A DNA stretch of 64,000 nucleotides, taken from the NCBI GenBank assembly GCA_004431415.1, contig QPMI01000062.1, positions 186,001 through 250,000 on the forward strand. Reading direction: 5' to 3'. Position 1 is the first letter of the stretch. Each line of letters opens with the position of its first letter. Source of the stretch: Cyanophora paradoxa CCMP329 (taxonomy: Eukaryota; Plantae; Glaucophyta). The position numbers were made by a program, and so were the translations under genes. This document shows positions 1 to 64,000 of this stretch, in pieces. Below the pieces are notes generated by a model that had not been told where the DNA came from, did no database searches, and saw only the letters and a list, made by a program, of their open reading frames with translations.

Positions 1-2911
1 CGCGCACGCCGCGGCCGACGGCGGCTCCGTGCAGATCGTGTCCACCCTCCTCGCCCTCGGCTCCGACCCCTTCCTCAAGGCGCGCCTCCCCTCCCCGCCC
101 GCCCCTCGCCTCCCGGCCGGCGCCGCTGATCATGAGCGAGGGCCCCCAGAATGCGTCCGGGGACAACGCTCTGTTCGCTGCACTGCGCGGGCCCGACTGC
201 AAGGCTGAAGTTGTCAAGGCGCTCCTGGACGCGCACCCGAGCCTCGCCGATGCGTTAGGTGACAGCGCCTTGCGCCCTCGCGCGGCCGGCACGTGACCGT
301 CGGCTCGGGATCACAGACACGCACGGGGAGAGCGCTCTGTTTGCCGCGTTGCGAGGGTCCGTCTGCAAGGCTGAGGTTCTCGGGGCGCTCTTGGGCGCCC
401 GCCCGAGTCTTGCCCGCACCACCGGTGCTCGGGACCCCCTCCGCTCTGTGTTGCAGCCGCAGCTGACATGAGTTGCGATGCGGCCGCAGACGCCCAGGGC
501 CGGAGCCCCATCGCCATGCTCGCGCACTCCGAATGGAGCTCCGCGCTCGCTGGCAAAGTGGCGGCCCTCACGGCGGCGGGGGCCATCGAGTGGGGCGAGG
601 ATGCGGCGAGGCTGCTGCGCGTGGCGGTCCTGGAGAACAGCGAGGAGGTCGTCCGCCGCCTCCTCGCCCTCCCGGGGGCCGACCCCGGCGCCGCCCTCGC
701 CTCCTGGACCGACGCCGGCGTGCGCCGGCCGGGCGGCGTGACGCCCCTCATGGAGGCGATGACGGACTGGAGGGACGGGTGCACGTGGCGGGCGCTGCTC
801 GCCGTGCCGGACATCGACGTCGACGCCCGCGACGACGCCGGCCGCACCGTCCTCCACCACGTCGCCGTGGACGACGGGTACTACGGCTGCAGGGACGGGC
901 CCTCGCAGCTGGAGGCGCTCCTCGAGCACCCCGTCGACCTCAACGCCGTCGACGGCAAGGGCTTCACCGCCCTGCACCTCCTCCTCCTCGCCTCGGGCTC
1001 GCTGCTCCCTCCGCAATCGCGCGCCAAGATCCAGAAGCTGCTCGGTGCGTTCGACGCCGGTTGGCATCCACAAGGCCCGACCACGAGCGCGACTGACTGC
1101 GTGTGCGGGGGCAGAGAGGCGGGAGTTGGACCCGAACATGCGGGACCCGGCCGGCCTCCCCCCGCTCTTCCTCGCCGTCAGGCGCAAGGCGCACGACGTG
1201 CTCCAGGCGCGTCGCCCCGGCTCTGCTTGCCCGCCCCCGGGCCCGGGCCCGGCCCGCCGGCTGCAGTGGGGCCTGAGAGACGGGCGCCGCAGCTCCTCCT
1301 CGACCGCCCGGACCTGGACGTGAACGCGACGGCGGAGGGCGGGAAGTGCGCCGCCCTCGCCCCCCGGCCCCCTCGGCGCGGCTGCGGGTTCGACGGCGGG
1401 CGCGGCGCAGGACGGCCCTCTGGCTGGCCTGCGCGGAGCACGACTGGTGGTCGGCGAGGCGGATCCTGAGGTTCCCCGGCGTCGACGTGCACCGGGCCCC
1501 GGCCGGCCGGCCCTCCCCCATCTTCCTCGCAATCTCGGCCCCGTTCGCGAGGGAGGCGGGGGACCCGGAAAGGGCGCTGCACTTCGACGTCCTCGAGGTG
1601 CTCTTCGCGCGGGGCGCCCGCGCCGAGCCGGCCGACGACTCCGGCTACGGCGTCCTCCACCACGTGCCCCGCCCCTGCCTCTCCTGTGCCCCGGCCCGGC
1701 CCGCGCCGACCGCCGGGGCGGGGCGGGGCGGGCGGCAGGTCGTGGCGAACTCGAACGAGGCCGCCACGGCCGATGCCCTCCTCTTCCTCGACGACCCCCG
1801 CGCCGCCTGCGCCCTCCGCGATCCCCAAGGTCCCCGCCCCCTTCCCCCTCCCCCTCTCCCCTCCCCCTCCTCCCCCCCTCCTCCCTCCCCCCTCCTCCTC
1901 CCCCCCTTCCCCCCCCCCCCCCCCCCACCACCACCACCACCTTCACCCGCCCCTCCCCTCCCCCCCGAACTCTCGCTTTTTGCCTCGCCCCGGCCGCTTC
2001 TGACGCCGGGGCGCGCAGGGCGCACGCCGTTCCTCGCCGCCTGCCAGGCCGGGCACTTCGCGAGCGCGAGGGCCCTCCTCCCGCACTCGGACGCCGCCGC
2101 GCAGGCTCGCCCCTCCCGTCCCCTCCGCCCCGCCCCGCCCCCGCGCGCCCCGCCGGGCCGGGCTGAGGTACGGGTAGGACGCGGAGTGGAACGGGGCGCT
2201 GCACGTGAGCGAGAGCATGGCCGGGGGCGGCCTCCCGTTCCTGCACGCGCTGCTCAAAGCCTGTCCCGAGGCGGCCCTCGCGCGCAACCTCGCCGGCCAG
2301 ACCCCGCTCCACCTCCACGCCCGCCGCCACCCCTGGGTCTCGGTGGTGCGGCTGGCGCCGGAGGAGCCGGAGCGGACGGCGGGGGGCGGGGAGGAGGAGG
2401 CCGAGCGGGAGGTCGCGGAGGCGGCGGCCTCCTTCGTCGCCTTCTCCGACCTCCTCGCCACCGACGCCGCCGGCCGCACCCCCGTGCGCCCCGCACGCCC
2501 GCCCCGCCCCTGCAGTGCCCTCCAGCTCGGCCCCGCCGCTGACTCTGCCCCCCGGCCCGCCGGCAGCTGCACGTCGCGGCGGCGGAGGGCGAGGCGGGGC
2601 CCCTCCTCCTCGCGATGCTGCACGACCCGCAGGCGGCCGCCGCGCTCTGCGCGCAGGACCGGGCCGGCTCCACGCCCCTCCACCTCGCCTGCCGGGTGCG
2701 CAGCCGCCTGCAGCCGGCGGCGCTCTCAGCAGCCCCTCTCGCAGAACTCGAGAATAACCGGCCGCAGAACGGGTCGCTGGAGGTGGCGCGGGCGCTCGTG
2801 GAGGGGGCGCGGCGGACGGGAGCGGCGGGGGCGCTCGAGCTGCGCGACCTGTGGGGCCTCCGCCCCGTGGATGCCGCCCCCGCCGCCCTCCGGCCCCTCT
2901 TCGACGAGTAG
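1..2911 (+). CDS. Ankyrin-repeat protein A (multi-exon, 5' truncated by the window edge)
   Basis: Repeated ankyrin motifs: GESALFAAL, GVTPLMEAM, DARDDAGRTVLHHVA, NAVDGKGFTALHL, GRTPFLAAC, NLAGQTPLHL, QDRAGSTPLHLAC. Ends LRPLFDE-TAG at 2911. Short C-rich introns lie between the motifs. Confidence 0.85.
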
Positions 2912-2944
2912 CTGAAGGCGCCAGCCTCCTATTGATTTCTTTCC

Positions 2945-3120
2945 CCAGGGGAGGGAAGGGGTAGGGTACGGGGAAGGGGAAGGAAAGGGGAAAGAGGGGT
3001 AGGAGATTCCAGCAGCGGGACTACTACTACTAGGCTATCGGGAAGGGGAGGGTACGGGAAAGGGGAGGGGGAGGAAGGGGTAGGAAATGGGGGGGGGGAA
3101 AGAGAGTGGGGATACGAAGT
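2945..3120. repeat. Polypurine G-rich low-complexity tract between the convergent ankyrin genes
   Basis: Runs such as GGGGAGGGAAGGGGTAGGGTACGGGGAAGGGGAAGG, with the GTACGGG-AAGGGGA motif occurring twice. Confidence 0.6.
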
Positions 3121-3319
3121 CCAGCCTGGGGGGTATGGGTATGGTCGCTTCCCAGCCTAGAGCAGCTCCGCGTCATCGCTGGGGCACGAGTCCGAGGCGA
3201 CCTCGGCTGGCTTGGGGTCCGGGAACTGCGCGCTGCCGTAGAGGCGCGGGATGGGGTGCCGCCGCGCCCTGCCCCCCTCCGGGGCCCGTTCCCCCTCCAG
3301 CCAGCCTGCCGGCGGTGAG

Positions 3320-6118
3320 TGGGGCGTAGAGGGGCGGCGGGGGGCCAGGCGCACGTCGAACGAGGCGGCGGGCGCGCTCGGGCCCCACCTCGCCGGGCAG
3401 GCAGCCGTGCCGGTCCCGCGGGGCGCCGGGCCCGCGGGGGCCCCCGCCTCCAGCAGCGCCCGCGCCAGCTCCACGCGCCCCCACTGCCCGCCCCGGCCGC
3501 CCTCAGCCCACGGCCGGGTCGAGGGCGCGGCGGGCCGGGGGCGCACCCGGCACGCGGTGTGGAGAGGGTCGACCCAGTGCGGTCCTGCAGCGCCAGCGCG
3601 GCGCGCGCCTGCGGGGCGGCCAGCATCGCCGCGAGGAGCACGCCGACGCGGCGCCCCGCCGCAACCGCCGCGTGGATCTGCGACGCGCGTTCAAGGGGGC
3701 GCGGGACGCGGGGCCGGCGGGGCGCGCCGGGGTGCGGCCGGCGGCGTCCTGTGCGGCGAGCTCCGAGGCGGCCAGAAGCCCCCGGGCGGCACGGCCCATC
3801 TCCCCACTGCACCCTCTCAGGCCGAGAGGGGGGCGAGGCGAGCCACATGCACACCATTCCACCGTCGGCTCGGGTCGCGGGGCCGGAGTCGGGGCCAGGG
3901 CCGGGGCCGGGCGAGGTCCGTCGCTGTCGGAGCTCTCCCCGAGGACGCCCTGCGGGGCCGGCGGCGCCGGCGCCGTGCGCCACGGCCGGCGCGAGGCGAG
4001 GCGGTGCAGCGGCGTCTCCCCCTCCGCGTTCCGCAGGAGCGCCGCCTGCGAGCGCGGCGCGCTGAGGGCTCGGGGCCGGGGGCCCAGCGCGCCGGGGAGG
4101 CAGGCCGCACCGCGGGGCAGCGCCGCAGGATGTCCGAGACGAGGGCGAAGCCGCCCGCCGCCCCGAAGCGCCCCGCGTGCAGGCAGCTGTTCCCCTCCAG
4201 GTCCTGGTGCAGGGGCGGTCGAGGGGGCGCGGGGGGACGAAACCGGGCGGGAATCGCGCCTGGGCGAGGGGGTCGGAGAAGGGGAGGACGGCAGCCGCGG
4301 CGGCGAAGCAGCCCCTCCGGCACGCCAGGAACAGCGGCGTCCGGCCTGCGGGCGCGGAGGCTTAGAGGGGAGGAGAAGGGGAGGGGAGGGGTGGGGGTGG
4401 GGGGTGGGGGGGGGGGGGGGGGGGGTATCGGGGGCGGACCGAGGGGGTCAGGCACGGCGAGGGCGAGGGCGGGCTCCGGGCATGCGGCCAGGAGCTCGCT
4501 CAGGTGCCCCGCCGGGTCCTTCCCGTTCCCTTCAGCGCCGCTGCCTGCGCGCCGCGGAAGCTCACAAGTCCGCGGGCCGCCGACACGGCGGGCGCGGGGC
4601 GGGCGCACGTAGTGGAAGGCCGTGTAGCCGTGCGCGTCCGTGGAGCCGTCCGGGGCCACGCCGCGCGCGCGGAAGGCGGCGAGGGCCGCCCGGAGCTCCT
4701 CGCGCGAGAGGCCGCGGGCGGACGGGCGGGGCCGGAGGAGCTCGAGGAGGGGCGAGTCGGCCCCGGGGGCCGGCGCGCCGGGTCGGCGCCGGCGGCGAGG
4801 AGGAGCCGGATGATCTCCGCGTTGGGTTCGGCGGCCCTGCACGCCTCCAGCAACGGCGTCCTGGAGCGGGCGCGACCTCAGAGCCAAGGCCGGCTGGAGG
4901 GCGCTGCGGCGGGCACCTTCCAGAGGGGTCGGCGGCGTCCACGTCGACGGGGGCGCCCTGGCCCTGGCCCTGGGGCCGCTCGAGCAGCGCCCGCACGGCC
5001 GCCGCGTCCCCGCGCCGCGCCGCCGCGAGCAGCGGCGTCCGCCCCTTCCCGTCCCGCGCCTCCAGCGCCTCGGGGCCCGCCCGCGCTGCGCCGTCCCCCG
5101 CCCCCGGCGTCGGCCACCGGCGAGCCGTGGCGGCTCGCTCCGGTGCCGAACCCACGAGCTCGGCGTACACGGCGCCCAGCCCCTCGCACGCCGCGAAGTG
5201 GAGGGCCGTGCGCCCGTCGCGCCCGGCCGCGAGCATGTGGAGGCGCCCCGCCGGCCCCGCCGCCTCCAGCAGCACCCGCGCCGCAGGGCCGTTGCCGCTC
5301 GCCGCCGCCCGCACCAGCGGAGTGAGGCCCTCCGCGTCTGCGCCCCTCCCGGCTCAGCGCGCCGTGCACACGCGGCCACACCAGACGCGGGGCCGCCGGG
5401 CACCCGTAATCCCGGCGAGGTCGGGGCGCGCTGTGAGCAGAGTCTGCAAGGCTCTGTCCTTGCCCCGGCGTGCGTAGCCGTGCGCTAGAGTGTCGCCCAT
5501 TCCGTCCTGCTGGGGTATCATCGGACTGGGAGCGCAGCAGGCGGGGGCGGGCCCGCACCACGGCCGTGGGGTCGGCTCCGAGCGCAAGGAGCAGCTGGAG
5601 GCTCTTCTCTCTCGTGCTAGAGGCATCACTAGCCAGGGCGTTCTGCGCATAGTTTGCATGGTTCGGGGGGCGGCGTGGGCGGGCGGCCGCGGGGCCGGGC
5701 GGCGCGCCTCTAGCGGGCTCTCGCCCCTCACGAACGTGCGGGCGTTGGCGAGGGCGGAGAGGCCCCAGCCCCGCAGCGCGTCGAGCCACCCCTCGCCCTG
5801 CCCTGCGCCTGCCCCCGCGCCCACCCTCTCCCCCGCGTGCAGCATCTCTGGGACGAAATACAGGGCCGACATTCCCGGCCACTCGCTGTTCCTGGGGCGA
5901 CGCCGGTCGTGGGCCGCTGCATCGCGCGGCGGCGAGAGCGCAGCGCACCAGTACGCAGAGCCGCGCATCGGGTGCGGCGCATCCCAGGGCCGCGGCTGGC
6001 GGCGGAACGGGGTGGGGAGCATGTGGCAGAGGGGCGAGGCCCCCCGCTCTACCAGCCGTCTCGCCACTTCAAGGCGATCCCAGATGACTGCCTCTGCACC
6101 GCTCGCATAAACTGACAT
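3320..6118 (-). CDS. Ankyrin-repeat protein B (multi-exon; apparent 1-nt indels near the 3' end)
   Basis: LEVARRLVERGASP, QQDGMGDTLAHGYAR, GRDGRTALHFAAC, ARDGKGRTPLLAAAR, TDAHGYTAFHY, QDLEGNSCLH, QDAAGRTP. Start (MSVYASG, 6118) and 3' end are approximate. Confidence 0.8.
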
Positions 6119-6149
6119 TGGAGCGAAGGAAACCACGAAGGAAACCGCA

Positions 6150-7808
6150 GACTCAGGAAAGGGGTGTAGCCCTTGATGTCGGAGCCGTCGAGCCCCGTGC
6201 AAGCGATGTGCTTCGGTAAACGCTCCTGCGAAAGGAGGGATCAGAGTTGGAGCGGGCGCGCCAAGGACCGAGGCAGGGAGGGCGCGCCAGGAGGCCGTCG
6301 AGTTGCGCCAGGCGCTCGGCCGAGGTGCGCCCCGTGCCGCCGGCGAGAACCTCAGGGAACTGTGGCGGGCTCAACGGCCCGGGGGGGATGAGGAGAGGGG
6401 GGGGGGGGGGGGGGGGGGGGGTCTACCTCCGCGTCGAAGTCCTCGGCGTAGACGTGAAGCTCCGGGGGGGCGATGGGCTTGAGCACCCTCCTCAGCTCGC
6501 TGGGGACTCCAGGGAAGCGCGCCTCGGAATCCGCGTCCTCCGGGCCCGGTTCGGGACCCGAGTCCCCCGGGTCCTCCTCCGCGTCCTCCGAGTCCGAATC
6601 CGAGCTCGAGTCCGAGTATAGCGCTGGGCAGGCCGCTCGCTTGGCGAGCTTGACGCGAGCCTTGACCTGCGGAGGCTCAAAAGAGCATGGGCGGGGCGGG
6701 GCCGCGCAGCAGCTACGAGGAAGAGGTGGCGGAGGCGGGGGGCGGCGGGGCTGTCGGCGGCGAGGAGGGCGCGCAGGGCGGCGCGCGAGACGAGAGCCTC
6801 GGCGAGGTCCAGCGAGAGCAGCTCCGGCAGCCTGCTCGCGCGGCGTTCGCCTGGGGCGGCTGCGGCTGCAGCTGCGGTGCGGCCGGAGGACGCGCCTGTG
6901 GCGGACGATTGTGTCGAGGGCGCCCACGGAAGACGACCCGTACATTCGAATCGTGGTCGAGCTGTACAGCGGGTCGGCGAGCGGGGCGGGGCGGGGCGGG
7001 GCGGGGCGGGGCGCACGGGAGGTAGAGGTGGCGGAGGGTTCCGGCGCAGGAGGCGAGGAGCCGTTCGAGGGCGGAGTTTGCGAGAGCCACGCCGGCGGCG
7101 TTGAAGTGCTCGAGGCGCGGGAGCGGCGGCAGGCGCTGAAAGTAGTAGCTCGGCGGCATATTGCCGTCCTCCAAGAAGGCCAGCGAGAGGTGCGTCAGGT
7201 CGGGTGTAGCCTCCAGGCACTGCGCATGCCGGCGCAAGCGACGTCAGCTGAACTTTCAACCTCTAGCGCGTACTGGTGCCGCTAGCTATAGCGCGAGCGC
7301 AAGCGCTTGCGTGCCTTCATGATGTCCTGCTCGGTGAGGCGCCGCCGGGGTGGCGCGCCAGTGTCGTCGTCTATGACGTGGAGACGGGCCAGGCCGTTGA
7401 AGGACAACCGGCGGATGTGCTTCCCCATGCGCTCACACGCCGCCACGATGAAACGCGTGCTGTCATCCCTCTGCACCGCGGTTCGATCCGATCGTGGTGC
7501 ATGGCGGGTCCGGACGCACGGAGAAGATCGGCTCCTCGTACAGGCAGGGGTGCCAGGCCGCCGCCCGGAGCCGGCGCGAGGCGCGGCCGAGGCCCAGCGC
7601 GAGCGCCTGGAGCCCGCCGCCCGCCAGGCGCCGCACGACGTCCACCAGAAGCTCGTCTGCGCTCGACCGGTCAACTCGAGGTGCCGGCATGGCACGGCAC
7701 AGGAGCACCTGGCAGCATTTCGAGCGCTGAGCTAGAGTCTCCGCGGGGCGCTTCATCTTGTTCCCCTTCATGCGCCATGCTGAGCATGCTCTCCGCGGGG
7801 CGCTTCAT
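6150..7808 (-). CDS. F-box / LRR-like protein
   Basis: Splicing at CCAG|GTGCTC...GCAG|AC gives LEMLPDELLVDVVRRL...LGRASRRLRAAAWHPCLY (F-box). This is followed by LRR-like segments (IRRLSF, PDLTHLSL, LPRLEHFNA, TLRHLYL, LLSLDL) and an acidic stretch. The 3' end is uncertain. Confidence 0.75.
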
Positions 7809-7902
7809 CTTGATCCTCGCGCCCGACGGTCGCGCCTCGACGCGCCAAACTGGCCGGGTACGTGAACTTGCGCAGACCGGATCGCATTGAAGAGGCGAAA
7901 GC

Positions 7903-9239
7903 ATGCAGCGCTGTCAGGCTCAGTTCGTGGGGGGCGCGGCGGTCACCATCAGCCCGCGGGCGCAGCCTCCATCGGTGCAATCACTCCGGTCGGATTTCAG
8001 CGGCCGGGCGCAGCTGCGGCCGCGCCGAGGCGCTCTTAGAACCGGAGGCGGAGTCATTCGCTTCTCTGTTCAGAGGTCTGCAGCGCGCCGCTTCTCCGTC
8101 CGGGCCTCGGTGGGGGGAGAGGAGAACACGCCCGCGGCCGAGACGCGCGCGGCGCCCGAGGCCGAGGCGGCGGCGGAGGTTGCGGCAAAGAAGGAGACGG
8201 CTGTCGCTGAGCGTGCGCCTTGCCGCTCTTGCGCAACCAAGACGTACGCGTGCTTATTCGTGCGCAGCTGCGGCGTCGTCGGGGGCGGGCGCGTCGGGGG
8301 CGGCGACCGTGCAGGAGCGCCTCCAGCGCGCTCTGGACGGCGCGGTGGCGAACGTGGAGGACGCGCTCGACCCCGCGAAGGTCGGAGCGCCGCCGGGCGG
8401 GCGCGGGATCCGGAGAGCTCACGCGGGGCCAGGTGGCGGAGGCGGGGAAGGAGACGGCCGTGACGGTCGGCAAGAACCTTCTCTCGAGCAACCCGCTGGA
8501 CTACGTCGTCCTGGGCGCGCAGCTCAGCGCGATCGCCGGTGCGCGCGTGCACACTCCACGTGCCCCCCGCGCGCGCCCCGCGCCGGCTCGGCTCAGCGCG
8601 GGCGCAGGGGTCGTGTTCGGGCCGACGCTGATCCCGCAGGCGGACCCCGTGGTGCTGGCTCTCATGGGCCCGGGGATGCTCTACGCCGGCCTCGGCCTCA
8701 TCGCCCTCGGCCTCCTCTCCCTCGGCCCCAAGGTCCCCCCCGCCCCCGCCCCGCCACGCGCGCGCGCCCCCGCTCACCCGCCGCCCGCCCGCCCGCTCGC
8801 AGAACCTGACGCCTTTCATTCGGTGCGGGGGACCCCGGCCTGGCCCGCCCGCCCGCCCGCGCGGGCCACGCGCCTCCCCCGGCCCCCAGCTGACGGCCGG
8901 GGGACGGGGCAGGCCGGCGGAGAACAACGAGCTGGTGGAGTCGTGGGGCTTCCGCCTCGTGCGGCACCCCATCTACGGCGGCCTCGTCATGGCCTCCGTC
9001 GGCTGGTCCGTCGAGCAGGCCTCCCCCACCTCCCTCTTCTTCGCCCTCGCCCTCTTCGCCTTCCTCGACTGGAAGAGCGGCCGCGAGGAGAAGATGCTCG
9101 AGCAGGCGCCCCGCCCCGCCCTCCGCCCCCGCCCGCCCGGCTGGAGCTGACGGGGTGGGGCGGGGCGCAGTTCCACGGGGCGGCGTACAAGAACTACCGG
9201 CGGAAGGTGCCCCGCAAGTTCATCCCCTTCTTCTACTGA
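7903..9239 (+). CDS. Isoprenylcysteine carboxyl methyltransferase (ICMT/PEMT)-family membrane protein, probably plastid-targeted
   Basis: NLTPF...NELVESWGFRLVRHPIYGG...REEKML...YKNYRRKVPRKFIPFFY-TGA. The N-terminus is rich in Ser/Arg/Ala and contains QFV and LRSDFSG. Confidence 0.85.
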
Positions 9240-9420
9240 GGGCCCCGCCCTTCGACTTTCGAAGCCCCGCCTCGGGCCCCGCCCCCGGGCCCCCCGGGCG
9301 TCCTCCCTTGCGAGCCTCGCAGTTTTCCGCTTTTTTCTTCGCTTTCCTGCTTGCAGCTGCTTTCATGGTTTCAATGCGCGGTTGTTGTGCGTGCTGTGTC
9401 CCTGCGAGGAGACGTGTGCA

Positions 9421-10160
9421 GATCTAGACTAGGTAGCTATAGGCTGTATTGTGTGCATATTCGATGATCATGATGGCGACCATCGGATCCGATCGCGATG
9501 CTCCGAGGCTCGTCCGGCTGTTTCGAATTCATGATCAATTGCAAGCCTAGGCCTTGAAGTTTCATGATCAGAAATTCCAAGTCTCAGTAGTAGCGCTAGC
9601 TGGGCAGTGGCAAGCCCTACTAGCTATAGGCCCCAGGCGCCGGCTGATGATGAGGCACATGTACAGCTGCAGCGACCTGTGTCAGACAAGCCTGCCACTG
9701 CCAGGCTGTGTCAGACACTGGGCTCCTGCATGCGCAGCTGCCAGGCTGCAGCTGGCAGAAGCATCCGATGCCATGATGATCATGATCAGTACCGTGCCAC
9801 GGTGGAGATCAGACGCTGAGCGACTCTTAACTTGAAATCCGATGATCAATCGCAAAGACACGTGACTCAGTGAGGCCTTGTCAAGTTGAAGAATTCGAAG
9901 AGCTGATCATGAGTCGCCGAAGATGAAGTCTTGGAGTTTCATGATCAGCCTGGCAGACGTCGACTCCAGAAAATCAGTTATCGATTAAATATTGCCAGAC
10001 TTTTTAGACACTTTAATTTCAGCAGCAGCCGCTGAGCCAACCTGCAAGATAAATTCGAAGAAGCCTTGAAGCCCAAAGGGCAATCAATGTTCACAGTTTC
10101 ACGGAGGCCGCCTCAAGCACGGGGGTTCGACATCAAGCGCTACTAGGCTACGCACAGGTC
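9421..10160. repeat. Palindrome-ladder intergenic block (dense overlapping short inverted repeats)
   Basis: Eight perfect palindromic hexamers within 9522-9554; 12-bp palindromes at 9482-9493 and 9777-9788; recurrent 11-mers shared with the blocks near 41.3 kb and 62.3 kb. Confidence 0.8.
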
Positions 10161-12822
10161 ACTGATTCACTGAGTCGAGCGGCTCTAGGGGGTCAGGCCT
10201 ACAGCTAGCCTGCGCCCTAGGGGGCCCTGGCGAGGCGATCGCCGCCAGGGGGACGTCGACGGCGCCCGAGCCTGCCGGGGGCCCCGCCCCAGCGGCAGTC
10301 GGTCCCCCCGGGGGCTGCAGCTCCTCCGCCGGCGCCGGCTGCCGCGTGGCTCAGATGGAGCGCGGTGCGGGGGCGGGGAACGGGGGCGGGCGGGGCGTAC
10401 GGAGACCGGGGCGGCGGCCTCGGGGAAGCGGGCGAGGCGCGCGAGGAGGCACGCCGCCAGCACCAGCCCTGCGCGCCGCCGCCTCAGCCCGACACGTGGG
10501 GCGAGGGAGCCGAGGGAGAGGGAGGGGCGGGCCGGCGTAGGCGAGGAGGGCGTCGGGGAGGGCGAGGGCGGGGGACTCGAAGAGCAGCGCCAGCAGCGCC
10601 GCCCCGAAGCTCCCCGCCGCCCCCACCAGGCCCCCCGCCGCCCCGCCCCGCCCCTCCCCGAACCTGCGTGCAGGTCAGACGCCGCGCGGGGTGCGGGCGG
10701 GGCGGGGCGGGGCGCGCAGGGGGATGATGCTATAGTTGCAGCCGCCGGAGCCGTGGTAGCAGACGGAGAGGAGCACCGCGAAGCACGCCGCCGCCTCCTG
10801 CGGGGCGCCTCCGCGGCAGGCACGGCGCGGGGCGGGGCGGAGGTGGGCGGACGATGGAGGGGGCGCGGGAGAGGGCGAGGAGGGAGGCCGCCGTGCCGAG
10901 CGTGTACCCCAGCAGGGCCGCTACCCGGCCCCGAGCCCCGAACCTGCGCCGGCGGTGCACGTGGGCGAGGGGCCGGGCGGAGGGCGGATGCAGAGGGAGA
11001 GAGAGGAGGGCACCGGCGGCCGGCGAGATCTCCGAGCTTGCCGCCGAGGGGCCGGGCCCAGAGGATCTGGGCCTGCCCCGCGAAGGCCAGCAGGCCGGCC
11101 AGCCGCACGTCCGCCCCGAAGCGCCGCCCGTACAGCTTCGGCATCGTCGCGTTCTGCCCCCGCCGTGCCCCTGGTGAGAGGGAAGGGGGGAAGGGACGGA
11201 GGGGGGTACGGGGACCATGGAGATGCCGGTGCCGGCGGCGGTGACGTAGAGCCCCGCGAGGGCCCACAGGCGCCGGTCCCGCAGCAGCGCCGCCCTCGAC
11301 GCCCCGCGCCCCCCCGCCCCCGCCTTCGCCCGGCCCGGCCCAACCCCGGCGGTGCTCACGCCGGTGGCCCCCGCCCTCACGGCGTGTCCCTTCGGAAGGT
11401 CCTGCGAAGGGGGGGGGTACGGGTTACAGGGGGGGTGGTAGACGGAGGGGATGCGGGGCGGGCGAGCCTGGGTGCAGGAGAGGAGGAGGCAGGCGGCGAG
11501 GAGGGCGAGGGCGGCGGGGAAGGCCACCGCCACGCGCCACGCGCGCTTTAGCGGCTGCGCGGCGGCGTCGACGTCGGCGGGGGCCCAGGCCCGGCGCCGG
11601 GCCCCGATGGGAGGGCGCACGAGGCCGGAGAGGGCGGAGGCGAGGTGCGCGATCTGCGGCATCACCAGCGCCGCCGCCGCTGCCGCCGGGTCAGCGGGGC
11701 GGGGCGGCTGCGGGGGCCGGGCGGGGGCGCGGGGACCGGCGCCGGTGCCGCCGACGCCGCCGGCGAGGCCGTTGGCCTGTCCGACGACGCCGCGCCCGAA
11801 GAAGGCCGACGTGTGCGCCAGGCCGCACGTGAAGGAGCCCCCGAGCCACGAGGTCAGGAACCTGCGGGGAGGTCAGGCCGGGGCGGAGCGGGGTCTGGGG
11901 CGGGGCGGGGCGGGGCGGGGCGGGCCGGCAGAGGACGAAGGACTCTGTGGAGGAGGCGGCGCCGACGAGGGCGACGGGGAGGGCGCAGGCGAGGAGCAGC
12001 GCGGCGTGCACGCGGCGCGGCCCGAGGCGGTCCGTCGCCGAGCCGAGGAGGAGGCTCCCCAGCGCTGCCCCGAGGATGCCCAGCGAGTCGGCGAGGCCGC
12101 GCACCGAGGGCGGCACGCCCACGTCCTCGTAAGCCAGGCTCAGCAGCGGCGAGAGCGAGAACCTGGCCCCGGAGCCGCCGCGTCAGGCGTCAGGTGAACC
12201 CCGGATCCGCAGGCCTGTAGGGCGCGCGGGGGGCGGGGCGGGCGAACCATGCGAACTGGCCACAGAATATGGCGAAGCACTCGACGTAGAAGACGCGCAT
12301 GTACGGGTCCAGGGGGGAGGCGAAGCGCAGCCGCCCCGCCTTGCCCTCCGCGTCCACCGGCACCGACCCCCGCCACGACGCCGTCCGCCGCAGCGGCACC
12401 CGCGCTGCAGCGCGGCACCCGTCTCCGACCCCGGGCCCGCGTGCCGCGGCCGCTGGCGCTGGCGCTGGCGCAGGCTCCGCGGCCGTCGGCAGCTTGGGCG
12501 TCCACGGGTGCTTCGAACGCGCAGAGGGCGGCAGCTGCAGCGGCTCCAGGCGGGGGGCGGCGCTCGAGGTCGAGCTGCTGCAGCTGGGCGCGGGCGCCAG
12601 GCTCGGGCTCGAGAGGCACGACGGGGCCCTCCCCAGGCTGGACGCCGGGCTGTCCGGCGCCTCATTCGTCTCAAAGAGACCTGAGAAAGCGACGATGACC
12701 GCCGGCGGCTGCCGGCCTCCCGGCGACGGGGTTGCGGTCAGGTTCCCGCCGACGTCGGAAGGCCCGTCCCGTTCGGCCGGTTCGGCCCGTCCGTCGGAAG
12801 GCCCGGTTCTGCGTGTCTCCAT
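10159..12822 (-). CDS. Divergent NRT2/NarK (nitrate-nitrite porter family) MFS transporter
   Basis: PYMRVFYVECFAIFCGQFAWF, GSATDRLGPRR, TSAFFGRGVVGQANGLAGG, LVMP, AWRVAVAFPA, ARPLGGKLGD, GLVGAAGSFG. The stop position is approximate. Confidence 0.75.
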
Positions 12823-13158
12823 GGTTGCGCGTACGCGTCGATGCGGCCGATCACCCGTTACGCTTCTGGTCACCGGCCGCGGCAGCAATTGCAAGCCGCG
12901 GAGCTTAGGTTCGGGCCGGGCTCTGGCGCATCCCTCGGGACTTCTGCTACTGTACTGGTGATTTCGTACCGTGTGAGTGCTGTGCAAGTATATGCCAAAC
13001 AGCTTCGCGCTGCGAAGCGCTCTGCATGCGGGGTACCGGGTGGAATTCCCTCGAAATCCGGCTCGGAATTCAACTCGGAAATTCCGCCTGGGCATGCAGA
13101 GCGAAGCTTGAAATGCAGGTACGGTGGGGGGCGCGGGGCACAGGAGGCGGGGCGGGCG

Positions 13159-14353
13159 CTAGACGATGGTGGAGGAGGGCGGCTCGGGGCCGGCCTGGGG
13201 GTTGCGGATGAGGACGCCCCCCTCGATGATGGCGGCGGGGCGGGCGGAGGGGGCGCCCCCCGAGAGGAGCTCGATGCCGGAGAGCCAGGGCGGGTTGGCG
13301 GTGACCTTGAGGGACCCCAGGCAGACGATCCCCGCCCACAGCGCGCACTGCGAGCCGCCGCCGCTCAGGCGCCGGGAGGGGCGGGAGGGGCCGGGGCGGA
13401 CGGACGTTGAGGGACCAGTAGTAGGGGAGGAGCCAGTCGAAGGCGCCCCAGCCGACGAGGAAGCCGACGAGGATGCCGGCGAGGTGGCCGATGAAGGAGG
13501 CCTGGGGGACGATGATGGAGGTGAAGATGAGGGAGGAGAAGGGCGCGAAGGAGACGGGCAGGTTCAGGTAGCCGAAGAACGACAGCGAGCCCGTCGGGTT
13601 CAGCACCGCCGCCACCGTCTGCCGCGGAAGGCTCCGCCGTGGGCGGGGGGCGGGGGGCGGGGGGAGGGGCGGGGCGGGGGGCACCATCCAGCCGAAGACG
13701 ACGGCAGAGTAGCCGACGGCGAAGACGCGGAGGTAGCGCGTCTGCCCGAAGGTCACGACCAGCACGTGGTACACCAGCAGCGTCACCAGGCTCGACCCGA
13801 AGAGCAGCGCCAGGCTGCCCCCCCGCGCGCCATCGCTCAGTTAGCTGCCGCGGCGCCCGGCGGGGCCTGGTCCCGGCCCGGGGCGCGCGGCGGCTCGCCT
13901 GAAGACGAGGTACGCGTAGAATCCGTAGTACTGCTCCACAAACCCCAGCGACCAGATGGAGGACATGTTGAAGACCTGCCCCGCCCGTCGGCCGCGGCGC
14001 GCCGAGCGCCCGCGCCGCTCGAGCAAGCGCACGAGATGCAAGAAGCTGATGTGCGTCATCGCGGACGAGACCATCCGCCACCAGTGGCCCTGCAGGATGC
14101 CTGCGTGGCCGCGCGTGAGCACCGGGCCGGCGCTTTGCTGCGTCCGGGACGTATGCACGTTCGTAGTTCAGCCCCGCGTGGTCGTAGTCCTGCCGGTACA
14201 ATCAGCGCCTGGGATCGGACGCGCAAGCGGCGGGTCGGGCACCAGTCCACATGTTCGGCCCCACAGCCAGATCCCGCTACATGCCGCGACTACCAGTGTG
14301 GTTGCTGGCCGTCCGAACATCTCGTAGATGATCCCATTCGTCCCCGTCCCCAT
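13159..14353 (-). CDS. RBL13: Rhomboid-like intramembrane serine protease (plant RBL13-like)
   Basis: WWR...[27 protein letters not shown] (catalytic Ser), [30 protein letters not shown] (catalytic His). Confidence 0.9.
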
Positions 14354-14668
14354 TGTTCGCGGGCGCGACCCGCGCGGCCTCGGCTAAGCTCGCTGTCGGT
14401 CGGAAGGCTCGCAGCGGCTTCGCGGTGTTGAGTTCAGTCAAATGCGCTGAATGCTAGCTAGACCGTCCGGCTGGATGAAGGCGAAATGCTGGCAGGGGGG
14501 ATACGCGTTGTTTGGCGGCTTGCACTGATCGGGCATATGCATGCAGCCGGCGCCAGGCTGGAATAAGTACCGATCGGGTAAAGACCGTGACACTTCGACG
14601 TGATATATTACATGCACCGCAACTCGTTCCGAGTCGCACAGCTAAAGCGCGCGAAGCGCGCGGCCGCG

Positions 14669-16152
14669 CTACCCTCGCAGCGGCGCCGGAGCCGCGCGCA
14701 CATGCGGGGATTGGAGGCAAGGGCGCAACGCCGGCTTCGAGGATGAGAGCGAGGGGCGGGCGGGGGCGGGCGGGGGCGGGCGCCGCGGGCCGGCGCCGGG
14801 CTCAGGCGGGGAGGGGCGGCGGGCGGCGGTCCAGAGGACGGGGGCGTCGCAGGCGACGCGGACGGAGGGCGCCACGATGGCGTTCGACGAGGAGAGGAAA
14901 CTCCCCATCTCCAGCGGCTTCGACGCGTCTGCCGCCCCGTCACCCCGGCGCCGGGCGGGCCGGGCGGGCCGGGCGGGGGGCGCGGGGGGCGCAACGCAGG
15001 TCCCACTGGAGCCCCGAGGTCGTCACGTGCGCGACGCCGCCGAGCGCCGCGATGCCTGCGGGGCCCTCTCTCACGGCCCCGCCCCGGCCCGGGCGCGGGC
15101 GCGGGCGGGGCGCGGGGGCGGCGGGCACCGCAGCGGGGCCCCTCGGCGTCGGGGCGGATGGGGAGGACGTGGTCGCCCGCCGGGAGGATCGCCGCCACCG
15201 AGCGCTCCCCAGCAGCGCCACCCGCACCCGGCCCCCGCTCCCCTCTGCGCCGCGCGACCGATCCGGGGGCCGCCGGGGCGCGCGCGCGGGCGCGGGGCGG
15301 CGGGGGCGCACGGACGAGGGCCTGGACGTCGCCGAGGACGCTGAGCTCGTGGTCGAAGCGGGACTCGAGCGCCCCCAGCACCACGCAGAAGATCCGCTCC
15401 TGCAGGCGGCCGCGTCGGGCGGCTCCGGGGCGGGGCGGGGCGGGGCGGGGCGACTGGGGGCGCGGGCACCTCGCTGGTGCCCGTCTCGTGGAGCCAGTGC
15501 TTGACGAGGGCCGTCATCTTCTGGAACGAGGTCGTGTCCTTGTTCTGCGGCGGCGATCGGCCTCCCGGCGCCGGGACGCATCCGCACGATGACGGCACCT
15601 GGTCCTCGACGATGGGGACCTCCTGCTCGCGGTAGAAGCGAGCGACCTCGGGCCGGATCAGCTCGTGGTCGCCCTTGATGTACGTAGGCAGGTGGCTGCG
15701 CAACAGGGACGAGCGGCCACTTGCAAAGAGCTCGTGGCCGCGAAGTACGTGGCTGGGCGCAGGCACCGGCGGCGCTCCTCATCGTTTGCGAGCGTGTCGT
15801 AGAGGCGGTTCGCCGCGCACCTGCGAGCGTCCATTCAAAACGAGGCGCACCTTCAATCGACACCAGATTCAAAGTGTGCGCAGACGTTGCGCGCCGCGTG
15901 CGCGCAGAGCGATGCGCCACGGCAGGCGAACCCTTCGACGGCAAAGAAATGAGCGCGCGAAATGAGCTCGCGGAATCCGGAGGGGAAATCGCCGTTCAGG
16001 AGCACCACCACGAGTTGCTGCGCGAGTGGGCGTCAGGCGAGAGGCAAACTCGAGCCGCGGCGCACAGATGTGCGAACCTCGGGCTTCCCGTCGGACAGCA
16101 GGGGAGTGCGTAGTTCCGTCAGGTAGGAGAAGACGTCGCCGGCGCGCGCCAT
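14669..16152 (-). CDS. Thiamine pyrophosphokinase-like protein with divergent active-site motifs
   Basis: Spliced sequence: MARAG...VVLLN...EGCAANRLYD...IKGDHELIRPEVARFY...DTTSFQK...LGALESRFDH...EGPRCG...TTSGLQWDL...LSSSN...DAPVLWT. The motifs follow the TPK1 order. The 3' end is approximate. Confidence 0.8.
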
Positions 16153-16487
16153 CGCTCGTTTCGGATTGGCGAATTTGAGGAGCGCGAATTCTGTACTCGT
16201 CCGCAGATAGATCCCCCAGTGAGGACTTGCGCGAAATTGAATCCCCGGGGGGACATTCGCTGATGTTCCCGGGGCCGAGCCGGGGCTTCATGGCTCGCAA
16301 AACCAGCAAAACCAGTTCAAACAAATTCTAATCATTGAATGACTAAAAATGCGTTACTAATATAAGCTAGAAATGCGTTACTAAGCTAGAAAAAGTGACG
16401 AAAGAAGCGAGCTGCATGCGAGCTGGCATCGTGTGCAGACGAGCATGCGCAGGCCGGCGGGGCCGGCGGGGGCGGCGGGCCAGGGGC

Positions 16488-19400
16488 CTACTCCTCGGGG
16501 AAGGGCCGGCCGGCGAGGGCGGCGAGGAGGGCGGGGACGTCGGCCCGCTCGAGGCGCGCCGTCGCCCCGTGGCGCCCCGCCTGCTTCAGCCCCACCCCCA
16601 GCACCGCCCTGCCCACGCCCGGGGCCCGTCAGGGGGCCACCAGGCGGGGCGGGGCGGGGCGGGGCGGACGTGAGGGCGGGGACGCAGGGGAGCGGGGGCG
16701 TGAGGGGTCGTGCGGGGCCGGCGTCCCGCCGGCCCGGGCGAGGGCGCCTCCGCCCACCCGCACCGCTCCAGCTCCGGGTAGCTCTGATACGGCCGTCGGG
16801 CGGGGCGGGGCGGGGAGGCCAGCGAGCTCGAGGCGCCGCGGCCGGCGGGGGCGAGGGCAGCGCACCACGAGCTCCTCGGGGTCGACCTCGGAGGGGGGCG
16901 GGGCCCCGCGGCGGCGGCGGCGGCCCCGCCGGGGGGCGGGGTTGAGGGCGAGGGCCGCGACGGCGGCTTCGAGGGCGGCGGGCGGGGCGGGGCCCCGCGA
17001 GCCCCCCGCGTCGGGGCTCGTCAGCGAGGCGGCGCCCTCCGCCGAGTCGGCGCTCCGCTCGCGGCCGACGACGGCGGCGGCGGGGGCGCGGGGGTGGCCA
17101 TGGCCGGCGGCCTGCGAGGCGGCGGCGCCGGCCAGGCAGGCGAAGAGATCGCCCTCGCCGGCCCCGAGGCACACGACGACGTCCACAGGCGGCCCCCCGC
17201 ACCTGCCGCCCACCGCTGAGCGGGGCGCGGCGGGCATGGGGCGGGGCAAAGCTGCGGGGGTCACCGGAGGCCGCAGAGCTCGCCGAGGAGGTGCCGCACG
17301 AGCGCGCCGTGCCGCAGCGCCCGCGGCCGCAGCTCCAGCGACCGCTCCGTCCGCAGCTGCGCGCCGCCCGGCGGAGCTCAGGGCGAGCAGGCCGGAGGGG
17401 GGCGGGAGGGACGGACGAGCTCGCAGGGCCCGACGGCGAGGGACTCGACGAGGGCGGCCTGCACGCGCCCCGCCTGCCAGAAGGCGAGGCCGGCGTCGGG
17501 GGCGCCTCCGAAGTGCCACGAGACCGAGTAGCGCCCCCGCCGGATGTGCGAGCCCGGCACCGCCCCCGAGGCCGCCTGCACGTGCCCCAGCACCGACTCG
17601 TGCAGGTCCGCCCCCGGCGGCTCGCACAGCCGCCGCCACTCCCGCTCGCCCCTGCACCGTGCGCCCGTAAGCGAGCGCGGGGCGGACGGGCGGGCGAGCG
17701 GGCGCGCGCACCCGTCCGGGGGCGGCCAGGAGAATTCGGCGCCGGTCTCGGCGGCGAGGCCGATGCCGGGGACGGACTCAAAAGCCGCCTCGACCTCGGC
17801 GCGGGGCCGCCGCGAGACGGCGACGACGGCGCTCGCCGGGCCCCGCGCCCCCGCGCACAGCGCGGCCAGCGAGGCCGCCACGCCCCGCCCGGGCGCCCGC
17901 AGCGGCCCCGCCTCCTCCTCCCTGCCCCCGCCCCGTGAGACGAGCCGAGGTCGAGGGCGGGCCGGCGCTGGGCGGGGCGGACGCGAGGCCGAGGCCGCGG
18001 TCCGCGTCGATCACGAGGAGGCGGCCGCGCGCCCCCTGCGCCCCCGCGAGTCGGCCAAGGGCGGGCGGGGGCGGCGCGGGAGGGCGCACGGGGTCGCGGT
18101 AGGCGGCGGCGAGCTCGTCGATGGCGACGGGCGGCAGCGGGCGCTCGGCCGCCGCCCGCGCCGCCCGGTTCGCGTCCGAGGCGGCCCGCAGCTGCCCCAG
18201 CAGCGCCCGCCGCCACGCCCCCGCCGTGTGCTGCCGCCCCCGCCTGAGCGGCAGGGCTGGAGCGGGGCGGGGCGGGGCCGGGGCGGACGGCGGCGACGTA
18301 GCGGGCGGAGGCGTCGGCGCGGGCGCGGCGCTCGTGGTCGGGCATGGCGAGGGCGCGCTCGAGGGCGGCGCAGACCATCGGGACGTCCCACGGGTTCACC
18401 CGCAGCGCCTCCGACAGCAGCTTCGCCGCCCCCGCTGCCCGGCGAGGCGGCGCCGCTCGAGGCGAGGCACGGAGGGCGCGGGCGGGGCGGGGCGGGCGGA
18501 CCGAACTCGGAGAGGACGAGGACGCCGGCGCCGCCGCCGGCGTGCGCGGCGGCGAACTCGAGGGCGAGGAGGCCCAGGCCGTCCCGCACGGGCGTCGCCA
18601 GGCAGACGTCGGCGGCCGCCAGCAGCGCCACCAGCTCCCCGAACTCCGCCGGCGCCGCCGCGTGGTGCACCGGCCGCCACACCAGCGTCCCGTACCTGCA
18701 AGGGGGGAGCGCGCTCGGCCAGGGGCGGGGCGCGGGGCGAGGCGCGCGCGGCTTGAGGCTCGCCTGGCGTTGATGTCGGCGATGCGGCCGTGGACCTGCG
18801 CGTGGCGGGGTTAGGCGGAGGCGGGGCGGAGGCGGGGGGTACCAGCGCGCCTCGGCCTTCATCTCGGAGTGGCCAGGACCGCCCAGGAGCGAGGGCCGCA
18901 GCACCTGCAGCAGCGTCACCTGCCCGGGCGTGAGATGAGCCGCCGGGGCGCGAGGGGCGGGGCGGGCGGGGCGGGGCGGGCGGGCCCGCTCGCGGAGGTC
19001 GGGGCGCTCGCGGAGGAGGCGCTCGAAGGCGGAGAGCTTGAGGAGGAGGCCGGCCTGCGGGTCCAGGCGGTCGACGCCCACCACCAGCGCCCGCCCCGCC
19101 TCCTGCCCCCGCACCGCCGCCACCCGCTCCCGCACCTGCCGCCCCCGCCCCGCCGCTCGCGCGAGGAGCCGCCGCGCGGCGGGCGGGCGGGGGGCGGGGC
19201 GGCGCGCGGCGGGGGAGGCGAGGGCGCGCTGGATGTGGTCCGGGCGGATCCCCATCGGCTCGGCCGAGACCTGCCGGCGGGGCCGTCGGCGCCGCGCGGG
19301 GCCGGGGGCACGGCGGCGGACGGGCCTGCGCGGTGTGCGCCTCGTCCACCTCGACGCCGTGCGGCCCCGAGGCGACCCCTGCGCCCCGCCCGGTGAGGCG

Positions 19401-20905
19401 CGCCGGGGGGCGCCGGACGGGGCGGGGGCGCGGGGCGGGCCGAGGGCGATGGAGGCGGCGGCGGCGAAGTGGCGGCAGTACTCCGCGTCCTGGAAGGCCA
19501 CCTGGTCCGCGTGGCACTGCCCCCGCGTCAGCGCCGGCGGCCGGGGGCGGCGCGGGCGGGGCGGGCGGGGCGGGCCATGGCGTGGAGGACGGCGGCGCGG
19601 GCGGGGAAGGCGTGGAAGAGCTGCGGTGCGGCGGTGAGGCGGGGCGGGCCGGCGCGGCCCCGGGCCCCGGGCCCCGGAGGCGCCTCGGGGTCGGGCCAGG
19701 GGGTGTGGACGAAGAGGCCGACGGGGGCGCCCCGGGGCAGCAGCCGCCGCAGGTACATCGGCGCCAGCAGCAGGTGGTAGTCGTGCACTGCCGGGCAGCA
19801 CGAGGGACTTCAGCGAAGACAGCGAGCCGACAGGAGGCGGAGGGGCGGGCCCCAGAGGCAGTCGCCCTCGCGGTAGATCTTGGCGGCGACCTCCGCGGCG
19901 AGGCGGTTGACCGCCTGGTAGGCCTCCCAGTGGGCCCGCTCGAAGCGGGGCACGCCCCAGTGGGCCCCCGGGCCGGCGTAGTGCAGCAGCGGCCAGAGCG
20001 CGCCGCTGCAGAAGCCGTCGTAGTAGTCCCGCGCCGTCCGCTCGTTGAGGAAGAGCGGCACGCAGGAGCACTGCAGCCGGCGGCGCTGATCAGCTGCGCG
20101 CGAAACGGAGGCGCGGCGCGCGGCGGGCAGCGGGAGGGCGGGCCTCGGAGATGAGCATCTCGCGGAGGGCCTCCTGCTCGGGGGCGGGGACGTGCAGCGG
20201 GCCCGTCCACCCGACGAAGACGACGGGGAGGCTCTTCGAGAGGCCCGAGAGCGCCATCGAGAGGTCCCGGTTCAGCTGCGCGAAGGGGCGCCGCGGCGGC
20301 GCGTCGGCTGGCGCCGGCCGGTTTCCGAAAGAACGACGGGCGCACCGCCATCTCAGCGCGCCACGAGTTCGTGATGGAGTCCTGCGCGCGGCCGCGTCGG
20401 GCCGGGCGGCGGCGCGAGCGCGCGCGTGCGAAGCGGCGACCGCGGCGCCAAGGGGTGGCCGCACCATGGATACGTTCACAGGAATGCGGTTGGAGAGCAC
20501 GATGACGCGCCGGAAGGGAATCTTCTCGCGGCCCGCGGCTGCCTCGCTCGCGCTGGAGGCGGCCTGCTCGGGCGCCCGCGGCGCCCTGCCGTGCTCCTTC
20601 TGCTCGATGATCTGCCGCTGCACGGACTTGATCTGTCGCATGAGCTCCCGCTCCATCTGCGATGCTGGCATCCAGCCGGCGCCCTCCGCTGACGAGCGCC
20701 TCGAGGGAAGCGCCTGTGATCCTGCGAGCCGAAGGGACGCGCCCAGACGAAGGTCAGATGCGCTTCCAGAGCGAGGCAGGGGCGGGAAGCGACAAGCACC
20801 GAGATCCAGGGAGGAAGGGCGGCGCCCCATGAGCGACGCGCGCCGGGTCGGGGTGCTCGGCAAGCTGTCCGTGCCGAGGCTGATCGAGGAGCGCGACGAA
20901 CGCAT
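16488..20905 (-). CDS. Trehalose-6-phosphate synthase/phosphatase (GT20 + HAD) family protein, degenerate motifs
   Basis: SNRIP, FVGWTG, YYDGFCSGALWPLLHY, WEAYQAVN, HDYHLLLAP, HTPWP, GVDRLD, ADVCLATPVRDG, LVLSEF, VNPWD, followed by a TPP-like domain (IGLAAETG, VSWHF). Confidence 0.9.
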
Positions 20906-21331
20906 CGGGCTCGAACTGCAAGACGGCGAGTAAAGCGACGCGAATACATGCAGGCCGCAGCAGCCGGAGCGGCGCTCAAGCGCTGAACCCAGTCGAACGC
21001 GTACAACCGTCGAGCGCGCCCCGCGCATCGTTAAGCGGTTGAAGAAAGCAGTCTAGAATCGCGGGAAGCCGCTGTATCGAGCGCGCAGGGCGGGGCAGCG
21101 GATCTATGGCACAGCGCCGCCCGAAGCAGCACGAAGGGCCTGACGCACGGCCCGCTTGTCGTTTCCGGTGGCATTGTGAACGCAGCAAGGCGGCTCGGCC
21201 TCGGGGAAGCCGGAAAGTCGCCTTCCGAGGCCATCTTTCGTCTGGCCAGGGGTACCGAAGCTTAACGCAGCGCTGCGGAGCTCAGGCGCCCGTGACTGAT
21301 CGGTACAGTGACAAGCATCATCAGCAGTCAA

Positions 21332-23328
21332 ATGCGCACGCTCGCGGACCTACCGACGCCGGCGTTCCTCGTCGACCGGGCGCGCGTCGAGGCGAACACG
21401 AGGCGCATGCAGGAGCGCGCCGAGCGGCTGGGCGTCGGCTTGCGGCCGCACGTGAAAACGCACAAGGTGCCGCCGTGCCGGACCGCGCGCTTCGCGGCGC
21501 ATGCGAGCGCGGCCGATGTGACGCACATGTACACTCAGACGCTGGAGGCCGGTCGCCTGCAATTGTCGCAGCAGGAGCACAAGCGCATCATCGTCAGCAC
21601 GCTGGCCGAGGCTGAAATGTTCGCCGCCGCCGGCTTCGACGACGTGAGCCGCGGCCGCGGCCGCAGTCCTGCAGCGCCGACGCGCGCGGGCGCTTGACGT
21701 TGCTTCCAGATCACGTACGCGATGCCGATCACAGAGGACAAGCTCGAGCGCTGCGCGGCGCTCGCCGAGAAGATCCGCGCGAACCTCTTCCTCGACTCGA
21801 TGTGCGCCCCGGGCCCTAGGCCTCCAGCGCGCGCCGGGGGCCGCCGGGGGCGCTGACCCTCCTCGAGGGAGGCGCTGCGGGACGTGGAGGCGTTCGCGGC
21901 GGGGCGCTCCCCCACAGTGACCTTCCACGCCTTCATCAAGGCCCGCCCCGCCCCGCCCCCGGGCTCGAGGTCCCGCCCGTTCGAATTTGACGCCGGGGGG
22001 CAGGTGGACACGGGGTACAGGCGGGCCGGCGTGGAGTACAGGTCGGCCCTCCTGATCGAGCTCGCCAAGGCGCGCTGCCCGCTTCCTTGCCGTGGCCCGC
22101 CCCGGCGCGCCCCTCCGCGTGAAGCCGGGGGCAGGCGGTGGCGGCGTCGAAGGCGGTGAGGCTGACGGGCATCTACTCGCACGCCGGGCACAGCTACGCC
22201 GCCGAGTCCGCCCCCGCCGCCCACGCCGCCGCCCGCGGTGCCGCCCCGCCCCCGCCCCCGCCCCCGGCCCCGGCCCCCGCCGACGCTCCCTCCCGGCAGA
22301 GGAGGCGGAGCGGATGGTGGAGGCGTGCGGGCGGCTGCGGGAGGCCGGGGTGGAGGTCCCCGTCGTCTCCGTGGGGAGCACGCCCTCCGCGAGCTGCTGC
22401 GAGGAGTACCCCCGCCCGCCCCCGGGCACCACCCTCGAGATCCACCCGGGCGCCTACGTCTTCTACGACCGCCAGCAGGTCCCGCCCCGGCCCCCGCCCC
22501 CCGCCGCCCCCCGCCTCTCCAACGCCGGAGGACGCCCGCAGGAGCACATCGGGGCGTGCACCATCGACGACGTCGCGTGCAGCGTCCTCGGTGCCCCGCC
22601 CCCGCTCCTCCTCCCGCACTGCCCCGACGCCCGCCCGCGCCGCCAGCGCGCGTCGTGGGGGTGTACCCCCACAGCAACCAGCTCCTCATCGGTGGGCGCC
22701 CCCCGCCTCCCTCCCAGCCGGCCCCTGGGTCCGACGGACGCCGCGCACACAGACGCGGGGGCGCTGGCGCTGTCGAAGGACGGGGCGCGGCAGGGCTGCT
22801 TCGGCGCCGTCGCCGGCCACCCCGAGCTCCGCCTCACCCGCGTCACCCAGGAGGTCGGGTGCGCCCGTATACGTACCCCCCGATCCCCTTCCCCCCCCCC
22901 TCTCTGACGATCCGCTATCCTTCGAAAGCGTGATCGAGTGCGGGCCCGCCGGTGCGCGCCCCGACTCGACCTGCTCTCCGTGCCCTCGCGTGACGGCGCG
23001 GGCGGGCAGGGCACGGCGAGGAGGGGCCGGCAGCCAAGCGGCCGCGCGTCGACCTCTCGCAGTGCGCCCCCCGCCTAGCCCAGCCTCTGTTCACTGGACC
23101 CGTCGGGCCGAGCGGGGGGTGGGGCGGGGCAGGTTCAAGCGGGGGATGCTCCTGCGCATCCTCCCCAACCACTGCTGCCTCGCCGCCGCCGTCCGCCGCC
23201 GCCGCCCCGCCCCGCCCCGGCCCTGCCCGGCCCCGCCCGTGCCGACGAACGCGCAGTGCTTCGACAAGTATTTCGTGGTGGAGGGCGACAAGGTGGTGGA
23301 CGAGTGGCGGCCCTGCAAGTTCTGGTAG
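21332..23328 (+). CDS. DSD1: D-serine dehydratase / D-threonine aldolase family enzyme (PLP fold III, Zn-dependent)
   Basis: LPTPAFLVD, LRPHVKTHK (PLP Lys), STLAEAE, VDTGYRRAG, YSHAGHSY, SVGSTPS, EIHPGAYVFYD, DAGALALSKD, ILPNHCC, WRPCKFW-TAG. Confidence 0.9.
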
Positions 23329-23354
23329 CTGCCGGCGGCGCCCCCCGCGGCCGG

Positions 23355-24210
23355 CTAGTCCGCCTCCATGTCGTGCCCGAAGAGGGACCAGTCGAGGACC
23401 TCGAGGGAGGCGAGGGCCGCCCGCGCCGCCGCCTCCGCCGCCTCCGCCCCGGGCTCCCCCGCCGCCGCCGCCGCCCCGGGCCACGCCCGCTTCGTGCCCC
23501 CGTTGAACGTCACCAGGATCTCCGAGTCCACCTGGCTCGCCTTGAGAGGGCCCGAGCGAGGGGGCGGGCGGGCAGGCGGGCGGGCGGGCCTGGGGGAGGC
23601 GGAGGACCGCGACGGCGACGTGGACGAGCGTCAGGTCGCGGTTCGAGCGGTGCTTGCTGAGGCCCATCGCCCCCACCGCCAGCGACGCCGACAGCGGCGC
23701 CCTGCACCGCGGCCGCGCGCGCTCAGCGGGGGGAGCGCAAGCTAGCGCTGGCCGGGCGCGCGCACGAGACGAGCGGGACGTCGCTGGCCGCGAGCTGCCG
23801 CGTCTGCAGCAGGGCGGCGCCCTCGCCGAGGGCCGCGCCCTGCACGGAGGCGATCTCCCCGAAGTGGAAGCGCGCCATGTCCGACTCGGGCACGTCCGCC
23901 GACAGCTCCACGATCTCAATAATCACGCTCTCGTCCCCGCTCGGGTCCAGGAAGACTTCCTGCGCGCGGGCGCGCGTGAGGGGCCCGGCGCGGCTGGGAG
24001 GCGCAAGCTGCCGAGGCCGGGCGCAGCGCTCGCGCACCTGGTTGTCTGCGCGCGGGATGTCAATCGGACGGGTGCGTGGGCGGCGCGGAGCGTCTGCAGG
24101 CGCTTCCGCGCACCGGGGACCTCGCGCATGTCGGACGCGTCGACGTACTCCGCCGGCACCGTGCACCGCATCGCGCCGCCGAACAGCTCCACCTGCCGCC
24201 TCGGCTGCAT
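23355..24210 (-). CDS. MOG1: Ran guanine-nucleotide release factor Mog1
   Basis: LFGGA...DASDMREVPDNQEVF...DESVIIEIVE...ARFHFGEIA...LRLPQVDSEILVTFN...SLEVLDWSLFG. Confidence 0.9.
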
Positions 24211-24494
24211 CTGCTCTAACGCGCGCGGGTGCTCTGCTCCTGCGCAACTGCCGCCGCTGAACGTTTCTTCTCTCTGGGCGCTCGAGCTCGCCACTGCCGC
24301 CTCTGGCTCTGCGGTGGACTAGATCGCTTGCTCGCGGTGCGCTGTTGCCGCTGCTGATTCCAAATAGCGATGCGCCGACGATGTGCTTCGTCGCGGCACA
24401 CCAGTGCCCCTTACCCCCCTCCCAAGCTCGCCCCCCCTACCCCCCAAGGCGCAGCCTGGCAGCAGAGGCGCGCGGGGCGCTTGAGAGAGGGCGG

Positions 24495-26694
24495 CTATAC
24501 GACGGTGGCGGAGCGCTCGGCGATGGCGAGGACCTCGGCGCGGGCCCAGGCGTCGAGCTCGAGGATGTCCTCCAGCTTCGGCTGCGCCACGAACGAGTCC
24601 CGGTGCTTCTCGCACGTCTTCTGGATCACCTGCGCCGGTGTCAGAGGGCGCGGGCGGGCGGTGCCGTCCGGCGCGCTCGCCTTGGGGATGTCGAGGTAGG
24701 AGATCTTCTCCTCGAGGAAGCTAGCCACCGCCTGCTCCTGCGGGGGCGTCGGCGGGGCCCCGGGGAGGGCCGGGGCGGGGCGGGGCGGGGCGGGCGGACG
24801 TTGGCGGCGTTGAGGACGGAGGTCATGGAGCCGCCGGTGCGGCCGGCCTCGTAGGCGAGAGGTATGCAGGGGTACTTGTCGTAGTCGGGCGCGCGGAAGG
24901 TGAGCGAGCCGCACTTGACGAGGTCGAGGCGGTCCCAGCTCGTCTGGATGCGCTCCGGCCACGAGAGCGTGTACAGGATCGGCAGCCGCATGTCCGGCCA
25001 CCCTGCCCGCACCCCGTGAGGCCGGGCGGGGCCGGGGAGGCAGACGCCCCACGGGCACCGCGGGGCGCGGGGGGCGCACCGAGCTGGGCCATGACGGAGG
25101 TGTCCTTCATCTCGACCATGGAGTGGATGATGCTCTGCGGGTGCACGACGACCTCGATGTCGTCGTAGCCCAGCCCGTACAGGTAGTGCGCCTCGATCAC
25201 CTGCGCGCCGGGGCCGGCCAGGGTCATGCGGGGCGGGCGGGCGGCGGGCGCTGGCATCTATCGGGCGCCGCGCAGGCGTGCGGGCGCGCCTCGAGACCCT
25301 TGTTCATCATGGTGGCGGAGTCGACGGTGATCTTGGCGCCCATGGCCCAGTTCGGGTGCTTCAGCGCGTCCGCCGGCTTCACCTCCGCCAGCTTCTCCAC
25401 CGGCCAGTCCCTGCCCCCACGGGCTCAGCGGCGCGAGGGCGCCCGGGCCCCCGGGGCACGCGCACCGGAAGGCGCCGCCCGAGGCCGTCAGGATGATCTT
25501 GCTGATGCCGTCCTTCGGGGCGCCCTGCGCTCCCGAGCCTCGGCCGGGGCCGGCGGCGGGGCGGGGCGGGGCGGGGCGGGCGGGGCGGGCGGGGTAGGGC
25601 GGCGGGGCGGGCCTGGATGCACTGGAAGAGGGCGGAGTGCTCGGAGTCGGCGGGGAGGATGGTGCGGCCGTGCTTGGCGAGCAGGGGGACGACGACGGGG
25701 CCGGCGGCGATGAGGGTCTCCTTGTTCGCCAGGCAGATGTCCTTCCCCGCCTCGATCGCCGCGATCGTCGGCAGCAGCCCGGCGCACCCGACGATGCCCG
25801 TCACCACCGACACCGCGTCCCCGTACGCCGCCACCTGCCCCGGCCCCCTCGGCCCCCGGGGCGCGCAGGGGCTGGGCGGGGCGGGGCGGGCGGACGTCGG
25901 CGACGCCCTTCATGCCGGCGGCGACGAGCTTGGGGCGGGCATCGGCGGGAAGCGCCTCGATGGCCTCCTTCAGCTTGCCGAGGAGCTCCTCCTTGGCGAT
26001 GGCGACCGCCTGCGGCTTGAACTCGCGGATCTGCTCCATCAGCATGTCCACGTTCGTGCCCGTCGCCAGGCCCACCACGCGGAACCTCCGCCGGCGTCAA
26101 CGTCCGCCGGCAGGCGCGGGGCGGGCGGCGCGGGGCACGCGGCGCACTTGTCGGGGTGCTCCCGCACGATGTCGAGCGTCTGGGTGCCGATCGAGCCCGA
26201 CGAGCCCAGCAGCGTGATCGGCTTCGGGCCCTTCTGCCCGCCTGCAGCCCGCATCAGCGCGGGCGCAGGTCGCCGATCGGAGGGCGGGCGCCGCGCACCC
26301 TTCCCCTGGTTCGGCAGCGACGAGTCCGGAACGACGGCGTAGTCGTTGCGGATCACGAACGGCTGGGCGGCCGCCGCGCGCTTAGCACGGAACTGGCGGC
26401 GCGACGAAGACGGCTGCTGCTCGACCGAGAAGCCCGCCCACTGGTGCTCGGCGTCCGCGGCCAGGAAATCGCTCCGCAGGGAGCGCGCCCGGGCAGGGCA
26501 AGCGCGGGACGGAGCCGTCTGGGCGAACGACCCGGCCCTCGACTTCGGCGCGACGGCTGCAGGGGGTCAGGCGGGGTTAGCTGGCGGGCGCGTGCATGGC
26601 TAGCGAGGCGATCGGGGGCGAGCTAAACAGGGCCATGCCGCTTCCCAGCACGCGTAAATGGGCCCGTCGCACCGGTGGAGACAGCGAACGCCAT
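24495..26694 (-). CDS. DXR: 1-deoxy-D-xylulose 5-phosphate reductoisomerase, plastid precursor (10 introns)
   Basis: [87 protein letters not shown]. Exon 1 encodes MAFAVST and splices in frame. Confidence 0.97.
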
Positions 26695-27158
26695 GTTTTT
26701 GATGAACTGATTCCAGACGGGTACGCGGACAGAGTCGCGCTGCGATGTACACGCCGAGCGGCCCTAGCGGGCCTCCCAGCACGATTGGGAGCAGCGGAGG
26801 CAAGTCCATCGCCGCGCCAGTCGTCGATTCGTTCCACTGGGGCGGTCCGCCCGCATCACAGTTCGGGGCCAAGTGAGCGTCCCGTAGCTTCGCGAACCCA
26901 GCCCGCCGTCCCGTGCTAATGCCGTGCGGTTCCATCACAGATACAGGAAACCTCTGGTGCACGCGCCGCTCGACACGTTGTCCGGTTTGCCGCTGACCTT
27001 CTTTGCCCCTGACAGGCCGTAGCATTGCTCCTCTTCCTTCCCCGTGCGTTACAGAAAGTACTATGTGTGTTCCAGCATCTTATTTGACCGATTCCGCTCG
27101 CGCAGTTCACAGCGTTTTGTCAGCGGTCGTAGGAGTATACGCAGGGCGGACGGGCGGC

Positions 27159-28470
27159 ATGGGTCAGCGGCGACGCCTGCCGTGCAAAGTATCCCTAGCT
27201 AAGCTTCGCACATCGAATCGCAGGCTATGCCGTCGTCGTGTCGTTCGCTGTCATCCTCCTCGCCATCGTCGCTTTCATCGGCCTCTCAGAGACGATGCGG
27301 CCATCCGGTGAGTCGCGACCGACGCGCCCTCGCCTTAGCATCAAGATAGGCACACGGCAACCGCCGCCGCCGCCCCGAAGAAAGCTAGCTTTGCGCGTGG
27401 GCTTCGGACGGAACCTTGCCCGCGCTTCCCCTCCAGACTGCCGCTCGCCGACGCGCCCGCGCGCAGTGAAGTACATGCTGCTGGTAAGCACGCAGCTCTT
27501 CATCGCGCTGGTAGTCTCCACGATGCTCGCCTACGCCGCGAACGTGCGTGAGAGCCGGCGCCCGCCACGTGTTCCGCGAACGTGGCGCTGACGCCTGCCG
27601 GCCGCAGGGCTACTTCTTCTACCGTGAGCAGCGCGCGCGCGGCGCAGCGAGCGCGCTGTGACGCCGGCGGGGCGCAGACTCGGACGTGGTGGCGGGCCCG
27701 ATCGAGGTCGACGACGCGCACGAGGCGGCCTCCAACGGGGCCAAGGTCTTCCCCACCTTCACCGACGGCGGTGCGCCCGCACGCCCGCGCCCCCGCGCCC
27801 CCGCGCGGCGGCCGAGCGGGCGGGGGCGGGCGGGGCAGTGTACGGGATGCAGCGGTTCTCCCCAAGCGACTGCGCGCTGCTGACGGAGGACGTGCGCTCG
27901 AACAACATCATCGTGGGCACCAAGTCCACGTACTACTGCGCCGCGCCCATCGTCGAGGAGGCGCGCCCCGCCCGCCCCACGCCGCACGCGGCCCGCCGCG
28001 GCCCGCCCCAGCCGGGCTGACGCGCAGGGCGCAGCTGGCGGAGTTCGGGAAGGATAAGAAGGTGCACCTGTGGTTCGCGAAGAGCGCGGACTCGGCGGAC
28101 CAGCTGGACACGCTCTTCTCGCTGGCGCCGTTCCCGCGGAGGGGCGTCCTCTGCAAGCCGGAGCAGATCCACAGGTACCGCATCGCCGCGGACACGCTGA
28201 CGACCAAGCTCGGCCTCGACGTCATGCCCGACCTCCCCATCCTCTGCGACAAGGACCCCTTCGAGAAGCAGTGGATGTACGTCGCCCTCGGCATCGCCTG
28301 CATCGTCGTGGGCGTCATCGCCGAGATCGTGCGCCCCGCCCGCCGCCCCCGCGCCCCGCCCCGCCTCACCCGCCCCGCGCGCCCCGGCGCAGGCGATGGT
28401 GGTCGGGCTCTACTACATCCCCCCGGAGTCCAAGCACCCCAAGGACGACTGGTTCATCTCCCTCGTATGA
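27159..28470 (+). CDS. Unknown membrane protein (2 N-terminal TMs, Cys-containing loop, 1 C-terminal TM)
   Basis: All exons splice in frame: MGYAVVVSFAVILLAIVAFIGL...YYCAAPI...WMYVALGIACIVVGVIAEIAMVVGLYY...WFISLV-TGA. Includes a 16-nt exon at 27608-27623. Confidence 0.75.
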
Positions 28471-28605
28471 GAGGCTAGCCGGCAGGGCTAGGCTGTAGGA
28501 CTGTAGATAGTAGCAGATACGTGTACCCGTAGACCGTTCTTTCTTTCAACGTGCGTGCAAAACCATGCTTGCAGCAGCTCCAAGACGCGTGTGGTTCGAT
28601 CGCGA

Positions 28606-30279
28606 TCACTTCTGGGCTCGGGGACGGGGGGCGGGTCGGGCGCTCGGGCTGGGGCTGGGGCGGGGCGGGGCGGCCTCGGTGGAGGCTCGGAGGGCGTCGG
28701 CCTCGGCGGGGGAGAGCTCGCGGTGCTCCCCGGGGGCGAGGCGCCCCAGCTCCAGGCCCGCGATCCGCACCCGCACCAGGCTCAGCACCCTCCGGCCCAC
28801 CGCCTGCGCCGCACCCCGTGATCAGGTCAGGAGGGATGGCGGGCGCAGCGGCTCGGGCGGCGCACGTCCACCATGCGCCGGATCTGCCGCTTCTTCCCTG
28901 GCGATGTACATAAGGGTCAGGGCTCGCGAGCGAACGCGGGCGGGGCGGGGCGGGGCGTCTTGCCCTCGCGGAGGACGAAGCGGAGCCAGGCGGCGCCCCG
29001 CTGGCTCGCCCGCCGCCCGTTCGGGCCCGACGCCGCCACCTCCACGGAGCAGGGCAGGCTCGTGACCACCTTCCCTGCGGCGCCGGCGGCCGTGGGCGGC
29101 GAGCCGGAGGGGCGGGGCGGGCTCGCCCCGTCGGGCGCGCACCGGCGTCCTCGTCGATCCAGGAGACGCCCTCGCGGAGGGAGCGGAGCTCGTCGGGGGC
29201 GAGGCGCGCGTCGACCTCGACCAAGTACTCCTTCTCGTGCTCGAAGCGCGGGTGCGTGAGCACGTTCACCAGCGCGTAGTCGCTCGTCAGCAGCATCAGG
29301 CCCTCCGACTCCGCGTCCAGGCGCCCCACGGGCACCAGCCGCCGCTCCCGCGCCCCGGGCACCGCCTCCAGCACCGTCGGCCGGCCCCTGTCGTCCTGCA
29401 CCGTGCTCACGTGCCCTGCGGCGCGCGCGTGAGGCGCCGCCGGCGCCGCGCGCTCGAGGGGGCGGCACCGCGCGGCTTGTAGACGAGCACGTAGGAGGCC
29501 GCCGGCGCCTCCTCGCCGACGCGGATCTCGCGACCGTCCACGACGACGCTGTCCCCCGCGCCGACCTTCGTCCCCAGCTCCGTCACGCGCTCGCCGTTCA
29601 CCCGCACGCGCCCGTCCGCGATGAGCTGCTCCGCCGCCCGCCGGCTCGCCAGCCCCGCCCGCGCAATCACCTTCTGCAGCCGCTCGAGCTCCTGCGGGGG
29701 GATGCCCGCTCGCAGCTGCGGCCGCCGCTGCTGGCCTCCCGCCTCCTCCACGCCGGCCCGCGCGTGCCTGACGTCCTTCGCGATGCTTTCCACCAGATCG
29801 CCGAGGGCCCGCGTGCTGTCCTTCGCCGGGTCGCTCGGTCTCCGCGGCTTCGGCCGCCGGCTAAGGAACTGCCTCTCGCTCTCCGCGTTCTCGTCCGCTT
29901 CCACCTGCCTCCTCCTCGCCGGCCTCGGAGGGCGGCCCGCGCTGCGGCTGCGGACGGGAGCACCCCTGGACGGCTTCGCCGGTGGCGCGCTCCCATCGTC
30001 CGACGCTCTCGCTGGCGAGGCGAGGCCGCGCAAGCTGCTCGCCGGCCGCCCCAGAGCGCCGCTCGCCGCCGAGGCCGGGAGCTCGCCGGCGAGGAAGGCG
30101 CTCCGCAGACCGCGCGCCCTGCCGGCCTCCAGGGGCGCGGATGCGCTCCTGGCTCTCGATCCACCGGCCGCCGCGCGGACGCAGACCGCCGCGCTGGCGC
30201 TCGGCGGTCCTGCTGCAGGCCGCGGGCCGAGCAGGCACCACCGGATAGCTGCCGCGAATGCGGCTGGTCGCAGTAGCAT
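28606..30279 (-). CDS. RsuA/RluB-family rRNA pseudouridine synthase, organelle-targeted
   Basis: S4 domain ERLQKVIARAGLASRRAAEQLI, YKPRG, catalytic VGRLDAESEGL, HPRFEHEKEY, EGKKRQIRRM; long N-terminal presequence. Confidence 0.92.
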
Positions 30280-30419
30280 CGATAATGCAATCGCGGCAGT
30301 GCGACGAAGTCTGCGAGGGATGGTGGGCTTCGACCGTTCGCGCCTGTACCCCAGACGCGCGGCGCTTTTGCAGCGCGCAGGCGCGAACCAGCTGAGCTAT
30401 AGCGCTCGGCTTTGCAGAG

Positions 30420-32477
<2,058 letters not shown>

Positions 32478-32908
32478 GGCGCCCGCCCCCGCCGGCGCCC
32501 GCCCCGGCGCCCGGCACCCTAGGTAGGCTCTCTTGAACATAAATTTATTCTCGAATGACCTGCTCCCGGAACGGAGCACCCGAATGTTGGCGATTTGAGC
32601 CTCGGGACTGCAGTTCCCCGGGGGCTCTACCCCCAGTCTCAGAGCCCACGGCCGCGCCGGCGCGCACGGCTTGCATATGCATGCGGAATGCCGGGCTAGC
32701 GCTTTACGCGCCGGGACACGAAGTAAATATTTAGAACCAGCTGCGCGAAGAATGCAAAGTGTGTGGTACTAATCGGCATTCCATTATCCTACTACTCTTA
32801 TCCTACTTCAGTGTACAGCGCAAGGGCAGGCGGGAGCGGGGTCTGAATGAGAACGATGGGGGTGAAGTGGAAGCGATGGGGAGCGGCTGAGGGGAAGAGG
32901 GGTTGATC

Positions 32909-33274
32909 TCACGGCTGAGCAGGGGCACTGTCGACAACACCGAGCTCCTCGCGCTGCGCTGCCCTCCGCTGTGCAGAAACTTGGAAGTCGGTGTACTGAT
33001 AGTACATGCCGAAGCCGATGGCGCCCACAGCGAGCGTGCCGACGGCGGCCGCCGCCTTCGGGTTCTGCTTCGCCATCGTGCCCGCTGCGCGCCGAGCGAA
33101 AACGATGCGTCAGCTTCAAGTGTTGCAAGCAAGCACGGCGAGAGCGGCGCCACGCCGCTCGGGGGCAGAGGCGCAGATGCGGCGCGTGCCAGGTGGGAGA
33201 AGCGGCGCACCAACAGGGAGCAGGCCGACGAACAGCGGGGAGAGTCGCGCAATCACCGCCCAGGGGCAGGACAT
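32909..33274 (-). CDS. Putative 79-aa membrane microprotein (2 exons)
   Basis: Removing intron GTGCGC...CTGAC...GCAG joins MSCPWAVIARLSPLFVGLLPV in frame to AGTMAKQNPKAAAAVGTLAVGAIGFGMYYQYTDFQ...PAQP-TGA. Confidence 0.6.
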
Positions 33275-33732
33275 CTTCGCCGCGCGGGTTGTGTTGTTCG
33301 GAGACGAGCTATGCAATTGAACAAACACGGCCTGTGACACGTCTACGGGTACACTTATATGCGGCACGACTTCGACGCTGTGAACAAAGGGCCGGGAGTC
33401 CTGGGGAACGGAGCCCCTCTATCCGGTCTACGCGCTAACCGGCGCCGCACAAGACTGTGGGCGGAAGAGGTTGGTGGTCAACCAACCGGGGGGAGAGCTA
33501 GCAAGCGCAGCTAATTCATCCTGCGATCTGCGCGCGAGAGCCACGCGTACGGAGCGTTAGCGATCCTGGGAGAGCCGTCGCATCTGAAGGCACCTCGCGA
33601 GCTCGAGGATGACAGCGCCCGAGGACGCAGCGCCGGCGCCACGCACCGGCGCCGCTGAGCTGCATGCGCAGCGCTAGCTGCTCTCGCCCAACGCAGAATG
33701 CCGAGCTCGCACTCCTTGCGCACGCTTTTAAA

Positions 33733-33869
33733 CGCGCTGAAACGCAACCGCCGCGCGCTGAAACGCAACCGCCGCGCGCTGAAACGCAACCGCCGCGCGC
33801 TGAAACGCAACCGCCGCGCGCTGAAACGCAACCGCCGCGCGCTGAAACGCAACCGCCGAACGCAACCGC
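33733..33869. repeat. Tandem repeat: 6 perfect copies of the 21-bp unit CGCGCTGAAACGCAACCGCCG plus a partial copy
   Basis: Read directly from the sequence; lies in the divergent intergenic region upstream of RPL35. Confidence 0.97.
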
Positions 33870-34019
33870 AGGCGATATGGATCGTCCCAACGCTACTGAG
33901 CGTGCTGCCCGGCCTACTTGGCGGCCTCCTGGACTTCCAGAAGACTAGAGAAAAACAATGACCGGGTACGGTCGAACTTGCAAGCGGGGGCGAGCTCAGA
34001 AGGGGTACAGGAAGAAACC

Positions 34020-34532
34020 ATGGGTGCGCCGGGCGGGCGCGCGCTGGAGCGCATCTGTGCCGTCGTATATGCGTGCGCTGACCTTGCCGATGTGCCCTAA
34101 CCGCAGGCAAGATCAAGGTTCACGAGCTCCGCGGCAAGGGCAAGGGCGAGCTGGTGAAGCAGCTGGACGACCTCAAGAACGAGCTCGTCAACCTGCGTGT
34201 GGCTAAGGTCACTGGCTCTGCGGCGTCCAAGCTCTCGAAGATGTGCGCCTCCCGATCGCGCCGCTTGTCGCGATGTTCTAACGCGGGCCCTGGCGAGCAG
34301 CAAGGTCGTCCGCAAGTCGATCGCGCGTGTCCTGACTGTCATCAGCCAGTCTCAGCGCGCCGAGCTCGAGAAGTTCTACAAGACCAAGAAGTACAAGCCG
34401 CTCGATCTCCGCGTGAAGAAGACCCGCGCCATCCGCCGCCGCCTCACCAAGAACGAGTCTTCTCTGGTCACTGAGCGCCAGCGCAAGAAGCAGATCCACT
34501 TCCCCCTGCGGAAGTACGCCGTCAAGGCGTAA
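34020..34532 (+). CDS. RPL35: 60S ribosomal protein L35 (uL29), 2 introns
   Basis: [12 protein letters not shown]...LRVAKVTG...[19 protein letters not shown]...[20 protein letters not shown]...[13 protein letters not shown]. Confidence 0.98.
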
Positions 34533-35074
34533 GCAGCCTTAGCTCTGGTTCCTCCAGCACGGCCGCTGGCGCCTCTGCGGGGGCGCGAGCATTCGGCGCT
34601 AGGCAGGCAATCGTTCGACGGATGCATCCTTTCTTTCCTGTACGTGCCCCGTAGACTCTGGACCCAATCTTGATCATGGTCCTGTTCTGTTCGCCTCGCG
34701 TGCCCAAGCCATCAGCCCAGTTCCTCCATGGAGCCGGGATTCTTTTCACGACAACAATCTGCGTCAGAACCTCCGTTTGGCGCGTCGGCGGCGGCGGCCC
34801 ATCTTCTCCCGCGGGGTCGGAGCGCTCGGCGATCGCGACCCGTGGCTGCAGCCCCGGCGCTTGCGTTCGTTTTGCGGGAGCGGGCAGTCTGGGGGAGCTA
34901 GCTTCTGGCGTTCTGGCGGCCCAGGGACTCTCTCGCCTTCTCGCTAGACCCAACCTCAGGGGGCCGGTCCTTTCTCTCGCACGGACCCTGCGAGCGCATG
35001 CACGACACAGAGGCAGCCCCTTTCATTTCCATCCGCGGAAGCGCGTCCTAGCTGCACTGCCGGGGGGTTCCAGC

Positions 35075-38000
35075 TCAGCCGTTTCCGTAGGAGGCGCTCT
35101 TGTGCTTTGCCCTGCGCGCGAGGGCCGCGTCAGGAGGGCCGGCGCAGGGGTCGGGGGCGGCCCGGCGGGTCGGTGATGGGCTCGAGGGGGCGCGGGCGCT
35201 GGCGGGCGCACATGAAGCGGAAGCCCTCGGGGACGGGGCCCAGCAGCATCTCCGAGATCTGCGGCGGCGGGGGTCACACCTCCCGGCCCGAAGTTCTGGG
35301 CCCGGGGGCGCGGCGGGGGCGGGGGCGGGGGGCGGGGGGCGGGGCGGGCCTTGACCCAGTCGCGGGAGTCGTCGGAGCAGAGGAGGTCCTCGAGGTCGGA
35401 GCGGGCGCAGAACTTGGGCGGCCGGTCGTTGATGCGCTGCGGCAGCACCTCGAGGAGCCCCGCGGGGATGTAGCGGCACGTGTACGAGAGCCACTGCACC
35501 GCCGCCGTCAGCGCGGGGCCGCAGCGAGGGGCCGTCGGGCGGGGCGGGGGCGGGCCTCGAGGAGGAAGCGGCGGGTGTTCTCGACGCCCTTGTCGTCGGA
35601 GCCCCAGTGGTCGAGGCCGTAGTTGACGAAGTCGCGGCAGAGGTCGAGGCGCTCCCCCGCCGAGATGTCCCACGTCCGCCGCTCCTTGATCTCCGTGAAG
35701 ATCCACGGCTTCAGCAGCGCCTGCGCCGCCCCTCGGCGGGGGCGCGGGGAGGGGCGGGACGGGGGGCGGGCGGCGCACGCCGCGGGCGACCATGCAGGTC
35801 GCGATCTTCCCGGACTCCATGCGCGCCCAGTACTGCCCGCGAGGGAGTGGGCGGGAGGCAGGCGGGGCGACGGCGGCGGGCGGCGCACGTCCTCCCAGCC
35901 GAGGATGTCCCCGTTGCCGATGACGGGCACCGGCGAGCCCTCCGCCACCCGGTTGATGTACTCCCAGTCTGCGCCCCGCCCTCCCCCGTGAGCCCCGGAA
36001 GCAGAGGGGCGGGGCGGGGCGGGGCAGGCCGGCGAGCTTGTGGTAGCGCTGCAGCCGCGAGCGACCGTGGACCTGCGGGAAGGGGCTCGCAATCCGAAGG
36101 CAGGGGCCGGCTCGAGCGGGGCGGACGGTGACGGCGGAGGCGCCCCACTGGGCGACGAGGGGCGCGAACTTGTGCGCCACCTGCCGCTTGTCGTCCCAGC
36201 CCTGCCCCGCCCCGCCCGCCCGCTCGAACTCGCGGGGGGGAAGAGAGCAGGGGCGCGGGGCGCGGCCGCACGGTGCGCATCTTGACGGTGACGGGGCAGG
36301 AGAGGATGGAGGACCTGCCGGCCGGCCGGGGTCGATGCGGCCCAGCGCAGAAGAGGCGGGGCGGGCCGGGCCCGGGGCGGGGCGGGGCGGGGCGCACATG
36401 CTGCGGACGACGCCCTCGAAGCGCTGGGGCCGGTTCAGGAGGGCCGAGCCCCCGCCGCGGTTCACCACGATGTCGATCGGGCAACCGCTGCGCGCGAGGG
36501 GCGTCGGGGGGGAGCGGCGTGGGGGAAGCGGCGATGCGGGGGCACCAGTTGAGGTCCACGAAGTCGACGTCGGGGATGTGGTCCTCGATCAGCTCCGCCA
36601 CCCTGCGCCCCGCTCAGCGGCGCCGGCTGGCCCGGACCCGCTGGGGGGCCCCCGCACTTGGCGAGGAGCTCGGGGACGCTGCCGCAGAGCTGGACGCCGA
36701 AGACGCCCTCCGAGCGGTGCCGCCGCAGCAGCGCCCACTCCGAGTTCTGCCCCGCCAGCAGGTTCGGCGCCATCGCCATCTCCCCGCACGTGATCTCGCA
36801 CCCCAAGCCCTGCCCCGCCCCGCCCCGCCCTCGCCAGAGGCCCCCGGCGCCGGCGGAGGGGGAAGGGGCCAGGGGCGCGCCCTGCAGATGCGGCGGAAGG
36901 GCGTGTTCCCGACCGTCGTCAGCGGCGCCAGGTACGTCTTCCCCGCGAAGTCCACCTGCACGAGAGGCCCCCGCCCGTCGGCCACGCCGCGAGAGGGGCG
37001 GGGCGGGGTGGGGCGGGGCGGGGTGGGGCGGGGCGGGCCCTGCGCTTCTCGGCGGGCCGGAGGCGGGCCTCGCGGTCGTGGCTCCCCTGGTCCAGCTCCT
37101 CCTTCTTCCGCTCCTCCGCCGCCGCGGCGGGCTCCTTCACCGACGCCTCCTGCGTCGCCGGCTCCGCCGCATCCTCCTCCTCCTCCTTCTCCTCCCCGCC
37201 GTGCTGCCCCTCCTCCTCGGCCGCTGCACGCTCCGGGGCCTCCTCCCCCGCCGCGCACTCCTCCCCCTCGCACCCCTCCAGCTCCTTCGCCTGCGCAGGC
37301 CGGCGGGTGAGGGCGGGTGACGCGCGGCGGGCGCGCGAAGATTGCGGACCTGTCCGGAGGTGCCGCCGGCGCCGGCGCCGGATCCGGAGCGGTTGCGCTC
37401 CTTCATGATGGCGTCCCACTCGGCCTGGAAGCGGTCCGAGCGGGCGAACGAGAGCTGCTTCTTCCGCAGTCGCGTCTGCAGATCCCGCGTGAACACGTTC
37501 AGCAGCGGGTCCTTCCACGCCGCGAACTTCTGCGGCCCGGGGTCAGCTCCGCCGCCGCCTCAGCTCGGGGGCCACACGCACCACTTCGTCGACGACGTTC
37601 TTGCCGTCGCGGATGTGGGTGGCGCCGTAGCGGCAGAGGATGCCGAAGGGGCACTTGCCGCTCGCCTCGAAGTGCCTGCAGGAGGGCCCGAGGTCCGCCG
37701 GCTTGCTCGCCAGGTACTTAGCCACGTCGTGGCTGAAGTGGCACTTCTCCCCGTGCGCGCACTCCTCCCCCAGCGCAACCTGCGCGCACGCCGCCGGTGA
37801 GCGCGCCCCGCGCCCGGCCCGCGCCGGCACCGGCGCCCACGCACCGTGAAGCACATCTTCTGGTCGCGCGCCGGCTTGTCCTGCGGCGCCGCGCGGATGC
37901 GCTCCCGCTTCTTGCGCTTGCCGCCGCCCCCCTGCTGGTCTCGGTCTCCCTTGCGCTTCTTGCCCTCGGCATCGTCGCCTGCTCCCGCTCCGCCTTCCGC

Positions 38001-38364
38001 TGGCGCCTCGCCGTTCGCGGCGCCGCCTCCCGCGGGCGCCTCTGGGGCTGAACTCGCGCTTGCCGCTGCCTCGCTTCCCGCGCTGGCGGCCGCGCCGTCG
38101 CCCGCGGGCACCTGCTTCGGTTGTCGCGGCTTGACGCGCAGGTACCTGCCGGCAGTGCGATCAGCGCAAGCGGCGCGTACGTGGGCTTCGGAGCTCACTC
38201 GCGCTTCACTGGAGCAATACCGAGCGCCTGCAGCTCTGCGGGAGGCGTGTCATAGCTAAGCGGGCGATCGAAGGGGGAAGCAGACCTGCGCCGGTCATGG
38301 AAAGCAGCGCGGCCGGATCCTCTCTCGAGATACCTTCAAACGCCATCGCCGCCTCGCTGGCCAT
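35075..38364 (-). CDS. DUS3: tRNA-dihydrouridine(47) synthase
   Basis: Two CCCH fingers, [77 protein letters not shown]. Confidence 0.95.
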
Positions 38365-38477
38365 CTTTCCCGCTCGCTCGCGCTCACGGCCGGCAAGTGC
38401 TGAAGCGGGGTACGCATGCTCGTCTTGTTGAGCTCGCTAGGCCTGTCAGCGAGGCTTTCAGCAGCTCGCCGCCATCC

Positions 38478-38511
38478 GATTCAGCTCCGTGAGAGATTCA
38501 GCTCCGTGAGA
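38478..38511. repeat. Perfect 17-bp tandem duplication GATTCAGCTCCGTGAGA
   Basis: Read directly; located in the DUS3/TIR divergent promoter region. Confidence 0.9.
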
Positions 38512-38712
38512 GCCTACTTGCTTGGTCGCCGCCGGTCGGCGCCGCTGTACCGACGCTTTTTTAGTAGCTGCACGGTATCCGCGGTTCCATGCGCTAAGGG
38601 CCGGATTCACTGCGGAGCGCGTCAGCACAGTGTCATTACGGATTTCGGCTCTCGCGCACGAGGCCGGCTGAGTGCGGACCGAGCCTTCTTCGCCAAACTT
38701 GAAACGTTAGCT

Positions 38713-41269
38713 ATGGCGAACGCGGCGGCCCTACGGCCCGTCTTCATTAGCTACTCGTCGAAGGTGAGCCGAACGTCGCGAGGAAAGCCTCGGCGTGGCT
38801 CGGCCGACACGGCAGGGCCACACGCGCAGGACAAGGAGTTCGCGTGGAAGCTGGTGGAGGACCTGCGCCTCAACGGCCTCGAGCAGTCCATTTGGATCGG
38901 TGCGACCGTCTCGCGCTACATTCGTGTGCTCCGGCCCTGAGCTGAGCCCGCCCGGGGCCCGCCCGCGCCGCGGCCGCAGACCGGGACTTCATCGAGGCGG
39001 GGCAGACGGGGTGGCGGGAGCAGATCGTGAAGGAGCTGAACTACTGCCGGGTGGCGATCTGCGTGCTCAGCGCCAACTACTACGAGTCCGTCCCCTGCGC
39101 GAAGGAGGCGAACGGCCTCTCCGACCGCGAGGAGCGCCGCGAGGACCTCGTCGTCCGCCCCGCCCCGTACCCCCCTCGCCCTCCCCCCTGCCTCTGACGG
39201 GAGGCAGATCATCCCGCTGCGGTACACGATGGATCCCATCCCCGAGAAGCTCCAGGTGGCCTCGTACCCCCCGCCCCCTCCCCTCCCCCCCTCCCCCCCT
39301 CCCCTCCCCCCCTCCCCCCCCTCCCCTCCCCGTGTCCCTCTCACGCCGGCGCCGCAGTGGGTCTTCGACTCGAGCAAGCAGTGGTGGGCGCCGGGCACCC
39401 GGCGGGGCGCGGGGACGGCAGCTGACGGGCGGGGCAGGGTGGACTTCTCGGAGAAGGGGGCGCGGGCGGGCCGCTGCGGGCGACTACCCGGCGGCCTTCC
39501 GCGCCCTCCTCGACCCCTCTGCAAGAGCCTCGGCCTCGCCGCCCCCGCGCCCTCCGCTTCTCCGGCGACCCCGACGCCGAGGGCGAGCGCGCCCCGGCCC
39601 GGGCCCCGGCGCCGGCCACGGGGGCGCGCCGCCGCCGCAGCGGTCGATGCCCGCTCGTGCGCCGGCCGGCGACGCGGACGCGGCGGCGCAGGCGGCGGTG
39701 CGGAGCCGGGAGTACCTCGAGCAGGCGGTGCGCGGTGCCGCCGCCCTCGGGCGCGAGCGCGAGCTCGGCGCCGCTCCGGCCGAAGCGTTGCGCAGGACGG
39801 AAAAGAAGCGGAGCAGCTGAAGGCGATCTTCCGCGGTCTGGACTTCAACCAGGACGCCCTCATCACCCTCGACGACCTCAACCTGCCCTTCGCCGGCAAC
39901 CGCGTCAAGGCGCCGGCCCCCGCGCCCCGCCTTCTTCCCTCCCTCGCTCCCTGTCTTTCCTGAGCGGGGCGGGGCGGGGCCAGATCGGGGCCTTCATGAC
40001 GGCGTTCGGGCTGCGCCTCAACGGCCGCCTCGAGGCACGCACCTTCGTCGAGGTGACCCGTCCCCTCCCCCCCCCCTCCCACCACCCCCCTCCCGCTCCC
40101 GCGCAGTGGACTCACCGCCCGCGCCGCAGAAACTGGTCGGCATCGAGGTCATGGAGGGCCAGAACGGTGAGCGCGCGCCCCTTCGCGCAGTGCCGCGCAG
40201 CGGCCGCTGCGCCTGAATCTGGCCTCCCGCCGCGTGCAGTGCCCTCGCAGTTGAAACCGGTGCATGTCTCCCCAGGGGACCTCCCGCTCAGGTGCCCCCC
40301 GCTGGGAGATGACGGGGTGGCGGCGGGCGGCAGGTGGCCGAGGCTTTCCAGTGGCTGGTCGAAACGACGAGGGCGGATGCGGCGGACCCGCGGCAGCGCG
40401 CCGAGGTGCCCCTCCGCCCGCCCCCGGGGCCCCTCGGCGCCGCGCTCAGCCGCCGTGGCGCCGTCGACGCGGCGCGCGGCAGCTGCTCTTCCGCTACTAC
40501 GACCGGAACGCGAGCGGCGGCCTCTCCTTCGACGAGGTCCTCGCCGTCATCCAGGTGCGGGCTCGAGCGGCGCGGCTCCCCAGGGGCCGCGCCGCGCCGC
40601 TCTCCCCTCCCCGCCCGACCCCGCCGGCACAGGCCTTCCGGAAGTCCGGCGACCAGGAGTTCTCCCCCGCCGAGATCGACGAGATCCGCACCCTCTTCGA
40701 GTGCGCGGCGTCCGACGCGAGGCCGAGCCGCCGAGCGGGGCGCTGAGGGGCGGGGCGGCGGGCGCAGCGCGGTGGACGAGAACCTGGACGAGGATATCTC
40801 GCTGGAGGAGTTCGTGAAGGCCATCGAGACCCTCCCCGAGTTCAAGACGGCGTGGGAGCCGTGGGAGACCCCCGGCGGGCTCGGCCCGCCCGTCAACGCC
40901 GCCGGCGCCCCCATGGCCCGCGGCGCGAAGGGCGGCATCTACTACTGCGGGCGGAACATCGGGAAGTGCCGGTGCCGCCCCTCGGGGACCTGCGACGGGG
41001 TCTGCGGGACGGGGAGCGGCTGCCAATGCGCGGACTGCGAGGCGGCGGAGGCGGAGCGGGAGGCGAAGGGCGACGCGCCGCGCTTCAAGAGCGCGAGGCA
41101 CGCGCACGAGCTCGCCCTCCAGGTGCCGCGCTACACGGGGCAAACGTGGGGCTGCGACATCTGCAAGCAGCGGATGAAGAACTGTTGGCGCGGCAAGTCC
41201 TTCCACTGCCCTCAGTGCAAGTTCGACATGTGCTGGGCCTGCTACACCGCGGAGAGCGGCACAGGGTAG
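38713..41269 (+). CDS. TIR-domain + EF-hand + Cys-rich motif + ZZ-like zinc-finger protein
   Basis: TIR: VFISYSSKDKEFAWKLVEDL...IWID...WREQIVKELNYCRVAICVLSANYYESVPCAKE...IIPL. EF loops: DFNQDALITLDD, DRNASGGLSFDE, DENLDEDISLEE. Cys-rich: YYCGR..C.C....CDGVCG...GCQCADC. Finger: HAHEL..WGCDIC...FHCPQCKFDMCWACY. Confidence 0.88.
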
Positions 41270-41640
41270 CTGCAGCCGTAGCCGGATTTGTCTGTAACAC
41301 GGTGCCACGCCGTGACGCTGATTGGATTCAACTTGGCAAAGCCATTACAGTCCAGCCATTCACAGCCAGAAAAAGGCGCATATGCATGTGCACATGCACA
41401 TGGAACGACGTCGACGGGGGCGGATAGCCTAAAGCTAGCAGGGTTCAACTTGGCAACTCGAGCCGGCGAGCTCGGGGGTAGAATCGAGTGCGAGGAGGAT
41501 TGCTAAAGGTGCCACGGTGGAAGGAGGTTCCGGATCTTCGGAAGCCTTGCTGGGGGGGCGCAACCCCCTTCAGGCTTGCAGCAAGCAATCAATTTCGAAT
41601 GTGTGGAGAAATTCACAATAGCCTAGTAGCTGGCCCAGGG
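41270..41640. repeat. Palindrome-ladder intergenic block
   Basis: 16-bp palindrome TGCATGTGCACATGCA at 41383-41398; TTCAACTTGGCAA twice; CACGGTGCCAC; GTGCCACGGTGGA. Confidence 0.7.
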
Positions 41641-41682
41641 GAGGGGCCGAGGGGGTCGAGGGGGCTGGGGGCCGGCCGGCGG

Positions 41683-44487
41683 CTAGAAGCTGGTGGAGGG
41701 GGTGTCGCGCCAGTCGGGGTGCGTCGGGGGCGACGGCGGCCGCCGCGCCATCGCCCGCCCCGCCGCGGGCTCCTGCGCCCCCGGCGCCAGCGTCACCTCC
41801 CCGCCGTCCTCCGAGCACTTCAGCACCTGCGCCACCTGCGAGCGCGGGGGATCAGACGGGCCGGCGAGCGCCCCGGCCCGGCCCCCGCGCGCCTTGGAGA
41901 CGCAGCCGAGGGAGGAGATGGTGCGCAGCAGCCAGCTGGTGAGCGCGCCGCCCTCGGCGGGGGCCGCCGCGGCCCCCGCCGCGCTGTACGGGTTCACCTG
42001 AGCCGGAGCCGGCGCCGGCGCAGGTGCAGGCGGGCTCGCGGCGGGGCCGCGGCTCGTGCCGGGCGTGAAGCGCGCGACGAACTGGTCGGCGGCGGCGCCC
42101 TCGGAGGGGCGGGCGGGGGCGGTGCGGCGGGGCCTCTCGCGGGGGCGTCGCCGGCTTCGCGCGGGCGACGTCGGGGAGAAGCCCTGCGGGAAGGGCGGCC
42201 CGGGGGGCGGGGGCGGCGCCTGCGCGCGGGGCACAGAGTGAGCGGGGACGCGGGGGCTCGCAAGGGGCGGGCGGGGCGGACGGGGGCGGTGATGGAGGAG
42301 GGGTGGACGCCCCAGCGGGCGTCGACCTCGGCGGCGCGGCGGGCCATCTGGATCTCGTGCATGAGGCGCAGGATCGAGTCCTCCTGCTCGCGCAGCCGCG
42401 CCCGCATCTCCGCCTTCTCCGCCAGCAGCGCCGCGTTCGTGCTCCGCAGCTCCTCCACCGCCGCAGGGTCCGCCCCGGGCGAGCCCGGCGCACCCGCCGG
42501 CTCCCCCGGCGCCTGCCCCTCGGGGGCGGCGGGGGGCGTCCAGTAGGGCGGACCCGGCGGCGAGGGGGACGGGCTCTGCGCCCCTTCCGCCCCCGCAGGG
42601 GGCAGCGGCGTCGGGCTCGCGGCGGCGCCGGGCGACTCGGCGGGCGGGGCGGCGGGCGGGCGCCCGGGTGCCGGAGGTGGAGGGCTGCGGGGTACAGGGG
42701 CGGGCTGCCGGCCGAGGAGGAGCCGCGGCGGCCGCCGGCCGGCGAGCTCGCGGCGCCGGCGCCGGGGGCGGGGGCGGAGGAGGGGCGGAGCCCGCGCGGG
42801 GCGGCGGGGAGGAGGAGGGGCGGGGCGGCGGGGCGGGGCCGGCGGCGAGGGCGACGGCGACGGAGCGGATGATGGTGCCGCCCTCGATGCGGGGCGGGTC
42901 GGGCAGCGCGGGGGGCACGGAGGCGGCCGGCGGCACGTCGGGGCCGGCGAGAGGCGGAAGACGTCGAGCGGGCTCTGCCCCGCCCCTCGGGCGGGCCGGC
43001 GAGAGGCTCCCCGGGCCGCCAGCAGCCGCCGCGCGTGCTCCGCGTCCGCCTGGATGGCCGCCATGGCGGCGGCGGCCGCCGCCGCCGCCCGCTCGCGCTC
43101 GCGCTGGAGCTCCTGCTGCGCGCGCTGCAGCGCCGCCCGCCGCCGGGCCTCCTCCGCGTCCTCCCCCGGGGCCGCCCCGTCCCCTCCCCGTCGTCCTCGT
43201 CGTCGTCCAGGTCGTCCTGCCCGCGCGTGAGTGGCGGCGCGGCGGGTCGGCGGGGCGGGGCACCATGTCGGGGACGCTGACCCAGCGGTGCCGGGCCCCG
43301 CCGCCGCCATCAGCCGGCTCGCCTGCTCCTGCAGCTCCTGCGCCCCGCCCGCACGCCCGTCGGCCCGAGCCGAGCGGCGCTGGGGCGGGCAGGGTCCGCG
43401 GGGCGCACGAGGGCGCGCATGCGGCGGCGGGCCTCCTCCTCCTCGCCCTTAAGGCGCTGCGGGCGGGGCCGGGGCGTGGGCGGGGCGCGGGGCGGGGCGG
43501 GGCGGGCGGGGCGCCGGGGCCGCACGAGCTCGGCCTCGCGCTGGAGGCGGCGCTCCTCGAACTGCTGCGCCAGCGCCGACTGGTACTCCCGCCGCGCCCA
43601 CTCCTTTGCCGCCCGCTCCGACCCCCCGGCGACGCCGGCGGCGCCGCCAGCAGCGACTCCGAGCTCGAGGGCGCCCGCGGGAGCGCCCGCTCCGAGGCGG
43701 GGGCCTCCGGGGAGCGCGAGGCGGCCTCGGCGGGGGCGCGCTCGGCGGCGCTCGCCTCGGCCTCCTCCGCGATGGCGGCCTCGAGGGCGGCGGCCGCCTC
43801 GGCGAAGCCCGGCGAGGGGTGCGCCTCCAGGCGCGCCTCCGCCTGCCGCAGGATCGCCGCCAGCTTCCGGCCCCGCACGCTCCCGATCCGCTCGCCCAGC
43901 TGCGGGCTCCCCCCGCGCTCGCTGCCGGCCGGCGGCGAGGCCGAGTCCGCGAGCGCCCGCAGCGGGTCCTCCAGCGGCGGCATCGCCGGCGGCGGCGACC
44001 CGGCGTCGCGGTCCGAGGCCCCCGCCTGGAGCAGCGCGTTCAGGCCCGAGAGGCTGTCCCGCTCCACGTAGGCCCCCAGCTCCTTCCGCAGCTCCCCGAG
44101 CAGCGCGAGCTCCTGCCGGCGCGTTCGGGCGGACCACGCGCGCTCACGCGCGATTTCGACGGCGCGTTCCGCACCTGCGGCGAGCGGCCGTAGTTCGCCG
44201 CCGCGAAGCCAGTGTCATCCAAAGGCTCTGTTGTGGCACGAGTCGGAGGTCGCGCGGGGTTCGCCTCGAGGCGGCCGCGGCGTTGGTGAAAACGCACCTC
44301 CGTTCACAGTACGAGGTGTTGCGGTGCCGCCCTGGGAAATAGGACTGAGCGCACCATCGGAAGACCGTGAGAGCGGCGGATCGTCGAGGTCGCGCGGCGA
44401 CCGGCCGTTGGCGAGAGCGTGCAGCTCTTCCAACCGCGCTTGCCGCGGCCGCCGCTCCCTGCGCCGCTTCTCACCGGTGTCGCTCAT
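41683..44487 (-). CDS. Unknown low-complexity / coiled-coil protein
   Basis: Coding-like exons (KEWARREYQSALAQQFEERR, EKAEMRARLREQEDSILRLMHEIQ, SWLLRTISSLGCVSK) separated by introns typical of this window. Confidence 0.65.
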
Positions 44488-44678
44488 CCGAGCCGCTCCG
44501 GCCAAACGAGCTAGCTCACAGAGACTCGAGCTGGAGGATAAGAACGCGCAACAGCAAGACTAGCTGCCGGAGGAGGCGCGGTTGTCAACTGGGTTGGGGG
44601 GGGGGGGGGGGGGGGGTTGAACTTCGAGGGGGCTACAGTCACGCGCACCTCAACTGCCAAAGCTCGCGGGCGGCGGCG

Positions 44679-47600
44679 ATGGGCAAGAAAGGCCCAACAA
44701 TTGAAGAAGTGCGTACGCTCGGGCCTGATCGCATGCTAGTGAAGCGCCCCAGGCGCTCCCGCCACGTATCGCGGGCGGAAGCAAAGGACCAGAATTCGCC
44801 GCGGCGCACCTCTCCGGCGCCCACGCAAGCTAATACATTGCATTCCGCTTACTGATGATGCATTCTGACCGCGCACAGGTACGAGCAGAGTATGAAGAAG
44901 TGCGTTGGGCGTTTGGTTCTCAGCTCCGCCGGAGCCGGGATCCCTTTCCTTGGCTCGATTCATGACTAGTGGCGCCATTCTTTGCCTGACACTCTACTCG
45001 CAGCACATCAAAGCGCTGCAAGCCAAGATTCGAGCACAGGAGGACGAGCTGGGCGCGCAGATCGAGCAGGTCAAGCTATGTACAGATCTACTAGCAAACG
45101 CACAGTCGGAGCTCAGTTCCAAGGTGAGGCGCTGAGCCCGCTTGGGGCCCGCCCGTCTGAGCCGCGTCACCCTCGCAGGAGACGGAAATCGCGTCGCTCG
45201 CGGAGCGAATACGGGACCTGGAGTCGAAGCTCAAGAAGGCCCGGGCAGGGAAGGGCGGCGACGTGCGCCTCCCGCCCTCGCCCGCCCGCGCCGCCGCCCC
45301 GGGCCGCCCCGGCGCTGATCCGACCCCCGCGTACAGGACGGAGGCGATGAGGAGGTGCAGCGCGGCGCGGCGCGCGGCGCGAGCCGGGGGCGGGGGCTGA
45401 GGGCGGGGCGGGCGGGGGCAGCTGAAGAAGGAGGTGGCGGACCTGAAGTCGAAGCTGCGGAAGTCGCAGCAGGCGGAGAAGCAGCTCGAGGGCGAGCTCG
45501 AGCGGCTCGAGCAGGAGCTCGAGGAGGTCCACGCCCAGGGCAAGCGCCCCGCCCCGCCCCGCGCCCCGCGTCGCCGGCCGGGCGCCGAGGCGGGGGCGCA
45601 GCGAAGGAGGCGCAGCTGCAGGCGCGGGCGGCGGGGCGGCAGCTGCAGGTCGGCAAGAAGGGCGGCACGGAGGACGAGGCCGACCAGGTCTTCCAGGAGA
45701 TGCAGGAGGAGATGAACAGGAAGCTCAAGTGCGCCCCCCGGGGGCCGCCGCCGCCGCCCGGCGCCCCGCCGCGCGGGGGGAGTGACGCGGGGCGGGCGGG
45801 GCGTGCAGGGTGAAGGACGACAAGATCGCGTCGCTGAACAAGGAGCTGGAGAAGGCGGGGAAGGAGCTGGAGCGCTCGCAGGCGCGCGTCAAGAACCTCG
45901 AGGACATGCTCAACTCCAAGGGCAGCGCCGTGCGCCCCGCCCTGCCCCGCCCCGCCCCGCCCCGCCCCGCCCGGCTCGCTGCTCCACCTGCTCGCCGGCG
46001 GGCGCTGACGGGGGGCGGGGCCGGCGCGCGCGCAGGCGGAGCGGGACGTGAACGACCTGAAGATGGAGAACGGGAAGCTGCGGGAGAAGGTGCGGGGGGG
46101 GGGCGGGCCCCGCCCGCCCCGCCTTCTCCGCCCGAGGCGCCCCGGCCCCCGCAGGTGCAGCACTACGAGGAGGAGCTGGAGAAGATGGACGAGCTGGAGG
46201 AGGAGTGGCGGTCCGCCCAGGAGCGCGTCGCCAAGCTCGAGCAGGCGCGCCGCCGCCGCCGTGCGCTCCGGCGGGCCCGGGGCTGAGGGGCGGGGGCGGG
46301 GGCCAGGACGTGGCGGCGGGGGAGAAGGAGCTGGCGCGGGAGATCGCGAAGCGGGAGACGGAGAACAACCGCCTGCGGGAGGACCTCAAGCGCATGCAGG
46401 AGATCGTCGAGAAGGCGCGCGGCGACCGGGGCGAGCTGCGCGGCTGGCTGGGCGGCGGACGCTGACGGGCGGGGCCGGGGGCGCAGAACCTGAACGACAA
46501 GGCGGACGCGGAGGGGCGGGCGAAGGAGAACGCGGACGAGCTGAAGCGCCTCAAGAAGGAGAAGGACTCCAAGCTGTGCGTACCCCCCCCCCCCCCCTTC
46601 CCCTCCGCGGCGCCCCGCCCGTGCGAGCGCAGGGCGGCGGGCCGCAGGAAGGAGGCGGAGAAGAAGTTCGTGGAGGAGAAGGCGGCGGCGGTGGAGGCGC
46701 TGAAGGCGAGTCAGCAGAAGGAGATGGAGAAGCTGCGGAAGGCGATCGAGGACGAGAAGGCGACGCTCGTCGAGCAGTACGAGGCCGACATCGAGGGCCT
46801 CCAGCAGGCGCACGCCGACGTGACGAAGGAGCTGCAGCGCACGCGCAAGGAGCTGGCGCTGCTGAAGGACGAGAACGAGGAGCTGCACGGCGAGATCGAC
46901 AAGGCCAAGGAGCGCGAGGCCTTCCAGGAGCAGCTCGCGCTCGAGACGCGGCAGAAGGAGAAGCGCCTGCGCGAGCTCAAGAACGGGCGCGTCTTCACCA
47001 AGTTCAACTTCCGCAACTCCCGCGACAAGCCCGTCAAGGTCCGCCGCGCCGCGCCGCGCGGCGGCGGCGCGGCGCGTGCTCCGGGGCCGACGCGAGGCGC
47101 GCGCGCGCGCGCGGGCGCAGGTGTGCATCACGACCGACGACGACGGGGCGTACCTGCACTGGGGGCCCGAGGGCAAGACGCCCCCGGGCAAGCACAAGAG
47201 TGCGGCCGCCGCCTCCCTCGCTCCCCCGCCCCCCGCCCCGCGCCTCACTCGCCGGCAGTCCCCATACGGGAGATCTCGAAGATGATCCGGGGGCTGGGCA
47301 CGCCCGTCTTCGAGTCGCGGTACCACCTCCGGGTGCGCGCTGCGGGCGGGGATCATGCAGCAGCCCCGTCCGGGCCTGAGAAGCTGTGCAGCTGGACCCG
47401 GAGAAGTGCGTGTCGCTGGTGCTGGCGGGGCAGGTCGGCCGCACCGTCGACCTCTTCTCGGACTTCAAGACCTACGTCGAGACCTTCGTCGCCAACATGG
47501 CCGACCTCTACGACGTCCGCCAGCTTTTGCACGCCCCTCGCCTTCGCGTTCGAGTCTCTCTGAGTTCGGGCGGGGCGGGCCAGATCCCGGTGGACGACTC

Positions 47601-47709
47601 GCGGATCCGGAAGGTGGCGCGGACGCCGGGGCGGCAGAGCTCGCGGCGCGTCGAGGAGGAGGAGGAGGAGGAGCAGGCGAACGGGCACGACGAGGACGAG
47701 GACGACTAG
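44679..47709 (+). CDS. Long coiled-coil protein with a C-terminal PH-like domain and acidic tail
   Basis: MGKKGPTIEE followed by K/E-rich heptads over many exons. C-terminal GRVFTKF...YLHWG...IPIREISKMIRGLGTPVF...EKCVSLV...RTVDL resembles PLC/Mcp5-type PH domains. Confidence 0.8.
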
Positions 47710-48174
47710 GCCCCGCCCCGCCCCGCGCCCCTGTACCAGTAACGACACGATGCATACCCGCCTGCACCCTGCAGCTCGCCGCCGGGGGCAGGGCTCGTAG
47801 GTACCGGTGCGCGGGGTGATGCAAGAGGCCGGGCCCGGGGCTTCGGGAGGGGCAAGATTGTAACATGTTTGTAGACTGTGATACTGAATTCGAAACGCAC
47901 ATGCAGCTGCAAAACTACCAATACTACGATACTTGCAAACGCTTGAAAAAGAATAACTGGAAGGCGGCGCGGCGGGTGGAGAAAGGGCCAGGGGTTTCAA
48001 AGATGTCAATGCACGCAACTCAAGTCAACGGCTGCCAGTCTGGCAGGCTGCAGCTGCAATATTCGCGGGCCTAAGGCCCGCTTACGCTTGGAAAGGGACA
48101 ACGCGACAACGGGGGCCGGTCCGCAGGGCTCTACGCTGTGGCACGCATAGTGCCGTACTGGCCGCGAGGGGCCT

Positions 48175-50245
48175 TCAGGCAGCCGCGGCGGGGGCGGCGG
48201 CAGCAGCAGCAGCGGAGGTGCCGGGCGCTGGGGTGGGGGTGGGGGTGGGGGCCGGGGTGGGAGGGGGCGGAGGCGGGAGGCACCAGGGGACGCGGGCGGG
48301 GTCGCAGAAGACGTGGGTGGAGTAGCGGAGGACGGTCCCGTTGTGCTCGGCGGCGGCGGCCAGGGTCCAGTAGGAGAGCTCGGGGAATCCCCCGTAAGGA
48401 AAGGGCGCCACCGCCCAGAAGGGCCGCAGCAGCCGCGCCCCGTGTCCTGCCCAGGCGGAGGCGTGAGGAGCGAGCTCCGGCTCCGCCAGCGCGGGGGGCG
48501 GACCGTCGTAGGAGTGGGAGATGAACTCGTTGTGGAGGTTGCCGGGGTCGTGCCCCTCGAGGGACTCCAGGTACGGCTCCTCGGGGGGCCACCGGTCCCG
48601 CTCCATCAGCCGCCACCGCGTCGCTGCCCACCCCCCAGCTCAGAAGGAGAGGGAAGGAGAGGGGGGGGGGGGGGGGGGGGGGGGGGCGGGGGGGCAGCGC
48701 ACCGTCGTCCTCCTGGCCCCAGCCCCAGAGGTCGACGGGGAAGCCGCCGATCTCGCGGAGCAGGTGCGCGGGGAAGATCACGTTGCCCCCGAAGTACAGC
48801 TGCGCCCGCACGTACACCGGGTGCGCCCAGTCTGCCCCGGCGCGTCAGGGGGGACGAGGCGGGGCGGGGGAGGGCGCGGGGGGACGCGCTGGGGCTGAGG
48901 TGCGTCACTTTCTCGTCGTACTGGTCGTAGAGCCAGGCCTTGGTCTTCGGCAGCGTGTCCACGTCCTGCCCCCCGCCCCGGCGTCAGCTGCGGGGCCGGC
49001 GGCCTGGCGGGGCCGGGGCGGGCGCGCGTGGACGCAGATCCAGTCGAAGTCGGAGGCGAGCACGAGGGCCGCCCCCGCGTCGATCAGCGCCCCCCGGTTG
49101 AAGCGGTACCCCTCCTCTTGCTGCGCGGGCCTCGCCGGGGGCCGAGGGGGAGGGGGGGGGAGGGGGAGCGGGGTAGGGGCGGGCGGGCCTCGACGAAGAT
49201 GATCGTGAACGAGTCGGGCGAGGGGTACTGCGCCCGCAGGAGCTCCGGAATCATCTGTACCCACGGCTCCTCCTGCACCTGCCCCTGGGGATGAGCGGCG
49301 GCGCTGGAGACGGGCGGGCGGCCCGGGGGACCTTTCGATCGCGGAGGGGTACGACGACGGCCATCTTGCCCCCGACGCGCGCTGCAGGGCACTGAGGAGG
49401 GCAAGGCAGGGGGAGTGGCGGGCAGGGGCGCGCCCTTGGTCGGGTCCCGCTTGGGGAGGGTGGCCTGGAACTCCTGTACCCCCGGCTTGTACCAGGCCTC
49501 GTCCCAGGGGGCGTCCATGCAGTGCACCCCGAGGCGCTTGAGGTGGCACCCGCCCTGCAGAGGGGTCGGTCGGGGGCGGCGCGGCCGGGCGCGGGGGCGC
49601 GGGGCGGGCCTTCATGCGGAGGGCGGCGAGGGCGCAGGAGGCGTTGCGGATGCAGGCCTCGACGCACTGCCGCAGCTCCTTCACCTCCGGCAGCTGCTGC
49701 AGGTCCGCCCCGGGGCAGAACGTCCGCGGCTTCACCTGCGCGGACGGCGCTGAGGCCTAGGGGCGGCCTGCGGGGGGCGCGGGCGGGCGCGCCTGCGCCA
49801 GGGTCTTGTTCCAGAAGAGCGGGTCCGACTCGTCGAACGCCGGCGCGGGCAGCTGCCGCATGCTCGGCACGGGGATCGGCCGCGAGCACGGCGGCTCCCG
49901 TGGCCGCCCGCAGCGCGCCCGCCGCAGCGGCGCGCTTAGCGCCGTCCAGTTCGAGAGGGCGGAGAACTGCCCCGTGATGGCGCCCGTCGCGTTCGCTGGC
50001 CTCCGGAAGGCCTGCGCGCGGGGACGCGTCGCTCGTCGGTCGGATTCGGCCAGCCGCGCGCGCGGCGCCGGCACCTTCAGCCAAGCTGCAGACGCGACGG
50101 CGCCCTCGGGGCAGCAGCGCGGCCTCGTCGCGTGCGTGGCGCCCCAAACAAGCAGGAACATGCAGAAGCCGATCGCAACATAGCCGGCTGCTTCGAACAG
50201 AAGCCCGCATCCCGTTGCTGGGCCATCGCGGTACTTGTCGCTCAT
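48175..50245 (-). CDS. Glycosyltransferase family 7 (beta-1,4-galactosyltransferase-like), type II membrane protein
   Basis: N-terminal TM; VVVPLRD; IFVEQ...FNRGALI; HDVD; YFGG; GGFP..LWGWGQEDD. Confidence 0.88.
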
Positions 50246-50382
50246 CGCCGCTGCATCGCCAGCGCGCGGCTGGCCGTTCCTATCTGCTGCGCGAAGCTCG
50301 ATTCCACCTCCCTCGCAACCGCATGCGTGGGTGCGGCGCCGGCAGGAGGCGCTGCGTTATATCGCGCGGCTGCTGCAGCTAT

Positions 50383-50424
50383 CGGTCGCGCTGCTCCAGC
50401 TGCCGGTCGCGCTGCTCCAGCTGC
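50383..50424. repeat. Two perfect copies of the 21-bp unit CGGTCGCGCTGCTCCAGCTGC, with a degenerate copy upstream
   Basis: Read directly from the sequence. Confidence 0.85.
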
Positions 50425-50942
50425 GCGCTGAGCCGCCCTGGTCTGGCTGTCCGACTTGTGCAGGTACCCCCCAAAGTTTCGAAAATTCTTGGCGCGACGC
50501 GCGTCAGTTGCACTTCGCGTCAGGCTGGCGCACCAGCTCACCTACAAACTTGCATGAGCATCAACTCAGCAGCTCAAATGAACTCCCAGCTCGGCACAGC
50601 TTCGTACGCGTCCGCCCGCATGCGCAGGTGCAATTGCGAGGCGTGTGTGCAAGATCGGAAGCAAGCACCGTATATTACGTACGTCGCGAAGTGGCGTGGC
50701 ATGTGGACGTACGGCAGACCGAGCCGGCTGGTGCGTATACCTGGCGAACAGAATCTACTAGGCTAGATCAATAGATCTAGAGATCACACGCGTACGATAC
50801 CGATCGCGATCGCGCCGGCGCCCGGCGCAGGGCGTTTGGCTCGTAAGGAACCGCCTCAAGCTCTCTAGATCTGGCCGGTTACGGAACGCGGACATCGCGC
50901 GGCCTCCGATCAGCATCAAGACCCCGCCCCTGCTCAAGCTCC

Positions 50943-53900
50943 ATGCCGATGGCGATGCATGTGATCAACCGCAGCACGACGTCTTTCTGTGCAAGTGCAC
51001 GGCCGCTAGCGTCTGCGACGAATGCAAGGGCCTTGTTTTCAAACTGCAGGAAGATGATTTCTCCCAAGTGACCGAGTCGGAAATCGACATGCGCAAGCAC
51101 ACCAGTGCCGTGGAGGTTAGTTCAAGCGCCGGGGCCGGCGCCCCGATTTTGAGAGTCCCGATTGATCTACGCGCAGAACTACGTGTTCGAAACGTTGAAG
51201 GAGCTGGGCACCAAGCACGCCGTCGCCATCGCCTGCACGATCCGGCTCGCCCGTCTCTGCGCTGAGCTTGTGCTGTTCGACAAGGCCAGGGTGTTTTACG
51301 AGGTCTCCGCACGTCGCCCCAGCCTGTCTCTGCCACGCGCGCCCACGCCGCTCGCAGTGGGCGCTCCGAATTTACAGCGAGGAGGCGAGGCTGCGGGCGG
51401 CGAGCAAGCCCGGCGCCCTGGGGGACCACGCCAGAATTCTCTGCGGGCTGTTGAAGCTGGAGAACAACCTCCCCGCATGTGTGCGGGCCCTCCACGTTCG
51501 CCCCCCCCCCCCTCCCCCCCCCCCCCACCATCCCCACTTGCCCCCCCATCCCCACTTGCCCCCCCCATCATGGCATCCCCACTTGCCCCCCTCTTTGCCT
51601 CTCCAACGCGTCCCCCGGCAGTGGGCGCTGTCCTTCCGCCAGGAGAGCCTGGGGCCGACGCACGAGAAAACAGTGGAGACGGAGTACCTGCTCGGCAAGC
51701 ACCTGAGGGAATTGGGCAAGTTCGAGGACGCCTACAGTTACTTCAAGGTGCCCCCTTTGCTCCCTCCCTCCCCCCCCCCCCCCCCCGTCGACCTCCCCCC
51801 CCCCGTCGACCTCCCCCCCCCCCCTTCACGCCCCTGGGCTGGCAGGCGGCCTACGCGCACGAGAAGGAGGCGGGGACGAGGCGGCGATCGCGCGGCGCTG
51901 CTGCGACGTCCAGCTCATCGGGGACCTCAACGAAACCGCGAAGGCCCACTTCTCTGCGGGGCGCCTTCAGATTGCACTGGAGCTCCAGCAGGCGCGCTGT
52001 CGCCCCGCCGCCTCGCAGCCCCGCCGCCCCGCCGCCCGGCGAGCCCCGCGGGCGGCGCCGCAGATGGCCGTGGCGATCGGGGAGCGGGTGTGCGACAAGT
52101 GCCTGGCGCGCGGGGACCTGCAGGTGGCCTCCTCCGGCCTCGCCCCCGCCCTTCTCGCCCTCGGCGACGCCCCCGCCGCCGAGGCCGTCTACAAGGTGCC
52201 CCCGGCTCGCGGCGCCCCTGCGCCTCCGGGCGCGCCCTGCAACCGCCTCCCGACGCCGGCGCAGCGGCTGGTGTCGGAGACGGAGCGGCGGCTCGGGGCG
52301 GGGCACCCCCGCTTCGGCTCGGCCCTCTTGCGCCTCGCCGCCTGCTGCCACTTCGGGATGGGCAGGCAGCCGGAGCTCGCCGAGCCCTGCGCCCGCGTCC
52401 GCCCCCGCCGGCCCCGCCCCTGCGCCCCTCCCGCCCCTCACCGCCCCCGCAGCGCGGGTGGGCGATCCTCGAGGCCGCCCCGGGCCTCGCGGGACCGGAG
52501 GCCGCGGTCGAGATCGCGAACCTGTGGAAGATCCACGTCCAGGCGCCCCACCTGGACCCCGCCGGGACCTTCGTCAGGGCGCGCCGCCCCGGCCCGCGCC
52601 GGTCCCGCGTTCCTCACGTGCGCCGCGCGCCCTGCAGCTCGCCGGGAGGTGGGCGCGGGCGAACCCGCGCCTTTCGCTGGACATACCTCGCAGTTCCATG
52701 GTCTGTGCCACCCCCCCTCCTCCCATCCCCCCCCTCCCCCCCCTCCCCCTCCCTTCGCGATCGACGACTGACGACATATCCTGGTCGACTGCTCGGCAGC
52801 GTGATATCCTGAACGAATTCGAAGAAAAAGCGTGGCTGGAACAGCGGATTCGGGAGCACAAAGAGCTGCAGCGGAAGGAAGAAGAACAGCGGAAGCGGAA
52901 GGAAGAGGAGCAGGAGCGGGCGCGGGAGCGGGCGTTCCAGGAGAGGAGGCGGCAGGAGGAGGAGCGGGAGCGGGCACAGCAGGAGGCGGAGCGCGCGGAG
53001 CGGGCCAAGCGCGACGCAAAGGAGCGGGTGCGTCCTGGCCGGCACTGCCCGCAGCCGCCCGCCCGCTCACCCGCGCCCGCCGCGGGGCAGGCGGCGGCGC
53101 AGCGGCACATGAAGGGCGCGCAGTGGGCCCCCGCCCGCAAGCTCCTCGACGCCCTGCTCGAGGTCCGCCCGCCCCGCCGCGGCGCTGGCCGCCGGCAACG
53201 TCTGAGGGGCGCCAGCAGCGGTCGCCGGACGACGTCGAGGCCCGCCTGCTCCGCATCGGTGCGCCGCCCTTATACCTTGCACGGGCACGTCGACCCTCGC
53301 TGAGGCGGCGGCAGAGTGCATGGCGGGGGCGGGCCAGCTGGAGGCGGCCGCCCAGGAGGCGGAGAGGGCGGAGCGCGAGCTCGCCGGCTCAGACAGGAGC
53401 GCTGACGCTCTCCGCCGGTGCCCCGCCCTGGCGCATGCCCTTGAAGGGCGCGCGCCGAGCCGGCAGCAGGGTGCAGGAGCGGCGGCGACAGGTCGAGGCC
53501 GAGCTGCGGCGGCGGGAGGAGGCGACGCGGCGGGAGGAGGCGAAGCGCCGGGAGGGGGCCGATCGCGAGGAGCGGCGCGCGGCGCAGGCGCGCGAGGCAG
53601 AGAAGCAGCGCCGTGAGGAGGCGCAGCAGCGCGAGGAGGCGAGGCGGGGCGAGGAGGAGAGGCGGCGGGAGCAGGAGCAGCGGCGCGAACAAGAGCGGCA
53701 GGAGGAGCAGCGGCGGCGGGAGCAGCTTTGGCGGGAGGAGCAGGAACGCAAGGAGGCTCGCCGGCGGGAGCAGGAGCGGCGGCAGGAGGAGCGGCGGAGG
53801 GAGGAGGAAGAGCGGCAGCTGGCGGAGCGCCGGCGGGAGGAAGAGGCCCGCGCCCAGGAGCTGCAGCGGGCGGAGACCGAGCGGCGGCAGGAGCTCGAGG

Positions 53901-54896
53901 AGCGGCGACGCCAGGAGGAGGAGGAGGAGCGGCGACGGGAGGAGGAGGCGCGAGCTCGGGAGCAGCAGCAGGCGGAGGCCGAACGGCAGCGGGAAGAGGG
54001 GCAGCGAAGACGCGGGGGGCAGCAGCTGCAGCGGGCGCCCCCGGCTGCACGGAGAGGAGCCGCGGCGTGCCGCTTCTTCGCCGCCGGCTTCTGCCGCGAC
54101 GGCGACCGCTGCCGGTGGGCTTCACCTCGACGCCCTTTCGCGGCGCCGCGCCATGCCCACGCGCCCCGCCGCAGGTTCCTGCACGGGCCCGTGGCCAAGG
54201 GCCCCGCGCCGGCCGCCGAGCCTCGGCCGGCCGAGGCCGGCCCCAGCTCGCATCCAAGCAAGCAAGCGCAGGCCTGCCGCTTCTTCGCGAGGGGCTCCTG
54301 CCGCGACGGCGCGCGCTGCCGGTGCGATATCGATGCCGACCCCGCGCGGGTTCTCCGCCCACGCGGCCGCGGGGCGGCAGGTACCTGCACGAGTCCAGGG
54401 CGGCGGTGCCCGCGGCGGCCCCCGAGGAGGTCGAGCTCGATCGCGACTGCGCCATCTGCCTCGGGCCCCTGTCCGCCGGCCCCCCCGCCACCGCCCTCCC
54501 CTGCCGCCGTGCGCCACGCCCCTCCGCTTTCGCTGCCACATGCCCACGCCCCGCGCAGATCGTTTCCACGGCCCTTGCATCAAGAAGTGGCGGGCGAGCC
54601 CGCTCGCCCACGGCTGCCCCGAGTGCCGCCGGCCCTTCGACGGCCCTGCCCCTCCCGCCCCCACGGGTGCTGCTCCGTCAACGCCGGCGCGGCCCCCGCG
54701 GGCGGCGGCGACCTCGCGGGGCCCGGGCCCCGCCTCGCCGCCGCCGCTGCAGCCGGCCTCGCCCGCCACGTCCTCCGGCGGCTCCGGCGCCAGCGCCCCC
54801 GCCTCCCCGCTGCAGCTCTCCGCCCCGCTCGCTCGCCCCGACTTCCCTCGGCGCCCCACGCGACCCTACCTGCCCCCGGCCCTCTTCCCTGCTTGA
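50943..54896 (+). CDS. TPR + charged coiled-coil + 2x CCCH zinc finger + RING-H2 protein (putative RNA-binding E3 ligase)
   Basis: Kinesin-light-chain-type TPR (ALSFRQESLGPTHEKT...LGKFEDAYSYF); E/R-rich helix; CRFFAAGFCRDGDRCRFLH and CRFFARGSCRDGARCRYLH; CAIC...LPCRHRFHGPCIKKW...CPEC. The start is approximate. Confidence 0.8.
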
Positions 54897-55229
54897 GCCT
54901 TCTCGCTCGCCCCCGGTACCGGTGGATTTCGAGTTTGAATTCCCGACGTCGACACTAATTACAACGTAAACTGCTTCGTTAAATGCATGCGCATCGGTCT
55001 TAGTCAGGGCGAAAGAGGCTTATGCTTTGATCGCGGGGCAAAACGGAATATGCAAGTTACTACGGTGCGAGAAACGCAGCAGGTCATTCAAAGGGCGGCG
55101 TATTGCCAGTTGCGAAGGACAACGTTTCCGAAGAGAAGGAGAAAGCGCGATCGAGGAGGCAGCGGGGATCGACCGGAGGGGAGGAGGAGGAGGAGGAGGG
55201 CGGGGGGGCGTGGCGCGGGGCCGGGGGGG

Positions 55230-57144
55230 CTAGAGGAGGCGGCGGGAGCGGGCGATGCGGATGAATACGTGGTACATGGAGCCGCACATCCCCACGATCG
55301 ACGCCATCATCACGTAGAAGGCCTGCCCGGGGGAGGCGCCGCGTGAGGGGCGGGGGGCCGGCGGGCGGGCAGGGCGGGGGAGGGGATGCGTGCGGGCGCA
55401 CGTAGGGGTGCGCCTCGAAGCCGCTGGCGAGGTTCATGCCGAAGACGCCGGCGAAGAGGGCCCCCGTGGAGACGGACGCCGTCATCCCCGTCATCACCAG
55501 CTCCAGCCGCATGATCCGGTTCCTCACGGCGCTCAGGTGGATGCTGATGATCTCCTCCATGTTGCCCAGCTGCGTGATCAGGTTCTGCGCGTCGTTCATC
55601 ACCTCCTCGACCTGGCTGTAGTACACCTCCAGCATCAGCTCCAGCGCCTGGTGCTGCTCGGTGGGGCGCCCCCCGCGCCGCTCGTTGTCGGTGAGGTACA
55701 TGAGCGCCATGTCCTCGTCCGACTCGAGGATCTGCCGGATCGCCTTCTCCACCTCCCGCACCTCGTGCTCGTGGTCCGCCAGCCTGCGCCGGGGCGGGGC
55801 GGGGCTCGGCGGGGGCGTGCGGGGCCGGGGGAGGGCGGGGCCGGCGGGGCGCACTTCCTCCTCAACGGGAGGAGCTCCTCGAGCTTGGGGAGGATGGACT
55901 CGAGGCCCTGGACGCGGAGCGCGGCCTCGAGCTCGCCGAGGATCTGCCCCGCCTCCGCCCCGAGGGCCTCCCCGCGCGCCTCCAGGCCCCGCACCGCGTG
56001 CGAGACGATGTCCTCGAGGACGCGGAACTCGAAGGGCATCGCGGCGCTCGAGCCCGACGTCTGCACGATGAACTCCCGCAGCTGCGCCGTGTACTCCTTC
56101 ACCCCCTCCTCCTCGCACCCGAAGAGGTACACGCATCGGCTCCGGATGATCGCCCGCACGATCTGAGCGCGACCGCGGCGCGCGCGTGAGCGGCGCGGGG
56201 CGCTGGGGGCGGGGGCCGGGGCGGGGCGGGGCGGGGCGGACCCCGAGGTTGATGATGATGGCGCCCTCGCGGGCGAGGATGGCGGCCATGCGCGAGCGGA
56301 TCGAGGGGTCTACGGAGCGCAGGTCCCGCGGCACCACGCCGATCGCCAGCGCCGCCGCCACCTTCGGGATGCTGTGCGACTCCGCCACGCTCCCGTCCCT
56401 GCGCCCCGCCCCGCCCGCTCGCCCGGGCACGCCAGCCGCCCGAGATCCGCGCCCCAACGCAAACGCACGAGTTGAGGATCATGTACGACTGCGTCCCGAC
56501 GAGGGCCAGCCTCCTGCTGTCCTCGCTGATCGGGCCCCCGTTGCCGTTCCCCGTGTGTACGTGCGGCTTCAGGGCGACGGCGACGAGCTTCGGACGAGGC
56601 GCGCTGACTTCTTCCTCCTGCACGGCCGTCGACCTCCGTCGCTGCGGGTATCGCGCTCCCGCAGCTGTCACGGCCCCAGGGTGAGTGAAGCGGCACCGCT
56701 TTGATTCAAGCAAGCCCCCCTCGCACATGGACGTGGAAGGGCGGTAGCTGCGACGGACTTCGAGCGTTTGTGGTGCCGCGCAAACGCAGCCTGCAGCAGC
56801 GACCAGCCCGTAGCCGGCACATCGGGGATCGGGATCGGCGCGGCCGGCACGCCGAACAGGGGCTTCCGGAGGTCCTTCGCGGCGCCGCGCACAGCAAGAA
56901 GGCCCGCCTGGTCGGGCGGCGGCGGCGCCGGCGCGGCGGAGCCTGCGGAAGGGATTGCGTCACGGTCAGCGCATGGAAGCGGCGCGCAGCTCGTGTGCAG
57001 CCGCGCACCCACGAGCGCGCTGGTTCCGGAAACCAATCTCCTCAAAGGACGCGGCCCCGGACGCGGGGCCCGAAGCACGCGAGGCTTCGAGAAGCTGTGG
57101 CTAAGGAGCGCCAGACCGCCAGTGCTAGCGGGCAAGGCCGCCAT
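55230..57144 (-). CDS. MRS2: MRS2/CorA-family magnesium transporter, organelle-targeted
   Basis: PRDLRSVDP, ILAREGAIIINL, MPFEFRVLE, DEDMALMYLT, LELMLEVY, RNRIMRLEL, signature FGMNL and two C-terminal TMs. Confidence 0.95.
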
Positions 57145-57332
57145 TGCAACGGGCGAGCTTCTTCGCCTCCGCTTCAATCCTGGCGCGCCCTGCTGCTGTC
57201 GCCCACTCGCAATCCCACTTTGCCGCGTACCCCCCACGCCGAGCGGCTCGAGCCCGCGCATGCCGCCCGCTGGGCCTTCTGTCGGGCCTGGTGAGTCAGA
57301 TAACGATTGCTGTCACCATTTTGATCTTCAAT

Positions 57333-60300
57333 ATGCCCCTCCGCCGCACCGCCGCGCCCCCAACGTCGCTGCGCTTTGTCGCAGGGGGCGAGGGAGGTGC
57401 AGGGCCCTCTGAAGCATCTCCGACGAGCATAATGCGTAGGCGACATTCGCCCGTCGAGGACAACGGCATCGACCACGATGCGGCTAGCACGAGTTCCGGC
57501 TCGACACGGAGTAGCTTCAAGCGCAGGCTGTCCATCCCGGCTCAGATTCTCGCCCAGCTACAGGCGTCGCAGCACTCGGTGCGCAACTGCAAGGCGGTCA
57601 GCGTGTCGGGCTAACCGGTCTCGCCGCAGGATGTGTTGGCGTGGACCGAACAGTGGCAGAAGGTACGAGCCCCGGCCGATCGTCTCTCCTGATCCGCCAG
57701 CTAACCCCTGCGTGCCCACAGGAACTGTGCGCCCGCCTCGCTCGGGCTGGCGCCGCGACCGTGCCGCTGACAATTCTCTGCCGCTTCCAGATTCAGTCTT
57801 TTCGAGAGCCTGCGAGACCAGGTCGATGCACGCACGACAGCGCTAGAGAGCGCGAATGACCAGGTTTGACTGCCACCACGCTGCGCACGGTGACCCGGCA
57901 TCGCTCGAGCGCGAATCGGCGGACGCAGCTTGCACAAGAGCGTCGCGTTCGTGCGATGGTGGAGGAGCGGGCGAAGAGCACGGACCAGCACGCCGAAGAG
58001 CTCCGGCAGGAGTACGAAGAGGTCTGCCCGCCAGGAGCCCCGCGGGCGTTGCAGGCCTCGCCGAGATGCGACGTGTAACGCGTCGTCCCAGGTGATGGCT
58101 CGGTTATCGGAAGCAGAGCGGCGGTGTAGCGCGCTGGAGAAGGAAAGCAAGTCCCTGCGCCAGGCAGAACAGGTCCAGCAGTTGCTGCGCTCGCCGTTTG
58201 TTTGTTTCCGCCGCCGACCCTCGTTTCTTCGCCCGCAGAGCCGCGTGTCGGAGCTAGTGAGGTGTGGCATCCGAGTGCTGGATTCCTTTTCCGAGGCCTC
58301 ACTCGCCCGCGCAGCGTCAAGCTCTCCGCGGAGCGGGAGCGGGACATGCGGGGCGACGCCCTCCAGAAGGTTTCCGAGCTGCAGCAGGAGGTTCCCGCCC
58401 GCCGTGCCCGCCGCGCCCCGCCGGCGCTGACGCCAAAACGCCCTCGGCAGGTGGCGGTGCTGCAGTGCGAGAACGCGCGGCTGAGCCTGGAGCTGCAGGA
58501 GATGCGCATGCCGGCGCCGACGAACCACATGGGGACGCCCTCGCGCCGCTCGCTGCAGGTGGTCGCCACGCCGGGCACCCCCTCGGCGGCCGAGGCGGCG
58601 GCCGCCGCCGCCGAGGCGCTCGGCACGCCGGCGAAGACGCCCATGTACACGCCCGGCGGGTCGGACCCGGCGGTGCAGAGCGCGGGGCTGCTGCGGGCGC
58701 GCGTCGAGCTCTCGCGCGGTGCGCGCCCCGGGGCCGGCGGGCGGCAGCGGGGGGCTGAGCGGGGCGGCGGGGCGGCAGGGGAGCTGGAGTCGGAGCGGGA
58801 GGTGAAGCGGCAGCTGGTGGGAGAGCTGGGCGAGCTCGAGCGCGCGCTGCGGGAGCTCAAGGGCGCCAACGAGGCCCTCGAGCGCGACCTCGCCGCCCTC
58901 CACACCGCCCGCGCCGAGGTGGGGCTCCCGCCCCGCGCCGCGCCGGGGGCCGGCGGGGCTGACGGGGCGGCAGGCGACCTTCCAGAGGCAGATCCTGGAG
59001 GACCGGCTCAAGGGCGAGGCGGGGGCGCAGGCGCGGCTCGCGGAGGGCGCCAAGGCCCTCGAGGCGGAGCTGGAGCGCCTGCGCAAGGCCCGCGCCGCCG
59101 CCGAGGCGGACCTGAGGCGCCTCAAGGAGGAGGCCACCGAGGAGGAGCGCGCCCGCCAGCACGCCGAGCTCGCCTGCCGCGAGGCCCGCGCCGGCGCCGC
59201 CGACTCGGCCCGCCGCCGCGTCGAGGCGGAGCGCGAGGCGGCGCGGGCCCGGGACGAGGCGGCGCGGGAGGAGGCGGAGGCGGCGCGCGCGCGGGAGCGG
59301 GCCGAGGGGGAGCGGCGGCGGCGGCAGGCGGCGGCGGAGCTGCTGGCGCGCGGCTCGGGGTCAAACCCCGGCAGCGTCAAGGCCTCCCCGGCCTCCTCGC
59401 CCATGGCCTCACCCTGCCACTCCCGCACCCCGAGCGTCGGGCTGCCCGCCGGCGCCGGCCCCGAGGCGGTGGCGGCGGCGGCGGCGGAGGGGGGCGCGGG
59501 CCCGTCGGGGGCGGGGCCCTCGGGACGGCGGAGCGGGCGCGGCTCTCGCGGCTGCAGGAGGAGGCGCAGCGGGAGCGCCGGGGGCGGCAGACGGCGGAGG
59601 GCGCGCTGGCGCAGGCCCAGGAGGAGCTGGCGCGGGAGAAGAGCCTGCGCGAGATCGAGCGCGCGGCGCGCAAGCGGGCGCAGGCCGAGCTCGAGAAGGA
59701 GCGCGCCTGGCGCCAGAACGCCGAGGAGCTCCGCCGCCAGCTCGAGGCCACCCTCAAGGACGCCACCGCCGATGCCGCCCCGGGCCCCGCGCCCAAGGCC
59801 GCCCCGGCCCCGGAGGCCCCCGCCGCCCCCCAGGCCGCGGCGCCGCAAGCGGCGGCCGGGCGGCGGGGACGGCGGGGCGGGGCAACGCGGTGCAGGAGGC
59901 GCTGGCGGAGGCGGCGCGGGCCGGAGCTGGCGGGGCGGCGAGCTCGCTGCTGGGGTCGGCGCTCGAGGGCCTCGTCGCCAGCGCCGCCGCCCGCGAGGGC
60001 GTCGGCATCGTCGAGGCCCCTGCCGCCGCCGCCCCCGCCGCACCCGCCCCGCCCAGCCCCCGCCGGCGCCCGCCCGAGTTCTTCCAGCGCGTCTCCCGCG
60101 CCGCGGGGGAGCCCGCCGGGGAGCCGCAGCCGCTGGCCTCGGCCTCCTCGGCCCGCCGCAAGCTCGACTACGACGAGGGGCGCCGGGCGGCCCGCGCGAC
60201 GGCCCCTCGGGCCCTCCTCCCCGTCGCCCCCGCCCTCCCCGCCCAGAGCTCCCCGACCGCGCCGTGGCCGGCCCCTCCTCCTCCTCCTCCTCCCAGTCCG

Positions 60301-61866
60301 GCGGCCCCGCGGCGGGGACGCCGGCGAGCCGCCCGCCGGCCTCGCCGGCGCGGCGGGAGCCGCGGTCGGGGCGGGAGGCCCCCTCGCTGAGCCACAGCTC
60401 AACGCAGATCGAGGCGCTCTGCCTCTTCTCCTCGTCGCCGGCCCCCATGGGCCTCGCGGTGGGGGAGCTGGGGGCCGGGGAGCACGGGGAGCGGCTGCGG
60501 CTGCTCGAGGAGAACTCGCGGCTGCGGGCGAGCCTCGCCTCCGAGGCCGTCTCCCACCTCGCGGCCCTCGCCGACCTCGCGCGCTCCCGCTCGGAGCTCG
60601 CCCTCGAGAAGCGCCGCCGCAAGCTCGTGCAGCTGGAGAAGGGGGAGGCCTTCGCGGGGCCGGCGGGGCCCTCGCGCCAGGCGGCCAACGACGGGCGCCT
60701 CGACGAGATGATCCGGGAGGCGCTCGACGTGGACTTCCAGCGCATCGTCTTCACCTGCCAGCTCGAGGCCGAGATCATGAAGCTCAAGATGAACGTCAAG
60801 GAGGGCGCCAAGGCCATCTCCGCCATCCAGCGCGAGAACGGGCTCCTGCGGCGCCAGATGGAGGGCCTCGAGCGCACCAAGGCCAAGCTCGAGGACGAGA
60901 ACTCGGTGCTCCGCATCGCCTACGAGTTCGCCCGCATGCGCGCCGCCGCCCAGCTGCAGGACAAGGCCCGCGCCACGCCAGGGCGCGCCACGCCGCCGAT
61001 GGGGTCGCCGGGCCCCGGGGCCCTGCCCTCCTCGCCGGGGTCGCCGGGGGCGGGGGCGGCGGCGATGGTGCGCTTCACGCCGCGCTTCCAGCGGGGCGTG
61101 CCCGAGGCGCCCTCCCCCGCTGAGGTCGCCTGGGCCGCCCTCGAGGAGCGCCGCGTCGCCACCGCCGCCGACGCGGCGGTGGCGGCCGCGACGGCGGCGG
61201 CGGCCGGGACGGCGTCGCCGCGGGGCCCCGGGAGCACGCGGGCGGCCAACCGGGAGCTGCAGTGCCTCAAGGCGGTGCTGGCGCCCCTGCTCGAGCGGCT
61301 GCGGCGGGCGGAGACGGAGAAGCGGGAGATGGAGCGGGCGCTGGACCTGCAGGAGCGCTTCTGCATGGACATGAAGGACATCTACCTCGACCTCGAGGAG
61401 ATGTACGAGACGCGCCACGGCGCCGGCGCCCCGGGGCCCGCCTCGGGCCTCCCGCGGGACTCGCCCCGCTGCGGGGGCGCCTGCCGGGGAGCCGGGGTCG
61501 CCCGAGGGCCCGGGGCGCGGGCGGCGGCGTACGACCACAAGCTCTTCCAGGCCTTCCGCGCGTACCAGAACTTCCTCGAGACGACCCTCAACGTCCGCAA
61601 CCTCAAGGCCCGCCCGCCCCGCCCACGCCCCGCCCCCCGCCCCGCCCCGCCCGCCTGACGCCGCCCCTGCGCGCAGATCCACTCCCTGGAGAAGCAGCTG
61701 GAGACGGTGTCGCACCTGAGCCCCTCTCGCCGCGTCCGCCCCGCCCCCCAGCGCGCTCAGATGGGATCTGAGGTGCGGGCAGATCTCGAGCCTGGAGGCG
61801 CGGGACGGGGGCCCGGAGGCCTCGCACCACCTCGAGCTCCCCACCTCCGCCACCATGATCTGCTGA
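57333..61866 (+). CDS. Large coiled-coil protein of unknown function
   Basis: Heptad-rich exons (QLAQERRVRAMVEER, LEAEIMKLKMNVKEGAKAISAIQRENG, ALDLQERFCMDMKDIYLDLEEMYE) with intervening introns. Both termini are approximate. Confidence 0.75.
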
Positions 61867-62039
61867 GGCGCCGCCCCCGCGCCCCGCGCCGCCCCCGCGG
61901 GCCCAGCGACCGCCCGCCGGCGCGGGGCTGCCGCCGCCCTCGGCCCCCGTCCCCTCCCCACTCGCCCCCCCGCCCTCTCGGCCACGTCTCCCCCCGCGCC
62001 GTCTTTCTCTAGGTCTCCTCTCCACCCCGGACCCCTCCG

Positions 62040-62720
62040 TGTATCGTTAGAGCCCCGTGTTTCGAACTAGCCTTGTACAACTGAGATTGTTGCCGATATC
62101 GATATCGATAATTCTGATCAAACGAAAATCCTGCGACTAAAATTATGCGATGTTCAAGAGCCACGGTTTTCAACGGGTTGGACCGCGTGCGTGGGATGCC
62201 ATGACTCAGCGATGCATGCACTGCCGCGGGCCGCACGGCTGGAGACTCTCGGACATGGCTCTGACTCTCAGTGAGACTGCGCGTACTACAACTTGCCAAG
62301 TTGGCAAGGCTACCGTACGGTAGTTGGTTCATGGTGCCCGGCGGCCAGTTGACCAATGTGACACTGACAGCCAGTCGGAACAGCTGGGAAAGAAAGTTAG
62401 AAAACTCGGAAGGACTATAGCTAAAGCTCAGCCCTGGCAGGGCCTACTGCCAGGCTGGTAGTGGCTTCGAATTCCGAAGCCCTTGAAGCTCGGAATTTCG
62501 AAGCTTCCAAGTTCGAGAAATTGACTCAGTGACTCTCTAAACACGAAATGTACACGCTGCACTTGCAGCTGCCGCAGTGCCACGGTGCCGTAACTTGAAA
62601 AGCAAATGATGGTGCACTGGGCTACGCCCCGCGGACTGCTTACAAAGCTTGGAAGCCCTACCCGAACCTATATCTAGGCCTTACTACCCGAACCTATATC
62701 TAGGCCTTAATTAATAATTG
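62040..62720. repeat. Palindrome-ladder intergenic block
   Basis: CGATATCGATATCG (62094-62107), CAACTTGCCAAGTTGGCAA (62289-62307), TTCGAATTC, TTCGAAGCTTC, TGACTCAGTGA, GTGCCACGGTG. Confidence 0.8.
62658..62709. repeat. Perfect 26-bp tandem duplication CTACCCGAACCTATATCTAGGCCTTA
   Basis: Read directly from the sequence. Confidence 0.95.
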
Positions 62721-63602
62721 CTATACATTGCAAGGGGGGGTACCCCCTCCCTTGCTCCCCTGGTGAGTTGGTGCGGCGTACTTTCTGTGTTAGCAATTTT
62801 TGTAAGATGCGATTCTTTGCATGCGCTCTCGTATAGGTGTGATCGCATCGTAGCCGCTGCGAGCGGCGAAAAACAATGCAAGGGCGGGGCTGCGCAAACA
62901 TGTCGAAGCCGCTCCTCACCTGCTATTGCTATATGCGCCGGACCACGTGCTCCTGAATGCTCTCAATGCGCTCTACAAACTCTGTCATACATGCCTGGGC
63001 TCGAGAAGCGGCGTGTGGCGCGCTAGGCCGCCTCAAGTACCTGTTGTACCGGGCGCCGGAAAAAAGTGCTCCTGAGAGTTTCAGGCGATTGCTGGGTACA
63101 CATGCCAGAGCCCGGCCCAGAGGTCGAGGTCGCGGGGCCGAGCATCCGCATGCGGAGCGCGCGCCGGAGCGGCGCGCCCGCAACGTCGCGTTCCGGTGCG
63201 CTTCCGGCTGCGGCCTCGGCGGCGACACCTGCACCGTGCGGGAACAGCCGCGGATGCGCTCCTGGTGGCGAATGCGGGCACAGCCGCTCCTGGTGGCGGA
63301 GAGCGCCGCGAGAGTGCAGGAAGAAGGCGCCCGAGACGCCGCGACGCCGGCTGTGTGCGCGCCCGCGGCCGCGGCGTTTTGCCAACGCTCTCGGTTTCTG
63401 ATGGACTCCGATTCATGATCGAGCAGACTCCAGCTCGATGTTGTCAAGCTCTTCAAGCGCGGTTCAAGCACGGGGCGGGTCGCCACTTGCACGCCTCGGC
63501 CCACGTATGCGTGGCTTGAACCGCGGCCGGCGTTCCGTAGCAGAGTGTGGCGGCCGCGGCGTCGCAGCATTCGCAGCTGCTCCTAGTACGTCGCGTCGGG
63601 CT

Positions 63603-64000
63603 AGGCCCCGCCCCTGCGCCGCGGCTGTCCGGGGCGAGCTGACGCCTCGGCCCTGCGCAGGCTATGCGCAGGGCCGGCGCCACCTGCCCCTCCGCCCGCT
63701 TCCCCGCCCGCCGCCCTGCCGGCTGCCTCAGCGTCATCGACTCCAGGTTCGCTCCGCCGCTGCTGCCGCGCACCTGGCCCGGCCGCCCCCGCTGGGCCCC
63801 GCCCCCGCACGGCCGCTGTCCGGGGCGAGCTGACGCCTCAGCTCTGCGTATGTGCAGGCTATGCGCAGGGCCGGCGCCACTTGCCCTCCGCCCGCTTCCT
63901 CGCCCGCCGCCTCGCCGGCTGCTTCAGCGTCGTCGACTCCAGGTTCGCCCGCCGCTGCTGCCGCGCACCTGGCCGGCCGCCCCGCTGGGCCCCGCCCCGC
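63603..64000 (+). repeat. ~197-bp tandem repeat (at least 2 copies, runs off the window) with exon+intron structure
   Basis: GCTGTCCGGGGCGAGCTGACGCCTC...GCAG|GCTATGCGCAGGGCCGGCGCCAC...GACTCCAG|GTTCGC occurs twice; the exon-like starts are at 63661 and 63858. Confidence 0.9.

Follow-up and report, generated by a model that had tools for sequence, protein, structure and literature searches.

A predicted TIR, EF-hand and cysteine-finger protein of Cyanophora paradoxa as a candidate Ca2+-gated NADase

Introduction

What activates TIR enzymes, in bacteria as in plants and animals, is induced assembly, and the input to this switch varies by lineage. Induced proximity is generally needed, as in TNL proteins, SARM1 and the Thoeris systems. 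In plants, TIR products normally lead to Ca2+ through EDS1 and helper NLR channels, that is, via separate proteins. A locus in the 64-kb window analyzed here (the whole stretch of Cyanophora paradoxa DNA under study) raises the question of whether a glaucophyte has placed a TIR enzyme and its own Ca2+ sensor in one polypeptide. A first-pass annotation, made from the sequence alone, had read the locus as a candidate Ca2+-gated TIR signaling enzyme with EF-hands and zinc fingers. The answer depends on whether the TIR is of the enzymatic type, whether the EF-hands look functional, what the cysteine-rich end is, and whether a single transcript joins these parts.

Results

Gene model and overall architecture

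The whole coding span (38713..41269, plus strand, as are all features of the gene given below) corresponds to the C. paradoxa model tig00000241_g20943.t1, here P0001, which has 15 exons and encodes 520 aa between a start codon (ATG) at 38713 and a stop at 41267-41269. The ORF of the last exon led to P0001 at 100% identity; P0001 was then placed exon by exon onto the window, and adjacent exon pairs, joined two at a time, translate to it. The 14 introns are 49-102 nt long and all GT-AG except for one GC-AG; introns of C. paradoxa are typically short (PMC6704402). Full-length analyses used the public record of P0001, and the exons were also searched singly. The sequence features claimed in the first-pass annotation were all found at their coordinates on this model. 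The reading of the architecture rests on the 14 short introns, which were not visible to that annotation. The minus strand carries neighboring genes, and a DUS3-like gene lies upstream. Rfam gave zero matches across the 64-kb window.

Pfam finds no NB-ARC, LRR or SAM domain in P0001, as had been claimed, and an NLR-type architecture is ruled out by the lack of NB-ARC and LRR. The 19-residue Kyte-Doolittle mean peaks at 0.87, which agrees with the claimed lack of a transmembrane segment and rules out a transmembrane or secreted protein. Single-sequence AF2 prediction of full-length P0001 reached a pLDDT of 37, too poor to judge interfaces.

The TIR domain

The TIR domain (residues 1-129; 38713..39456) is encoded by exons 1-5 (38713-38763, 38830-38899, 38980-39152, 39208-39255 and 39358-39383) together with the opening codons of exon 6, which starts at 39438. 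Exon 1 encodes 'VFISYSSK' and exon 3 'SVPCAKE', and 'SIWI|D' spans the junction of exons 2 and 3. In P0001, residues 10-129 match TIR_2 (Pfam PF13676; E 1.1e-20, 74.8 bits against a cut-off of 28), and TIR (PF01582) is also matched at 34.6 bits against a threshold of 21.3; when the TIR exons are searched singly, partial Pfam matches are obtained, all below threshold. Defense TIR models of PADLOC were matched, with PDC-S66 at the top (E 4.6e-14), and a TIR family profile finds AbTIR as the best solved match (E 5e-9; 8g83/7uwg). With this profile, the solved relatives AbTIR, TcpB, Cat1 and plant TIRs outscore the adaptor TIRs of TLR1/2/6 and MyD88. These TIR_2, AbTIR and PADLOC matches bear out the earlier description of an N-terminal TIR of the short bacterial-like type.

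The Glu that had been placed at the catalytic position is Glu83 (codon 39105..39107, motif S-V-P-C-A-K-E), which falls in the column of the catalytic Glu in TIR NADases. It aligns with the Glu of 'WCVRE' in RPS4 (phmmer, 4c6r) and of 'WTNYE' in AbTIR (profile, 8g83/7uwg), and its column is invariant in family alignment A1 (5/5 sequences, P0001 and four relatives). Four residues before Glu83, Pro79 occupies the position at which plant 'WCxxE' and AbTIR 'WTNYE' have Trp, and in AbTir the Trp of 'WTNYE' matters for cyclization. The activity of AbTIR, TcpO and ThsB depends on the conserved Glu (bioRxiv 10.1101/2022.09.19.508568). Since the catalytic Glu is retained, the TIR of P0001 is predicted to cleave NAD+ and/or to produce ADPR-type signals upon self-association, and we infer NADase activity for the protein. 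Among oligomerizing domains, neither SAM nor NB-ARC nor coiled-coil is detected by Pfam in P0001.

The EF-hand block

Exons 8-15 encode a block of four EF-hands (residues 204-~390; 39796..40880). Pfam matches EF-hand_7 at residues 305-373 of P0001 (E 2.8e-12, 47.2 bits against 30) and EF-hand_1 at 34 bits against 25.4. Three loops had been recognized, and three fit the pattern D-x-[DNS]-x-[DNSG]-x6-[DE] used here. The EF1 loop DFNQDALITLDD (residues 219-230; 39841..39876), whose exon alone gives a sub-threshold EF-hand match, has ligand positions 1, 3, 5, 9 and 12 filled, with Asp at position 12 and Ala at position 6. The EF3 loop DRNASGGLSFDE (residues 314-325; 40501..40536) is fully canonical, with EF-hand_1/EF-hand_6 matches, and the EF4 loop DENLDEDISLEE (residues 357-368; 40775..40810) has canonical ligands and Glu at position 6, with EF-hand_7/EF-hand_8 matches. 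The EF2 loop (residues 251-262) is degenerate and fails the pattern. The full ligand sets of the three loops argue for retained Ca2+ binding, of which they look capable.

In a phmmer search of the PDB, residues 200-374 match the calmodulin-like domain of CDPK1, which aligns to all four EF-hands, and residues 303-378 match NCS/GCAP proteins; GCAP, NCS-1 and hippocalcin align to EF3-4. The block had been called calcineurin-B/recoverin-like; its best solved relatives are NCS/GCAP proteins and the calmodulin-like domain of CDPK. A member of the NCS family is a stand-alone chain of ~190 aa that carries a myristoylation site at its N-terminus and has EF1 as its degenerate hand. In P0001 it is EF2 that is degenerate, and the block is internal and therefore cannot be N-myristoylated as in NCS proteins. 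Membership of the NCS family was rejected on these grounds, and the relationship is one of sequence similarity only.

The cysteine-rich end

The EF-hands are followed by an undescribed cysteine-rich module, CYS1 (residues 396-444; 40892..41038), which has eight Cys and the pattern VN..G.P..G..YYCGR..C.C..CDGxCGxxxGCxCxxC. The motif claimed earlier (YYCGR...CDGxCG...CQCxxC) is present as 'YYCGR..CDGVCG..GCQCADC' at residues 412-444. CYS1 has no match in Pfam, the PDB or Atlas. It occurs in tandem, in 3-5 copies, in the RING-finger proteins P0003, P0007, P0016, P0022, P0088, P0094 and P0147, and C414, G415, C433, C441 and C444 are invariant in alignment A3. In a C-terminal AF2 model folded with A3, its pLDDT is 77-92. 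P0075 was considered as a relative with TIR and CYS1 and rejected; its C-terminus is a formylglycine-generating-enzyme-like region.

The second element, CYS2 (residues 465-512; 41099..41242), is a C1/DC1/ZZ-like cross-brace zinc finger with the putative ligand pairs H465/H467, C483/C486, C501/C504 and C509/C512. Its HxH...CxxC...CxxC...(H/C)xxC pattern fits C1_2 (PF03107), the match of 21.7-22.7 bits being below the cut-off of 26, and the HxH...CxxC...CxxC...CxxC spacing is shared with ZZ, DC1 and C1 fingers (the ZZ domains of p62, Nbr1, HERC2 and KCMF1, DC1 of At1g60420 and the KKT2 Znf), to none of which families CYS1 belongs. The A3 profile matches the KKT2 Znf (6tly, E 4.5e-6), DC1 (1v5n, E 3e-4) and also the Nbr1 ZZ domain. 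When the AF2 model is compared by VIA-align, the ZZ domains of p62, Nbr1, BIG, KCMF1 and HERC2 give Z 2.7-3.8, with 24-35% identity over 34-37 residues, and the ClpX ZBD gives Z 4.9; these matches are limited to residues 92-136 of the C-terminal model, with Z below 5. Foldseek finds nothing for this model in the PDB at E<=0.001, and the Atlas shape search gives TM below 0.4. The Atlas feature search places the C-terminal part at 0.77 with C1_2/KKT2-type clusters, and nothing usable is obtained with the full length. For ZZ itself (PF00569), P0001 has no Pfam match at E<=1, and the relative P0149 reaches 20.7 bits against a threshold of 21.4. The earlier term ZZ-like finger is therefore loosely right, with the weak ZZ fold matches in its favor, but C1/DC1-like fits equally well in view of the sub-cut-off C1_2 and the KKT2/DC1 profile matches. 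Zinc binding by CYS2 is a prediction. CYS1 and CYS2 occur as one unit in P0017, P0115 and P0149, and their partner is most likely a protein or peptide.

Relatives and comparison with known systems

When 1.84 billion representatives were searched exhaustively with HMMER, no second protein with the TIR-EF-hand-finger architecture was among the matches listed, and the nearest matches are TIR-only Cyanophora paralogues. For the TIR, the nearest relatives are Cyanophora TIR_2 paralogues and uncharacterized, mostly metagenomic proteins, not plant TNLs. The closest, at 30-35% identity, are the paralogues tig00000448_g861, tig00021108_g18315 and tig00021126_g18471 and Spironema sp. TR3113, which share with P0001 'SVPC..E', the 'LQY(I/V)DW' end and, behind it, a tail rich in Pro and Ala. 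In the paralogues, the TIR is internal, starting at about residues 112-180, and is accompanied by neither EF-hand nor Cys-finger domains. AbTIR/AbTir, TcpB/BtpA, ThsB and Cat1 share with P0001 'FISY/H..D', 'W.D' and, in the alpha-C region, the Glu. TIR NADases of bacteria and archaea, however, are single-domain or fused to prokaryotic sensor/effector domains; AbTIR, TcpB, ThsB and Cat1 have no EF-hands or CYS fingers, and the Trp of 'WTNYE' is Pro79 in P0001.

The first-pass annotation knew of no characterized protein with this architecture, which still holds for a combination with fingers, none being among the matches listed, but no longer for TIR with EF-hand: soybean SRC4 has since been described as an atypical resistance protein of NTD-TIR-SNOR-EF-hand architecture (Plant J 2026; PMC13575729). 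SRC4 is a Ca2+-enhanced TIR immune protein whose EF-hand is a Ca2+-responsive modulator of TIR-dependent immunity; its EFh also binds viral coat protein, and the paper reports no NADase assay (PMC13575729). Like P0001 according to its gene model, SRC4 carries the TIR N-terminal to the EF-hand in one chain without NB-ARC or LRR. However, SRC4 has a plant-type TIR in a TNL gene cluster, an SNOR that is an NBS remnant and a single pair of EF-hands (E1, E2), and lacks zinc fingers, whereas P0001 has a TIR_2 with a bacterial NADase as its best solved match, a four-EF-hand NCS/CDPK-like block, CYS1 and a C1/ZZ-like finger. Pfam detects no SNOR/NB-ARC-related region in P0001. No SRC4-like protein is among the top 150 matches and no sequence kinship was seen beyond the domain families, which suggests that the two are apparently independent fusions. 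Membership of the SRC4 lineage was thus rejected in view of the missing SNOR and the TIR relatives other than plant TNLs, and the likeness is analogous only. In CDPKs, an enzyme and its Ca2+ sensor are likewise joined in one chain, which makes them a precedent, although P0001 has no kinase domain and no junction/autoinhibitory helix was identified in it.

Does a single transcript join the TIR to the EF-hands?

The least certain part of the gene model is the linker (39438..39727; exon 6, 39438-39642; intron 6, 49 nt; exon 7, 39692-39727). Its residues 130-203 comprise A17, R14 and P14 out of 74, so that the Pro/Ala linker described earlier is Arg-rich as well. A bacterial-type promoter/terminator scan of the linker, with a model not suited to a eukaryote, gave nothing. 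The junction of exons 5 and 6 restores the C-terminal TIR motif of the family ('KQWVDFS', corresponding to 'LQY(I/V)DW' of P0002/P0004/P0005). Frame 1 is open from 39229 to 39963, its first stop, at 39961, lying within the intron downstream of the EF1 exon; exons 6 to 8 are therefore in frame even if unspliced, and no stop interrupts the reading from the TIR to EF1, whether introns 6 and 7 are spliced or not. Over ~38766-41150 not one 200-nt window falls below 62% GC, and a single AT-richer 20-mer (39024-39043) lies inside TIR exon 3; low-GC stretches border the gene on both sides and are found repeatedly between genes elsewhere in the window. The canonical short introns, the exon 5/6 motif, the open frame, the absence of a low-GC gap and the minus-strand position of the neighboring genes argue for one transcription unit, and we infer a single transcript for the TIR, EF-hands and fingers. 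A Trinity contig (PMC6704402, Table S6) maps to the gene, and its 335-aa ORF is open at the 5′ end; the contig begins within the linker, covers the EF-to-finger half and does not reach the TIR, and thereby supports expression of the 3′ half. A word search with full-length P0001 returned only P0001, and one with the junction fragment P0001:60-260 gave zero matches and hence no independent transcript-derived protein over the junction. Conservation cannot vouch for the fusion, as no orthologue of the same architecture was among the matches listed for the 1.84 billion representatives.

These features must be set against the possibility that the gene predictor fused two neighboring genes of the same strand, one with the TIR alone (exons 1-6) and another with the EF-hands and Cys-fingers, starting at ATG 39647 (MPARAPAGDADAAAQAAVRSREYLEQA, then DGKEAEQLK...), in which case there would be no TIR-EF-hand protein at all. 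Codon periodicity is absent from exon 6, whose GC by phase is 0.86/0.81/0.84 and which, with GC of 0.83, resembles intron sequence; the shift from frame 1 to frame 2 requires the 49-nt intron, and a frame-2 coding-like GC signature extends over 39610-39790, with ATG 39647, in frame 2, as the sole ATG in 39380-39800. Such a chimera would also accord with the start of the Trinity contig, with the lack of a second protein of this architecture among the matches listed, and with the Cyanophora paralogues, which consist of TIR and low-complexity tail with no other Pfam domain; Augustus models of C. paradoxa need manual curation according to their authors (PMC6704402). However, ATG 39647 lies inside predicted intron 6, in a stretch of 84-89% GC directly next to the TIR ORF, and the interval from the TIR end (~39460) to it is <200 nt with 81-89% GC, whereas real gene borders have 53-65%. 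Nothing between the halves is intergenic-like or UTR-like, against a mean intergenic distance of 770 bp in this genome (PMC6704402), and a stop in the TIR frame first appears at 39961. An ORF beginning at ATG 39647 should have 344 aa; the one in the contig has only 335 and is nevertheless open at its 5′ end, so the contig is 5′-truncated and marks no transcription start. The sole TGTAA lies after the final stop, a weak point, as TGTAA may not be the poly(A) signal of this species. On balance, a chimera is unlikely.

If the fusion is real, the TIR may instead be a non-enzymatic assembly or adaptor domain, or act independently of Ca2+, with the EF block and fingers serving localization or partner binding, for example in a ubiquitin-linked context. 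Relatives of CYS1 and CYS2 adjoin RING fingers, and the nearest folds are the ZZ domains of p62, KCMF1, BIG and HERC2, peptide or N-degron binders according to the PDB titles. Pro in place of the conserved Trp near the active site would suit this role, as would the fact that EF-hand domains can be structural or target-binding, like the coat protein-binding EFh of SRC4 (PMC13575729). Set against these points, Glu83 is kept in P0001 and all four aligned relatives, the nearest solved relatives are enzymes and rank ahead of TLR1/2/6 and MyD88, and three EF loops have full ligand sets; we consider this role rather doubtful. Alternatively, the fingers could be the primary sensor, recognizing a peptide or neo-N-terminus that stems from a pathogen or from damage; Ca2+ would then be permissive, and the TIR would become active after ligand-induced clustering. 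The conservation of CYS1 and CYS2 as a unit in unrelated proteins, the ZZ-like fold of CYS2 and the need of TIR enzymes for proximity, with no other oligomerizer found in P0001 by Pfam, would fit, but ZZ is unmet in Pfam, the structural Z scores are below 5 and CYS1 has no known fold match, and such a sensor is improbable.

Discussion

Our tentative reading, to which we give somewhat less than an even chance, is that one C. paradoxa gene encodes a lineage-specific composite of TIR, disordered linker, four-EF-hand sensor and Cys module, working as a Ca2+-switched enzyme. Binding of Ca2+ to the EF block would change its conformation, and this change would release or promote TIR-TIR assembly and turn the enzyme on, so that a Ca2+ transient could be coupled to NAD+-derived signaling or NAD+ depletion. 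A ligand at the fingers may act as an added or alternative trigger alongside Ca2+, and the Cys composite would have been taken over from a family that otherwise occurs in RING E3-like proteins. The closest functional analogy would be SRC4, and a second one the enzyme-calmodulin-like fusion of CDPK. Asp at position 12 of EF1, the dead EF2, the lack of an evident oligomerization domain and Pro79 count against this reading. Ca2+ gating is predicted here from domain content, and 'Ca2+-gated NADase' is a reasonable conjecture for P0001. The complete version, an NADase switched by its built-in four-EF-hand sensor, targeted or co-triggered by a peptide-binding Cys module and invented in a glaucophyte convergently with SRC4, is possible but doubtful. 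The feedback loop also proposed earlier, via Ca2+-mobilizing TIR products, is speculation.

P0001 is a single species-specific predicted gene model and calls for caution; domain-shuffled orphans are common in protist genomes. The CYS1 repeat represents a so far unnamed cysteine-rich family in RING-type proteins of protists and echinoderms. If the reading as a Ca2+-switched enzyme is true, a TIR with its own Ca2+ sensor would be a minimal and testable link between Ca2+ and NAD+-derived nucleotides, the two most widespread immune and stress signals, and P0001, being small and soluble, would lend itself to biochemistry. At the base of Archaeplastida, Ca2+ transients would then be wired directly to NAD+-derived messengers or to depletion of NAD+. 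SRC4 shows that coupling of Ca2+ and TIR works in vivo, and a glaucophyte fusion unrelated to it would point to a recurrent solution.

Gene model and neighbouring sequence

The gene at 38713-41269 (+) is embedded in very GC-rich DNA (mean GC of the window, 0.73), and in three frames it appears as short open pieces with GT...AG intervals between them. With the last-exon ORF as query (window positions 40334-41266; residues 146-311 scored), a word search returned a sole protein, at 100% identity, namely the 520-aa product of EukProt gene model tig00000241_g20943.t1, hereafter P0001. This gene identifier appears in the supplementary tables of the genome paper (PMC6704402), and the closest TIR relatives of P0001 carry identifiers of the same style with the accession prefix EP00741_Cyanophora_paradoxa. 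Mapped back onto the window, P0001 occupies 15 exons separated by 14 introns of 49-102 nt, and the splice sites were verified by translating adjacent exon pairs against the protein. Intron ends are GT-AG in 13 of 14 cases and GC-AG in the other, and the commonest consensus is G/GTG(C/A)G...GCAG/ (slashes, exon borders). The intron set agrees with what has been published for this genome, on average 9.2 introns per gene and a mean intron length of 86 bp; the published models were made with BRAKER1/Augustus trained on RNA-seq and, according to their authors, "will require additional manual curation" (PMC6704402).

In this gene and in the window, introns are richer in GC (0.73-0.88) than exons (0.58-0.74), and intergenic or UTR sequences have the least (0.53-0.65). 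Along the window, 200-nt stretches with a GC under 62% follow one another at irregular distances, mostly ~1.5-4 kb and at most ~10 kb, apparently as markers of gene borders in the C. paradoxa genome. The 20-nt micro-exon at 40240-40259, which encodes residues 277-284 (VPSQLKPV) in the EF2-EF3 connector, has a weak coding signal and may be an artefact of the gene predictor; no EF loop is touched either way. The pentamer TGTAA, a green-algal poly(A) signal, is found at 41293, 24 nt past the stop codon, as the sole copy in 38000-42000.

In the divergent upstream neighbour at 37546-37854 (-), reaching ~38198, Pfam recognises a CCCH zinc finger of the DUS3L type (zf-CCCH_DUS3L, 58.5 bits); the sequence probably codes for the N-terminal part of a homologue of tRNA-dihydrouridine synthase 3. 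Between this neighbour and the TIR gene lies a shared intergenic region of ~500 nt (38200-38713) with lower GC. Downstream, 41683-44067 has a GC of 0.81-0.86 and long overlapping ORFs in several frames on both strands, which reach 794 aa on the minus strand and have no Pfam match; they may stem from a low-complexity, Pro/Ala/Arg/Gly-rich gene that converges on the TIR gene, or may have arisen by chance at such high GC.

Domain architecture and the TIR domain

Exon-by-exon Pfam searches gave only partial, sub-threshold matches to TIR_2, EF-hand and C1_2. On the full model, TIR_2 matches residues 10-129 (E 1.1e-20, 74.8 bits; TIR PF01582, 34.6 bits), EF-hand_7 matches residues 305-373 (E 2.8e-12), as do other EF-hand families, and C1_2 reaches 21.7 bits at residues 464-512, just under its cut-off of 26. 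The domains thus stand on the gene model in the order TIR, EF-hand block, Cys-rich module (CYS1) and C1/DC1/ZZ-like finger (CYS2). Pfam found no NB-ARC, LRR or SAM domain in P0001, and the protein has no TM segment, since its peak 19-residue hydropathy is only 0.87; the first-pass annotation had claimed the absence of all four.

The TIR had been described as short and bacterial-like with Glu at the catalytic position, and this is borne out. By phmmer against PDB, residues 8-109 align to the RPS4 TIR, with ESVPCAKE over ESVWCVRE. The profile of a five-member family alignment (P0001, three Cyanophora paralogues and one Spironema protein) finds its best PDB match in the NAD+ hydrolase AbTIR (8g83/7uwg; E 5-6e-9) and then TcpB, AtTIR, Cat1, RPS4 and Roq1, all of which outscore the TLR and MyD88 TIRs, while the PADLOC defence TIR models matching P0001 are PDC-S66 (E 4.6e-14), then SAVED_TIR and ThsB. 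Glu83, whose codon is at 39105-39107, falls in the column of the conserved Glu, which all five members of the family alignment keep; the catalytic residues are E88 in RPS4 and E208 in AbTir. Four residues before this Glu, P0001 has Pro79 where plant TIRs and AbTIR have Trp, and in AbTir the Trp at that position affects cyclisation. The activity of AbTIR, TcpO and ThsB depends on the conserved Glu (bioRxiv 10.1101/2022.09.19.508568).

EF-hand block and Cys-rich fingers

Three of the four EF loops fit the pattern: EF1 (residues 219-230, DFNQDALITLDD), with Asp at position 12 and Ala at position 6, EF3 (residues 314-325, DRNASGGLSFDE), which is fully canonical, and EF4 (residues 357-368, DENLDEDISLEE), with Glu at position 6; EF2 (residues 251-262, LRLNGRLEARTF) is degenerate. 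The PDB relatives of the block are GCAP1, frequenin, NCS-1, hippocalcin and the CDPK1 calmodulin-like domain, and the match to the last spans residues 200-374, that is, all four EF-hands. The earlier reading of three recognisable, recoverin-like loops therefore holds, as a similarity. Membership of the NCS family was rejected, the block being internal in P0001.

CYS1 (residues 396-444; window 40892-41038) is a ~50-residue repeat, VN..G.P..G..YYCGR...(S/C)DGxCGPxNG(P/C)xCxxC, with 8 Cys in P0001. In an exhaustive search, the stretch of residues 396-450 was found repeated in tandem, in 3-5 copies and next to RING fingers, in several other proteins, including one of a brittle star (P0003, XP_072049397.1), one of the euglenid Rhabdomonas (P0007) and several metagenomic eukaryotic ones; the carriers listed besides P0001 are P0003, P0007, P0016, P0022, P0043, P0088, P0094 and P0147. 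Wherever Pfam matches anything in these repeat proteins, it is a RING finger. Across 34 copies compared, four Cys positions and the YCG/CGP/G scaffold are invariant or almost so. CYS1 has no match in Pfam, PDB sequences, Foldseek, VIA-align or Atlas, and seems to represent a domain family not described before.

CYS1 and CYS2 together (residues 396-515) form a unit present in one or two copies in P0017, P0115 and P0149. The putative ligand pairs of CYS2 are HxH (CxxC in relatives)...CxxC...CxxC...CxxC, and its family profile matches the KKT2 zinc finger (6tly, E 4.5e-6), DC1 (1v5n, E 3e-4) and the Nbr1 ZZ domain. An AF2 model built from the alignment of this region with its relatives (mean pLDDT 73.8) superposes weakly on the ClpX ZBD (Z 4.9) and on the ZZ domains of p62, Nbr1, BIG, KCMF1, CBP and HERC2 (Z 2.7-3.8, 24-35% identity over ~35 residues). 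The term ZZ-like finger stands as a description, short of established membership of ZZ or C1_2. In the genome paper, the top BLAST match of a Trinity ORF of this gene is a springtail 'HERC2' (PMC6704402).

One transcript or two

The TIR-EF-hand fusion in one gene is, in our judgement, quite likely to be real, but the linker as modelled is unreliable in its exact sequence. P0001 could instead be a chimeric gene model spanning two transcripts: linker exon 6 (39438-39642) lacks codon periodicity (GC by phase 0.86/0.81/0.84), unlike the other exons, with GC3 of ~0.9-1.0 and low GC2, and its GC of 0.83 falls within the gene's intron range (0.73-0.88) and outside the exon range (0.58-0.74). A frame shift via the 49-nt intron after exon 6 is needed, 39610-39790 is coding-like in frame 2, where the region's only ATG (39647) lies, and the published Trinity contig (ORF 1-1008, 335 aa, 5'-open) covers only the EF-to-finger half. 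A start at ATG 39647, however, would give 344 aa; the Trinity ORF falls short of this and is still 5'-open, so that the contig is truncated in an 89% GC patch and marks no start.

Several features of the locus also speak for a single gene. The C-terminal TIR motif of the family is restored at the exon 5/6 junction (KQW/VDFS versus LQY(I/V)DW), and the Cyanophora TIR paralogues likewise run on into Pro/Ala-rich tails. Because frame 1 is open over 39229-39963 and 39643-39795 measures 153 nt, TIR, linker and EF1 share a frame with or without introns 6 and 7. Low-GC sequence lies at both flanks of the gene and again at gene borders across the window, whereas ~38766-41150 contains no 200-nt window below 62% GC and one isolated AT-richer 20-mer (39024-39043), within TIR exon 3. 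From the TIR end to ATG 39647 there are less than 200 nt, at 81-89% GC, compared with a mean of 770 bp between genes in this genome (PMC6704402). Both flanking genes are on the opposite strand, the upstream one being the DUS3-like CCCH gene.

Uniqueness and a soybean precedent

Using phmmer, P0001 was compared with 1.84 billion cluster representatives, and 1139 proteins were retrieved at E<=0.001; below 1e-30 there was only P0001 itself, and the second-best match (84.6 bits) was TIR-only. When the best 150 of the 1139 were re-scored, none besides P0001 joined a TIR to an EF or Cys-module match. P0075, a candidate TIR+CYS1 relative, was rejected; its C-terminal tail is FGE-sulfatase-like, not CYS1. 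Any protein with a TIR of at least 25 bits and an EF pair would rank in the list, and the TIR-EF combination is therefore a singleton within the reach of the P0001 family.

Beyond that reach further TIR-EF fusions may exist, and one is known, soybean SRC4, with the architecture NTD-TIR-SNOR-EF-hand, in which the EF-hand binds Ca2+ and serves as a Ca2+-responsive module for the antiviral immunity that TIR-SNOR mediates; similar behaviour is seen in artificial TIR-EFh fusions, and the paper makes no mention of NADase activity (PMC13575729). The first-pass remark that this architecture was not known from characterised proteins is out of date in view of SRC4. SRC4 has a plant TNL-cluster TIR, one EF pair and no fingers, whereas the P0001 TIR groups with TIR_2-type proteins.

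Possible function

The sequence observation at 38713-41269 is confirmed, and its interpretation as a single-chain Ca2+-gated TIR NADase is partly supported. In such an enzyme, the TIR would cleave NAD+ upon self-association, a Ca2+-dependent change in the EF block would relieve or promote this self-association, by analogy with CDPK logic and SRC4, and the Cys modules would bind zinc plus a partner. Besides a chimeric gene model, two other readings compete with it: the TIR may be non-enzymatic or Ca2+-independent, or sensing may be led by the fingers, Ca2+ being a co-signal. For the earlier proposal that Ca2+-mobilising products close a feedback loop, there is no support here.

The TIR-EF-hand-finger protein is a prediction resting on a putative junction in one species-specific gene model, but a question that is cheap to test and attractive for biochemistry. 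Sensor-fused TIR proteins are already known, including the soybean Ca2+-sensor fusion, and we read SRC4 and P0001 as independent fusions embodying one idea.
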